The notes beneath the pieces are model-generated. The model saw nothing but the letters and a program-made list of their open reading frames with translations. It did no database searches and had not been told where the DNA came from. The translations under genes were made by a program, and so were the position numbers. Of a DNA stretch of 64,000 nt, positions 1 to 64,000 are shown one piece after another. This stretch comes from Trichodelitschia bisporula (taxonomy: Eukaryota). The stretch covers positions 1,382,691 to 1,446,690 of the forward strand of contig ML996689.1 of NCBI GenBank assembly GCA_010356995.1, given 5' to 3'. Position 1 is the first letter of the stretch. Every line of letters starts with the position of its first letter.

Positions 1-458
1 ACGGTGTATACGAGCGGTAGACACATTCGAGGGAGCAACGCTGCTGCCAGGGGACGAGAGGATGGAGCCCTGAGAGATCAGCGAGACCCGCATAAAGAGA
101 TCAAACCTACCCTTATTGAAGGTGTGTCGTCGGGTATCGAAGGCGAAATCCCTGGGCTAAGCGCGCCATCCTGGACTTGCGGCGAGTGGATTGGGGAAGG
201 CGGTTCGTCATCCGGCTCCTCCACTCTCATCTTCCCGTAGCCTTGGAAAGAAGTGCCATTGAGGCCGGGCAAGGAGCTTTCCGTGCCCGATTCCACCTCT
301 TCCGGTGACCTTGTGCGACTGAAGGATTCGGTATCGCTGTCCTGATGCTTCAGGGAGAGCAGGTCCTTTTGGGTTATCGGAAGGGCGGGCGCAGGCTGCT
401 CAGTCGCGATGTCGGTTTTATTGTCGGGGACATCGCGTTCCCCGGGCTTGGAGCTCAT
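1..458 (-). CDS. VPS8: 5' end of a probable CORVET subunit Vps8 (runs off the left edge)
   Basis: ATG at 458. Exon 458-111, 41-nt intron 110-70 (GTAGGT..CTGAT..CAG), then open to the edge. The spliced peptide ...SPSIPDDTPSIR/GSILSSPGSS resembles the acidic N-terminal motif I recall from Pezizomycotina Vps8. The diagnostic domains lie outside the window. Confidence 0.55.
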
Positions 459-1007
459 GAGGCTCGCTGCGCGATTGGCATCGCTTCGTGGAGGCGATGT
501 TATGCGCACACTCCTTCGGATATTGGTCTGGTTTACAAACGTGTGATAGTTGTGAGCATGGTACGGGATGAAGATTAGATGAGAGGCGGGAAAGGCTGGA
601 GCTCTGTTGACACGGGCCGGATAGCATGTACACGGTTACTCCTGCTTGCAACACAAATTCTTTGAGATCAGTTTGGGTTGACGAATGTCAGCAGAGAAGG
701 CAGCTCCGTCGTAGCCTCGATCAGTTAGCTTGCCGCGCAGGCTGGGGGTTGCTATTCTGCCGTCAATTGATCAAGGCGGTCGGAGTGGCGCATCCCTGCA
801 AGAACATTATCCTGACATCGTTCCATCATCGTCATTCTTGACTCTCGGTGCATTCAAGCATTTCTACTACCACCGAGCAGTCACGATCAATACGGCCTTT
901 TCGTGAGATCCACAGTGTCCCTTGGTGACACACTTGCGAACTCAGTAGTCATCTTCCCTGAAAGCCGCCATCTACGAGCTCGCCATCTCCCTCGAGTCCG
1001 CTCCGCA

Positions 1008-1922
1008 ATGTCGTCCATAGGCCCAGAGCTTCCTCCGCATCTCCTTGCAAAGCGAAAGCGTCAAGCCGAAGAAGCCCAAACGTCTACGCACTCGCCGACC
1101 CTGGGAAAGAATGTCTCGAGCACAAGTAGCCCTGACGCAGCAGAGAAGCGTAGGCGTGTTATGGGACCCGCGCCGCCACCTGCGCCCCTAGCTGAGTTAC
1201 CGCAAACATCCGCCAACGATGATGGGAGTAGCAGCAGTGATGATGAGTTTGGCCCCTCGTTGCCCACAGGTAACACTACTACTGTAAGTCTATACTCCCG
1301 CACGCTGTCACTGCTAACCGCCCAGTCGTACGCGCATGATTCCGACGAGTCTCCTGGACCTAAGCCCGCGCCAACTGCCCCTAAGAAGGTGGAGCGAGAC
1401 GCCTGGATGCTTGTACCCCCTAAGCAAGACGATTTGGCAGCGCGCATGGATCCGACCAAAATTCGGGCGAAAAAGTTCAACACTGGGAGGGCTGCTGGGG
1501 CTAGTGCAGGTGGTGGCGGTATAGATACCGTGTGGACGGAAACTCCGGAGCAAAAGCGCAAGAGGCTGGAGAACGAAGTCTTAGGCGTGGCAGCTCCTGC
1601 ACACTCGACTGCCAAACAAGTCAAGCCGCGGGCAAAGGACGAAGAAGAGACCGCTCGGAGAATCAAGGAACATACGGTACGACCATTCCATCGGCCCCAT
1701 AACTTTTGCTAACCAATTCAGGAAAAACATCGGGGCAAGTCTCTGTATGATCAGCATCAAAAATCAACACCCCAGGATCTGGAGGATGATCCAAGCAAGC
1801 GAGCATTCGACAGAGAGAAGGACATCGCCAGCGGCACCAGAATAGGTCACACTCAACGCAAAGACCTAGTCAATCGGGCTGCTGACTTCGGCTCACGGTT
1901 TTCTGGCGGCGGATACCTCTGA
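1008..1922 (+). CDS. DUF3752 / GPALPP-motif protein
   Basis: Starts MSSIGPELPPHLLAKRKR, with further GPxxP motifs (GPAPPP, FGPSLP), RDAWMLVPP, WTETPEQKRKRL, and C-terminal RAFDREKD..FGSRFSGGGYL*. Introns 1284-1325 (42 nt) and 1677-1721 (45 nt). Confidence 0.88.
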
Positions 1923-2409
1923 GAGCTTGCTACAGTTTAGCTTTGATTTGAATTGTCCGACAATGCCATCCAGCTTTGATCATAACTTGATCTGGCTGTG
2001 ACCGCATCGGCTGCTCAACTGTAGCTTTATGGTGAAATGAGAAGCATTTGCTCAAGGTAGAGCCAATACCCCTATCATGCCTTCTAAGATGCTAAAACTA
2101 TCGTTTCAGGCTCCTGAATACAAGCCTTCCATTATCCGATGTCACCCCTGGTCCTCGCCCTCTGAAGCCTCTATACGTCTGTACTGTCCCAAACCTGATC
2201 AGACCGTATATACTGGTTCGGATGACAGCGACATCGGCAGAACGAATTCGCCGCCTTTGTTTCACTTGATCGCACCTTCCTCGCCAGGCATCCGTTTCTC
2301 CGCGCCGACTCCGCTCGCTTGCCCTCCTCGTTTTCTATACCGTTACCACGTGCCTTTCTGCTGAGCAATGGGCATGAGGTCTCCGTCACCGATACTTTTA
2401 CCTTTCCGA

Positions 2410-2556
2410 CTCCACTGCATCTTTGCAACTCCACTGAATCTTTGCAACTCCACTACATCTTTGCAAATCTACTACATCTTTACAACTCCGCTACATCTTT
2501 GCAAATTTACTGCATCTTTGCGACCCCACAACATCTTTGCAACTTCACTACATCTT
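2410..2556. repeat. 19-nt minisatellite, about 7.7 copies of consensus CTCCACTRCATCTTTGCAA
   Basis: Head-to-tail units start at 2410, 2429, 2448, 2467, 2486, 2505, 2524 and 2543, with a few substitutions each. Confidence 0.95.
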
Positions 2557-2667
2557 ACTGCTACCACTCACTACTCCCCATATTCTCTGTTTGTCCAACC
2601 GCTCCGTCTCTGGTACTGCCCCTTCTCATCCACCGCACACTTTCAGAATAATTAACATTCTATAGCT

Positions 2668-3851
2668 ATGGCTGCGCAGCAGCAAGATTTGCGTCTCGCC
2701 GTTCAATCGGAGCGCGACCTACGGGCTGCTTGCCCTGTCGCGGTGAGCTCAACGGTGTACTTTCCGCGCACCAAGTCAACGTGGAAGATTGAGAGGCGCG
2801 TGGTCATACCGCCGAAGCTACCCATCAGTGGGTTTTACGCCCTGCCGCGATACTGGGCGCCACGCCTCGATGTCACTGGCGTCGAGTACCTTGCGCGCTG
2901 TATCACGGATACTGGTCCGGGCGCTTCCATGGTAGGGAAGGCTGCCACCCTAAAGGTCTATTTGACGTAAGGGCACCCCTCTTTCTACTTGCGTACGCTA
3001 ACAGATCCCAGGACGCTAGAAGCGGGCTCCAAGGCTATCCCAACGGCTGCCATCAACGAGCTGCGTGCTCTAGACCAGCTTCGCATTAACCACTCCCGCC
3101 ATGCTCCTCATTTGATTGATGCAAGACTGGCCCGCGGCGAGGGCAACAAGCAGTACATCACGTACATCCTGATGCGGGTTCCTGTCGGCCATCGCCTGGG
3201 CTCAACGCATGAGTTTGCCGCCGACAGGTTCTGGACGCTGTCCCAGAGGCATCGGGTTGCGTTACGCAAGCTCTTCAACCTTGCACTGATGTATGTCCAT
3301 GACTCACCACTACATATGTTTTATTGTGCCCTGCTAATTCAGATTGGCAGGGATATCATCCGCTGTGGTGTGTACCCGATGGCATTCCACCCGAAGGACA
3401 TCATTTACAACAGGAACAACCAGACAGTGTGAGTCCAATTCGAAGCCCGTGGTTCTGTGCTTCATCAGTACCCTTCTAATGCGTAAAATGCAGGATCATC
3501 ACTGGGTTCGAGCGGTCACGCACTTATGCGCCGATCTACCGCAACCTCGATCTCGATAACCCACAATACAGCTTGTACTGGGAAGACGGCCATCTATTTA
3601 ACTGGGGTCTAATAAACCATCCTCCCAAGTACGTCGAGCTGTTTTCGCGCCGTCCTTGTGACGGTACGCTCTTCTACGCTTTACCGAAACGGCACCTTAA
3701 GGATGCCGACGAAGCATCCTACCCGGATCCGCAGCGAAAGACTATCGAGCAGCGCATTGTTTATCAGATGCGCCAGGGCGACAGCAACATCCCCCTGGTC
3801 GCATCCATGAGCAGTCTCGCTAGGTCAATGAGTCGCCACTCGTTGGTTTAA
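2668..3851 (+). CDS. Fungal protein-kinase-like (probably pseudokinase) orphan protein
   Basis: Introns 2967-3011, 3291-3350 and 3429-3493 join the ORFs into one frame. Kinase-like order of motifs: TLKVY (beta3 Lys), AINELRAL (alphaC Glu), YITYILM, GVYPMAFHPKDIIY, IITGFE, WGL. Confidence 0.6.
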
Positions 3852-4531
3852 TCCAACAGAGCTGACTCCCTGCTGTGGATCGGGAGAGGCCGGACAGTTG
3901 GGTTCGGGGCATGGGGTTTATTGAGGTACGCAAGTAAGCCAGTCAACATTGTGTCGGCATTCCGTTGTTCGACTGCGTTCTCTCCGAGCGCAAACAGTCG
4001 ATGTTCTTCTCTCTATAAGGTCTTCAGGTTCCGTAGTGCGTTTCGTTCATGTTCGATAGTGCATGTATGATGATGGATGAGTGGCGGATACTGGGTGTTA
4101 GGCGTTGAGTCGGTCGGTTCAGCGTATACCCCTCTTTCCACTACCTTTACCCTCTTCGTCTGCGTAATGGTCCTTCACCACTTGATGTGGCTCGCATTCG
4201 CAATGTCCATGATCAATGAATCTCTCAGTTTTCGTCTGTCTCCAGTCCCCGTCGATGGTTATGGCAAAATCAAGTGCCTTGGCTATTAAAATCTTTTCGC
4301 ATTTCACCGCTCGCCCAGGGCGAAGCCTCGCCCAACCCTACCTGAAGACTTACATGAGAACTAGCCCCAAGACTTGCTAAAGACTGATTAACCATATTGG
4401 TTTGGTCCTAACTAACATCTCCCCTAGAACCCCCCTTCTCCCCGAGCCACCCTTCCGCTCCTCTGCGCGCCTGTCAAACTGGCGCCCGTGGCGCCCGTCG
4501 GCCTCTTCTCACCCCACCAACGGGTGATCGT

Positions 4532-4579
4532 GTCAGCACGGATTACGACGAAGCTGACCGCTTGTATCTTGAGAATATC
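4532..4579 (+). pseudogene. Isolated 48-nt fragment of a carbamoyl-phosphate synthetase large subunit (URA2/CAD-type)
   Basis: Translates to [16 protein letters not shown], against the recalled CPSase motif [20 protein letters not shown]. The flanks are unrelated and a stop follows three codons later. Confidence 0.8.
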
Positions 4580-4644
4580 TTGCTAGGATGACAAACTTGC
4601 AAGAAAAACAGGCCGACAATATTGCCCTCCACTGGGCCATTGGG

Positions 4645-4704
4645 ACGATTGACGACATCATCTAGTTCTTCGTCACCTACATGAAGAATGATCGCCTCCC
4701 TACT
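4645..4704 (+). pseudogene. Isolated 60-nt fragment of a fungal RNA-dependent RNA polymerase (SAD-1/RrpB-like), with an internal stop
   Basis: Translates to TIDDII*FFVTYMKNDRLPT, against the recalled RdRP segment VTVDDITSFFVTYMKNDxLP just downstream of the DLDGD motif. TAG at 4663. Confidence 0.7.
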
Positions 4705-5029
4705 GGGTCCTCAGCCTCGGGTGCCAGAGTCCACCAACGTTGCCCCCTTGTATTTCCATCTCTGGAGAAGAATCTCCCGCCATGAAGTTCAGCTTCGGGG
4801 CGAGCAGCTTTGCTCGCTGCCCCCGACCCCGGGGGGGAGGGGACGGGGGCGGCAGCCGGTGAATCCTGCCAAGGTGCAGGACTTCCTCAACCGCTGGAAT
4901 CGGTCTCCGCAGCAACCTCATGATGCATCTGTGAGGCAGTTCGCCTCAACGCAATGGCTTCCGCACACCGGAACCGCGCGACATCTCCCCGCAAATCAAA
5001 TCTCTCTCCACACCCTTCATCCACTCTAT

Positions 5030-5319
5030 CACGATGCCTCGTTATTCTGCGGCTTTTCCGCCGTCTTTCCGGGGGGAGGGGGGGGCGGGCTCGCAGATTC
5101 CATCGCCTCGCTCGCACCCGCCGGGCGCTCGCCGGTCCGCGGGCAATCCGCCCCCGCGCACATGCCCCTCTCCCCACGATGCCGCGGTATTCAGCGGCTT
5201 CCCGCCATCTCGTCGGGGGGCGGGCAGGGAGGGGCTCGCAGATTCCATCGCCTCGCCCGCAGTTGATCGGGTGGGCGCTGGTCCGCGGGCAATCTGCCCC
5301 CGCGTACTCGCCCCGCTCT
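5030..5319 (+). repeat. Two imperfect GC-rich direct repeats (period 145 nt), a relic of a coding repeat
   Basis: Copies start at 5030 and 5175. They share CACGATGCC, GGGCTCGCAGATTCCATCGCCTCGC and GGTCCGCGGGCAATCYGCCCCCGCG, and both encode MPRYSAA..GSQIPSPR..VRGQSAPA. Confidence 0.9.
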
Positions 5320-5810
5320 GATGAAAAGGCCCGGCGCATCCGCCCAACAGACACTATCAGCGTCGACATTCACCTGGGAGTACGAGCTACTCCGTGCCAC
5401 TCCAGTGCGCTTCAAAGAGATGATCATCGACCCCCCTCCCCCGGACCGAAGGGTCTCAACCGGCCCGTTGTTTACCTGTCCTCTCCCCACTGGGGCGAGG
5501 ACCGCTCGGGCCGTCCCCGACAGGGCGCCTGTTTGCCGCCCCAGCGCCGACCAGATCTTCGTCAACATCACGCAGAAGTCGCCATCGCTGTCCGCCTATC
5601 CCAAGGCGGCGCGTGTCCCCTACTCGTCGCCGTCGGCGGCACAGAGCTGGCTTCTCTTCGTCTCTCACCGCGGACTACCAGTCCCCTCCACAACGGCCAA
5701 ATCGGCCACTGCTGGCGCGCCCCTTCGATGCCTTCAGAGGGGGGGCGGTGGCGTGCTAGGACATAGGCTTCAATACGGACACTTGAGACCCTCAAAGGCC
5801 TCATCCAACC

Positions 5811-5888
5811 ATCTACTGCCTGTACTGGCTGCAGACCAATCAGTGCCGCTACGAGTGGGGGGTATCCGGCTGCCGGTACATCCATGAA
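5811..5888 (+). pseudogene. CCCH-type zinc finger in a stop-interrupted frame
   Basis: IYCLYWLQTNQCRYEWGVSGCRYIHE is C-x8-C-x8-C-x3-H with typical aromatic residues. In-frame stops lie upstream at 5757 (TAG) and 5784 (TGA), with no ATG between them and the finger. Confidence 0.6.
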
Positions 5889-5949
5889 AGTCCGCTATAT
5901 CATGCTGCAGGATCCGGAGAGAGCACACGAGCGCCCGTTAATATACTGT

Positions 5950-5988
5950 CTTGTTATCGGCGCTACCAATCGCCCTGATTCTGTCGAT
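5950..5988 (+). pseudogene. Isolated 39-nt fragment of an AAA+ ATPase (sensor-1/SRH region, Yta7/Cdc48/Rix7-like)
   Basis: Translates to LVIGATNRPDSVD, against the AAA signature VIGATNRPDSxDPALRRPGRFD. No Walker A/B motifs or arginine finger in the flanks. Confidence 0.8.
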
Positions 5989-7069
5989 CTGGTCTTGCAG
6001 CTGTTGTCTACAGGATTGAAGTGGTGAATATAGGATGGCGGCGAACTCATGGTCAGCTCGGTTGGTTTATATCCTGAAGATATACTCGTGTGGATATACT
6101 GGCGGTGACCACGACCAAAACGGTGACCACGACCATCGGTCTCATCACTACATTGACGTGGCTCTCGACCATTATATACTGGAGCGCAAACGCGGCTCGG
6201 AGAGCTTGCCGGCTCGGCTCTCGACAATATGGTCGCTGCCATTGAAAATAATCGGTTTTATACAAGAGGATCCGGGAACAGAGCCTGCAACAAGAGATTG
6301 AACTCCTCAATACCGCCCTAAGCTTCAGGTAGACGATGACTCGCCTCACCACATTGCTATACCTCAAAATGCCTCCCTACAGCATGACGCCGTTATAATC
6401 TGGGGTACTAGTGTCAGCATTTATAGGGAATAGCGACTTGAGGGCCCCAAGCTTTGCCGGTACTTGAGCTCGAACCAGCACAACGTGTCTCCTATAGTCA
6501 GCGAACGTCATCCCGACGGCCACGGCTGCCGGGCCTAGCCAGACGATGACTGCGACAGCTGGTCCGAGGCCAGATATCTGTTTTGCAGTGCTGCATTCTT
6601 TGAGCATTGTCGCGCTCATACCATCAAGAAGCGCCTTTTAAACTGCTTCTTCGGGATTTTCAACGACTTGGCCAAGGTCCGGGATCTCGAGGTCCAGTTC
6701 TTCAAGAACCCGTACCATACCGTGGATCGTGACGATATAGAGTGCCTCGAGTCTAAGTAGATCGTTTGCGCTTGAGGCCGACAACATCGGCACTCGGTAG
6801 ATATATTCGACGTTGGTATCATCTGTTTGTAAAGTAGATTCAGTTATCAAGATAATTTCATTGCCATTGTTCCCCCAGAAGTATGAAATGCCCAAGGTAT
6901 CGCCAGTTCAGAACGCCGTTGGCAACCATAACTCCATCACCCAGGTGACGCAGATAAACCCCATCCAAAATCAAACGCCGCCAATGCCGCTCTCGCTCAT
7001 GATCCGTTAACCGTCATCAATCCCAAATCCCAACTATACAATCCCATATCCTACACCCCATCGGAAAGT

Positions 7070-8410
7070 CTACTCTTGCCATCCCCAAGTCCTCCTCAAC
7101 TCTCTCATCCGTGGGCTAACCTCCTCATTTGGCCTGACATACCCAAATGGCTTAACCGGCGGATCCAATCCTAAATTAGGCCTCCCGCCATTTTGACCCA
7201 TCGATCCCCTTCGACTTCCCATCCTCGAACTCCCTTCCCCAGGATCATCAACAAACGGCTCCCCACCATCCGCCAAATCCACCTCCTCATAAATCGGCGC
7301 ATAAGTCCCGACACTCCCACTCCGCCGGCGACCTCTCCGCGCCGCCATGGCCGCCGCACCGGAAGCCGATGTCATCGCAGGCACAAAAGGCGCTGACCCG
7401 GGATACGCGCCGCCATTCGTGCCCGTCCCAAAATCGAACCCGGAATTGGGACGGAACCCATTGCCCGTAGGCAAGAGGCTTTGCATCTCGGGTCTTCTGT
7501 TGCCAACACCGGCCTTAGGCGCGTAGGGTGTGTACGCCGTGGGTCCGGACGGGATGTTGGCTGGTTCTGGAGGAGGCGTGACGGGTGGATCGTAAAGGAA
7601 GGCTTCTTGGGGGTAGACGCCTGGACTGGAGGGGCGGGGTTGAGGGCGCCGGCGTCGGAGGAAGTAGATGGCTGCGGCGACGGTGAGGATTGCGGCGGAG
7701 ACGATGCCGATGACAACGCCGGCGATTACGTGGCCGGGTATGGCGTGACTGGGCTGAGAGGTTTGCGCGGGGAGAGGTACGCCGGTTGGCGTGGATGAGG
7801 ATGACGATGACGACGATGCTGATGTCGAGGTGGATGAGGATGTTGTCGAAGATGACGTAGAAGACGAGGCTGAGGATGTTGTCGAGGATGTTGATGTCAA
7901 AGATAGCGTCGAAAACGAGACCACCAGTGACGAAGGGGTTGCAGAGGACGGCATCGTCGGCATAGCGGTACTAATCGCCATGCTCGCAAAGGCACTCGGT
8001 GTGAACAGCGTCTGTGACTCAGCCGACACGGCATCCGCCAGCGAGCTCGGCTGAAGGACAGATACGCTTCCATCATTTGACACAATGACCTCGAGCGACA
8101 CCGTCGGGTCGAGCGACTGGATCACCGATGCCAGCGCTGCCGCCTGGTCTGATGGTAGCCCCACGATGACGAGGTCGGGGCCGGCGGTAGTCGCTGCGCC
8201 ATCTGAGGAAGGAGTAGCTGATGCGTCGGATGCGGGTGTAGATGCAGTAGAAGCTGCTTCGGAGAGTTGACGGGCTGCAAATGCTTTAGCAACGCTTACA
8301 GGACCATCCGGCGCCATCAATAGCTTACCCTTGAGACCTGCTCCCGCGACAGGTTGTGGAGTTAGGGTGATGCTAGCGAGAAAAGCGAGGAGCGCGGGCG
8401 AGTACCACAT
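7070..8410 (-). CDS. Type I membrane protein with Ser/Thr-rich ectodomain (Mid2/Wsc/SKG6-like architecture)
   Basis: Single exon from ATG 8410. Signal peptide MWYSPALLAFLASITL, long S/T tract, TM helix VIAGVVIGIVSAAILTVAAAIYFL followed by RRRR, and a cytoplasmic YPQEAFLYDPP. Confidence 0.8.
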   Translation of the reverse strand: MWYSPALLAFLASITLTPQPVAGAGLKGKLLMAPDGPVSVAKAFAARQLSEAASTASTPASDASATPSSDGAATTAGPDLVIVGLPSDQAAALASVIQSLDPTVSLEVIVSNDGSVSVLQPSSLADAVSAESQTLFTPSAFASMAISTAMPTMPSSATPSSLVVSFSTLSLTSTSSTTSSASSSTSSSTTSSSTSTSASSSSSSSSTPTGVPLPAQTSQPSHAIPGHVIAGVVIGIVSAAILTVAAAIYFLRRRRPQPRPSSPGVYPQEAFLYDPPVTPPPEPANIPSGPTAYTPYAPKAGVGNRRPEMQSLLPTGNGFRPNSGFDFGTGTNGGAYPGSAPFVPAMTSASGAAAMAARRGRRRSGSVGTYAPIYEEVDLADGGEPFVDDPGEGSSRMGSRRGSMGQNGGRPNLGLDPPVKPFGYVRPNEEVSPRMRELRRTWGWQE

Positions 8411-9221
8411 CGCATCTTGTTTGCAACGGGATACGAAAGATGGAAAGGCTCCCAACGAGCAAGAGGAAATCGACAATAGAGCAAAATAAAGAGACGGCAC
8501 TGCGATAGACGGTAAAACTATTTAATGATTTGTGGAACGTTGCGCCGCGCGCGAGGTGGCGACGGAGACGTTGATGAACCTCGCGCCAACAAGGCCAACG
8601 GCCCGCACAACTCGTCACCCCCCCATCCTCCCCTCCATTCGGCAGGGTAAAACATGGGGCTTAGCGGGCAGTTTGTTGGGGGGCTCAAGTCGAGAGCCGT
8701 GGCGCAGCACGACTTGAGCGCAGATCTGGCCAACGACATTGATGAGAGGGGCGAGCGCCACATGTCGCTTGCGCGTTGTGTCGATGTAGAGCAGGGGGGT
8801 TATCAAAGGTTGCGGCTTGGGAGATGGAGACTAACTTTAGTCGCTATCTTCGACTCTTCCTGTGGCTGTTGGTAATTTGCTTGGGAATCTTGAAACAATC
8901 GCTGACCAACAGGCCGGGTCAAGTAGGATGGGCCAATAGCGCTGAGGGGATAAAAGTACGCAGCTGCTTACCTAGGCCGCACGGCGCCAAATGTATCCAG
9001 TACGTACCTCATGTCTAGGGTACTGTGTAGGTAGTTTTACGGTGAGCGATCTCCGGCATATTCGGAAAAGAGGATACCAAGTCTGTGGGTGGCCTTTTAC
9101 CTCCGTAAAGGGTTGATACCTGCTAGAGCTCACTCCTCATACGGATGTACTGACCAGCAATCGAGTGGGATATCGGCTCTAGCATTACGGTAATAATCTT
9201 AACACGCATAGTGCCATTCCT

Positions 9222-10311
9222 TTAAGTAGATGGCGCTGGCAAAACATCATTCTTCGTCCCGTCCCGCATCAGTTCCTGCATCCAGTTTGGCCAGCCGCGT
9301 GCGCTTTGGGCGGCTGCCATCCACCCAGGAAGGACGACTTGACCACTCTGGCCGCTCAGGACTTGCTTGACGATGGCATTGGCAACTGTTTGCGGCGATA
9401 TGACAACAGCCTTGCTCTTTCCCAACGAATCGGCGAATGTATCAACCAACTTCGTGCTCACAAAGATGGGGTGCACACTACTGGTCCTAACATGCGGCGC
9501 CTTATACCTGTGCTTCAGTTCAGACGTCAGACCTTCGTGCAGTGCAAGCACGCCCGCTTTGGTCGCCGAGTAGTCGACGAGTCCTGGACAACTGACGAAG
9601 CTAGCCATGCTAGCGGTGGTGACGACATGGCCTTTGTTGACCTGGACCATGTGCGGCAGGAAGGCCTGGAGGGTGTAAAAGTTGCTGAGAACGTTGACAT
9701 CAAACAGTTTTCGAAGGTACTGGGGAGTTGATTCCAGAATCGTGTGAGCGTCAGCTATGCCGGCATTGTTGAGAAGGATAGACGGGTGGCCGAATGTCGT
9801 TCGGATTGCATCTGCCGTTGCATCGACCTCCTCCTTGACCGCGATGTTGCACTTGAAGTACTTGACGTTGCTTACTTTGTGGGGTTAGCGGCTTCGAGAA
9901 TAGCGGGTAGAGGGGGTCTAGCTGACATTTCTGCAGCTCCTCCGGGAGAGATGAGATGTCCATAACAGCAACTTTAATGCCCTTGGCCGCCAGTCCAGCC
10001 ACGGTGAGTGCTCCGATGCCGTTCGAGCCTCCAGTCACGACGGCCACCTCTTCGTCCCACTTCCACTTTGGCCCGCTCCTCAGCTGCCAGTTATTCAGCG
10101 CCCACGCGTTGAGCCGGCGGTTCAGCGCCCACACAAAGCCGAGGCCGAGAATCCATTTTAAGGAAGAATGGTACCGAGTATCGAATGGCGTCTTCGAAAT
10201 GATGCGAATGAGAGCGTCACGCAGTCTGTCCGGCCCATGCGCCAAGATGATGAGACAAGATGCCGTGCCAAATATGGTGCCATGATCTATGATCTTTGAA
10301 ACTGCCGACAT
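9222..10311 (-). CDS. Membrane-anchored short-chain dehydrogenase/reductase (retinol-dehydrogenase-like)
   Basis: VAVVTGGSNGIG (TGxxxGxG), NNAG, ASMAS, YSATK (YxxxK). One intron, 9926-9875 (52 nt). Confidence 0.92.
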
Positions 10312-11095
10312 GATGCTTATGCGCCTTTGTTGTTCTGTCTCGTCCGTGAAAACTGAGGCTATCAAGTTCGCGGCTGATAACAAAGGAGGGGGGAGGCTAT
10401 CACGTGGAGGGCGTCAACGGAGGCTGACAGCAGAAGTTCTAATCCGAAAGATCTTATGTCCGTGGACGGGTGCTAGGTACTTCGAGGAATTATTTGTTGA
10501 CTTCAAAGCTTGACTTCATATGTGCCGAGGAGCAGAGAGCAGCTGTCAGATGTGACCTATCGTACCCGTTAGCGCAACGCGCGGCCGCGCTGGAATGCGG
10601 GGGTTCTGGCGCCATGGGATCGAGCGATTCGCGTTAACTCGGATTCACGGTTCCAAGGCACCAGGAGAGGGATCTTGTCTTTATGTTGAGGACTTGGGAG
10701 GAATCTTCATATGGCCTTGAGGTGCGAACTGACAAAATGTCTTCGGAATGGTGCGGGCATAACGGAACCTAAGTTCAAACTATTCCATTGTGAGTTTCGG
10801 TTGAACGCGATACAGGACCACCGCATCTTATCATATTTGAGCCAGATATGAAGAACATCAAGCATTAGGCATGAAAGATGGAGTCGTGCGAGGTTTGTTT
10901 CACAGAATCAGGGCTGATATATGGAGCATGCATATCACGTGATAGGGCGCCAGCGCGCGATGATCCATAAAAAATTCCACCATGAGCTGAGCTTTCAACG
11001 TCGTGTCTACACAATAATGCCTTACATACCCCACCTCTCGTTGGTGTAGGTGCAACCCTTTCGGATCCAAGGAGCGTCTGCAGTCTGGAAGAACC

Positions 11096-12817
11096 ATGCC
11101 GTGCCCGAACCTCAACACCCTCACGCCCTTCCTTTATCCTTTCTCTGAGTCCGACCTCCTCGCAGCCTACCGCTTCGCCCGTCGCATAGCCTCGTCAGCC
11201 CCGCGACGACTACATCGCTATACCCATACGGCCCCGGCTATCGTTACCTCTCGGCTCAATCCTACCCCAGACAACTATGCAACCACCCCCTTCACCGACC
11301 GCTGCACAATATCGCTGCACGCAGGCTCAGGAGGAAATGGCTGCGTGTCTTTTGTGCGCGAAAAATTTATCTCCGAGGGCCCACCAAACGGCGGAGATGG
11401 CGGCAGTGGTGGAAATATCTACATCCAAGCTATACGCAATGAGACCTCTCTACACAAGGTGGCGCGCATACGCGACTTCCGGGCAGGACGTGGAGGTCAT
11501 GGGCAAGGGAGCAGTAAGGGCGGGCAGCGTGGAGAGGACATCGTGATCCAAGTCCCTGTTGGTACGGTGGTGAGGGAGCTCTCGAGGTGGGATCCAGTAG
11601 CAGTGGAGGAGGAACTGTTCTGGGAGGATCTCAAGGAGAAGCGCCGCCTGAAGAAGGAGGCGGCGATCGCAGCAGCTGAGGCCGCCGCTGAAGCCGCTGA
11701 AGCTGCAAAACTGGCCGGCGAAGAGCTGCCTGAAGAAGTTAAAGACACTCCGACGTTTGAGGTAGAAACTATTCCTGGCGCAAAGCGTCGTGAGAAGTGG
11801 TTGCTCTATCCCGGAGCTAACCTGTCCACCCTTCTTACCAGCGAACTCCCCGATCTACCTCGCCCGGAGCGCTCCAGCCTTGCAGCAATGGAGCCTCGCT
11901 CGCCCATCCGTCTCGATCTCGATGAGCCCATGGAGCGGCCTCTTCTGCTCGCCGCGGGCGCCCTGGGCGGACACGGCAACCCGCACTTTGCGAAGAAGGA
12001 AATGCCCCGGCCTAAATTTGCCACCAAGGGCAATGGCGGGCTGCGCCTGATGCTACATCTGGAGCTCAAGCTCCTGGCGGACGTAGGGCTCGTTGGACTT
12101 CCTAACGCAGGGAAGAGCACTCTCTTGCGCGCCGTCAGCAACTCTCGCGCCCGCGTCGGCAGCTGGGCTTTCACAACACTCCAACCGAACATAGGCACGG
12201 TCGTACTAGACGACTTTAAAGGCCGCCCGAGGTTCGATGCCCACGTCACCAAGGGCCGGACAAAGTTCACTATCGCTGATATCCCCGGCCTGATTGAAGA
12301 CGCGCATTTGGATAAAGGCCTTGGTCTCGATTTCCTTCGCCACGTCGAACGCGCCGCTGTGCTCGCCTTTGTGCTCGATCTCTCCGCCGGCGATGCCGTC
12401 GCCGCACTTAAGGCGCTGTGGCGCGAGGTCAGTGCCTTTGAACAGCGCAGTTCGAAGGAGAGGCTGGACGAAAGCGCTGCTATCGTTGACTGGCAGCCAC
12501 TCGACGCCATTGCGCCCATTGATCCTGATGCACCGTTCGAACTGCCTCCGCTCGAGCTTCCGCCCATGTCAGGGAAGCCGTGGTTCGTGGTCGCAACTAA
12601 GGCGGATTTAGAGGGCACGCAAGATAACTTTGCGCGCCTGCAGGCGTACCTCAATGATGTGGCCGCCGGCGCGCAAGAGCACCCATCTGGCCACGAGGAT
12701 GCCTGGAAGGAGGTCCTACGGGTACTTCCGGTGAGCGCTATTCAGGGAGCAGGAGTGGAGCAGCTTCCGGAGGTTGTGCTGGAGCTACTGGATCGCGGTT
12801 CTGCGCAAGGGACCTAG
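11096..12817 (+). CDS. MTG2: Mitochondrial Obg-family GTPase
   Basis: Gly-rich Obg fold (AGSGGNG, GPPNGGDGGSGGNI), LKLLADVGLVGLPNAGKST, FTTLQP, ADIPGL, TKAD, VSA. Intronless 573-aa ORF. Confidence 0.92.
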   Translation: MPCPNLNTLTPFLYPFSESDLLAAYRFARRIASSAPRRLHRYTHTAPAIVTSRLNPTPDNYATTPFTDRCTISLHAGSGGNGCVSFVREKFISEGPPNGGDGGSGGNIYIQAIRNETSLHKVARIRDFRAGRGGHGQGSSKGGQRGEDIVIQVPVGTVVRELSRWDPVAVEEELFWEDLKEKRRLKKEAAIAAAEAAAEAAEAAKLAGEELPEEVKDTPTFEVETIPGAKRREKWLLYPGANLSTLLTSELPDLPRPERSSLAAMEPRSPIRLDLDEPMERPLLLAAGALGGHGNPHFAKKEMPRPKFATKGNGGLRLMLHLELKLLADVGLVGLPNAGKSTLLRAVSNSRARVGSWAFTTLQPNIGTVVLDDFKGRPRFDAHVTKGRTKFTIADIPGLIEDAHLDKGLGLDFLRHVERAAVLAFVLDLSAGDAVAALKALWREVSAFEQRSSKERLDESAAIVDWQPLDAIAPIDPDAPFELPPLELPPMSGKPWFVVATKADLEGTQDNFARLQAYLNDVAAGAQEHPSGHEDAWKEVLRVLPVSAIQGAGVEQLPEVVLELLDRGSAQGT

Positions 12818-13025
12818 GGCACATAGCTCTGCGCGCTAACCAAGGGACTTGAACGAACAGCTTCGCAAGCGATCGTTCAAGCCTGATGAAATCGCCTATT
12901 TAGTTTAAAAATAAGCCCTCGCTCCCATGCCTTCGCCCCTTTGTCAAATCCATATGGACGCCCGCAAACAACCAGACCCTTCTATATGACCACTTACCCT
13001 CCATTCGCCTCCATGCTGCATGCTG

Positions 13026-13705
13026 CTATTTCATGACACGGTCGAAAGTCTCCCCTTTGACGGAGTTGCCCATCATGGAAGATCGCACGTTGCGCTTGAA
13101 TGTCTCTCGGCTATTCTTCAGATCTTCCGCCGCAATCTTATTGAGAGGATCTGAGGCGTTCGGTTCAAGGAAGAGGAACTGAAGGCCGACAATGACCGCA
13201 TGGAGATTCAGCACCGGCTTCCAGTCTTCGCGCAAGATGTTGAGGCACACGTTGCCCTCCAGATTGATGTTGGGATGGTAGATCTTCTCCCTGCACCTAA
13301 CCTTCGGGGGCTCATGGGGAAAGTTCTGGTTGATAGCAAAGTCGAAGGTGAAGCGACCGCCGTTGTACAGCCCCTCATCCGGTTCAATCGTGAGTATGAA
13401 GTTGAGAATGTCGTCCGGATTCGGGAACTCGGTCTTCATCGTCGGGCCCAGGGCCAACTCAGAGAGATCTTGAGGGTTAGCTTAGTGCCAAATCTTGCTG
13501 GGGAATGATATGGAGAACGGTACCTTTCTGTACGCGCAGCTGAGCTGCTGTCACGCGCTTCTTAGCCCCGCCTGGTGTACTTGCAGCTTGCTGCTGCTGC
13601 TGCTTCTAGTAGGCTGTTAGTGCTAGACCATTATAGAGCACGCCGGAGACTGCTTGTGCCGCGACGTGGGGCTAATGTACTCGCCATGGACCATAGTTTC
13701 AACAT
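13026..13705 (-). CDS. UBC12: NEDD8-conjugating enzyme Ubc12
   Basis: MLKLWSM/KQQQQQ..KKRVTAAQLRVQK/DLSEL..HPNINLEGNVCLNILREDWKPVL. Introns 13684-13606 (GC-AG) and 13523-13469. Confidence 0.95.
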
Positions 13706-15668
13706 GATGGGAGGTGCGCGGGGAGAGTTGCGGGTGGCGGGGCGCGAGCGGGGTTGAAGGAGCGTGCCGGCGCGAAGGCAAAAATCACGAAAATGGGGCT
13801 ATCCGCGGGGTGGGTTAAGGAGTGCAGGGGCTCTGCGTGTAACAAAGAGATGCGCTGGCAGTTCTTGCAATGAGGTTGTTGGTCATTCACTTCTGGCAGT
13901 CGAAAGTCATTCGCGCGAGTGTGGCGGTGGCGGTGGCGCTGGTTAGGCCATCACGCATTCAGTATATGTGGCGCAGTTCCGCAGCGTTCAGATAATGGCC
14001 TCGGTTGGATTTCAAAGTCAACGTCTCATCATGTAGTGAAATTCTCTTTTGCATCATCTCAGTTCAAAGACCAACATTGAAAGATCGGCCAAAATTCCTT
14101 TGCTCGGCTTGGATGGATATCATTGCAGGGCGCATGCGGTTCTTGAGAATACCGGAGTCGTGTCATCATTCATTGCGACAAACATGACAACTGGAGACTG
14201 CTACCTATAATAGAATCGGATCTCGGTTCAAGGACTTGTGAAGTCCTTGCGAACCCTACCGTTGGGCCTGAACACCCGGTTCAGTCTTGAGAGAAATCAT
14301 GGGTCATCTAATTCTCACAGCCGGGTCCTTGGTACTATCGTAACGCCGCGGGATATCAACCAGCTCGCAGAGATTACACATCGAGGCTTTGAGCATCCAT
14401 AATCTAATCACCGTTGCGCAGGTAGCTTCTGACCGCTGGAAATTAGCATGACCTTTGGTACTAAGCGGCATGGCGTGCTCTTGATAGCGGTACCGGTAGA
14501 GACATGTAGCGGCTGACAGTTAGCAGCCTTGGCCATATGTCTCTTGAGAATTTCGGCAACTATCCATTCGGGTTAAGTCCAATATAAAACAAGATTTAAG
14601 GTAAAGGAAGAACGTGTCCATCGTGAGAGGTACAAAGAGGTCAAAGGCTGAGATCTGAAATAAGGAACTGTTCATTTCTCTTCGCAGCATCGTTGTCTTC
14701 CCGAATGCCACCGAACGCGGAAAGAAGTTCGTGGCATCGGAAGTTACATCCGAACACCCAAGGCAGCACAATCGGTGAGATCCCGTCAGCATTTGTGTGA
14801 CGAAGGAAGTCCTCAAATGCCAAGTCAACTTTCCCCGGTTTGCGTTCGATGAAGGCTAGAAGGTCAGTGCGCACCCGGAAGGATGCGCAACATTTACTCG
14901 TAGACAACCACGCGGACTTCGTCTACTGCGATGCTTTGTGCTCTTCTGACCACTAGGAAGCATAGGAAGCTCGCAATTATGCCTATTTTAGCCCCGCTCT
15001 CCGCTTACTACTGTATCCCACGCCAATCCTCCCGCTAAGTGTTCCCTGGATCCGGAACTTCCAGGAACGAGCACATGGCGGGGAAATGACCCCTCAGATA
15101 AGACTGAAAGCAATATTCCGATGTACTTATCTATACCGCTAACATGCAGTTCTCCTTCGCCTTTGCCTTCTGCCTAGGTTGTCGTAACCATTCCGTCGGA
15201 GTTTCATGGTTCCCAAGAAACGGACCATCCGAAAGACCCCCGTCTCATTGCACCGTTGATCAGGTTCACTTCCTGTATATAGGGCGCGGCCAAGGTCCGC
15301 GTCGGCCCTTTCGACATATATACTTCGGTTGAAATGTTGCGCACCTGCACCGGTTACGTTTCTTATCTATATCGCTCTCATCGACCGACTCTGCAACTGC
15401 GGGGAAGCTCACAGCCACAGCGTCATCTCACCTACAGCTTCCAAGTAGCTAGAGCCCCATCCCACGCCCTATATTCAGCCACAAGGTTGGTGATGCCAGC
15501 TAGGCCTCACGGCAACCCCACATCTTTAGTTTCACTCAGGTTCCCTTATCGCAGGAGTAGCGGGTCCTTCGGCCGTTGGTGACATCGAGTATGGACGGCT
15601 GAAGTTATAAGATTCGCATTGGTTCTCCATTTCGTTTCCATCGTTCATTGACGTCCCATCTCTCAACG

Positions 15669-17672
15669 ATGCTTTTAAGTGGGAAGCTCTCCATTTTGGG
15701 CGCCTTCGGGCTGTTCCTGGCAAGCTCTTCAGCCGCCACATCCCTCACCTCTACCGGCTTCACCTCTACTGTCAATGGCATCTCTTACTTCTCTCCCCCC
15801 AAGTCGGTCGGCACGATCAAGCTTGGCAAAGGCGTCTCAGTCGAGGCTGGCAGCTATGTACCGGTGACTGTCGTTACTACAAGTAGCGACAAATACAGCG
15901 CTTCTGACCTCTCCACAACACTGAAAAGTTTCGGGGCCAAGGACGATGTTTATCAGGACGCGTTTTCTCAGAGTGCGTACCAGTTTAACTTTCAGCGGCT
16001 TGACCCTAATCAGAATTAGTTACATATGTCCAATACACCGGGGGACAGCCGAAGGATCCCAAGTACAAGGGCACTGTGTTGACTACCAAGACCACTGCAG
16101 CAGCGGCTATCCCGAATGGCCCGTACTTCTTGTCGTCCTCGGGTGCCCTGTTCAAGGCCTACCGCTTGTACTCCGACTCCATCGGCGCTTTTACCGAAGG
16201 CGTGATTGTCGCCGAGGACGGCTCGGGGTCTGTCCTGCCGGCCGGCGTGGCCGGTCAGTCCGTTGCCATCGCAGTCCCTTCTCGTCTGTACTATACGGCC
16301 ACCGAAGCGAAGCCTCTTGCCGGGGTCCGTCTGGGCGTCAAAGATATCTACGATTTGAAGGGCCTCAAGACCAGCAATGGCAACCGCGCGTGGTATCATT
16401 TCTACCCGGAAGCCAATGGGACGGCTCCGCCTGTCCAAAATCTCATCGATGCAGGTGCTATCCCCGTCGGCAAGATGAAGACCTCACAGTTTGCCAACGG
16501 CGAGTCCGCGACAGCTGACTGGGTTGATTATCATGCGCCTTTCAACCCCCGCGGTGATGGGTACCAACAACCATCTTCGTCTTCCTCGGGTCCGGGTGCC
16601 GCTGCTGGCGCCTATGAATGGCTGGACATTGCTCTTGGCTCAGATACTGGTGGGAGTGTCCGCGGTCCGTCCCAGGTTCAGGGCCTGTTTGGCAACCGAC
16701 CTTCGCATGGCCTCGTTTCACTTGACCACACGATGCCATTGTCACCCCAGCTCGACACTCCTGGCTTGCTTACGCGCGACCCTGTCCTTCACTCAAAGGC
16801 TGCTAAAGCCATGTACAAGGCCAATCTCACCTTCGTCAATGAGTACCCGAAGGATATCCTCCTTGTCGGGTTTCCTTCCACTGCGACATCCGACAGTGAA
16901 AGGATTCTGCTCAATTTCGTCAGCTCACTGAAGTCGTTTTTGTCTGGAAATGCCTCTGTCTTCAATATCACTGCTTCATGGCTATCCTCTCGTCCTGCGA
17001 ATGCGCCTGCCGATCTCAGCGCCTTTTTGAACCTCACGTACCCCACCTTGATCACCAAGGAGCAAATTCGACTCGTCCGTGATCCGTTCTATGCCGACTA
17101 TGCGAAGAAGTATGACGGTCGCCGTCCGTTTGTCAATCCTACTCCGCTGTCCCGGTGGGCGTTCGGCGATAATACTACCGAAACCGTTGAAACGGCCGTG
17201 GCGAACAAGACGGTCTTTATGGACTGGTTCAACAGCAAGGTTCTTGCCCCAGCTCCGAAGACGTGCTCGGACAAGATTCTTTTGTACGTTGGGTCGACGG
17301 CGAGTCCCAGTTACCGTAACATCTACCTCCCGCCCCCGAGCGTACCCTTTGGCTTCTCGTCGGGGCGCTACAGTGTTCTCAGTGAGACGCCGGATCATGT
17401 CATTCCTAGTAAGTGCTGCGCAGTCTTGTGGTAAGCTGAGCTAACCTCGCATAGTTGGTGAGGCGTCGTACAACTCTACCATTACGAACCATGCAGAAGT
17501 CTTGCCGGTGACGGTTGACATCATGGCCGGGAAAGGTTGCGACGGCATGATCTTTTCTCTCACTGAAGCGTTGGTCAAGGCGGGTATTATCAAGCCTACC
17601 GTGGCTGGGGGTAGCAGCGTTTCAGGGGGCGAGATTCTCTACAAGAGAGGGATCGTGGGGAGTGAGCAATGA
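15669..17672 (+). CDS. Secreted amidase-signature family protein (GatA-like)
   Basis: Signal peptide, [45 protein letters not shown]. Introns 15973-16019 and 17409-17454, stop 17670-17672. Confidence 0.92.
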
Positions 17673-18083
17673 GGACATGTAAGGGTGAGTAGATGAAGTA
17701 CATACCAATATGTGGTGGAAGTAATGTCTATCTAAGTCGTCGCCTCTGTGCCACACTATGTGCCAGCCGGTCTTTTGCGTTTGCCTTGCCTGTGGCCCCC
17801 ATCGCCGCGGCGACGCTGTTGTGCTTTCCTTGGTTGTAGCCTCCAATGACGCCGAGATGCCATTGTGTTCTCCTTGGTAGTAGCCTTCACACGAATGCCG
17901 CGATGGTTCCCCATACCTGGTCTCTAGTCTTTAGCATTCTTCTTCCGCAGTCATCACCACCCCTCATCCTCGCCAACAGCACCACCAGCGGACCATCATT
18001 TTCTCGTCACACAAGCTACTTTCTTTCGTATGGCTTCATTTTCTAAATTCCCTTGTTGTAACCTAACTGACAAAGTCAGAATC

Positions 18084-18584
18084 ATGGACAACGGTAGTGC
18101 CCGCCCCATGGTCAAAGAGGACACTGGGGAGAAGGACAACGCGGCCGAGAGCTCGGATGGCTCGTCCTCTGGCGAGTCAATCTACCATAGTGCGACTGGG
18201 GGAGATGAGACCACGAGCAACAAGGATGGTGAAGACCAGGACGATACCTCCGACGCTCAGTCGTTTGTGACGGCTGAAACCCACCAGTCGGTTGCGCCTA
18301 GGCGCTACCAGCTTGGTCGGTTGACGCCGGAGCAGAAGGCGGCTGAGAAGGCTAAGTTTGAGTCGATACCGAACCGTCTTGGTCGTGGTCTTCCCCCATA
18401 CTCGGCAGAAGTCTCCGCCTATTCGGGCAACATTCGGAGTCAGCCCGTTGGCGTCGACTATGATCGTTACCATAACGTCTCCCAAGAGTTTTTTGGACAC
18501 ATGGAGTCGATGTCAGGAGCGGACACGAACTCAGCTGGCGAGAATGACAGTCATGGCCAGGGCGACCGTCAGGGCCGCAACTAG
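18084..18584 (+). CDS. Small acidic/hydrophilic hypothetical protein
   Basis: 166-codon ORF with coding-like codon usage, preceded by an intron-like 18028-18079 (GTATGG..CTAAC/CTGAC..CAG). That splice would also join the 17846 ORF in frame, so the start is uncertain. No recognisable domain. Confidence 0.5.
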   Translation: MDNGSARPMVKEDTGEKDNAAESSDGSSSGESIYHSATGGDETTSNKDGEDQDDTSDAQSFVTAETHQSVAPRRYQLGRLTPEQKAAEKAKFESIPNRLGRGLPPYSAEVSAYSGNIRSQPVGVDYDRYHNVSQEFFGHMESMSGADTNSAGENDSHGQGDRQGRN

Positions 18585-19739
18585 AATCTCGTCTTTAAGA
18601 TATCGGCAGCAGTCAGGGTACGAGAGATGTATCTTCGATGGGCATTCTATGGTTGGTCACTTTCAGCTCAACTTCAATTCCATCCAAGTCGCTAACCTGT
18701 AGTGCCGGTAGTTATCATACGGAACACCAGCAACGTGTGAAGGAAGAGGAACTAGCAGCCGTCTTGAATTCCCCTTAGGAGATGAATACCTCAGACCAAC
18801 GAATTGCTTCGGTCAGGGCATATCTCCACTGCCCTGCCACCACTTGTCACAGAGAACTCTTGGCCACGTCCACTTAATCCATTTCTTTTTTTTCATGCCT
18901 TTGGATGTGTTCCATCAGGACCAGCAGCCGTTCATTGAACGTCAGCCTTTCTTATATCACGTGAACGAGTGTATTCCCACGTGCTGTTATGCAGCCGCCA
19001 CGCCGCCAAGGCTGATGAGCCCGAGAACGGCACACCACACACCACGCGCGGCACTCCCCGCAAGCTATGCCGGTTACCCGCACGTTCGACATTCCCATCA
19101 ACCTGACCTTCAGGCTCGTCGCGACGGACAACACCAGGCGCTTTTTCAATTGGACAAGACCTATCTCTTCCCGCGTCCTGCATGCGGGGTGATTCCAGGA
19201 GATTATCGCGCAATACAATGAGTAGCAGACGCGAGCTTAACGCGACTTAGTTCTGAGTTTTCGGCTTCTGCGTGTACGAACTTGCTAAAAACAGTAGGCC
19301 TTTTGTAGGGTGTAGTGAACAGTAAAACTAGCTACGACATCCCGTACGGCTATCTTGCTTTCCACCGAATGGTGCCGCCTTCGGATTCCTGTTTGCCGCT
19401 GTTGTCGCCATCGTTGCGCGTAATCATATGATTGGCCCGAGAAGGAGCGTCATATTACTTCTATGCTTGCTGCTTAACCTCGTGTTCCTGCTGCGTCGAG
19501 ACGTTCTATCCGATCTTCCGGACATGTAATGTATGTCCATCACGGAAAAGCCATTTGACCTGACGCCATACGCTGTTTGAATGTCGTTATGCTGTCCACC
19601 TTGATGTGCATTTCAAATCCGCTGTGCGGAACGCAGAGGATGGTCACATAAATAAAGAAAGCTGGGCTGCTCTAAGCTTCTTTCATCTCATCAATCACCC
19701 ACCACTCCTCCCATCGGTAAGCCTAACAGAGTTTGGAAC

Positions 19740-21034
19740 ATGTCGACCACAAGAACAGAGACTCAGGCAGAGGCCAATCCCAGGCTAACATTGGCGTTCA
19801 ATGACGAGGTCCACCAAGGCGTAGGTCCTCCTTTGATCATGCGGCCTCTTGCTAAAGGAACCAGTACAAATATGCGGATTATCTTCCCGTCTATGACAAT
19901 GAGACAAAGTTTCCCCCGCTCAAGCCATTCGAATTCGCCGATCGGGGCCTCGCCGCGGACAAATCAAAGCCCAACCTTCTCCCGAAGGATAGCGATTCCA
20001 TAAGGGTCACCCGACTAACCCCGTCCATTGGCACTGAGATTCGTGGCCTCCAGTTGTCGGAGCTTGATGACACACAAAAGAATGAGCTCGCGCTCCTGAT
20101 TGCTGAGCGTGGCGTTGTCGTCTTCCGGGATCAAGACTTCAAGGACGTCGGGCCCCAGAAACAGAAGGCCTTTGGATCGTACTTTGGGCCGCTGCACATT
20201 CATGTATGGTCTCACCGTCTCCTCTATTTGATCTTTTTTTCTAACGTGCAAAAGCCAGTAGGTGCTCACGTGAAGGACAACATCGAGTTTCACAACATTT
20301 ATCTCGGCCCGGATAATGAGTATCGGCTGAGGTCGGCATCCACAAGGCTCAGCACTATCGGATATCACTCCGACGTCTCGTACGAGCATCAGCCACCTGG
20401 CATTACGATCTTGACCTTGCTCTCCGTGCCGGCTACTGGCGGTGACACCGGTTGGGTCTCGCAGGTTTCTGCGTACGAGCGGCTCTCCGATCCGATCAAG
20501 AAGCTGCTTGAGGGGCTCCGCGCTGAGCACAGTGGCCATCCCCAGGCCCAAGGTGCCGAGAGGGATGGGAAGTTCGTTCGCCGCGCTCCAGTCTATTCCG
20601 AGCACCCCATAGTGCGCATCCATCCGGTAAGGGTTGATTCTTGTCATCTCGCTCTGCTCTGGCTGATATATGTCAAAGGCTACGGGCAAGAAGGCGCTTT
20701 TCGTGAACAGGGGTTTCACTAAGCGAATCATCGGACTAAAGACTGAAGAATCCGACGCTCTGCTCCAACTGCTATTCAACGTCAGTCCATTCCTTTCTTT
20801 CATTTCCATTGTATCACTGACCCCCTGTAGCACATTGCACAAGGCCAGGACTTCCAGGTCCGCGTCAAGTGGGAGGAAGGCACGGTTGCGTTGTGGGATA
20901 ACCGCGTTACAGCGCACACGGCGATCTCGGACTATGACGTGCACAATCCTCAGGAAGGGCTTAGGCACGGCTTCAGGATCACAACACTGGCAGATAAACC
21001 CACAGGTGTAGAGGGCCTCCAGTCCGTGTGGTGA
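19740..21034 (+). CDS. TauD/TfdA alpha-ketoglutarate-dependent sulfonate dioxygenase (Jlp1-like)
   Basis: LTPSIGTEIRG, AERGVVVFRDQ, YHSDVSYE (H-x-D), GGDT, HPIVRIHP, WDNRVTAH, RHGFR. Introns 19821-19864, 20204-20254, 20627-20678, 20781-20830. Confidence 0.93.
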
Positions 21035-21983
21035 GGGATGAAATATAAGCTTGTGGGGTTCAGTAATCTTTCTGAGTCCAAATGGGACGATCTCAGCCTC
21101 GTACACGCAGCCTGATACAAGTTTTAGGAAACCATGAAATCATTACGCACATTTTGTCATTGAACCTTGGATGTGGATCACAAGCACAGGGTGTTGACAC
21201 TCAACAACACCGAGCCCACAGGGGCTGGGAGCTGACACCCAAACCCATCCCTTGCTGCGGGGGTCTGCCAGCGAGCACGAAGGGAATAAACAGGCCGGCC
21301 AGGCTGAAAGGGGCCGATAAAGATCCCAAATGCTCCTGTACCCAGTATCAAGGATTTATCAAGACTACTCTCGTTATATGCGTCCGTCGAATGACATCGA
21401 GGCAAAGAGCGCGGAAATAGTGGAACTATGATGCCCAAACGAGGAAGGGGTAGGGGTCCCAAGAGTTTGATATGTGAACTGCACTTTCGCTATACATTCC
21501 TGAGATTCAAATCAATAGATTCACGTAAAAGAGCCTCAAATTCGCAGTCGAATGACCCCAAATACGTATATCTTCTGAAGATGGTGGAGCGGCAGACAGC
21601 TGTTGGCAACTCTCCCAGCACGGAGAGGCTTTAGCTGCGGAAGGCTAGCGGTGATTGGCTCTGTGGGAATGCACAGGGAGGCGTGGGCGAAAAGGCCAAG
21701 AGCCAAGACGGCTAAACGAGGGAGGCCAGGCTACAGGGGTCACAGTCGCGCGTCGACATACCTCCAACCCAACACCCCGAACTCTCGCAATCATCTTTCC
21801 TTCCTTTCACACTGCCCTGACCCCGCGAAACTTCCTCTCGCTCTTCTCACCACCACACAACGCGTTGTCGCACATCGCGTTTTTGTTCTTCTCCAGCCCC
21901 TTTCCATTGAAGACTGCCTTCTTTCAGCCTTATATCAACCATTTATCTCTTGGCCAGCATCCGCCGCAAGGCTCGGAGGAAGC

Positions 21984-24900
21984 ATGGCTCCCTCGCGCGT
22001 TTCCAAACGCCCATCTGATGCCACCCGCTCCTCGGAAGATACAGTCATGACAAACGCTCCAGCTGTCGCTGAAGGCCCTTCTACTGTTTTACGCGTAAGT
22101 CCCTGGCTCCCCGCAAGGCGTGCGCGGCTGGTGGGGAGGAAGCGTTACGCGCCGCGACTCCACGCCCACCCCCCCGCGGCCTTTCGTATTCAAATCTAAC
22201 TCGCTTTCCAGCCGGATGTGCTTGACACGCCGGATTATACGGTATTTTCTGGCCTTTTGGTCCCACTCTCCCATATATCCCTAACCGTCCTTAGGACTCC
22301 GACACGAACCCCAATACTACTGCTAGCAGTGTTAATGGAGAGATCGCTGCTGACGGTCGTACGCGGCGTGCGCAGGAGACTCAGCTGCGCAAAACCGTAC
22401 TTGGCCGGAAGCACAGCCGCTTGAACGAGTCAAAGGTACGTGGCCGTCGCGTCTTTACGTTGCTCGAATGCATTTTTTTCGCGCGCTAACTGCTTCCTCC
22501 CACCACAGGAGGATGATACCATTCGTCGCTTCCGCTATCTTCTCGGTCTTACCGATCTCTTCCGCCATTTCATCAAGTCGAACCCCGCGACGCGCGAAAT
22601 CCTTGCCGAAATTGATCGCCAGGACCAGGAAGAAGAGGCCAAGCGCAAGAAGGGCCATGCCCGCAAGGGTGGAGCCGAAAATGAGCGCCGTCGTCGTACT
22701 GAACAAGAGGAGGATGCTGAACTGATTCGGGACGAGAAGCACGGCCCCAGGAATGAGACAATCTTCCGGGAATCTCCTGGCTTCATCCAGGGTGGGACGA
22801 TGCGCGACTACCAAGTGGCTGGCTTGAATTGGCTTATCTCTCTGCACGAGAACGGTATCTCTGGTATTCTGGCGGATGAGATGGGTCTTGGAAAGACTCT
22901 GCAGACGATATCCTTCATCGGCTATCTCCGCTTCATTTGCGACACCAACGGTCCCCACTTGGTCGTTGTTCCGAAATCGACACTTGACAACTGGTTCAGA
23001 GAGTTTTCGCGCTGGATTCCGGAGATCAACATTCTGGTTCTCCAAGGCGCTAAGGATGAGCGCGCTGCTCTCATAAATGATCGTCTCATCGACCAAAAGT
23101 TCGACGTCTGCATCACAAGCTACGAAATGATCCTGCGCGAGAAGTCGCATCTCAAGAAATTCGCTTGGGAATACATCATTATCGACGAAGCTCATCGCAT
23201 CAAGAACGAAGAGTCCTCACTGGCCCAGATTGTACGCACTTTCAACTCGCGGAACCGGCTCCTCATCACCGGAACGCCTCTCCAGAACAATCTCCATGAG
23301 CTTTGGGCTCTGCTCAACTTCCTGCTCCCCGACGTCTTCGGCGACTCAGAAGCCTTTGACCGCTGGTTTGAAGAGCGTGAGGACTCGGAAGAAGTAGTTG
23401 TACAGCAACTTCACCGCGTTCTGCGTCCCTTCTTGCTGCGTCGCGTCAAGAGCGATGTCGAGAAGAGCCTTCTACCGAAGAAGGAGGTTAACCTGTTCGT
23501 TGGCATGTCAGACATGCAAGTCAAGTGGTATCGCAAGATTCTTGAGAAGGATATCGACGCCGTCAACGGAGCTGGTGGCAAGAAAGAGTCCAAGACGCGT
23601 TTGCTCAACATTGTGATGCAGCTGCGCAAATGTTGCAATCATCCTTACCTGTTCGAGGGTGCTGAACCCGGTCCTCCATTCACTACGGATGAGCATCTGG
23701 TGGACAATTCCGCAAAGATGGTCGTACTGGACAAGCTTCTGAAGCGCATGAAGGCGGCCGGCAGCCGTGTTCTCATTTTCTCTCAGATGAGCAGAGTTCT
23801 GGATATCCTCGAGGACTACTCTGTCTTTCGTAACTACCAGTACTGCCGTATCGATGGATCGACTGCTCACGAGGATCGCATTGCCGCTATCGACGAATAC
23901 AACAAGGAGGGGTCTGAGAAGTTCCTCTTTCTGCTCACCACTCGCGCCGGCGGGCTCGGTATCAACCTGACCAGCGCAGACATAGTCGTTCTCTTTGACT
24001 CCGACTGGAACCCTCAGGCAGATCTTCAGGCCATGGACCGCGCTCATCGCATTGGCCAGACGAAGCAAGTTCATGTCTACCGGTTCATCACCGAAAATGC
24101 GATTGAAGAAAAAGTTCTGGAGCGCGCAGCTCAAAAGCTTCGTCTTGATCAGTTAATCATTCAGCAAGGACGCGCACAGCAAGCTCAGGGCAAGGCCACG
24201 TCCAAGGATGAGCTCCTGACGATGATTCAGCATGGCGCTGAGAAGGTTTTCCAGGAGAGCGCTGCTGCTCCCTCTGCATTGTCCGACGACGACATCGATG
24301 CTATCCTTCGACGTGGCGAGGAGCGTACGCTGGAACTTAACTCCAAGTACGAAAAGCTAGGCATCGACGAGCTTCAGACGTTTAAGTCGGACTCGGCGTA
24401 CGAATGGAATGGAGAGAGCTTTGTTCCCGCCAAAAAGGACAACATCGGTCTGAACTGGATCAATCCTGCGAAGCGCGAGCGCAAGGAGCAGTCCTACTCC
24501 ATGGACAAATACTATCGGAACGCTCTTGCTACTGGCGGCCGGACCGCAGAAACTCGGCAGCGAATCCCGCGTGCTCCCAAGCAGGTCACCATACACGACT
24601 ACCAGTTTTTTCCGGATGGTCTTCAGGAGCTCCAGGATAAGGAGACGGCCTACTACCGCAAGGAAAACAACATCAAGGCGCCCTTACCAGATAGTCCTGA
24701 AGATGATATGGATGTCCGTGTTGCCGATCAGGAACTCGCCCAACAGGAAATCGACAATGCCGAGCCGATTACCGACGCTGAGCGCGACAAGAAGGAGCGT
24801 CTGATTAAACAGGGGTTCCCTGACTGGAATCGTCGCGACTTTCAACAATTCATCAACGGGAGCGCGAAGTACGGTCGCCATAACTACGAAGGTATTGCCG

Positions 24901-25661
24901 AGGAAGTCGACGGTAAATCTGCCGATGAGATCAAGCTATATGCCAAGGCGTTCTGGAAGAAGCACAAGGAGATCTCGGGCTGGGAGCGGCACATCAACGT
25001 AATCGAGGAGGGCGAAGAGCGTACCCGCAAGATCGAGCAGCAGCGCAAACTGCTCCGCAGCAAACTCCTTCAGTACCGTGTGCCCCTTCAGCAGATGAAG
25101 ATCAACTACTCCGTCTCAACCACGAACAAGAAGGTATACACGGAGGAGGAAGACCGCTTTCTGCTTGTCATGCTTGACAAGTACGGTATTGACAGTGAAG
25201 GGATCTACGAAAAGATCCGTGAGGAGATTCGTGAATCCCCTCTCTTCCGCTTCGACTGGTTCTTCCTGAGCCGCACACCCGTCGAGATCTCCCGCCGCTG
25301 CGCAACACTGCTTACGACTGTTGTCCGTGAGTTCGACACTGGTGACAGCAAGATCACCAATGGCAAGCGCAAGGTTGGTGAGGAAGAAGAGGACGAAGAA
25401 GAGGAGGAGCCCGTCAAGAAGCGTGCCAAGAACGGCATCCAGGTAAGCGCCGAAATATATTTGCAGGCAATGGACTGCGCTAACTTGGCCCCTCAGAACA
25501 AGCAACTGGCGAACCTTAAGGGCGACTCAAAGGCGGGCTCAAAGGCGAGCTCCAAGGGCGGCAGCAAGCGTACGTCGGCTGCCACTTCTAGGGCTGAGAG
25601 CGTCGCTTCCAGTGGCACCCCTGCTCCGAGCAAGTCGAAGTCTAAGAGCCGGAAGCACTGA
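21984..25661 (+). CDS. ISW2: ISWI chromatin-remodelling ATPase
   Basis: SNF2 motifs [36 protein letters not shown], and a C-terminal HAND-SANT-SLIDE region. Introns 22095-22211, 22242-22294, 22436-22508, 25443-25496. Confidence 0.95.
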
Positions 25662-26549
25662 CTCTGACTTGCATCTTTACGGGATGGCATGGCGTATCGG
25701 GAGTTGACGGCTGGATTGGTAGGCGAAATGGGTGGCATTTTTGCGGATTGATCGCGGCCTGGCTGCGTTATGGCGAATCATGACGGCCGGTTTTCACTTC
25801 CTCATACCTAGATAGTCGACACGCGGTATACGAAGATGTAAACATAACCCGGTAGACAAGGCGCTGGCACGAGGGCAGACGGTATCAAACACAAGTAGTG
25901 AAATTTCGGCATCGAATGCTTCGAGTGATAGAAAGGATGGTGTTCCAATTGTTTAGAAGCTGTCATTACGGTACTATTAGAGCACTTCGTGCTGGCCTTC
26001 GCCATACCGTTTCCTAGTCCATGCCGAAGCGAGTTCCTGTTCTTCAGTTAGCAGATGATGCAAGCTATCGCAATGGAAAGGCTTGGACATGAGCACAATC
26101 AGGTAGTAATTTTATCATTCAATGAGATCAACGTCTCTCCGTCCCGTCTTGAAACATTTTTTTTGACTGAGATTCATCATGGAAGTAGATGTGGAGTAGA
26201 AAAGAAGGCATACTCACAGGAAGCTGGCCTGCATCAATCTGCAGTCGCTGCAGTTGAAAGCTTACGGCGATAGATTGACATATAGCTAGTAAGAGGAATG
26301 GCTTCAGATAATCAGTTTGCTTGCGCAAGCCACCAGCAATGTTTTGGCCTCAAGAATACAAAGTGCGAGGGAATGCGAGGGAGTTGAGTTTTCGCGCTCC
26401 GAATCGATGGTCATGCACTATGGTCTGTGCGCCAGCCGCTAATAATGCCAAGCCCACGGAGCAGCACAAGCGAACTTGAATCCATTTTCAACATTCTCTT
26501 CTCCACACCACAACTCAAGCCTCTTTGTCTCTCTTCGAATACCGCAAAA

Positions 26550-27309
26550 ATGGGTGGTGTCAACGTTCGCGACGTCGATGTGAGTGATGCATTCGGGCAC
26601 ACATGCTTGAGTTGTTTCTAACCTTCCCGCTAGGCGGCGAAGTTCATTGAGGCTTATGGTAAATATCATCCCCGCATACAATTTTGTGTTTGAACTTCAG
26701 CTAACGCTGCGACAGCCGACTTCCTGAAGCGTCAGGGCCGTCTGCCCATCCCAGGTCCGTAGGCCCAACATCCCCTCTGTTTGAATCCCGTCGCTGGGGG
26801 ATATTTGTACACCAGAGCCAGTCCCGCTGACCTTTGGTGTCTTTGTCTGCAAACAGCTTGGGTAGATACCGTCAAGACTTCGCACGCGAAGGAGCTCCCC
26901 CCCCAGAACCCGGACTGGTCAGTGGATTGTTCCCAGGACACTTTACCAGAACCTGACAGGTGCAGGTTCTACGTCCGCGCTGCCGCAGTCGCTCGTCACG
27001 TCTACCTCCGCAAGACCGTTGGTGTTGGCCGCCTGCGCAAGGTGCACGGTGGTACCAAGAACCGCGGCTCGCGCCCCAGTCACCACGTCGATGCGTCTGG
27101 CTCTGTCGACCGCAAGGTCATGCAGTCGCTTGAGAAGATCGGTGTGCTCGAGAAGGACGAAGAGAAGGGTGGTCGTCGCATTACTCAGAGTGGCCAGCGT
27201 GATCTGGACCGTAAGTTCTCATTGTGGCTGCTAGCTGGAGTGAGGTTAACGTGTGCTAGGGATCGCCATGGCTACGATTGCTTCCGATGAAGAGGAGGAT
27301 GAGGAGTAG
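26550..27309 (+). CDS. RPS19: 40S ribosomal protein S19 (eS19)
   Basis: MGGVNVRDVD/AAKFIEAY/ADFLKRQGRLPIP/AWVDTVKT..PDW/FYVRAAAVARHVYLRK..GQRDLDR/IA. Introns 26580-26633, 26659-26715, 26755-26856, 26918-26965, 27211-27259. Confidence 0.97.
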
Positions 27310-27939
27310 ACGGGGGTGCTCGGGATCACAAAAGGATCTTGCATTTAAAGCGCCGTTGGCTGTGAAGTCCAGATCATGGGTGAGGTAACGGCAATCGGCG
27401 TTTGGCTTTCTCAGTAGAGCGCTACGAATGATATCTTGAGATCTGAGTTCTATTGTCCGTGCTAGTATGCCCTGTACAACAGCTTGCTTTTATGATGTAG
27501 TAGGAACCGATATGAAAAGGTTGACTTTCGGAATGGATGGTAATGCTGCACCAAAGTGAAAGCAAGTTGCAAGTTCTTTAGTAGCCTCTCAGTTCTATGT
27601 CGGCAACAAATTCCACATGCAACTCACTGTTCACAATAATCAAGTCATTAGAAGAGGACGTTAGACGCCTAGATATGTGGAAAGAAAGTGAAGAGTGGTT
27701 GAAATTATTCTTCGATTCAGTCAATCTTCATTGCACAGCTCTTGCCCAGCCGGCTGCGGACATGGGTATGGTATCCAGCTACAAAGCGGGATTTTAAGCT
27801 CGACCACAGCTTCCCAGCCGACAGTCGATCACGATCCAGCTAGCGAAATCACAGACCTTCCTCCCTTGAAAGAACACGCCAAAACACCCCCGACCTTGCG
27901 TCCCAGAACCCCCAGGATGCGACCGTTGCACCAGACGAC

Positions 27940-28872
27940 CTAAGAAAACTTCCAGCGGTTGCCGCAGTTGAGACACTCGCAGAACGTCGTCATGGGTTCG
28001 TCGGCGCTACGGGTCTGGGCCTGTGAGTATGAAACCTTCTTCTGCTGGCATTTACCACAAGTAAGCTCGGCGCTGACAGACTTCTCGACCTGCGCAACCA
28101 TGGCCTTGTCCATGTTCTCTTTGGAGAACTTAGCCTCCTCCGCCCGACGCTCCTCGCTCTTCAGTTCATCGTGCGTCATAACCACGAAGCGCTCGGGAGG
28201 GATGTCTCCCGTGAATACGCGGATGCGCAGCTTGTTGCTCGACTTGTTCTTGAGGTTCATATAAAGTGAGCGCATTTTGGTCTTGTATGGTTCCGAGGTC
28301 TCAGGTTGATACTTCTTGAACGCCGCGCCCTCAACCTGAATTGCGACGCGGAGGATTTCATCGGGAGCTGCACGGCGTTAGTATATATATGTATAAGAGT
28401 CCGCGAAGCGCGAAGAACACCCACCTTCTTCCGACATGAAGGCGATTCCATCGTACATGAGCTTGACGCAACTGTCTCGAATGGCATTGCCGGTGACCTT
28501 GATATCCACATTGTCGGCCTTGGTGTTGCGCTTCTCGGGAGGGACGGACAGCTTCGTCTTCGACTTGGGAGCCGACGCCGGCTGAGCAGCCGGAGCAGCC
28601 GGAGCGGGAGAGTTGGAGGACTTCTTCCTAACCTCGCGGCGCCACTTGGACACCACTTCATCAGCCAGTTTGGCTACCGCGGGGTCCTTGTGCTGCTTGA
28701 GGCGATTGACAACCATGCCGATCTTCGTGGAGCGCAGGAGTTCCTCAGATGGCTGAACTCCAGCATGAAGCTTGTCTAGCAGCGTTGTGATCATTGGCGA
28801 GCTGTTTCCTTCAGCAACGGCCTTGCTGATGTCGCGGCCGATCCGCTCAACCTCTTTCGCTTCCATCGGCAT
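27940..28872 (-). CDS. DST1: Transcription elongation factor TFIIS
   Basis: N-terminal LLRSTKIG..VSKWR domain and C-terminal Zn ribbon CGKC..QTRSADEPMTTFCECLNCGNRWKFS. Intron 28424-28368. Confidence 0.96.
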
Positions 28873-28876
28873 TTTC

Positions 28877-28925
28877 GCGGTTTCCGGGGAGGAATGCGGT
28901 TTCCGGGGGGGAATGCGGTTTCCGG
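28877..28925 (-). repeat. Three copies of CCGGAAACCGC at 19-nt spacing in the TFIIS leader
   Basis: GCGGTTTCCGG on the + strand at 28877, 28896 and 28915. The last copy ends 4 nt before the ATG. Confidence 0.85.
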
Positions 28926-29318
28926 TGTAAGAGGTAGCTGTCACGAACAAGTTCTTCGCCCGAGGGAAATTACTCGCGTGCGAGGGGGCGGGGGAGGTGG
29001 AATGGAGAGCAGAGCCTTGTCGTGGGATTCTCGAGGGACTGGTTGCGAAAGGCAGGAAGTCGTCTGCGCGGTTGCGGCTTTCATCTGTGGCGTCAAACTG
29101 TGGCACAAGGTGTGGCTAGTGCATGCCAATGTTCAGGGAAACAGTGCACGGGCCCTCGAAACACGTCGATCGCCCGATGAGCCGCAAATGCCCCATTACG
29201 ATACGCGACTCCACGTCCACCTCCGACTACCACCCTTACATTTTGCGCGGTTGGACCTCCGGTATCAGCATCAACCCATCACGGATCTCCAGGCACATCG
29301 TCCAACACCCGTAGGGCG

Positions 29319-30004
29319 ATGTCTGAGAACGCCCATCCACAGCCAAATGCCGACTCCGCGCGGCCGCTCCCAAATCCTGACTCCACGCGGGGCTTCCCAT
29401 ACTATGAGAAGCTGCGGCGCGACTTGCGCGAGACGCTGAAAAAGAAGCGGGAACTAGACCAGCAAATTGTGAGGCCTTTCGTACATTCGTCCAGGAGCCT
29501 CTGACAAGGCTGGATATAGGCACGCCAGGACGAGAATATCTACAAGCTTGAGACCCAGTACCTCGAGGAGGCGACTGCCGGCAATATTGTCAAGGGATTT
29601 GAGAACTATATCAAAGGCGGGGCTGGAGGTGGTGGAGGCGGAGCTGGGGCTGGCGCTTCGGCGCGTCGTAAAGGGCAGATCAACGAAGCTGATCGGATCT
29701 TCAGTCGTACCTCTATGAAGAACCTGAGGGTAAGCTCTGCTTCAAGTGCCCTTTGGGCATATAGTTTCTTAAGGGAGTGAGCTCACACGTTTGCTTGCAG
29801 GATTCTCCAACGCCTTCCTCCGGCCCGCAATCCCATGCCGCAACCCCCGCTTCCAGCTTCCCACTCAGCGCCCGAGAGAGTAATCACCCTACACCCTCCA
29901 GCAACGGCACCAGGACGGCGCAAGGCAAGAAGAAGAAGGCCTCCGACGACGACGAGGACACCAAATCTGTGAAGCGGGGCAAAATCACTTACGGCCGCGA
30001 ATAA
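29319..30004 (+). CDS. EAF6: NuA4 histone acetyltransferase subunit Eaf6
   Basis: PYYEKLRRDLRETLKKKRELD, IYKLETQYLEE..GNIVKGFENYIKG, ADRIFSRTS. Introns 29469-29519 and 29730-29800. Confidence 0.92.
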
Positions 30005-33000
30005 CCTGTCGCATTACTACATCAGGCTTTGGTCCGTTTGCTTTCGGCGTCTGCGGAGTAAGGAATGTCAAACGGTGCTGTATACCCTGGCTGTATTCTT
30101 CATAGATGAAATGACACAAGTCTCTTTGGACTCTTTTGCCGTTCGCGCTTGCTTTCTTACTGATGCGCAAACCGATCATCCTCGATCACCTCTCCCTTCC
30201 CAAGTTGCGGTAACTTGACGATTATGAACTGGTACCAGGTGATAGAGTGAGCCAAGTGGTCTCGATTCATGCTGATCTTCCGTTCTGCAGCGAATATCAT
30301 ACTTGGAACTGGTCTAGATCCGGTGATGCATCACAATGCGCGTCATGGCTATGAAATCCAAGGTCATATAAAGAGCTCTGAAGTCCTCGTTTCTCCTTTG
30401 ACAAAGAGAATCATCGACCTCACTTGCAATTTCTCTCACAGGACCCAGCGCAAGAGCGGCTCAGATACGGCAGCAACCAACGGAGCAATTGCATATGCGT
30501 CATTTCCCGCACTTCCCACTCTGGCTGTCGACATAAGCTCAAGGTACTCCCCTCTCCTGCCATTTGCGAGTACCTATTACCTGGCAGAACATATCCACCT
30601 GACGCCTCAATAGTCCACGAAAACTTTACCCCGCATGGTATCTCAGCAACCGGGTTAGTTCAGTCCGAGTCTGTTCGTGTGATCATATTTCATGGTTTGC
30701 CGCCCGTCCTCCAGTCCCGAAGCGGATGCGACGACGATCCACAGCATCCACAAACAAACGCCAAGAAGGCCATATCAAAGGCATCCCGCGCTCTGCCGGG
30801 AGCTACGATGAAGTCGGACTCAAGAAACCAAGACTTTGCCAATTCCACACCAAAGGAGTGTGGAGGAGCAATTTCATGTCCCGTCCAAGAAAGCAACAAG
30901 CCAAGAAACGGCCTTCAACACGAACGCCCAGCGCTGAGTGCGGCACAAAGCAGCCTCCACTCTTTTTTAGCACGTCGGCGGCGTCGAACTCCGCCTTGCA
31001 AGTCTGTTTCACCTCAATTTCGTGGTGGCTGCACTTGGCTCAAGCCTTCTCCTAAAGCCAACTTGTGAGATGCTAGACAAGCACTGAAGCCCGATTACGC
31101 CCCCATGCCGATCCGATGAGAACGATTGAGATGAGAGTCTTAATTTTCAACGACTCACCTTCAACATACTGAGTCCCAGGACGGCATGGAAGGCACAAGC
31201 TAACGATATGATGCTTGGCGATACTTTGCATCTCCTGGCAATTCTACAACACTTCAAAGTGTGGAGAAGACAGCAGAGCAACCCAGATCTTGGCATTGCT
31301 CATCAGCTTGCCGGCGGGCCGGCCGCTATCCCGTCCAGGGTGCCCCGTCACTCACGGCTGCCTCCTCCTTACCGTAAGAGGCAAAACGTCGTTGAGTCAC
31401 AGACAACGATCGCTCATTGGATGTACGGACGCCTGTCCCGGACGGATAGCATGCACAGTGACGCAAGGTGTGCTGCACGGACCACCGACTGGCATGTTTG
31501 ATATCTGCTTCCTAGCAACGCATTTCCACTCCCATCTCTGGATTGTGGACAGCCGGTCGACCTCAGGCCTTCTCCCTGAACGAGGCAGGGTCTAACTCGC
31601 AGTTTCAGAGAAACACTGACTTTGCGATAATGCACTGATGCAAAGTACTGTATTGTCCCAAGCGACAATACGGTAGAAAGAGGCCATGTACCGAATTAAT
31701 TGACCGAGAACACATGCCTTCGCATTGCCCCTCGGCGTGTCGACAAGCAGGTGTGCAATCGAGACGTTTCCCACAGGTCGTGCATTGCCAGCATGCGGCC
31801 CTGCCTCCGTGCGCACGCATCCAGCTTGGAGGGGACGGTGAGAGGTCAAGCATCGCCGCGGGATTCAAGTACCGTACATCCACCCTCGGGATTGCTCCGG
31901 CAGCCTTTTACGGAGAGGCAAGCCGCCTTGGGACGGCGCGCTCTGTTTAGCTGGAAGGCTTGAGACGAACAGAGCAAGTTGATTGCACACTACTAACCAA
32001 AGATTATGCCCTTCCTATTGTTTTGCTGCAGAGGAGCTGCAAGTCGTGCTCCGAGAACTTCCCAAAATATTTGGAGCGCTCTGTTTGGCCGGACAAATGC
32101 TGCCCTGCATGCCTTCTGTCGAGCGGTTAGCCAATTGCCGTGGTGCTGGGTATTTGCCACCCTCCTGACCTCCATCATTCAAGCTGCCCCCATGGTGGAG
32201 CGAAGCTGGGAGCAGGATTCGTGGAAGCTGCTCTGGTGAAGTTAAAAAGCAGGCGCAGCATGCGAAGATGAGCCCACGGGTCTCTAAAGAAGATCAGGCA
32301 CAGCAGGGCGACCCAATTGATGGGGGTATTGTCTGCTATCTCCTGCCGGTCAGGAATTCACAATCCCATGCCCCCCGGATTGAGAAACGATCCGCTGGAA
32401 GTGGGTTCATCAGGGTCCCTGTGATTGACGTCTCCCAAGGCGGACCTCGAGATTGGATGCCCTGAGGATCGCCTTGTCTTCTGGAAGACCTGAAGGTGCT
32501 CAAAAAGTGGGTCTGGAGCATAGCTGTGCAAGCTAATGTACATAGTTTCGTAAATATGGCCCAGGGATACCAGCGGTCGAATTGCAGTCACCCTTTGAGG
32601 GGCGCTTTATGGATCCCCAGGATTTTGCTCGGAGAACGGGGGAAGGGATGCACAGTATCAGGGAGGTGGATGCGACAGCACGTCTCGCCTCATGATACTG
32701 AGCGAGCAATGATACGCTGGTCAAGTCTGTGGGCAGTGAGGCAGCGGATGCATTGACATATAGGGTCTTGTAAGATTCCGAAGCGTCAATATCCAGCATC
32801 TTGCGCCCAGTCAAGCATTGGAAAGTCTGCGACGCTTGGCCATCACCATCCCCTGATCTACCGGAGTGACAGCCGCTGCCAGGCGCTTTGGTAGGCGGCA
32901 AAAGAAACGTGAGCGGATTCCGCAGACGCCTTGACGTCTGCAAGCCCAGGGGCGACTGGCAGAAGAAAAGATAGCAGAGTGGAAGAGACAAGGAGAATTC

Positions 33001-35883
33001 ACACCTAAAACCAACATCCATGGACCATGGACGCCAATCTAGGGATTTGGGGGAAAGGGAGGCTGGGGCTAGCTTGCATTGAGCTGCGGAGGAGAGATCA
33101 CCAGTAACAGCAATTCGAGGGCGGGAGAAAAGAGTCTGGGGATTCTTGGAAGACATGAATTAGGAAGGCTTGGCCCTGAGATGCAGAAAGCTTGGCGCCG
33201 CGAGCACGAATTGAGGAATTTGAGATGCCGCGTCGGGCGCGTCGGCCGGATGGGGGATCGCGACAGCGGGCTGCAGAAAGGAAAAGCAGAGACCCACGGC
33301 AGCGGCCGCAGTGGGTCTGGCTGATGCAAGCATCTAAAAGGAAAAAGGCTTGGAAGGGCTGGCAGAATGAAAGATAAACTGATATGTAGCGGTTGTCGTG
33401 TCGGCCAACCGGGACGCGGTATGCACGGCTCGGGGATCTAGTGTCAGCAGAAACCTCTCCGTGGTGTGCATGCTTCAATAGGGCTTTTCGACCTTCGGGA
33501 TAGAAGCCGCGCCAGGAAGCGCGCCAGACTCTTGGTCTATCGCTGGACATTCTCGCAGGACCAAACGGATTGCAAGCTGCAGCGCAGCAACGGGTTGTCG
33601 AGGAGACTAGAGATGTGAACCGGGGAGGACACCTGCAGCAAAGGTGAGGGAACACCGCAGGCCCAAGATGCAGCATCCTAGGGCAGAGACCTCGGCGGCG
33701 ATTCGGCGGCGGGTGAGGAGAGTGGAGGCAATGCAAGGCCGTCGTAATGTGGGGACGGGCTGGCTGTTGGCTGGCGGGCGCTAGGGATGGTGCTTGTTCA
33801 ACGGGTGAGTTCCTTGTCATTGATATGTCTTGCCAGTGGCTACTTCTTGTGCTCCAATGCATCAAATGGGGGTGACTTGAAGGTGGGTAGCTTAGAAACA
33901 GAGTCTCGATGAGATCCCTTTCCCCTGTACGTTGTAGTGATGATGGGAAGAAGAGGTGGAAGTCATGATGTACTCATGGGAGGACCGGGAAATACCAACC
34001 ACTGCCAAGAAGTCGACGATATCTTGCTCATTCCCGTCCACGGCAGGAATGAGGCCAAGATATGCTGGGCAGAGGTCACTGCGCAAGCATCTTTTGCTTG
34101 TCTAGCACACCATCACTACGTCTGTCTTCGTACCACTACCCTGGTAGGGCAGAATAACTGAAGGCTGAAATGTTACTTTTCCCTATCGACAAAATTCCAC
34201 AATCCATCTCAGCCCCCCTGTTCCGCTGGCGCAGCGCGATGTGGGTCTCCAGGTGCTTGGCTTCTTCCCTAGTGGGCCTTGTTCAGGTTTAAAGCCGGGG
34301 AAAGGTAGGTAGATGTCCAATGACCGAGGCCGGTGGCTGCTGATGCCGTTCTTGAGGTCTTTGCGGTCTTTGTGCCTCACAGGCAGTTTGCCATCATCCG
34401 CAGCCCGCAACCCGCAACCCGCTCCCGCACTCTGTCTCTTCTCTCACAAGTCACCGCAGCTTGGCAGCGGTGCATCACAGCACACCACAGCCAGCCCGCA
34501 ACGCCGACCTCTTGTCTGCCAAAGGAGAGGCCCTTCCGCTACTAACCTCCTCCTACAGTGTTTACCACGTATTCCCCAACGTCTCCGGTTTTCCCGCTCT
34601 CAAGCTTGCCCTCTTTTTGAACCCTTGGCCAGCTTTCTACCCCAAGACCCTTCCTAAACCCGAATCCGACAAGCTTTAGCATAGGCCCACACCTCTCTTT
34701 GCTCTCCACATCTTCGCATCTCCACTTCCTCTTCCATAGCGGCCCATCCCACCCCTTCACTATGGCACACCCACCCCCACCCCACTCCACCCACCCCCCA
34801 ACTGCCCAAGCCTGCTCTCACCACCACCACCAAAACACTCCCCCCCGCCTCCACACCCCTCCACCACTCGCACATACCCCTCCTCCTCCCAAAAGGACCT
34901 CCTCGTATCTGGCAACGTCGACCCTGGACGCCTTCTAACTGGGTATCTTAGTGCCAAGCATAAGCCTATGATGTTAGCCTGTCCAAAAGCCCATTCTGCC
35001 ACTCTGCCACATACTGTCGACGTCAATAGGAAATCCCCTGGACCCCAAGCCCTTTTCCTCACCGTTGGAGCGTGCTCACCCACAAGATATCGATGTCACT
35101 TCCTGCAACTGCCCTCAGTGCGTGGAACGGCCTTGTATTTATCAATGCCCCGTCCCCCCCCTCATGGAATTTTGAACATCACTTCCTCGAAGACCTCACA
35201 CGCTCCAACAAGCGTATACCCCGTTGATCATTATTGATTCAAAAGCATCTTAGGCAATTCACTCCTGTACTATTAGCTCTCCCGAGTCTCTTCGGTACAC
35301 TCCAGCACACTGTCCATTGCATATCGCACACTCCTCCTACTCCCCACCTCACCAAGCGATCACTATCAAACTCCAATCCCGATCATCCCTACCGCTTCTA
35401 TCTAAGCCGTTCTCTTACTCGAACATTTCTCCTCTGCGCCTCGTATCGACAAGAACACCATTCCTCAAGGGAATTGGAACCAACTTCCCCACCGCTCTTC
35501 GACCACTCACGGACTCACCTCAGCATCCTGAAACGCTAGCAATTCGCAGGCCCTGCCACCCGCGTCACTGGTTCCGCACCTCCCCCCCATCCCCGTTCTT
35601 TACGCCCACTCGAAGCCCCCAAGGGTCACGTTCCTTGTGCAGCCCCAGCTTGCGCGATCTGCAAGTACAAGGCCGGACAGCAGGCTTTCCCTCTTCGGAT
35701 TCTGATCAGCATTCTACTGTCGAGGAACCCTAAAAGGCACGCTGATCCCCACTCTCACACCTGCCTCCCCACGTTTCTCCAACTCAAACATCTCCGACAA
35801 CACGGTCTGTGAAAAAAGATCGCTCCAAAATTATTCCGCAGGATACACCAACTCGCTGTTCCTTTCCCTCCCAAGTCATTAGA

Positions 35884-37076
35884 ATGGCAATGGTCGATAA
35901 CCGCCAACAACAATCTTCCCTCCTCGGCTCAATGCCTTACGATCCTCCCCGCTATCAAATTCCCGCGCCGCAATTCACCAACCCTTGGGGAAGCAGCGTG
36001 TCCAGTGCACCATCATCGCATCTGTACTCGTCGACGTCAGGGTTGGATGGTTCCTCTCAAGCACATCAGCAACAGCAACAGCGCCCCACCAGCATATCAA
36101 TGCCGTCCTTCAGCATTCCGGTCACCGCGGCTTCATTAGGAGCAGGTAGCTCACTTCCCAACGGCCTGTTTGATCTGCAGAACCCCATTGACACGTCACA
36201 AGATATACTTGGCGGACCCCGCTCGTATGCTCCGCAGTTCACCACTTCGGGTCCCCAGAGCTATGCTCCCGCTACGACAGCTGGCTACAGTAACGATTAT
36301 GCCAGCTCCTCCCGAGGGTCGTTCGCATACCAGCAGGAAGCCTCTCGACGCTCCTCTCATCCGTCAGTGCCCTCTGCAACGTCAACCCTTAACGAGCCAT
36401 TCTTTGATCACCGCCAACGCCCGAACTCCATGATTGACTTCAGCAGACTGCAGGCGACTGCGCAGCAACGGCTCGACTTTGGTGACGCTGTCGATGCTAG
36501 CCGCACTATTCTGGCTATGAACCAAAACGACATCACCCCGAGGAACATCTACGGTTCTCAAAATTCGGGCAGAAGCTCCACTGATTCGTACGGGTTCCCA
36601 TCGACCCACTCTGCGCACTCATCCATCTCGTCTGCGAGCACCTACCCCTATTACAGCGGCTCAGTGGCAGACTCCTCTGTCTCCGACTACAGCTCCGCCT
36701 CGGAGTCCGTAGACCTCAACTCACGTACTCTTCCCCGACCTTCGACCATGATGTCAAACATCCCCCCCGCACCTCAGTCTATGATGGGCCAGTTCAGTTC
36801 CAAGGTGTCGTCGAACACGCAAAAGAAGCACAAGTGCAAGGTGTGCGACAAGCGCTTTACCCGGCCAAGCTCGCTCCAGACGCACATGTACAGCCACACT
36901 GGAGAGAAGCGTATGTCCTTTGCACTGTCCCTCGAGGATACATATGCTAATATCTCACAGCTTATGCTTGCGAAGTCGAGGGTTGCGGCCGCCACTTCTC
37001 TGTCGTGTCGAATCTGCGGCGACACAAGAAGGTGCATAAGGGCGAGCACGATCAGCCGTCCCCCGAAGAAGCTTGA
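35884..37076 (+). CDS. mtfA: C2H2 zinc-finger transcription factor, MtfA-like
   Basis: Ser-rich N-terminus, then PQSMMGQFSSKVSSNTQKKHKCKVCDKRFTRPSSLQTHMYSHTGEK/PYACEVEGCGRHFSVVSNLRRHKKVH. Intron 36911-36960. The symbol rests on the recalled finger region of Aspergillus MtfA. Confidence 0.85.
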
Positions 37077-40000
37077 GGCGCGATTGTACATTTTACTTTC
37101 ATACGCAAGCACTGGGATGATGTATGCTGCGACACGTTGTCGACAGTCAGAGAAAGATGGGGTACTACTTGGTGCTTAGATTCCATCGCTTAATAGCCCA
37201 ATAGTCTGGCTTTATTTTTGGCTTTTAGACGGTCGCTACAGATACCCGGGAGGCGTGGAAAGCGTTTTCTCAGAACGGTTGCTTTTTGGCGTTTGGGTCA
37301 TCCGAACTTGGGTTCGGAACTGTATTGGCGGCCCCTCTGGCGCTTTGGTGCCAGGGGCATCTGGAGTTTGGCTGTGCAGCTGACGGACTATTGCGGCCCT
37401 ATTTGCTTTTGCTTCGGCCTGTATTATTATGTAGCTCGTGGGCTACGCGGGGGGATTTTTGCTTCGTATGATCATGTCCAGGCGGAGAGGGGTGGCCCCT
37501 TTGGAATGGCGGGGATCTCTCATTGTACGATATGGCACGGGCTGGTCAATGGGATAGAGGATGAGCTCTGGGCAACAGAGCAAGTAGTGGCAGTAGGGCA
37601 CAACACAGTTGACATGCACTGTTTAACGTCGCTTAATTCTAAATCTTAATCTCAACGGCGCGCTCCGAGCGTTGCAAAGCTACTACTGAGCTCTCGGCTC
37701 TCGAATCCTTAGTCCGTTTGACGTCAAGTGAAGGGAGAACTCATATTGTGGATTAAGGAAGCCATCAACTACTCGTCCACGTGCCATTGAGGCATAATGA
37801 AGCCGTGAGTATCGATAGACCGCGCAAAGAAGTTGATCTCTATGAAACCTCGCATGCCAGCAGCCGCAAGAGCCTACCCTCGTGTCCGACCCTAAAATCG
37901 CCCCTTCCCCCACCACCCTAGCATCCGACCACCCACTACCCTCCACGCGAGTAACAAATGACGAAATTCCCTCGGACCCCTGAGCTACCTCCGCACAATG
38001 CTCCGCCTCCCCGAGCTCCAACCATTCATACTGTGGTACAATCTATGCTACCCTTGACCGACCCCGCATCGTAGTATGCATGTAGGGTGCTAATATTCCA
38101 TCCACGGCCCAGGAGCAGGAGCAACCACCGGTAGCCCTGCCGTGAGCGTCATCGCAGCGACCGGGGAGGCGGAGGATCACGAATGCGGGATGCGCAAGGG
38201 GACAAGGCGAGCGGTCGCCTTGCGGAGCTCGAAATATCCTTCGTCGCTCGGAGCTATGGGGGGGATTTGCCACTCACGCCCTGCGGACGTGGCCACCTAC
38301 GTATGCGGGTGTGCCGACGAGGCTGATTGCCCTGCGTTTTGCGCTGCGACGGTGGGGGGTGGTGGTGGGGGGAGAGGGGAGGTTCACGGTTTGCCACTGG
38401 CGCAGGGCGGGGCTGGTTGGTTGGTGTGGGTGAGGAGTAGGAAGGGGGTCTGATATCATCGGCTGGGAAGAGGCAGAGATGGAGTTCATTTGGAGGCCTG
38501 AATTGAGGGGATTCCTCCGGTGTAAGAAGTTGTTGCGTGGGTGTGTGGCATGCGGGCAGGGATGGGATTGTGGCAGGTCCGCGGGTTTGACGTCAGGCTT
38601 GTGGGACGTGGGCGCACGGGTTGGGTGTGTTGCACCTTGCACTGTGCACTTGGGCTGCGCGGGATGACTTCAGGGTCCAAGGCTAGTGTGGGGTGGACTG
38701 GATTGGGTTTGCCTGTCGGCCAGCAGTGCGATCTCCAGACGAATGAGAGAGCATGCGACATCTCGCTACCTTTCGAGCTTCGGAGAGGGCATCACCGACG
38801 AAAACCCATGCCGCTTTTCAAGTACTGCTTGATTGCGCATAGGGAAACCCCTACAATCCCCTCGTTCCGCCCTGCGCATCCCTCTCCTTCCCTCCTAGCT
38901 CATGGTCGTGGCAGCGGGCTCTTTATCCGTCGCTGCCTCGGGCCCGTTGAATCTGGTTTTCAAAGACGCCATTTCAACGGTCCAGTATTCGCTGTGCTTG
39001 TCGCCGGTTTTCCTGTTTTCTTGCCTGCTCGAGATGCAGCGCGATGCGTGTGGCTTACCGGGGTGGGCCTGGTTCGCAACGCCACGGGCTGGCGGGAGAG
39101 CAACATGGGATTGTGACTTTGTTGTCTACGGAAAAGGCGTGTGTTGCCTTGCTCCCATACAACTGGCCTGGTTGGCGCTGCTGCAGTCGCATTCTCCGCT
39201 GCGGAGGTACCCCCTCTGCGATACGGACAACATAATATCTCTCACCGACTTGATCGCCTCGAAACTATGCAAATAATTGCAATTCAGAGGTGATAGATCT
39301 GAAGTGTCGTCATCCCGGGAAATGCCCAACCGAAGCCGATGCACGTGCCTTGAGCTAATTGAGACGGCGAAATTGAACCGCCATCACAGCAAAGGAGGGG
39401 ATCCTTCTGTGTCAATGTCTACACAGTGATGAATTTTTCTCCAAGCTCTGAATTCGTAGTCCCGAGTCTCAATGCCTTTGTTTAGACTTCTGGACTCGTG
39501 AAGTTCGACTCTTCTTACATCTAGCCAAAGGCAGATCGCCGATACCCGAGAACTGACGTATCTCTAGAGAAACTGGGCAGATGCTGAGAACTGCGATTGC
39601 AGATCCACAGGAACATCAAGATCCGTCCAACTCAACCAACGGTTTAGCTCCAATCGATAATTTCTCTACCGTTGAATGCATCGCTATCAGAATCAGGAAG
39701 CCGTGAATGACGCGCATTGGCTCCATTGGCTCCGACCTGTGATGGACGAGACCAACGGACAGCTTCGGCTTCACTGTCCAGATAGATTCGAACCACAGAC
39801 GGCTTGCGGGGAAGCTGACGATATTCCCCGCACCTTTCTCCACATCTATCGCAACGAAGTCATCTCAATGACAAGATCCCGCTGCCGGTTGCGCATAAGC
39901 TTGCTTCAGATCGGACCGGTCGACACTCGGCGCCTGACGCCGAGGCGGTAGCGTAAGCCCAGGTCCTCCCCCTCCCACACCTACCGTACAACGCTCAACC

Positions 40001-42559
40001 GCCCGCCGACTACTGCGGTAATGCCGTAGGTGGAGCGCCGTTACGATGCGCTTCCTAGAATTTCCGGGTTTCCGTGCCGGCTAATACGATAACGGGTTCG
40101 GAGGCCGAAAAGGCTGTCAAAGGAGTGAGCTGAAGACCCCAACAAATCAACAGATTGGAGGAATGGAAGAACCTATTGCTTCGCACGGTTACATCGTCCG
40201 AAGCATCAACCAGATGCCTGGGTTCGAATTCCGCCCCGGATGGTATGCCAAGATAGCCGACTGGGTGTCGTTGCCCTTTGGGCTCCAACTCTCCCCCTCC
40301 TTCCCCGCACCGACGGCGAGCCGGCATCATCCTCACGGGGGCTCAAGGCTACGGCTTGAGGGGTTCGGACATCCGGCCGGGATCCGAGGCACCCAGGCAC
40401 TAGGTGGAGCTCTCCTTGCTCGAAAAAAATACCACTCACCGCCCGAGTACCGGAACGCGGCTCGCGCCACAAGCGCCCCCGATAGCTTACCGCAAGATCG
40501 TACACCCTGCAAGCCGACCCTGCAGCCCAGTCGATCTCAAACAAAGCAAATCAGCACGGTTGCCCTACCAGACCGAAGTGAGGCGGCGGAAGGGGCGTGA
40601 AGAATAACTCGAGACACCCTCTCTCAATCCAGTCGTTGACTTATCGCATGCCCAGCCTTAGCCTTGGCTCAGGTAACTAGAAATTGGGCCTTGGAGCCTC
40701 ACCCTTTTCAACTTCTGAAACCGCGATCAAGTGGCTAACGCTAAGGCCGGCGGGAATAAGGGCCCGTGCCCCATGGGAATTGAGGTGCTTGGAACTGGGG
40801 CTTGGCCCACTCATCGGAATCCCGCGACTGGCGCAGCGCGCTGGAGGTGTTTTGTACGAACGCTGGGACCACCTGCTTGTGCGCTTTGGTCATGGCGGCT
40901 GCGGCTAGGGGCTGGTTGGTCGATTGGTGGGCGGGAAGCAAACAGAGTTTAGGAGGCTGGCGCGCGCATAGCGCCCAAGGCTAAACTCATCTCAACCCAA
41001 GCTCTGCCGTCCGCCGGCCCCCAAAACGGTCATGCTGAGGGAGCCATAGGTTAACCTGACGACCTTTGATGCTTGCTGGGGGGACCCCACACGCTAATTT
41101 GCTAACCCATTCAACTACAACAACGTCCTGGAAATTGTGAATGAGATTCTCAGCCTCGTAGTATTGATTAGCTTATTGTCTCCGAATTGTTCTCCGCTGC
41201 GATCAGCGCTCTGGTACTTGGATCATACAGCGCGTCCCCGTCGCATGGACTTGGCGCTTCTTGCGCAGTATTGCCTACATTATGCCAAGACATGGGATAG
41301 GATCAAAAGTTGCAGTGTTGCGAAGCCTCAAGAGATGAGATCCAGGCCGGGCTGCTGACAGGACAAGCCTCAAAAGCCTCTGACAAGAAGTTACCAAGTA
41401 GAAGGATATCAGATATCATCTTGGCGCTCCATCCCGTGTGTCCAGACTTCCGAGTGCCGCGATGTCCCGGAGACGGTCAACCCTCCGAAGTCTGTGCGTC
41501 CGGGCCGTTGGAGCGTAAACATGGTGGACTCGGACCAGTGCCCCACACCTCCAAAGCTTCTTCACGAGGCGTTTTTGGGCCAACGCCAGATGATCAGCAG
41601 GCCGCAGCGCCGTCATTTGCTTTTTGGCCTCATCCCTTTACCTCGATCTGGAAACCTCCCTTCAGAAGGCGGTGTCAAGGGTTTCTTGCGGTATGCATCT
41701 GTGCTCAGACCCCGCCCCGCTGAACCCGCAATCTCCAATGCCAGCCTGTGTGGCTTGCGCCTCCGCCGGCCGCCCACAGGACGCAGGGCAGCAAAAAAGC
41801 AACACATCCTCGAAGGACCGTGCCGCCATCCCCCGGTCGTCTTTGGGCCTTAAAAGTGGTAAGGGTGGTGTGTGCGCTGGATGAGGGTTGCCAGGCTGTG
41901 GGAGCCAAGACGGCGAGGCTACCTGATGGCGGTGAACGCGCTGGCATCTAACGTCGCGTGCGGGACGGCAGTGTCCTCGGCATCAGTTACTCCGTAGCTC
42001 TTGCAACATACGAGAACACCGTTGGGCAAGGCCAATGTGATGGCCGAGGCCTTGAATATTGTTGCCAAGTCTTGAAAACGTTGTCCTATCAAGCACACAA
42101 GCAGCCTTCTTCAGCCGGACAGACTCGACGGTAGCCCGGATGTGTATATTAGTTGAGATAGTGTGGGTATTTGGAAACCTCGCCCCAACCTGGCATGATC
42201 ATCAAGTCGCCCTGCGCGACCACGAGACTGCCAGTCATCCGTGCCAATCACTGCACCGTACTCCTGTCACCGGCGACAATCACACCCCACTTTCCATATC
42301 CTCGGATCATAATCGTATATTCCATCTGCACGGCGAATGTGAGGGAAGGCGGCCTGTCATCGCTGTCCCGTATAGAACTAGACCCTCGAGTGGGAGCCCC
42401 TGACGGGCGCATTGAGAGGCCGGGTGTCGGGGGCCTCGAGACAACTCTACTCATCTCCAGTGTTGAAACGCGCACGGAACCGGAGAGGATCAACACACCA
42501 TACCACGAGTCCCCAATAGGCATGTCTGACCGAAACTCCCTTGCTGCGAGGCGGAAAGA

Positions 42560-45489
42560 TCACGCGATATCCACAAATGTCCGCTTCCTCTTTCCCTTCG
42601 CCTCATGTTCCTCCTCTGCCTCAGCATCCTCGAGTGTCGAGACGCCCCTTTCCTTGACTCGCTGCTCCACGAATTTGATGGCTGCCAGATTGTAGCCTAG
42701 CAGGTCTTTGACTTCGCCCAAAGTTCGGCGAAGATCGGATCGTATGTTTTCCAGTGGAGCCTTGAGCTCTTTGCTGGCGACGATCTGGCGCTGGTGCGTT
42801 TTGAGCATGAAGAAAAGAACCCGACACACGAGGGTAATGTCCCACTGCTTTTGGACCCAGATAGTGATGAAAGTGAAGAGTGCTGGGAGCACCGAGAACG
42901 GGAGCACTAGCAGTGCGTCGTGAAGTTGCGCAGCGGGGATCTTCGACAACGTGTTGAGGACGTTTCGCTCAGCGCTGATCCCACCCAGAGCCATGTACAA
43001 AGGATCTCTCTGCGGTGGTGCCATGTTGGGATTCGTGGCCTTGCGGGTTTCCCAATCTCGCACGACGTCCAGATCCTCCATACCAAGCTCCAAAGCTTCC
43101 ATAATTTTCTCACCGGCCGTCAGCGTGGCCGTGGTCTGCTTCGAGGCCGCCGTAGCCTCGTCGTCCTCGCCCTCCTCTCCATCCGCTTCCAGGGACGCCG
43201 TCAAAGTCTGTTCGTACATCTCCTCCAACTCCTTTTCGCGCTCTTCCTCAAGGAAGATGGGCTCATCCGTTTGATTCCAAACTCTTATGCTCTTGTCATG
43301 AGAGGCAGTAACTACGAACTCTCCAGTTTTGCTGACAGCCATAGCCCAGACCTCGCCGTGATGCCCGTCCATCTTCTGAACCTGCTCGAACTTGTCGCCA
43401 TCCCAAGATTTGATAAGGCGGTCCTTGCTGGCGCTGAAAAAGTGGTGGATATCATCTTTGGAAGCTGGTTGAGGAATAAAGGAGACTTGCATGATGCTGT
43501 CACTGTGTCCGAAGAACGCCTTGTGGCAGTCGCCAAAGTCCAGGCCCCAGAGCCGGATGTTCTTGTCGGCGCTGCATGTTGCAAGCAGCTTGCTGTCGGA
43601 GGAAATGGACATGTTGAGGACTGGGAGCTTGTGCCCGTAGAGATTGAGGAAAAGCTTGAGCGAGTCGTTAAAGAACACCTTGACGGTATTATCAAGCGTT
43701 GCTACCGCCAGCAAACGGGCATCAGGGGAGAAGCACACACTGAGGATATCGTCGTTGACCTTCAGGGTGCGGGAGTGCGCTAGCCGTAGCCGTGGAGAGG
43801 TACGCTTGGTGCCTGGAATCTCCTCTTGGACAATCTCGAAATTCCAGAACTTCGCGGACTTATCAGCACTGCCGCTGACCAAAGACTTCCCGTCAGGGTG
43901 TATCTTCAGCGACCATATAGCGCCATCATGCGCCTGCAGCTTCTCAATGAGAGAGGACGACGCAATGTCAAAGAGCTCCAGTTCCCCTGATTTAGTGCCA
44001 ACGACCACAATCTTGTCGCCGGGTAGAAAGGAGCAGCAGAGGGCATACCCGCATTCAAGAGTCCGCAAGCAGGTTCCAGTTTTGACATTCCACACTTTCA
44101 ATGCACCGCTAGAGGCAGTTGCTAGCATGCGGTCGTCGGAGCTCAGTGCCACGGAGCGGACGTCGGTCCTGTGTCCCGGCAAATCAACTGAGAACGTCCT
44201 GGAGTACTCCGGAAGCTCATCGGTCTTAGACCTCTTCGCCTTATCACGAGTGCTCACGTCGTAAACCTCCAGAAGGTTGTTGGTACATCCAACAAGGATT
44301 TGCAGGGACTTGTGAGATCGGCTGTCAACCCAGTCTACCGACCTGACTTTTCCTCCGGTCCGAACAATGGTAAAGGGAGCGAAGAACTCGAGAATTGGGG
44401 GTGACGCGTTCTCGTCATCCGAGTCTCTCCCCATGGGCACGTCCTCAACCCCGGTCGCAGCCGCCTTCTCTCTTCTCCTCTTGCGTTTCCGCGACAGGCT
44501 CTTCCGCACTTCCTCTTCGGACCGTATCTTGAAAACCTCAACCGCCTTCGTCGATCCGTGGATGGCAAAGTAGTCCGCCTTGGGGTGAAATGTTATGCCG
44601 GTAGTTTTCTCGTTGATCTGACGGTGGGTGGCTCCCCGGTTAACCAAGTACCGCCGGGTGGTGCTCTCCGCGAAAGACTTTCCGGAGGCTGCTAATCCGT
44701 CCAAGTCAATGGACCATACGATGAGTTCACCACCAGACCCGGCTGTTATGCAACCGCTCATGTCTGGAGAGACGCCCAATGCGCAACAGTCGCCCAGAGT
44801 TCCGGGTGATATGTGAGTGTCTATGCAATGCTGGGATGTGACATCCCAGACTTTCAGGAGAGCATCCTTGCTTGCAGAGAGAATGAAAGCCTCCGAGTCT
44901 GTGTTGTGGGCAGATCCACCTTCCATTGCTTCGGTTTTGGGAACTATCCAGTGTAGCCCCACAATTTGGTCCTTATGGCCTCGGAGTTTGAACAGGCCAA
45001 CTTCAGCAACCAAGTCCCATACGATGATGTCAGTGTCCTTTGCGCCGCTCGCCAGGCGCACTCCGGTGCTATCGAATACAAGTACGGTGACTGCAGATTT
45101 GTGGCCGTTAAAGGTGATGATCATTGAATCGATCCGAGAGTCCCAAATCCGAATTGAGCCATCCTCGTACCTGTTCTGAAGTCAGTGATTTGGAAAGGGG
45201 ATTACGACTCGATATTTGCGCAAACGTACCCGACGGCATACACGTCCGGATCCACGGCGCTCCGAGCAATGGCGGTTACCTGCGCATTGCAGGTGCTGTC
45301 CCTCCACCGACTGAGTAGCTCCCCCTTCTTCACGTCCCACCGGAGAACCTCCTCGTTCGCGCCGACAACAGCCTGTCCAGCGCCGGTCGCACGCGCAGAG
45401 GCATCTGGAAGGGAGATAACATTCGAGGATGCTGAGTTGACGAGGCCAAAGGTTTGTGCAGCCTCATATTTGTTGTAGGATTTGACCAT
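42560..45489 (-). CDS. DIP2: U3 snoRNP WD40 protein Dip2/Utp12
   Basis: Starts MVKSY. Many WD repeats (GHKSAVT..IIVWD, GHRTDVR, LYGHKLPVL..WGLDFGDCHK) and a C-terminal Utp12 domain. Intron 45229-45171. Confidence 0.95.
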
Positions 45490-45683
45490 GGTGAATTGCG
45501 GTGCTGATTGCTGCTGGAACTTTTTTCGAAAAAGTTAACCCCACGCCCCGGGATCGGAAAATCGTTCCGCTCCTCGTAGGGCTGAGTGCGTCAACCCAAA
45601 CCGCACCTCCCAAGACAAGCTCCGCAAACAACATCGTCATCTAGCTCCGGTTCTCTCCCGAAAACCCCCACTTTGTCGCCAAA

Positions 45684-46931
45684 ATGCTTCTCCTCGATTA
45701 CCAAAATGTACTGATCGAGTCATTGCTTAGGGATCGGTTTTCCGGGTATGCGCCACTTTCCCCACTCCGCAGGTGCTTCGCTGACAGCCTCAAGAGCCCC
45801 GCCCGTCTCCATTGACCAGGTCGTGTCAGATTTTGACAATGTCACGTTCCACATTTCCACCGCGGAGTCGAAGACGAAGATCCTGATATCTATATCAGTC
45901 AAATGCTACAACGAGCTGCTGCAGTATGGCGCCCAGGCGGTGCTGGAACGGGAATATGGTCCGTACATCGTAGCACCTGAGCAAGGGTACGACTTCTCAA
46001 TCCAGGTGGATCTAGAAACCCTCCCTGAGGAACAAGGTTGGAATTACGAGCCCGGTTGCTCTTACCTCGCTGAACAGTACAGCTGCAAAGGATGACCTAA
46101 TCCGGAGGATCTCCCTGCTCAAGCGGAACGTGATGGCCGCCCCTTTTGAGCAAGCCTTCGATGAATTCGAGCAGCTGAGGGAAGAAGCCGCCAAATACAC
46201 GTCGGAATCTGCCCCTCAAGGTGTTAGGGAAGGCGGCGCAGTGCGCGCGATCCATTATCGGAACGAGGAAGCCATCTTCATCAAAGCCAGCCATGACCGC
46301 GTCACCGTCATCTTCAGCACGATCTTTACGGACGAGACAGACCGTGTGTTTGGCAAGGTGTTCTTGCAGGTTAGCTCTGCCAACATTCTAGATGCATGTA
46401 CATGGTTTCTGATACAGTCGCAGGAATTTGTCGACGCCCGTCGGAGGGCTATCCAGAACGCTCCGCAGGTTCTCTTCAGGAACGACCCTCCACTTGAGCT
46501 GCAAGGCATCCCTGGCTTAGCGGCCGGCCAGGGCGAAGTTGGCTACATCACTTTTGGTATGCTCTCACCTGGCCTCCTGTACAATGATGTTAATGACTTG
46601 TAGTCCTATTCCCTCGCCACTTGACTAAGCAGCGCCGGGAAGATGTCATCTCCCATATCCAGACTTTCCGCGACTACTTCCACTACCACATCAAGGCATC
46701 TAAGGTTGGTGCCCTCGCAACTTCTATCACACCATTACTAACAGCGTTATTTTAGGCGTATATTCACTCCCGGATGCGTCGGCGGACTGCCGATTTTCTG
46801 CAAAGTGCGTATGGTACGACCCTGGTTTATCACCGGCTAATATCCGTCTAGTTTTGCGTCGTGCTCGTCCGGATAATGAGGAGAAGGAGAGGAAGACTGC
46901 TAGTGGGCGGACTTTCAAGGTTCAGACGTGA
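45684..46931 (+). CDS. ARC35: Arp2/3 complex 34-kDa subunit
   Basis: [70 protein letters not shown]. Six introns: 45746-45794, 46037-46082, 46370-46423, 46557-46603, 46705-46755, 46805-46851. Confidence 0.96.
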
Positions 46932-47230
46932 ATTGGAGGCCTTTGTGTAGATGCACATCCTGGGATTACTCTACAGCAGGTGTTTGGGGCAGACAGGTAG
47001 GCCGGGATCGGATCATCTGCATGATGATGGCAGATGTGGGTAGCTGCGTAGATTCTTTCCAGCGCCGCACTGTAGCGTTATTGATCTTTGCCTCAATCGA
47101 TGGGCCTTGCGTGTTACTGGAGTTGCAAGGTGCACAATTCAAACGGGCTTGTATCACGTGATGGATGTCCGACCACCTTTCAGCCACTCAACATCCGGCG
47201 ACACCAACTTGTGAACTCCATCCAGGCAAC

Positions 47231-49118
47231 ATGAATCCATTACTGGGTAACTACAGATTAAATACAGGATCGAATATGTACTAATGATGCGCAATAGATG
47301 CCCTTTTGACGCTCTTAATTCCTTCTATAACCTTCGCTCACCTGTATCTGTCCCCTTTCACGAAGGTTGAGGAGTCGTTCAACATCCAGGCGGCGCACGA
47401 CATATTGACATACGGCATTCCCTCTTCAAATCTTGTTGATCATCTGTCAAAGCACTACGATCACTTCAACTTTCCGGGACCCGTACCGCGAACTTTCTTT
47501 GGAGCTGCAACCCTTGCCGGTCTCGCGAAGCCATGGCTGGGGTTAGTAAAGTCCATGGAACAACAGCAGATCCTCGGTACGTCCAATCACTCTTGAAGCC
47601 ATGGGGCATTTGAACGCGACTAACAAATCGGAATAGTTCGTCAGATTCTGGGTCTTGCTAACGCACTCACCATTCTTTCCCTCCGCGGAGCCCTCAACCG
47701 TTGCTTCGGCGCTTCCGCTGGGAACTGGTATATCCTTCTTCAAGCCAGCCAGTTTCATGTCATCTACTATGCCTCCCGCACTCTGCCAAATATGTTTGCA
47801 TTTGTGCTAAGTATGTCTCTCATTGCCTTCTATTGGCTCAAGGCTAACTCACGCTGCCACCCTTGCCCTCCGGTACTATGTACTCGGTCTTGCTGAACCT
47901 CGTGGGTCCTTGAAAGCTCCAAGGCTCTATGGACAATCTTTATTCCTTCTCACTTTTGCTGGTGTCGTATTTCGCGCCGAGCTTGCCGTTCTCGTCCTCG
48001 CGCAGTCCGCAGTCCTGTTCTTAATCTGGAGGATCGGATTCAGGCCAATCTTCACTGCCGGCATGGCCGGGCTCTTTCTCGGATTACTAGCAACAGTTCC
48101 ACTCGATAGCCTTTTGTGGGATCGGGTCCCCACGTGGCCTGAACTGGTTGGCTTCTATTACAACACTGTGCTCGGCAAATCTTCCGATTGGGGAACCAGC
48201 CCATGGTACTTTTATTTCTTCAACGCCCTTCCTCGACTTCTTCTTAACCCCCTGACCTACGCTCTGCTCGTACCAAAAGTGTTCATCAATTCCGACACCC
48301 GCCAGCTAGCAAGCATGCTCCTTGCCCCATATATTGCCTTTGTAGGTCTGTATTCTTTCCTTCCCCACAAGGAGTGGCGCTTTATCATCTATGCTGTGCC
48401 AGCACTCACAGGAGTTGCCGCAGCAGGCGCTTCTCAAATCTGGACCGCATGGCGTTGCTCTCCTTCCCTGAAAAACCGCCTGCTTGCCACGACACTGGTA
48501 GCCTCTGTTCTGGCGAGCTTTGTCTTCAGCACCGCTCTACTCGCCATCTCAAGTGCGAACTACCCCGGCGGAATGGCAGTAGCGCAATTGAGGACGGTGA
48601 TTTCGCGTGATGGACACAATACGAGTGGGGCGGAGGTACTGGTCCACGCCGATAATCTGGTCTGCCAAACGGGCTTGACGCGGTTTCTGGAGCGACACGG
48701 CGCGGGGCACACCGGCGGAGAAGCGATGCTTGTTTTCGACAAGACGGAAGACGAAGAATTACGTCTTAGGCCGGAGTTTTGGTCAAAGTTTGATTACGTG
48801 CTTGCCGAGGCTCCGGAACGCGTGATTGGAAAGTGGGAAGTCGTTGGCGTTGTGAAAAGTTTCGCTGGGATCAAAGTTCTGAAACCGGGGATGGAAGAGG
48901 AGGGCGACGGCGAAGATGGACTGTTGAAGTCAATGACGGAGGCTAGCATCGAGGCTGGCTTGGGGAGGCAGGTGGCGGAATGGTGGGGCAATTTGAGGAG
49001 ATCCATGAGAGGGAGTATCACAAAGGGGTGGTGGATCGATATACGACTGGAGCCGAAAATTCACATTCTGCGGCGAGAGCGCACCCCGCCAGCGACAGCT
49101 GTAGTGTACGCCGACTAA
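47231..49118 (+). CDS. ALG12: Dol-P-Man:Man7GlcNAc2-PP-Dol alpha-1,6-mannosyltransferase
   Basis: [87 protein letters not shown]. Introns 47247-47297, 47577-47636 and 47811-47856 (the last has no AG acceptor). Confidence 0.92.
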
Positions 49119-49601
49119 AGGTGTTGATCAGTATTCACGGCTATGGCTCTGTACATTTACTCTTATAAAGCTCCCAAGTTCCCCGAGCTCACAATAATAT
49201 GAACTCATTGGATCCTTCATCCCACCTTACGCACCCTAGCTTCGACACGGTTGACAACAACAGAATGGCAACATCGTGAACTGGCTTCTCAGGAGGTCTC
49301 TACTATTACCTTCGGTCGGTAAATGGTTATTCCGGTGCACCGCCTCGGTGCAGAGACAGAGCCTGGACCCTCGACCCAGCTTGGCCATGCACAAGCCCCA
49401 TCGTCATTCCTTAGATCGAATCTCAGAGAAGCTCGTCTCGCCGCCCCCCCAGTTATCCTTGATCTCCAAGTTTATGTTGCGTACGTAGTACGTATCTACA
49501 GCTCGCAATCATACACACCAACTACTGCCATCTTACAACTATCACCAGTTACGATTGAGGTTCTTTTCGAAAGCTTCTGCCCAGATTCAAACACCGCCGC
49601 C

Positions 49602-50738
49602 ATGGCTTCAGCAGCTACCTTCGACGAAGACCTTACCATGGAGGCAAATCTGCAGTCTATACTGTCCCAGAAAACCCTTCGGTGGATCTTTGTAGGCGGA
49701 AAGGGTGGCGTCGGCAAGACCACTACATCGTGCTCCCTCGCCATCCAACTCGCGAAGCACCGTAAATCCGTCCTCCTCATCTCCACCGACCCTGCGCACA
49801 ACTTAAGCGACGCTTTTAACCAGAAGTTTGGAAAGGATGCGCGGCTGGTGGAAGGCTTCGACAACTTGAGTGCTATGGAGATCGATCCCAATGGAAGCAT
49901 TCAGGATGTGCTGGCGGCTGGCGGAGATGACGCGCAAGATGCCATGAACAGCCTGGGAGGCGTGGGGAACATGATGCAGGATCTGGCGTTCAGCGTACGT
50001 AGTTCATGTGATCCTAAAACATTCGGTGCTCGGCTTACCCTATCCAGATTCCCGGTGTCGACGAAGCCATGTCATTTGCCGAAGTCTTGAAGCAAGTCAA
50101 ATCGCTATCCTATGAAGTTATCGTATTCGATACAGCCCCCACGGGTCACACTCTGCGCTTCCTCCAGTTCCCCACCGTCATGGAGAAGGCTCTTGCCAAG
50201 CTCTCTCAGCTCTCTCAGCAGTTTGGACCCATGCTGAACACCTTCCTTGGTCAGCGGGGTGCTCTGCCTGGCGGGCAGAACCTGGAAGACATGCTCTCAA
50301 AGATGGAATCACTCAGGGAGACAATAGCGGAGGTCAACACTCAGTTCAAAGACGCCGATCTCACCACCTTTGTCTGCGTGTGCATCCCTGAGTTCTTGTC
50401 GCTGTACGAAACAGAGCGCATGATCCAGGAACTCAACAGCTACCACATTGACACGCACTCCATCGTAGTCAACCAGTTGCTTTTCCCGCGTAAGGATAAT
50501 CCGTGCGAGCAGTGCAACGCCCGCCGGAAAATGCAAAAGAAGTACTTGGACCAAATTGAGGAGCTGTACGAAGACTTCAATGTGGTCAAGATGCCACTCT
50601 TGGTGGAGGAGGTTCGCGGCAAGGAGAAACTCGAGAAGTGAGTAGATCTCCACCCCAACCCCCCCCCTTGCGTGCACACCGCTTATTCTATCCAGGTTCA
50701 GCGAGATGCTGGTGACTCCATTCCAGCCTCCCGAGTAG
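49602..50738 (+). CDS. GET3: Get3/ASNA1 ATPase
   Basis: [52 protein letters not shown]. Introns 49995-50047 and 50638-50695. Confidence 0.96.
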
Positions 50739-51922
50739 ATAAACGTCGGGGTGGTATCCTCTTTCCGCTCCATTGCCGACTGTCACCCCGCATCACTTTG
50801 ACCGGGTTCAGGGACTACGTCCGGCGATGGCGCGCAGTACTTCTGGGTTATGGTCTGACGCACATGGGTGGAATGGTATGGCATGATATGGTATGGCTTT
50901 GACTCGATACCACATACAAGGAGCTCATGACGCAGCCTTGTTGAGCTGACTACCGGCAACGATATAGGTTGCAATGTCGGTGCATCTGGACAGTTCTCAG
51001 CCCAACTAATTGACTTCATCTTCTGGAGCCATATGATGTCCCTCCCATGCACCAGGAACTGTACGATCTGAGTGTATGCTGGTTCTTTCATTATCGACGG
51101 TCGAAGGCCGCGTACACCCATGCTTGTGTCACCGATGTACCATTCCCCCTCCTTGGGACCTTGCGATCGACCGCATCGCGTGTCATTCATAGCAGCTCTA
51201 AAAATTACCTCAGCCCTAAGCGGGACAGGATGATAGTGAATTATCCGAAGCTGAGAGGTCCGAGACGAACTGTGTGGAGATAAGACACTGGGGTATCTTC
51301 TTGTGCCGAATCGACATCAGAGGTGGCTGGGCGGATTATTTATTCTCCGATGGGAAACACAGCGCCATCTGTGACTTCCTGCATCTCGTTCGTTCCATTT
51401 TCATTTCTTGTGTCCAATCCCGATCTCATGTGAGTACCCTCTGTGATATTCCTCCGAGTGGTAATCGATAGTCGGCGAGGGTCTGCGGCCCGCTTGCGCC
51501 CCGGTTCATCTCCCACCCCAAGCAATTCCGCCCTGTCCAATCATCACCTATAAGCGCGCTATGTCTGTCGGACACCACGCGCCTGTGGCGTGCAACATAA
51601 CTGGGGAGACTGCTTCACCAACGGATTATGCTACCTTTATGGACGTACACCCCGCACTAGTCAAGGGGAAATGGAAGTCTAGCCTAACACCGCATGAATT
51701 GAACTGATACCGTTCCTATTGCGGCACAGGTACGAGTAACATGTCCGAAAAATAGTGGGGACAAGTTTGCTTTGATGGCAAGGCTTAAGAAGACCCAGAG
51801 AGCTTCATGTCGATGATGGCTCGTCGGCCTTCATTCCCTTCCAATGCTCAAGTCATTCTCTTGCTGCCCTTCTGATATCTGATTCGTTCTTTGACTTCCG
51901 CGTGCCTCTCGTCCATGTCGCA

Positions 51923-53035
51923 ATGTTTCCTCTCTCTTCTGTGCTCCCTGCGTTTGCTTTGTTCCTCGCGGCTTCCGCCGCCGGTCCTATTGGACGGAGA
52001 GGTAAATGCTCCTGTGTTTGACAGCTTCAGCTCTCCCCATCTAGGAAGAGCTGAAGACTTAGCCGTCAACCCTATGCTAACGTCAGTTGCTCTGCAGCGA
52101 TCAGTACTTCATATTTTCAGACCTTCCAGCTTTACGAGCAGTATGCCGCGGCCGCCTATTGTCCAGGGAACAACAATTCTCCAAACACCAAGCTAATATG
52201 TCCGAGTGGCAATTGTCCGCTTGTTCAAAGCTCAAATACGAGCACGGTGACTGAGTTTCAAAAGTAGGTGCTCTGTGCGCTAGCTCAGCCTTGTCAAGCA
52301 TATGCTAAACCGATCGACAGCACATTAGAAACCGATGCCACCGGCTTCGTTGCGACAGACAATACAAATAAGGTGATTGTCATCTCTTTCCGTGGCAGCG
52401 TGTCCCTTCGGAACTTCATCACGGACTTCAATTTTCCCCTCATGCGGACAAGTCTCTGCCCCAATTGCCAGGGGAGCACAGGCTTTTGGACTTCGTGGGT
52501 TGAGGCCCGACCGCAGGTTCTTGATGCGGTCAAGAAAGGTGTAGCCTCCAACCCGGGCTACAAGATCGTGGCCACGGGACATTCCCTAGGCGGTGCTATG
52601 GCCACATTTGCGGCAGCGGAATTGAGGAATTTGGGGTATAATGTTGATTTGGTAAGAGCTGCTTACCTTGCTTCCTTCTCACGCATCTACTGACGGTGGT
52701 GTCAGTGCACTTTTGGATCTCCGCGGGTCGGAGACGACGCTACTGCGACTTTCATTACCAACCAAGCGCCCGCGAAAGGGGCGAACTGGCGCATGACGCA
52801 CTGGAATGATCCGGTTCCACGGCTGCCGCCCAGGGCGTTTGATTACGCTCATGTGAGTCCCGAGTACTACATCTCGGTGGGCAACGGTGCCCAGGTGACG
52901 TCGAACGACTTCATCACCTACCAGGGCATTACGAATTCCCAAGGGAATGCCAAGTGGATTCTGACGGATATACTTGCCCATGGTTGGTACTTCAATCAGA
53001 TTAGTGCCTGCAACCCAGGTATAATTGAAATTTGA
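51923..53035 (+). CDS. Secreted class-3 lipase
   Basis: Signal/propeptide MFPLSSVLPAFALFLAASAAGPIGRR, EQYAAAAYC, ISFRGS, TGHSLGG (GxSxG), TFGSPRVG, THWNDPVPRLPP, AHGWYF. Introns 52002-52097, 52264-52320, 52652-52705. Confidence 0.92.
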
Positions 53036-53863
53036 TTCAATTCAAGTCAACGCGTCCGTCCCTGTGATCTGTAAAGCTCAATGATGATGATGATGAGAAA
53101 AGGCTACAAGCCATGAGGTTCGAGGCTCTCTTACCAAGTCAACATCGGGAAACGGCAATAGGATCATTCCTTTGAATTAAATCCGGCCCTAGAGACACGC
53201 AAAGCACCGCGCATGCAAGACAGTGAGAAACACGGACCGGCGCTAAATAAACTATATCTGCAAGCCCTTCTCTTCGCTTTTCACAATCACATCCTCTCCA
53301 CTGACAGAAAATCCGCTGCTTTTTCAGGATGGCTCATCAACAGGAAGAGTCTCGTACATATGGCGACACAGCCCTTATTGCCACTTTCTACTCTCCCCTA
53401 TACAGCCCCTGCAGGCCTAACCCGCTATTTCATCCCCCTTTCTCTCGTCCTTTCATAAGGAAAAAGTAAAGCGAGGGAAACGCGGCGCTGGAGCAATTTG
53501 GTATCTTGAAAAAACGCCCAAAATAAGCAACATCGGAAAAGGCATCAACACACCGGATTAGATAATGCACAAAAACAATCAACGACTACATGATGCCTCA
53601 TATGTAAACAGCTCGAAAAACTTTAAGCCGGGAAAGCGTCCCTAAATAGATACGCAGGGGGTATGATGGGAAGCAGACAATTGGCGAAGAAGCCTTGTTA
53701 TGTGCGAAGAAGCTGGGGGTGTTCCAGTTAAAAGTATTATCGGAAACTCCCTGCGCGTCAGAATTCTTGCGCCAGTGCTAAACCATCTATGTTAGAAATC
53801 GAACGAATGTTGCCAGATATGATCCCGAATGGCGGTGCCTGGATGACGAAAGAGAGGAGGAGA

Positions 53864-56800
53864 TCATGGGCGAGCAATGGGGTTCCCCTTGGCATCCAAG
53901 TTGCCTATTGAAAAGTAAAGGTCAGGCATGTCACCCTAGAAGGTGGAACAGCTGAAAATCACAAGTGAACTAACCTGTGAGCTCGGCGACGCGGGCCTTG
54001 ATACGCGCGACACGAGACTCAATCGTTTCCTCACCACTGGTCTCGTCGTCATCCGTCCTCCCGCTCTGACTCCGGCTGCGAGTACCACCGTTCTGAGCAT
54101 GCTCCTCGTTCATCCGCTGAGCACGTTCGGCAGCGTTCTTCCGAATCTGGGCCCAGCGATCGGATTGAATCGCCGGAACCGGGGCCTCATCATCCTCCTC
54201 GGAAGCATTATCGACGGTAGGCTGGGCAACGGCTGCCGGCACCGGTGCAGGCGGAGGAATAGGCTTGGGGGAAATGATGGGGATAGAACTCGCGGAAGCC
54301 GACTGCGGAACAGATGGCCTGTAAACCGGACCCTTGGGCTGAACTGAAGCAGAAACTGGGACCTCCTTCCTGCGGACAGGCTCGGGTTGCTGGCGGTTCA
54401 ACAATGCAGCGGCACGGCTAGCAAAGTTTCCTGGCTGAAGAGGGGGCGACGGAGTGGCGGTAGGAGGAGATTCGGGCTCATCCTCAGGGACGAATGCGGG
54501 AACATCCTCAAGAGGGCCTTGGTTGAACCGCGAGACGCTGGGCTCGGGTTTGGGCACAGGCGCAGGAGCCGGTGCGGGCGCGCGAGTAGGTTCAGGCTGC
54601 CGAACGGGAGAAGGCTCCTTCGGAGCTGAGAATTTGCGCTCAGCAACAGGGGCTGGCCGCTCCACAACTGCCGGCTCAACCTTCTTGAGTGGTGCAGGCT
54701 CCGCCTTCGGTGCAGCTTCGAACTTCTTCACTGCGGGTTCCACGACGGTCCGCGGAGGAGCCTTCTGCAGCTTATGAGGCTGCTCCGGGGATGGGACCTT
54801 CTTGTTGAAGAACTTCTTGAAGCCCGCCGCCGTGGGAATATTCTCCTTATTTGGCCTCTTCGGCGATTCCGGGCTAGCAGATTTGGCCTCCCGGAGCGCA
54901 GGATGTTGATCAGGAGTGGTAATAGGAGGCTTCTCGTCGAAGTTGGTTCCGTTCTGCATAGGATTGAGCGAAGCACCGAAGGCGGATGTTTGCTGAGGGG
55001 GTGTGACAGGCCGGGTGGGCGAGGCTACGGGCTTCTGTACCGGAGTGGCTTCCTCCTTAGGCAAAGATGGCAGGTCCCGGTTCGACAAGTCGCGCGGCAG
55101 ACGGGGTGAATGTCCATTTGGTGAAGCCACGTTCAGAGCGCTGGTGCTGCCCCCCAGGTTTTCCCTAGACCGGCCTGTGCCTGCTGCTTTGTCCCCGAGG
55201 TAGGCTGCACGAACGACGTCTCGGTCGAAGCTGCTCGCCCACTTCATGGCAGGCCCAGCCTCCGCCACGACCGACGGTTGCAACGTCAGAACACTGTTGG
55301 TCTTCGTGGACTGTTCATCGCCGATGCGCGCGCGACGCTGAGCCTCGCCACCTGCCTTCTGATCCTGTTGGTCGCGCGCCAACTTTGCTGCTGCTGCCTG
55401 GATTTTGGCATGTTGCTCAGGACCAATTCTGCTCGCTGGAGTGCCTGCCGCCGAACGGCTGTAGAGATCCTCTGCAGCCTTCTTCTCCGCAGCCTTGGCG
55501 TGCAACGTCTTGCGACGGTTCAGCCGACCACGCTTCGTAAAGCTGAAGCGACTCTTCTTCTCGGCGATGTAAACCCCCTCATCCTGTCCCGGCGAAGCTC
55601 CCTTCACCTGCTCTTCGATCACCAGCCAATGTGCACCTTGAATTTCGGTTTCAATGAGGGCACACCGGCCGAATACAGCCTTGCGCTCCGCAGTCTCTTC
55701 GCCCGCCAGGCTGGTCATCCACACCCACCAGAAGGTCTCATCCAGATCAACCCGGTTCACGCTCGCAAGTTCTCCCGGCTCAAGTTGCTCCTCGCGATGT
55801 CCCGGGCGTACGTGAGACTGCGAACTGTGGCCACGAGGCGCTGAAAACGGAGACGGAAGCTGCTTGTCTGGCGGCAGGAGTGTTGGGTTCGCCTGGTCAG
55901 CGGCAAAGCCAGTAGACAGGAAGTCGGCCCAGGATGGGGTAGTGGGGCGCCCGAGGTCATCGATCCTCGAGGAGGGGCCATTCCGTAAGCTGTTGGTACT
56001 CTTGGACAAAGCAAGATCACCAGGCGTCGCCAGGGTGTCGGAAATGCTGGAAAATCCCATATCCTCAAAGCGCGACCAAGATCCATCCGGAACAGGAGAG
56101 TTGCTGGTGACAGGTCCAGGAGACTGGTTGGTTGAAGAAATACAGCTGAGCACGCGACGGCATTCGTCAGTCAAAGCCTGGACAGGGTCGTCGAATGAAG
56201 AGAAGCGTTGTAGAGCAACGTCGTCGTCCCTGTACTCGAAGTTCTTCGCGCGGCGAAGGAGAGCGAAAGGAGTGGGCGAAACAGAATCAACAATCATGAC
56301 GACTTTAGTCGTCGAGGACTGCATCAAGCTGGGTGTCTCGGGGGGGTATTCCGTCTGCGACAGAAGAGCTTGAAGCGATCGCGAAAGTTGTGAGATTCCA
56401 CTGACGCCGCCGATGGACTCTGGCGACAACGACCGGAGGTATGCGAAGAAGAGATGGCTAGTCGCATCTGCAGCACTGCAAGATATTAGCCAGTTCGCCT
56501 TTAGAGTCACGTCACGGAATCTTACTTCGCCCAGGACCGGTACCCGCCGTCAAACCCAGTGCCGTTGTCGGAGTGCTCGAAGGCCCACCACCCCGCCATA
56601 CGCGAGAGCTTGCGCCCACCCAAGCCATTGGTCTTCCCACGCGCTGCAATAGCTGCCAGCAGGTCGAAGAAATCAAAGACGATCTTTATCCGAGCGTCCG
56701 ACTCGCAGCTTATCGGGATGAAGACGGTAAAGGCATTCCGGGCCATGTTGGAATCTGATAAAAGGTGTGAGGTCACAGCAGGACTTTAGGCAAGATATCA

Positions 56801-57342
56801 CTTACCGATCTCACCGAGCCGAAACAGCTCGTATGTCTCCCACGTAACAATGCCACCCGGCAGTCTGCTCCAGCACCACTTCATTATGCTGCAAAGAACC
56901 TAGCAACCGTTAGCGGGGCCCGAACATTGCACGGGACAAGGCTGCGTACATTGGGTTCCATAAGGCGCAACTCTTGTTGCAGGTAGCGCACGATATCCCT
57001 ATTGCCTTCATATTGCTCCTTGAAGAAGTGGCGAATGAAGTTTTTGGAGCCGATTGGGTCGGAACCGGGCCGGAAGGGAAGCAAGAGGAATGGCATATCA
57101 AGCGCTGGCACAAGGAGTTAGCATGCGCCAATTCCAGCCGGTATCTGAAGCGATTGCTTACCTCTTGACTTCATCTCTTGTGTGCACTCGTGAATCAATT
57201 CCTGGATCTCCGCCGGTGACACCTCTTTGCGAGACCACGCCTCCTCCCACCGAGGCTTGGGTGGTGCAACATCCTGAACAGTGTCGGTGTTCTTCTTCGA
57301 CTTCCCCGCCGGGTCTCTCTTGAGAAACGAAAAGAATGGCAT
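53864..57342 (-). CDS. MSB1: Msb1/Mug8 (DUF1708) morphogenesis protein
   Basis: ALDMPFLLLPFRP, VLCSIMKWCWSRLPGGIVTW, NGLGGRKLSRMAGWWAF, AADATSHLFFAYLRSL, and C-terminal TIESRVARIKARVAELTGN. Introns 57161-57105, 56949-56900, 56805-56755, 56525-56476, 53974-53905. Confidence 0.82.
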
Positions 57343-60300
57343 TTTTTTAATGAGTGTCGATCCTAGTCAGCTAGACTTGCGAGGCATTCGCAGATGTAGT
57401 GTCGGTGGGGTCTTTGAGCGTGCTGAAAGTTGGAAGAGTGGCAAAAGGGGCTGTGTTCGAAGGCGTTGGGTTAGAGTTGGTGATCAATAGACACTGCAGA
57501 GGATGCGCGCTCGAATGGAAGAACGAATACCGCCGCAGGCGGGAAATAGGGGATAAGAGGCGACGCGAATTGATGGAGCAATGCGGTCACAGTTTTGCTT
57601 GCCTTCGGTGATGGGTTAAGTTTCGAGGTGATGCGATATGAACAAGGATAAGGGAAGAAGCGCGTCGCGCTGTCGTGGAGCGTGGAGCAATGTAGGTACA
57701 GTTAAGCTCGCAGGCCCCTGGTAGAAGATCTGGGGGGGTTTAAGGTGCAGTTGCCGGGTGGGTAGGGTGTGTGGAGAGGGGAAAGGGCTTGCAGAGCTGC
57801 AGGAGTGCCTGACCCAAAGGATGATTGGGGTAGGAGGGGACCGTGGGGAAACCGGGGAACAGGGCAAGAACGAAGAGAGGTTGATACTAGAGCAGAAAGG
57901 CAAGAGTGATCGAGAATCGACGACCGCAAATAGAAAGAAAATGGCACGAGCCTTCACGTACTTGTGATAGAAAGAGAAGATTTGATTGTATCGAAGGGGG
58001 TTGTGAATGGGTCGGGGGGAGAGACGACTGGGGGGGGGGGTGGGAGGAAAGAAAATTGATGAAGGACGCAAAGCAGCTAATGAGCGTGCTTTTGGGAGGG
58101 AGGCGGCGATTGGGGAACTCGTGGATCCCTGGGCAGTGGAGGTCCCTGAGATGGCTTGGTGTTTAGTGTTCGGTTGCTTCGGTGCTCGGTGCTTTCTGGT
58201 TATCGGGACTGGACTGAGGGGAACTGGCGGACGTGCGGAGTTGATTGATGGATATGTTACGCTTCTCTTGCTTCTGGGGAATGGGATGGAGAGAAAAGAA
58301 GAGAAGAGAGGACCTCTCAAATCTCAGCCTGCACTTTCAGGAGGTGGTGGATGTGGACCAGAAAATACAGAAAAGCCTCCCACCAGCCCGTCACCTTGCT
58401 GATCCCTGTCACCATCTGCCAGCACAGCAGACCGGCTCTTCAAGCCACCACCCAAACCAGTCCAGCCAATCCATCCCAATCCATTCAAGTTCCATTCCCA
58501 GTCCAACCTCTTAAAGTCTCAAAACTTGCGCTCCCCCGGCTCCAACACGCAATCAGAAGCTGTCCTGGCCCCAAAACTCCCTCAAGGCCTTCCCCACGGG
58601 GCCCATCGGCTCGTAGCTCTCGCGCTTCGCAATAGGTTGCGTCAGCCGCTTCGGTTATGCGTGCCAGCAATGCAGACGCGGCCAGCGCAATAGGCCGATC
58701 ATCGGATTCTTGCCAGCGTCAGTGCTTTAAGGCAAGCCCATTTTCACTGATGGAGCATTGTCTCTCCGGAAGCTTGACCGCTCCAGCGCCTACGTCGTGG
58801 ATTGGCAGATGGGCTTGTAGAAAACATGCGGGGTTCTGGCTGTACTATCTGCTACATTACATGCTCACAAGGCTCTCCCCGTGGCAGCCGTTGCCTCCCG
58901 TGCCTTTGTCACCGTCGTGGCCTTGGTGTGCAGTCCAATAAACGCCACACGACAGCTCACACTCGCTTCCCCCAGGGCCTTGTGGTTGTAGAACGCCGTA
59001 CATTTGTACAATCGGGCCGCTACGCAAGGTTGCGCGTTTCCTAACTTACCGACATGAACCGTTGCTTTCACAGTCGTACATCCGTAGTACGCGGACTTTG
59101 CCATCACCCGCGTGGACCCAAGTGAGCACGACATAGGCGGAGCGTGCCACTCCGTCGACGGGCCGGGCATGGGGAAGATGAAGGGCAGGTTGCCTTTGAC
59201 GAAGGCACGGCTTATCGCGGCTTTTGGCCACCATTCGAAGGTTTTCCGATGTCGAAACGACTGCACGGGCCTTGAACGGCTCCTACGCCATCCCGCATCG
59301 TGTCGGGGCAGATCGTGGGCTCGAGCTTGTCTAAGCTTCCCAGCCTTGGCCCTCTTGTCGCAACTCGACAATGTATCGGAGAAGCTGGTTGTGAGGAGTC
59401 TTGATGAGAGTCCGAGCATCCAAGCTCTGAAGACAATTCAATCCCCTGTAGGGAAGTACCTTTTTGGCAGCAACCGATGTCTGGTTAGTTACCACTTTTT
59501 GCTACGCATATGTCCTTTGTTACTCACGCGGGGGGGAGTCAATGGTCCGCACAGGTCGTTTCCTTGCTGTATATGCAGTAGAAGACCGACAGATCCGTGA
59601 CGACAGTATGACCACAACGAGCAATGCATAATATCTAAACTCAGTCCGCGAGTGCACCTGAATGTCAGAGCTAGGCCTATAAGTTTGTTAAATTGCTTTG
59701 CGCTCTTTGCGAGTCGATGTCCTTGCCTGGGCCTAACGGGTTGGCGATATCATTTTTCCCCGCATGCGACTCAACTCTCTGCGGGTTCAAGGGTCCAGGG
59801 GTCACCTAGGAAATTCGTGGCTGCCCACGTCCGCAGAAACTCCCAGACTGGGCAGCCACGACCTTTTCTGGAGCCCTTGGCCCATCTCACTGGCCAAACG
59901 TCCACTACGGACGATGAGCTGAATCGGAGCTGCCTGTCTTCGGATGCCCCCGCCGTCACTGGTAAAGTCGACGTCGGAGCCCCTCAATTGCTCACACTCC
60001 GAATCGTTCTCACTGTAGACGCAATGTCACTCAACGGTTGGAGATACCAATCCGGCTACCGGCGGGCAGCGGACTTTGAGTCGCCGACCTCGCATATTCA
60101 GGCGAGCCCCAGGAAAGACATGCCTTGACAATGCCAAACATAGATCTCTTCGTTCGCTGCAAAGTTGATGTCCTCGACTTCATGAGAAACCGCAATCGAT
60201 TCGGTCGAGGAGACGTTGGATCAGTTCGCGGAAGCCATAGTCTGCTATCGTCATCAAACGGCGGACCGGATAGCACCTGAAAGATTGCGCCTGTGAGTCC

Positions 60301-61971
60301 TGATTAAGGATGAAAGCTGCAATGAAGTCTTTGCATAGCCGCGTTGGAGGTCGTCTGTCTCTTGCCTATTGGTAGCGTACGGCAGCTTCCCTCGATTGCT
60401 AGCGCTAATTGTCCCAACTCGTCGGCACACGATCGAGTCGTCGCCTTTTGACGTCTATCCGCAAATATCTTCACGTTTCAGGCTGCAGCCCTACGAGGAG
60501 CGTCTCCAAAATTAGAGCAGACAGCGTGAACCGACGACAGTGGAATCTCTTATGCAGTTTGCGTCAGCCATTTCGTCGACGATTTTCGGATGTCGTTGGT
60601 TGTGGTAGTGGACTGCTCGGTGACGTGATTGGCTGGAGGCGGGGTTGGCAGGGCTTCATGAGCCAAACTCCAACTTCGACAGCTTAACCGCCGGCGTGGG
60701 AGATCATAATCGTAACCGGGCTTCGAGAAGACTGTACCAAATGGGCCTGCGGCCCCAACCCCAAGGCTTCTGATCACTGACTTCACCCCAGCTCTCCCCA
60801 TGCGCCAGTCAGGACCGTTGTCTGTGCGCTGCATCAAACGATGATCCCCATGGCTTGGGCGGGAGGCGGGAATCTGCAGATGAGGTTAAAAATAGGACGC
60901 TACCCCGCGACAACAGATCCACCCCACCACCTCGCCTGTTCGGAACATTTTGGCCTGTAATGCTTTGTCCTGGTCCGTTAAGCCAACTTCGACTGCCAAT
61001 CGACGTTTGCAATTAGACGTTTAGCCGCCAGATTCTCGTAAAGAGCCGACTTCTTGCTGCCAATATCCAACCCAGTCTCAGGGCGACGAGGCTCGGTGGG
61101 AACATGTGCTCATAATTCGAGGCTTCAACTGCATCTGCCGGGGTCACTGATCGGGTCTTTTTGGTCCATCGATTCGTCCGCCCCACATAGGACATGGCGT
61201 GGGCATAGCCTCACTTGGAATGCAACCAGGCTACTCTACCGGCTTGAACTGCACGTGGAATCAGCGAATTGACCCAGTATGGGTCCCTCATTCCCAGGCG
61301 ACGTGCGGACCACACCCGGAGGCTGTGAAAGTTCCTACAAGGCAAGGCATGTATTCAGTATCGCATGGCAGTCGGCAGTACGAGCAAAACCGAGTCTACG
61401 GAACGACCCGGGACAAGCTGGATTGGAAGTGCCCAAAACAGTGGCCCCGGGGATTACGGATTCCCTTTACGGCATGGGCAACTGGTCGCGAGAAGGTGGG
61501 ATACGTAGGGCTACTTTCTTTCTGATACAGCAGCAGGGAGCAGGTTGAAACGGCGATATTGCACTCACGTCTGTTCCGCGCACTGGCGGAGCTTTCGAGT
61601 ACAACGCCTCACGGTTTACGGTAAGAACTGCAATTGACGGTGACTCCCATAGGCGGCTGAAGTCTGAGGGCGAATGATGATGGTGATGCTTGAGGGGCGC
61701 ATTGTGCGCGAGGCACGGCGCGTTGAAGATGATGCAACGAGGCCATCTCTCTCAAGCAAGGCAAGGGTTGTAGTGACGGGGATGGTCGAGTTAGATTGTA
61801 TTTCTTGGATGTGTAGGGGGGGAGGACGCGGCACGAGATGGTGACAGTGTTCGACAATACTCAAACAGAGGAAGGCGATGAGGGGGTAAGTTGGCCCTGA
61901 GCTGGATACAAGGCCAGGCTTCAAGGAGAGGTAATGGCGGTTAAAAGTGACGAATGGAGGCAACAAAGGCC

Positions 61972-61981
61972 CTAAAAATAG
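61972..61981. promoter_or_regulatory. Rlm1/MEF2 box CTAAAAATAG upstream of rlmA
   Basis: Exact match to CTA(W)4TAG about 1.07 kb upstream of the rlmA ATG, just upstream of the CT-rich leader. A second MEF2-type site, TTAAAAATAG, lies at 60886-60895. Confidence 0.55.
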
Positions 61982-63049
61982 CCAAAGGCGGAAAGCCTTG
62001 GTGTGGCAGCGTAGCTTGGCATATGCAGTGCAGGGGTGGCTGGAGATGAGGATGGCGTGGTGGGCCCAGGCCTCAGTATCAACCGTGGTAGTTTCTCTCC
62101 CGGCCGCTGTGTACTGTAGTGAGGCGAGTGAGGAAAAGGCAGAGGGCGAGGGAGCGAGATGGCGAGAGGTGTAAGAAGAGGAGGCCTGTCAAAACGTGTT
62201 GCCATGTGAGAGACGCATTTTGGTCCGAACCCTCTCTACTCTCTATCAACACTCTCGCTCATTTCTCACTCTTTCCATATCCCTACAGAGTAGCACTAAG
62301 GCTCTCCACTCTCCCTCCCTCTATCTGCCCTTTTCACCCTCTCCCCGCTCTTCATGGGCCATTAAAATCCTTCTCCTAGTTCTCTGTCCACCCGCTTCAC
62401 ATTCATATTCATCACCCTCTTCATCCAACCATCTTCTTCCGCTCTCTCATAAACCCTAGTCTACAGATGCCCCAAATCTCTTGCGCCAACAAACCCGCTG
62501 AGCCCATCCCGTAGGCCGAACTGTATCCCTCCAACGCCCAGTAAGTGGGCCTGTTCGCCGCCGCCGCCCGCCCACCCGTCGTCTCCCCCCCCCCTCCACT
62601 CTGATCTCTCGCATGCTTTTCCCACCCGCTCTCCTTCCGCTGGCCTCGAAGCTGGTTTTATTAATAGCAACCCTTACCCAGCCCAGCCCTTTCCACAATC
62701 CACCACACTCCTGCACGTAGTTTCCGTACTTTCTTCCGTCGGTATAGACCTCACACACAGAGCCGCCTCACGTCACATACCCGGGATAATACCCCAACGT
62801 AGAGAAGAGAGGCAGCTGCGGTTCTGCTGTCCAAGCTCTGCTTTTATCTACACATACCCTCCCTTTTTGCAATCCCCGAACGCGCTTGTCTTGCGTCGCT
62901 TGTCACAGGCCCACCAGCAACATCACCGCCTCTCTCCCCTCCACGGACCATCGCACCCCTCCGTTTATCCTTCGGCCTTACTGTCTTGCACTTCCGCCAT
63001 CGCTAGGACACTGTCGCGCATGCGCATTTCACACCGGTGAACTGTCATC

Positions 63050-63950
63050 ATGGGCCGACGGAAGATTGAGATCAAGGCCATCAAGGACGACCGTAATCGT
63101 TCAGTGTAAGTTTCCAACCTGACGTGGCATCGCGCGCGCGCGATGTGGGACGAACACTCTCTGATCTCTTTTCTTTTGCCAATAGAACTTTCCTCAAGCG
63201 CAAAGGCGGTCTCTTCAAAAAGGCGCATGAGTTGTCCGTACTCTGCTCTGTTGACGTTGCTGTCATCATTTTCGGCCACAACAAGAAGCTGTATGAGTTT
63301 TCGTCTGGAGATATTAATGAGACTCTGGGGCGGTATTCATATGTATGTCAGGTCAGTGTTCTGGACATCGTGAGTGCAGCGTGCTGATGGAAGAATAGTA
63401 TGGCGTTCCCCACGAGCACAAAGGCCCGGAGGATTTCATGGGAAAGAAGGAGGCCGACGATGAGGACGACGACGATGACGCGCCGCTACGGGATGTGTCG
63501 GGCTCTCCTCCAAAGGAAGCACCGATGATACCCCGCCATCTGCAAAATCCAGCATTCCAGACCATGGGCACACCTTCGGCCTCTCCCCCAACCCAGAATG
63601 GCACTTTCCACCACCGCCCTTCTCCGCAGCCACAGCACATCTCGCGCCCGGGATCAAGGGCACATATGCGGATGCCGAGCTCAAATCTAGTCCCCCAGCA
63701 CTCCTCTACCCATCTCCAAGTTTCTCAGCCGCAGCCGTCTTCACAACCGAGCTACGCCTACATCCCGAATCCGCCCATTTACAACCCACAAGCTGCAGCC
63801 GGCATGCAAATGAGGCCGCAGCCAGGCCCGCCCCATCCTGGACAGCCGCAACCACCGCAGTTTATGTTCACGCAACCCCACCATCCGCAGCATCATCCGC
63901 AGCACCCGCAAGTCCCCCGACCTCCGCACATTGCGCAGCAGCAACATCAG

Positions 63951-63988
<38 letters not shown>

Positions 63989-64000
63989 TCAACAGCAGCA
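63050..64000 (+). CDS. rlmA: MEF2-type MADS-box transcription factor RlmA/Rlm1 (runs off the right edge)
   Basis: [61 protein letters not shown]. Introns 63106-63185 and 63343-63398, then a Pro/Gln-rich region. Confidence 0.93.
63936..64000 (+). repeat. CAG/CAA/CAT coding microsatellite (polyQ) in rlmA
   Basis: CAGCAGCAACATCAGCAACAACAGCAGCAACAG... in the rlmA frame, continuing to the window edge. Confidence 0.9.

Follow-up and report, generated by a model that had tools for sequence, protein, structure and literature searches.

Our analysis of a 64,000-nucleotide stretch of Trichodelitschia bisporula DNA (the window) reveals a non-coding mosaic of about 2.2 kb (~4531–6707), lying inside the 3.2-kb spacer of two convergent fungal genes, in which at least seven stretches of 39–75 nt match other long single-copy contigs at 85–96% identity, among the matches listed. 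We tentatively read this mosaic as one old composite insertion, made by serial template switching, probably of a reverse transcriptase (RT) on mRNAs, and now an inert passenger in an alternative 3′ UTR. An earlier note on this DNA, written from the letters alone, had proposed a concatenate of short copies from distant loci. That idea is confirmed: all seven matches lie on other single-copy contigs, and the high-identity matches of 35–60 nt elsewhere in the genome, on which the note had made the idea depend, are present.

Short copies of unlinked loci in a gene-free spacer

We aligned positions 3500–7500 with the contigs that four public runs from this organism provide. Two of the runs (X1 and X2) are DNA-like, while the other two (X3 and X4), from a second sample and study, are RNA-like, a type that we guessed from neighbouring contigs lying up to ~300-fold apart in depth and from a GT..AG joint that is theirs only. 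Five pieces could be measured against their donors and two more (pieces 6 and 7) were revealed by loose contig ends (Table 1), with rough BLAST-type E-values of 2e-7 to 1e-16 for a 30-Mb genome. The donor contigs are 6.7–28.7 kb long and stand at an X1 depth of 427–457, compared to 394–445 for the window's own contigs, and the mosaic's own sequence is also at single-copy depth. The donor loci are intact, being of single-copy depth and having flanks that continue as coding sequence unlike that of the window. They are different, unlinked single-copy loci of the same genome, none of which lies within the window itself as judged by self-comparison. For ~79% of the mosaic no donor was found. A chimeric assembly, which the earlier note had proposed to look for with long reads, is unlikely: X3 and X4 contigs, from the second study, span 4426–4693 and 4673–6464, junctions included, with 0 differences.

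The mosaic is not coding now, as piece 2 carries a TAG in frame, the pieces occupy two frames and searches found no relatives. A gene with tiny exons is ruled out by the differing frames of the pieces and by the stops. The interval holds no intact gene, as had been claimed: its open frames overlap one another on either strand, are driven by GC content and have no credible Pfam family or relatives. Pfam searches of these frames at E ≤ 10 were empty save for weak matches to CPSase_L_D1 (E 0.17) and zf-CCCH (E 0.075). The frame-2 read-through of 4847–5620 has 0 relatives among 1.84 billion protein representatives, the open frame at 5267–5884 returned 777 candidate homologues with 0 at E ≤ 10, and that at 4412–4591, compared with longer proteins (up to 2000 aa, below URA2 size), returned 147 candidates, again with 0 at E ≤ 10. 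PDB searches with two predicted peptides of the mosaic (P0002 and P0003) gave nothing credible, and neither Rfam families nor tRNAs were found in 3000–8000.

The upstream gene, with open frames at 2971–3432 and 3480–3851, is strongly represented in the RNA-like contigs (depth 848 in X3 and 342 in X4). Its product is predicted to be a small kinase-like protein (APH/Kdo/RIO) on ESM Atlas features only; Pfam and PDB searches gave no match. The downstream gene encodes a Ser/Thr-rich, single-pass membrane protein, whose orthologue, with the same C-terminal motif, adjoins the neighbouring SDR gene in one metagenome locus (L001). Using the last exon of the upstream gene as query, no related loci were found in metagenome contigs. 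The SDR neighbour as query retrieved 80 metagenome loci, and in the three examined (L001–L003) the neighbours share 56–63% protein identity in a rearranged order. These three contain no nucleotide match to 3852–7072 and are relatives too distant to bear on conservation of the mosaic.

Table 1. Features of the mosaic and its surroundings (positions in the window; differences are counted against the donor contig)
Feature	Position	Strand	Differences/nt	Donor contig	Description
Upstream gene	2669..3851	+			ATG 2669, TAA 3849–3851; introns present
3′ UTR intron	3926..4427	+			502 nt, GTACGC ... CTAACTAAC ... CCCCTAG; joins upstream 3′ UTR to mosaic
Piece 1	4531..4579	+	6/49	28.7 kb	Copy of CPSase coding segment (16 protein letters), sense
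Piece 2	4630..4702	+	2/50 (core)	6.66 kb	Core 4644–4693 observed, ends 4630 and 4702 inferred; sense
Piece 3	4852..4926	+ (probable)	11/75	10.3 kb	QPVNPAKVQDFLNRWN..
Possible eighth piece	4950..4992				~40–47 nt; inferred from depth only
Tandem duplication in mosaic	5030..5318	+			Two ~145-nt units, ~80% alike
Piece 4	5369..5429	+ (probable)	7/61	18.3 kb	FTWEYELLRATPVRFKEMII
Piece 5	5549..5616	+	7/68	10.7 kb	DQIFVNITQKSPSLSAYPKAAR; sense
AAA+ ATPase motif	5950..5988	+			LVIGATNRPDSVD; PDB phmmer matches, sense
Piece 6	6426..6492				Loose ends 6426 and 6492 in X1–X4; donor well expressed
Piece 7	6669..6707				Loose ends 6669 and 6707 in X1, X2
Downstream convergent gene	7070..8521	-			483-aa open frame; 3′ end is limit of mosaic-bearing spacer

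The individual pieces

The three peptides on which the earlier note was built, at 4532–4579, 4645–4704 and 5950–5988, translate exactly as given there. For the first, which falls in piece 1, the carbamoyl-phosphate synthetase (CPSase) label holds at three levels: the Pfam match (positions 48–65 of CPSase_L_D1, E 0.17), a match to E. coli CarB (residues 603–623 in the second half of the large subunit, E 0.53), and donor flanks that are CPSase-like, 30 letters on either side translating in frame (TVMVNYNPET before, NLESILDIYQ after). On the evidence of both flanks, the donor appears to be a genuine carbamoyl-phosphate synthetase gene, for either URA2 or the arginine-specific enzyme.

Piece 2 translates as TIDDII*FFVTYMKND.., and its donor may be RdRP-like (a cellular RNA-dependent RNA polymerase). 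That the piece is a copy is borne out at the nucleotide level by its core, the family label itself being putative. The peptide gave no Pfam or PDB match to RdRP at E ≤ 10 (21-aa stretch included), and no candidate with three words in common among the longer proteins of a 5.8-billion-protein set. Window contigs break at 4673–4693 in all four runs, and from these breaks, which occur at 31-letter words, we infer that the piece shares an exact stretch at ~4664–4702 with its donor. The donor flank can also be aligned by hand to 4630–4643 with a 2-nt gap. These letters belong to an ankyrin-like piece that had been proposed as a possible separate capture, a proposal that probably does not stand: its PDB match reaches an E of 0.15 only, and it is likely to be an artefact, a stretch of piece 2 with a frameshift.

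Two of the three pieces that had been left unplaced, PVNPAKVQDFLNRWN and FTWEYELLRATPVRFKEMIID, are now matched at the nucleotide level. The donor flanks of piece 3 are open in the + frame and also in the - frame, its strand being called on amino-acid composition only, and those of piece 4 stay in frame, the strand again being called on composition. A G-run (4831–4843) lies just before piece 3 and a C-run (5431–5443) just after piece 4. The donor of piece 5 is well expressed (contig depth 321 in X3) and is in frame on both flanks (LFQCGKYPQA and AYLYYLGKF). At piece 6 window contigs break at 6449–6464 in all runs, and the depth arithmetic fits one donor, with which the piece would share an exact stretch of ~44 nt (6435–6478). 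Piece 7 coincides with a surplus of depth in the bin 6582–6715 equal to 39 nt of one single-copy contig. A further surplus, beyond that due to piece 3, occurs in the bins 4840–4973 and 4974–5107 (X1, X2 and X3) and suggests the possible eighth piece. The donors of pieces 3–7 stayed unnamed after protein-database and PDB searches.

The assignment of the third peptide fared unevenly. The AAA+ motif itself is supported by PDB matches to CDC48, NVL, Rix7 and p97 (best E 0.01), but a donor at ≥80% identity did not turn up, nor is there surplus X1 contig depth over 5644–6313. The motif could belong to a piece that is older, or has decayed further, than the others. Between the copies of the tandem duplication there are 22 transitions and 18 transversions, a pattern that is not RIP-like, and the pieces are far too short for RIP, a reading that we rejected.

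Transcription and splicing of the mosaic

The mosaic is transcribed as a minor spliced isoform of the upstream gene, in which it forms an alternative 3′ UTR. One contig each in X3 and X4, and none in X1 or X2, contains the joint 3923->4426 ('GT..AG (cut +2)'), the splice joining 3925, 75 nt past the upstream stop, to 4428. Depth over the intron is 2.6 (X3) and 0.79 (X4), against 30 and 8–14 over the mosaic and 848 and 342 over the gene. The branch point and acceptor at 4408–4427, described earlier as an orphan, are therefore in use, since they close the intron 3926–4427. RNA-like contigs cover the whole mosaic without a gap and reach the 3′ part of the downstream gene. Two donor genes have contig depths of 23 and 37 in X3, of the same order as the mosaic, contig depth being a poor measure of expression.

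Such continuous coverage, extending to the 3′ part of the downstream gene, is what a functional RNA locus could produce, either through convergent transcripts that form dsRNA and give rise to small RNAs acting on the donors, or as a long 3′ UTR regulating the upstream gene. The exact runs of ~39 and ~44 nt inferred for two pieces would suffice for small-RNA targeting, and a 2-kb element has been kept in an otherwise gene-dense region. However, most pieces are 85–90% identical to their donors, which makes for poor siRNA targeting, and the sole strand evidence, the GT..AG intron, indicates the sense strand. Repeat searches of the region revealed neither an inverted repeat nor a hairpin, an Rfam family is absent, and the changes (a stop codon and scattered substitutions) resemble neutral decay. 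We consider a functional RNA improbable. Very little credence can be given to a more elaborate acquisition locus, in which sense snippets of host mRNAs would be stitched together by a cellular RT or template-switching polymerase and the convergent dsRNA would yield small RNAs that modulate eight or more unlinked genes, one of which may encode an RNA-silencing polymerase. If true, the locus would be a fungal counterpart of piRNA-cluster-like 'memory', built from host gene fragments.

Origin of the mosaic

We postulate that a polymerase copied a short stretch, quit its template and restarted on another, and that this polymerase was most likely a reverse transcriptase hopping between mRNAs. The composite product would then have entered the spacer, a break being the probable site. 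At present the mosaic would have no designed role and would decay neutrally as a passive part of an alternative 3′ UTR that is long and probably unstable.

Three observations favour a single event. First, pieces 1 and 2 are closely packed, only ~50–65 nt apart. Second, divergence of the five measured pieces from their donors is uniform at ~10% (33 differences in 312 nt; chi-square ~4.2, 4 df, p ~0.4). Lastly, the copies of the tandem duplication are ~20% apart, about twice the distance between piece and donor, as would follow if each copy had been drifting for as long as the pieces have. The spacer might instead be an insertion hotspot, into which short fragments came one at a time in many independent events. 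Pieces 2 and 6 appear less diverged than pieces 1, 3, 4 and 5, and keep the exact runs described above, which could reflect later events or gene conversion, while the AAA+ motif, with its lack of a donor at the identity searched, appears older. This explanation is nevertheless quite improbable, given the statistical uniformity of the measured pieces and the difficulty of obtaining the tight spacing of pieces 1 and 2 together with a common orientation.

The RT-on-mRNA route is favoured because each piece with a readable strand is sense, on one strand. The orientation is firm for pieces 1, 2 and 5, whose frames are open and protein-like into the donor flanks, and probable for pieces 3 and 4 and the AAA+ motif. 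The argument is thin, resting as it does on three firm pieces and two or three probable ones. Templated insertion at the DNA level, whereby a break is repaired from several ectopic DNA templates through end joining, multi-invasion or microhomology-mediated template switching, would predict random orientation with respect to donor transcription. It is also less easily reconciled with identified donors that are all coding, although this is partly ascertainment, as only conserved donors are recognisable at such age. On the other hand, the DNA-like contigs of X1 and X2 align colinearly and ungapped with all five listed pieces, none of which crosses an exon junction, and this weakens the case for an RNA origin. 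The hallmarks of retrotransposition are also missing at the locus: no poly(A) or other A-rich tract, RT-like frame or LINE remnant was seen in 3852–7072, and a repeat search found no target-site duplication or direct repeat around the region, a test weakened by the uncertain borders of the insertion. Copy-paste insertions of ~10 bp to >1 kb at yeast breaks are documented in the part of that literature drawn on here (PMC12214859). We regard the DNA route as possible, if on the unlikely side.

Another candidate is capture by a Helitron, a Pack-MULE or a similar element that collected gene fragments. Elements of this type take up pieces of several genes, frequently with a common orientation, and give chimeric transcripts. 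Fungal Helitrons with captured genes have been published (PMC4289320, in part). We hold such capture to be the least probable origin. The mosaic is single-copy by depth and has neither terminal inverted repeats nor repeats common to the rest of the window, and 39–75 nt is far below the typical capture length. Of the 133 long frames in the window, 48 were scanned and none of these revealed a transposon-like domain (transposase, helicase or RT), and inspection by eye revealed no Helitron ends (5′-TC..CTRR-3′ with hairpin). According to the portions of the reports consulted, the mosaic resembles Helitron and Pack-MULE captures in combining fragments of several genes in a chimeric transcript, but those elements are multi-copy with defined termini and much longer, intron-bearing fragments, none of which was found here (PMC4289320, PMC5861414).

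Literature searches did not find a fungal array of this kind described, which does not prove its absence from print, and we know of no fungal precedent with so many micro-pieces. Returning to our preferred reading of serial template switching, a related system is the MINE/WEIRD family of Magnaporthe, bi- and tripartite chimeric retro-sequences that arise from template jumps of a LINE RT, as set out in the sections of that paper used here (Gogvadze et al. 2007, PMC2104539). The MINE/WEIRD chimeras, also from a filamentous fungus, consist of DNA copies of different cellular transcripts joined directly to one another with a common orientation, and many of them are transcribed (PMC2104539, same sections). 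On the preferred reading our mosaic would share this arrangement. The chimeras, as that account describes them, have two or three parts including a LINE or SINE copy, with 14-bp direct repeats flanking the tripartite one and specific switch sites (PMC2104539). In contrast, the mosaic has at least seven parts of 39–75 nt from inside the coding regions of ordinary genes, and no LINE part, direct repeats or A-tail were seen. A second comparison is offered by double-strand breaks in yeast, at which templated insertions from elsewhere in the nuclear genome occur, according to extracts of two reports (PMC12214859; PMC11724301). As in our mosaic, short genomic copies are pasted at one site, the donors stay intact, and the size range fits. 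The yeast cases in the extract are experimental, with induced breaks and insertions scored singly (PMC12214859), whereas the mosaic is a fixed natural array of at least seven donors, apparently all sense, that is spliced into an mRNA.

The locus provides a fixed natural record of multi-donor insertion, a process otherwise seen mainly at induced yeast breaks and in retro-chimeras of two or three parts, and the number of pieces is sufficient to probe RNA versus DNA templates and how junctions form. It also illustrates that a working splice acceptor can bring insertion scrap into an mRNA as new exon material. Mosaics of this kind plant strong conserved-domain motifs (here CPSase and AAA+) in non-coding DNA, by which annotation may be misled, and the words that they share exactly with their donors break assembly graphs, as at 4673–4693 and 6449–6464.

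The spacer and its copied pieces

Genes are densely packed in the window, a fungal region of ~54% GC. Scanning 48 of its 133 open frames (≥110 aa) against Pfam identified housekeeping genes for an ISWI-type SNF2 ATPase, an OBG GTPase, a ubiquitin-conjugating enzyme, ribosomal protein S19e, WDR3/Utp12, ARPC2, an ALG9-type mannosyltransferase and GET3/ArsA. The mosaic, a non-coding array at ~4531–6707, lies within a 3.2-kb spacer with convergent genes on either side. L001 (1590–3281, 4004–5643), a metagenome fungal contig from a distant relative, carries the orthologous membrane-protein gene with the same C-terminal motif. Both there and in the window this gene follows an SDR gene, but in L001 the gene converging on it is a different one, M20-type peptidase-like and only ~0.7 kb away; the comparison offers weak context only.

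The interval had been read in an earlier note as a concatenate of pieces copied from distant loci, and our alignments bear this out. Contigs from four public sequencing runs of the same organism (X1–X4), which contain 95–99% of the words of 4300–6900, were aligned to 3500–7500 at ≥80% likeness, and short stretches matched contigs other than the window's own. X1 and X2 show flat depth and DNA-like behaviour; the assembly may derive from them. Among the matches listed there are at least seven pieces, five aligned and two recognised from loose ends, where contig sequence runs past the match. Rough E-values range from 2e-7 to 1e-16 for a 30-Mb genome, and past each match the donor sequence continues, unlike the window. 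The donor contigs are single-copy in X1 (depth 427–457 versus 394–445 for the window's contigs). By depth-table arithmetic, the seven pieces and one more of ~40–47 nt near 4950–4992 explain all excess depth.

Features of the mosaic and its neighbours (window positions)
Feature	Position	Strand	Match to donor	Donor contig	Remark
Small kinase-like gene	ATG 2669, stop 3849–3851	+			Upstream neighbour; kinase label from ESM Atlas features only
Piece 1	4531–4579		49 nt, 6 differences	28.7 kb	
Piece 2	4644–4693		50 nt, 2 differences	6.66 kb	
G-rich motif	4828–4843, 5068–5090, 5431–5445				CCGGGGGGAGGGG or complement
Piece 3	4852–4926		75 nt, 11 differences	10.3 kb	
Tandem duplication	5030–5318				145-nt non-coding unit
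Piece 4	5369–5429		61 nt, 7 differences	18.3 kb	
Piece 5	5549–5616		68 nt, 7 differences	10.7 kb	
Long open frame	6053–6907	-			285 codons, two internal stops
Piece 6	6426–6492				Marked by loose ends
Piece 7	6669–6707				Marked by loose ends
Ser/Thr-rich membrane protein gene	ends at 7070	-			Downstream neighbour, open frame

Motifs, borders and repeats

The three peptides singled out in the earlier note were reproduced exactly on translation and, as it had stated, the interval holds no intact gene, just open frames overlapping on both strands, as expected from its GC content of 64%. Only two of 17 frames gave anything in Pfam (E ≤ 10), namely CPSase_L_D1 and zf-CCCH. The first motif is indeed CPSase-like, with matches to CPSase_L_D1 (E 0.17, profile 48–65) and, in the PDB, to residues 603–623 of E. 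coli CarB. The flanks of its donor are also CPSase, translating in frame as TVMVNYNPET and NLESILDIYQ; judged on sequence, the donor of piece 1 is a native CPSase gene. The AAA+ motif (5950–5988) aligns in the PDB to CDC48, NVL, Rix7 and p97 (best E 0.01), but it lacks a donor contig at ≥80%, since depth arithmetic leaves no extra contig over 5644–6313. For the putative RdRP motif (4645–4704), Pfam, PDB and homologue searches returned no match. The donor flanks of piece 5 translate in frame as LFQCGKYPQA and AYLYYLGKF; homologue, protein-representative and several PDB searches gave no naming match for the donors of pieces 3–7.

A neighbouring stretch had been proposed as a separate, ankyrin-like capture. 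The PDB gave a weak match to ZDHHC17 (E 0.15), and the donor flank 5' of piece 2 aligns by hand at 4630–4643 with a 2-nt gap, so that the ankyrin look ('LHWA') most likely belongs to a frameshifted part of piece 2. The TAG within this piece starts at the first letter differing from the donor. In all four runs the window's contigs break at 4673–4693 and 6449–6464, which, with 31-letter words, implies exact runs common to piece and donor at ~4664–4702 and ~6435–6478; piece 2 therefore extends to at least 4702.

After piece 1 and before pieces 4 and 5 the likeness to the donor may tail off gradually; it halts sharply at G- or C-runs before piece 3 and after piece 4. With one mismatch allowed, the window has 10 occurrences of GGGGGGAGGGG, four of them in the mosaic; none of 100 shuffles reached 10. 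A G-rich motif, to which the same counts of near-matches apply, recurs beside or between pieces and may represent either filler at junctions or a piece that is repeated. Two further stretches were noted. The frame at 5787–5978 gave zf-CCCH at E 0.075, and 5810–5870 (+) resembles a CCCH zinc finger whose middle spacing is too long. Contigs of X1–X4 gave no donor for it at ≥80% likeness; it may have arisen by chance or be a further fragment of greater age. The long minus-strand frame spans pieces 6 and 7 and has no relative in Pfam or the PDB. It could reflect chance, a decayed gene, or an antisense placement of these two pieces relative to the rest.

Origin of the mosaic

A single composite event is suggested by four observations. 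The five aligned pieces have diverged evenly (33 differences in 312 nt; chi-square ~4.2 on 4 df), piece 1 lies close to piece 2, and the tandem copies (~80% identity, transitions and transversions mixed) diverge by about twice the piece–donor distance. Lastly, the pieces whose coding strand is readable share an orientation, firm for 1, 2 and 5 and probable, from frame and flank reading, for 3, 4 and the AAA+ motif; antisense frames are open too in pieces 3, 4, 6 and 7. Serial template jumps on mRNAs would yield such a sense-only array, the nearest precedent being the LINE-RT chimeras of Magnaporthe (PMC2104539). In contrast to these chimeras, the mosaic shows neither a visible LINE part nor an A-tail nor flanking repeats, and among the matches listed none of the pieces spans an exon junction. 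Templated insertion at the DNA level, at the site of a break (PMC12214859), therefore remains a serious rival. Capture by a transposon is unlikely because the locus is single copy, no termini were seen at the mosaic and the pieces are too short. No donor was assigned to ~79% of the mosaic; at ~10% divergence only conserved coding donors would be recognisable, and this remainder may thus consist of pieces as well.

Transcription and function

A second sample and study supplied X3 and X4, which we guess to be RNA. Their contig depths (X3/X4) are 848/342 over the upstream gene, drop to 240/94 over its 3' UTR and to 2.6/0.79 at 4304–4437, then climb to 30/8–14 at 4426–6464 and 257/70 from 6449 onward. 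One contig in each joins 3923 to 4426; shifted two to the right, the joint delimits a GT..AG intron (3926–4427, 502 nt) within the kinase-like gene's 3' UTR, its donor site 75 nt beyond the stop codon. The branch point and acceptor previously taken for orphans therefore belong to a real intron. In X3 the spliced form is the minor one (contig depth 29 versus 240 unspliced), and would be a likely target of nonsense-mediated decay. In these RNA-like contigs the mosaic is an alternative 3'-UTR exon on the + strand, the strand being taken from the intron as the contigs are strandless. The same contigs span piece junctions with no differences, making a chimeric assembly less likely.

We found no sign of function, with no hairpin, Rfam family or coding capacity in the mosaic, and its substitutions look like decay. 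We read it as an inert passenger carried by a long 3' UTR that is probably unstable. A slim chance is kept for a regulatory or small-RNA role because the neighbouring genes converge and because two long exact runs are inferred from the contig breaks. At the other end of the kinase-like gene, ~100 nt 5' of its ATG, a 19-nt unit is repeated head to tail in ~10 copies (2383–2572, 71–100% alike); this array may belong to the promoter or leader.

Follow-up and report, generated by a model that had tools for sequence, protein, structure and literature searches.

In Trichodelitschia bisporula the third intron of the ALG12 gene is very probably a genuine U2-type intron with CUG as its 3′ splice site, a former GT-AG intron in which one A-to-T change at position −2 has replaced the terminal AG, while the old site goes on being used and the full-length, conserved ALG12 reading frame is kept. 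The intron lies in a window of 64,000 nucleotides (GenBank assembly GCA_010356995.1, contig ML996689.1, positions 1,382,691 to 1,446,690 of the forward strand), by which we mean the whole stretch of DNA that was analysed; positions are counted from its first letter. The part from 47100 to 49300 was compared with four public runs (X1 to X4) in the form of assembled contigs. X1 and X2 are DNA-like runs of one sample, and X3 and X4 are two runs of another single sample. No run is on record as RNA and the RNA type of X3 and X4 is a guess made by software; both are treated as cDNA-derived because their contigs are without introns. Such contigs show the presence of a junction and not the proportions of isoforms: rare variants drop out of them, and NMD would hide out-of-frame products. 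The parts of the gene are the following, P0001 being the protein deposited for this species.

47231..47246, + strand: ALG12 exon 1, with the ATG at 47231; the translation of the joined exons is P0001, and the joint of exon 1 with exon 2 lies in the loose end of the X3 contig.
47247..47297, + strand: intron 1, 51 nt, GTAACT...TACTAAT...AG, from the sequence and the gene model; missing from the X3 contig.
47298..47576, + strand: ALG12 exon 2, from the gene model and the RNA-like contigs.
47577..47636, + strand: intron 2, 60 nt, canonical, GTACGT...GACTAAC...AG, from the gene model and from the joint 47575>47636 of X3 and X4, recorded as GT..AG (cut +1).
47637..47810, + strand: ALG12 exon 3, ending after base 1 of codon 157 (phase 1), from the RNA-like contigs and the gene model.
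47811..47856, + strand: intron 3, 46 nt, U2-type, with the TG end, from the joint 47810>47857 of X3 and X4 and the gene model.
47857..49118, + strand: ALG12 exon 4, with the stop TAA at 49116–49118, from the open reading frame, the contigs and the gene model; the transcript contigs continue to 49190.

The four joined exons, with intron 3 removed as GT..TG, translate to P0001 with 576 of 576 residues identical. This protein of 576 aa was found as a 100% identity match when a protein collection was searched with exon 4; it is deposited as hypothetical protein or 'Mannosyltransferase', and the deposited gene model already uses the GT..TG form of intron 3. P0001 carries the Alg9-like GT22 domain of Pfam (Glyco_transf_22, PF03901, E 4.3e-38). 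A protein search returned 814 relatives, and relatives at 46–52% identity are named by their sources alpha-1,6-mannosyltransferase or Dol-P-Man:Man(7)GlcNAc(2)-PP-Dol alpha-1,6-mannosyltransferase; the PDB chain 9s6t_A, 'Mannosyltransferase', matches at E 6.2e-70. Judged by these protein comparisons the gene is ALG12, a GT22 Dol-P-Man-dependent mannosyltransferase, and the domain, the named relatives and the 9s6t_A match bear out the same identity given to it by an earlier, sequence-only reading of this stretch. Its upstream neighbour (46016–46930, + strand) encodes the 34-kDa subunit of the Arp2/3 complex (PF04045, E 1.5e-49) and has several short introns, and its downstream neighbour (49614–50090 and beyond, + strand) encodes an ArsA/GET3-type ATPase (PF02374, E 6.7e-36).

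The junction of intron 3 is present in both cDNA-derived runs. X3 yields one contig of 1828 nt (depth 147.8) and X4 one of 1796 nt (depth 55.1), and both follow the exons with 0 differing letters. Each joins 47810 to 47857, recorded as 'skips 46, GT..TG' with both=0, and the cut of intron 3 therefore cannot be slid. Both contigs also skip the canonical intron 2 (60 nt, GT..AG), and in the X3 contig the loose 5′ end consists of an adapter remnant followed by exon 1 spliced on, with intron 1 gone. The DNA runs X1 and X2 contain 0 such intron joints. Among the X3 and X4 contigs, none that carries the intron was placed over 47811–47856, and none has an AG junction for intron 3, contigs being prone to drop rare forms. 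The sequence-only reading had named transcript junctions as a check on this intron, and the junction that the X3 and X4 contigs carry, 47810/47857, is the one it had singled out as restoring the helix.

The ends of these contigs deserve a remark of their own. The X4 contig begins at 47289 and includes the last nine bases of intron 1 (47289–47297), unlike the X3 contig with its spliced exon 1; it may represent a minority form that is unspliced or has another start, or the contig may simply end there. Both contigs stop at 49190, 72 nt past the ALG12 stop codon (49119–49190), which suggests that the ALG12 3′ UTR is short, although contigs cannot prove an RNA end.

The signals of intron 3 are those of a U2-type intron except at its very end. 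The 5′ splice site is GTATGT (47811–47816), of the GTRNGT-like form, and near the 3′ end there is a branch motif of the CTRAY type, GCTAAC at 47843–47848, whose putative branch A at 47847, assigned from the motif, is 9 nt from the end of the intron. Precise removal from RNA is seen as the 47810>47857 joint of X3 and X4, in contigs from one sample. In place of a terminal AG, the intron ends in ...CACGCTG, with CTG at 47854–47856; both the window and the DNA contigs have T at 47855. Donor, branch motif, TG end at 47856 and length of 46 nt had all been located correctly by the sequence-only reading.

Which other junctions could be drawn here? Between 47800 and 47940, AG dinucleotides end at 47811, 47842, 47916 and 47923 only, and those on either side of the TG are the following.

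47841..47842, + strand: the sole AG inside intron 3, directly 5′ of the branch motif and 14 nt upstream of the TG; its use leads to an immediate stop.
47915..47916, + strand: the first AG 3′ of the TG, 60 nt beyond it, with 69 nt separating this AG from the branch A; its use would keep the frame, and it is not the junction of the RNA contigs.

There is no AG anywhere in 47857–47914, that is, within 59 nt downstream of the TG. With the AG ending at 47842 as acceptor, the reading frame would continue as A+GC and then TAA; retention of intron 3 leads to a stop at 47894–47896 (open reading frame 47624..47896); and the only in-frame GT..AG removal from the donor at 47811 ends at 47916, takes out 106 nt and loses residues 158–177 (20 aa). 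All three outcomes, an immediate stop, a frameshift to a stop and a deletion of 20 residues, had been foreseen from the letters, and translation confirms them.

Three other ways of cutting the region were tried and rejected. Removal of 47811–47916 as GT..AG deletes 20 residues, A160 among them, and differs from the RNA-contig junction; removal of 47806–47842 as GC..AG (37 nt) places the acceptor 5′ of the branch motif and differs from that junction as well. Removal of 47813–47858 as AT..CC would give the commoner Ser-Thr and scores slightly higher against the orthologue consensus, but it is contradicted by the RNA contigs, in which the aligned pieces break off at 47810 and resume at 47857, with 0 differing letters.

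The last six bases of the intron, ACG/CTG at 47851–47856, are two sites with a final G in tandem, 3 nt apart, whose distances from the branch A are 6 and 9 nt. The ACG end at 47853 is also in frame and would add one residue, and only the CTG junction was found in the RNA contigs. Retention, the ACG at 47853 (a +1-residue isoform) or the AG at 47916 may be used at a lower level, which would be compatible with the contig data. The local RNA structure predicted for 47790–47930 has −31.9 kcal/mol (z = −0.38), and 63 of 200 shuffles fold at least as well; in this folding model there is no sign of a structure presenting the TG or hiding the AG at 47916.

Conservation of the protein points to the same junction. 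Orthologues read ..F[VFA][FL]-S/T-T-L-A-L-R.. across this site, with the same length as the product of the TG junction, which reads VL-TT-LALR. Across the 16 full-length aligned sequences A160 never varies and L161 is conserved in at least 90%, and a junction at AG 47916 would remove both. The sequence-only reading had argued that the TG junction restores the expected helix, and ..FVL-TT-LALR.. is indeed what the orthologues have; this conserved segment and the RNA-derived junction together support the rare GT-TG intron that was one of its proposals.

The history of the site was read from the orthologous introns of relatives. A profile made from the 16 full-length orthologues led to 80 related loci in metagenome contigs, in 75 of which the end of exon 3 was found on the + strand (tblastn, residues 130–156). 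For classing the loci, the donor was fixed at the position it has in the window, after base 1 of codon 157: 37 of the 75 have an intron at this phase-1 site, 19 are continuous and 19 are unclear. Two loci were entered by hand with canonical GT..AG solutions, L080 (47 nt), for which a 166-nt solution with a 'TA' end and an equal score had first been picked, and L060 (48 nt), which was just below the score cut-off. The resulting 38 metagenomic fungal loci hold 36 distinct introns of 45–70 nt at the same codon position, all with GT at the 5′ end. At the 3′ end all 38 have AG (TAG in 18, CAG in 17 and AAG in 3), and a TG end occurs in none of them. Like these introns, that of the window interrupts the same codon in the same phase, has a comparable length (46 nt) and a similar 5′ site, branch motif and branch-to-end distance; unlike all of them, it ends in TG. 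The donor hexamer GTATGT is shared by 6 of the 38, the distance from branch to 3′ end is mostly 9–15 nt in the relatives against 9 nt in the window, and in six loci (L018, L021, L028, L034, L036 and L040) the boundary is YAG/CCAC against CTG/CCAC in the window.

Since all 38 orthologous introns end in AG, the TG is a derived A-to-T change at −2. These alignments are explained most simply by a single A>T substitution at −2 in an intron that is old and conserved and whose splice point has not moved. The relatives are distant (30–56% identity) and the change therefore cannot be dated. As to the intron itself, 19 of the 75 ALG12 loci have none at codon 157 (L001–L003, L005, L007–L009, L015–L017, L037, L039, L042–L044, L046, L047, L049 and L058); as they read through this codon, the intron is present or absent by fungal lineage, through loss or gain.

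How can an intron with such an end be spliced? In the yeast P complex, as described in bioRxiv 10.1101/212811, the G(−1) of the 3′ splice site pairs with the G(+1) of the 5′ splice site, which is the first G of the intron, the A(−2) pairs with the branch adenosine and the pyrimidine at −3 contacts Gln1594 of Prp8; the same account gives U at −2 in yeast as a strong defect of the second step, exon ligation. Yeast without Prp18 is reported to use 'BG' sites close to the branch, one of which is a CUG in MAF1 (PMC10711555), and the catalytic core can therefore ligate such ends if docking or proofreading allows it.

Applied to intron 3, step 1 would be driven by the consensus 5′ site GUAUGU and the branch site CUAAC and would need no AG. 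Step 2 would dock the 3′ end that lies as close to the branch A as is usual (9 nt), chosen by proximity and by its terminal G. Of the three contacts CUG would keep two, those of G(−1), paired with the G that opens the intron, and of the pyrimidine C(−3), and it would face no AG competitor closer than 69 nt downstream of the branch site. Intron 3 would also have to escape proofreading at least in part. The contact between A(−2) and the branch adenosine would be lost, and some loss of efficiency is therefore likely; splicing may well be less efficient than at the ancestral CAG.

Acceptors ending in TG have been described in other organisms. In human, Szafranski et al. 2007 (PMC2374985) report them in GNAS and 35 other genes, 36 in total; TSPYL2 is a further case given by Parada et al. 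2014 (PMC4176328), who also cite GNAS. Within the set of Szafranski et al. the human TG acceptors are exclusively alternative, within 28 nt of an AG and never the sole site, their orthologues never had an AG, and they prefer a purine at +1; the clinical human AG>TG mutants treated there activated other AGs, with no splicing at the TG (PMC2374985). Intron 3 is like these human introns (PMC2374985) in its U2-type 5′ site, in a terminal TG that is used as the 3′ site in mRNA and in the pyrimidine at −3. It is unlike them, as far as that paper describes them, in that its TG stands exactly where the ancestor had AG, that there is no functional AG within 28 nt to which it would be the alternative, the nearest downstream AG being 60 nt off and the sole upstream AG lying 5′ of the branch motif, that the RNA contigs were assembled with the TG junction, and that the base at +1 is C, not a purine.

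Like the BG sites reported for S. cerevisiae without Prp18 (PMC10711555), which include CUG, the site of intron 3 is branch-proximal, ends in G and lacks the A, and it fits docking by G(−1):G(+1). The yeast sites are low-level errors of a mutant, whereas here we deal with the coding junction of what is presumably a wild-type strain. Closer to hand, the manually curated annotation of Ganoderma lingzhi counts 22 GT-TG against 89,855 GT-AG introns (PMC11590231, Table 1). These are likewise fungal GT-TG introns with transcript support, at a frequency of about 0.02%; they are entries of a basidiomycete catalogue, whereas in the present case the ancestral AG and the unchanged position are shown. The term 'GT-TG' has 0 occurrences in the main text of Frey & Pucker 2020 (PMC7072748), whose supplements may list fungal frequencies.

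The comparison with human mutants and with yeast raises the possibility that the change is a hypomorphic mutation: the TG would be used inefficiently, most of the pre-mRNA would be retained or mis-spliced and degraded, and ALG12 output would be down. This account overlaps with our main reading and we find it possible but doubtful. U at −2 is a strong exon-ligation defect in yeast (bioRxiv 10.1101/212811), the human AG>TG mutants described do not splice at the TG (PMC2374985), and contigs give no quantities of isoforms. However, the spliced form is the one that was assembled in both RNA-like runs, at word depths of 147.8 and 55.1, no intron-bearing contig of X3 or X4 covers 47811–47856, and the gene is otherwise intact and conserved. 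The sequence-only reading had also considered a strain-specific splice mutation. What stands of it is the derived A>T at −2, the orthologues having AG in 38 of 38 cases; what does not is a failure of splicing, which persists at the site in the X3 and X4 junction. As the A>T change does not abolish splicing there, an ALG12 defect with accumulation of Man7 is not implied.

Non-canonical junctions in cDNA data are often artefacts, and the evidence for this one comes from one sample. That template switching in reverse transcription, or the assembly, created the junction, or that the functional mRNA uses the AG at 47916, is nonetheless highly improbable. No letter is common to both sides of the junction (both=0), the same junction occurs in a contig of each of two runs, and it falls exactly at the orthologous intron site and restores both frame and length; the form spliced to AG 47916, for its part, would lose the invariant A160 and the conserved L161.

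One base change would make the intron canonical, like the 38 of 38 orthologous introns, and an error in the sequence, with A as the true base at 47855 and an ordinary GT-AG intron, was a further proposal of the sequence-only reading. X1 and X2, however, give one contig each over the full 47100–49300, matching the window without a differing letter at word depths of 438.9 and 220.1. X1 and X2 may be the source data of the assembly and share its sample; they exclude a slip of consensus or assembly and are not an independent strain. Two deep DNA runs keep the T at 47855 when re-assembled, and a base-call error is therefore so very unlikely that we hardly credit it.

U12-type introns have a 5′ motif of the [AG]TATCCTT type and a TCCTTAAC-like branch site. 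That intron 3 is a minor-spliceosome intron with unusual ends, of a class said to tolerate varied terminal dinucleotides (cf. PMC4176328), can practically be dismissed, as its 5′ end is GTATGTCTC, with GTATGT unlike the [AG]TATCCTT-type motif, and its branch is GGCTAAC, the GCTAAC standing 9 nt before the intron end, as the branch does in the U2-type introns beside it and in the GT-AG introns of the orthologues.

The reading that we prefer, a U2-type intron spliced at CUG where its ancestor had AG, places intron 3 among the GT-TG introns, which are a known rare kind, recorded in human and in curated fungal annotation. New here are the clean replacement of an ancestral AG by TG, with the site unchanged and no partner AG, and a junction derived from transcripts. 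The case amounts to a natural single-base experiment on 3′ splice-site recognition: in an intron of a housekeeping gene that relatives conserve, A has become T, and ligation still takes place at the same phosphodiester bond. A gene finder that accepts only AG would get this gene wrong, either truncating it or leaving out 20 residues.

ALG12 is most likely functional in this fungus, and no glycosylation defect therefore need be assumed. Unless the efficiency of splicing is low, the finding has little consequence for the biology of ALG12, and its interest for specialists in splicing is moderate. The wider proposition, that in fungi with short introns a TG can act constitutively and alone as the 3′ splice site, without the help of an AG, seems to us evenly balanced between true and false. 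If true, a change of AG to TG at a branch-proximal acceptor would be tolerated without a shift of the splice point, the choice of site in step 2 would be set in these fungi mainly by the distance from the branch and the terminal G, and the rule derived from human introns, that TG acceptors depend on a neighbouring AG, would be contradicted.
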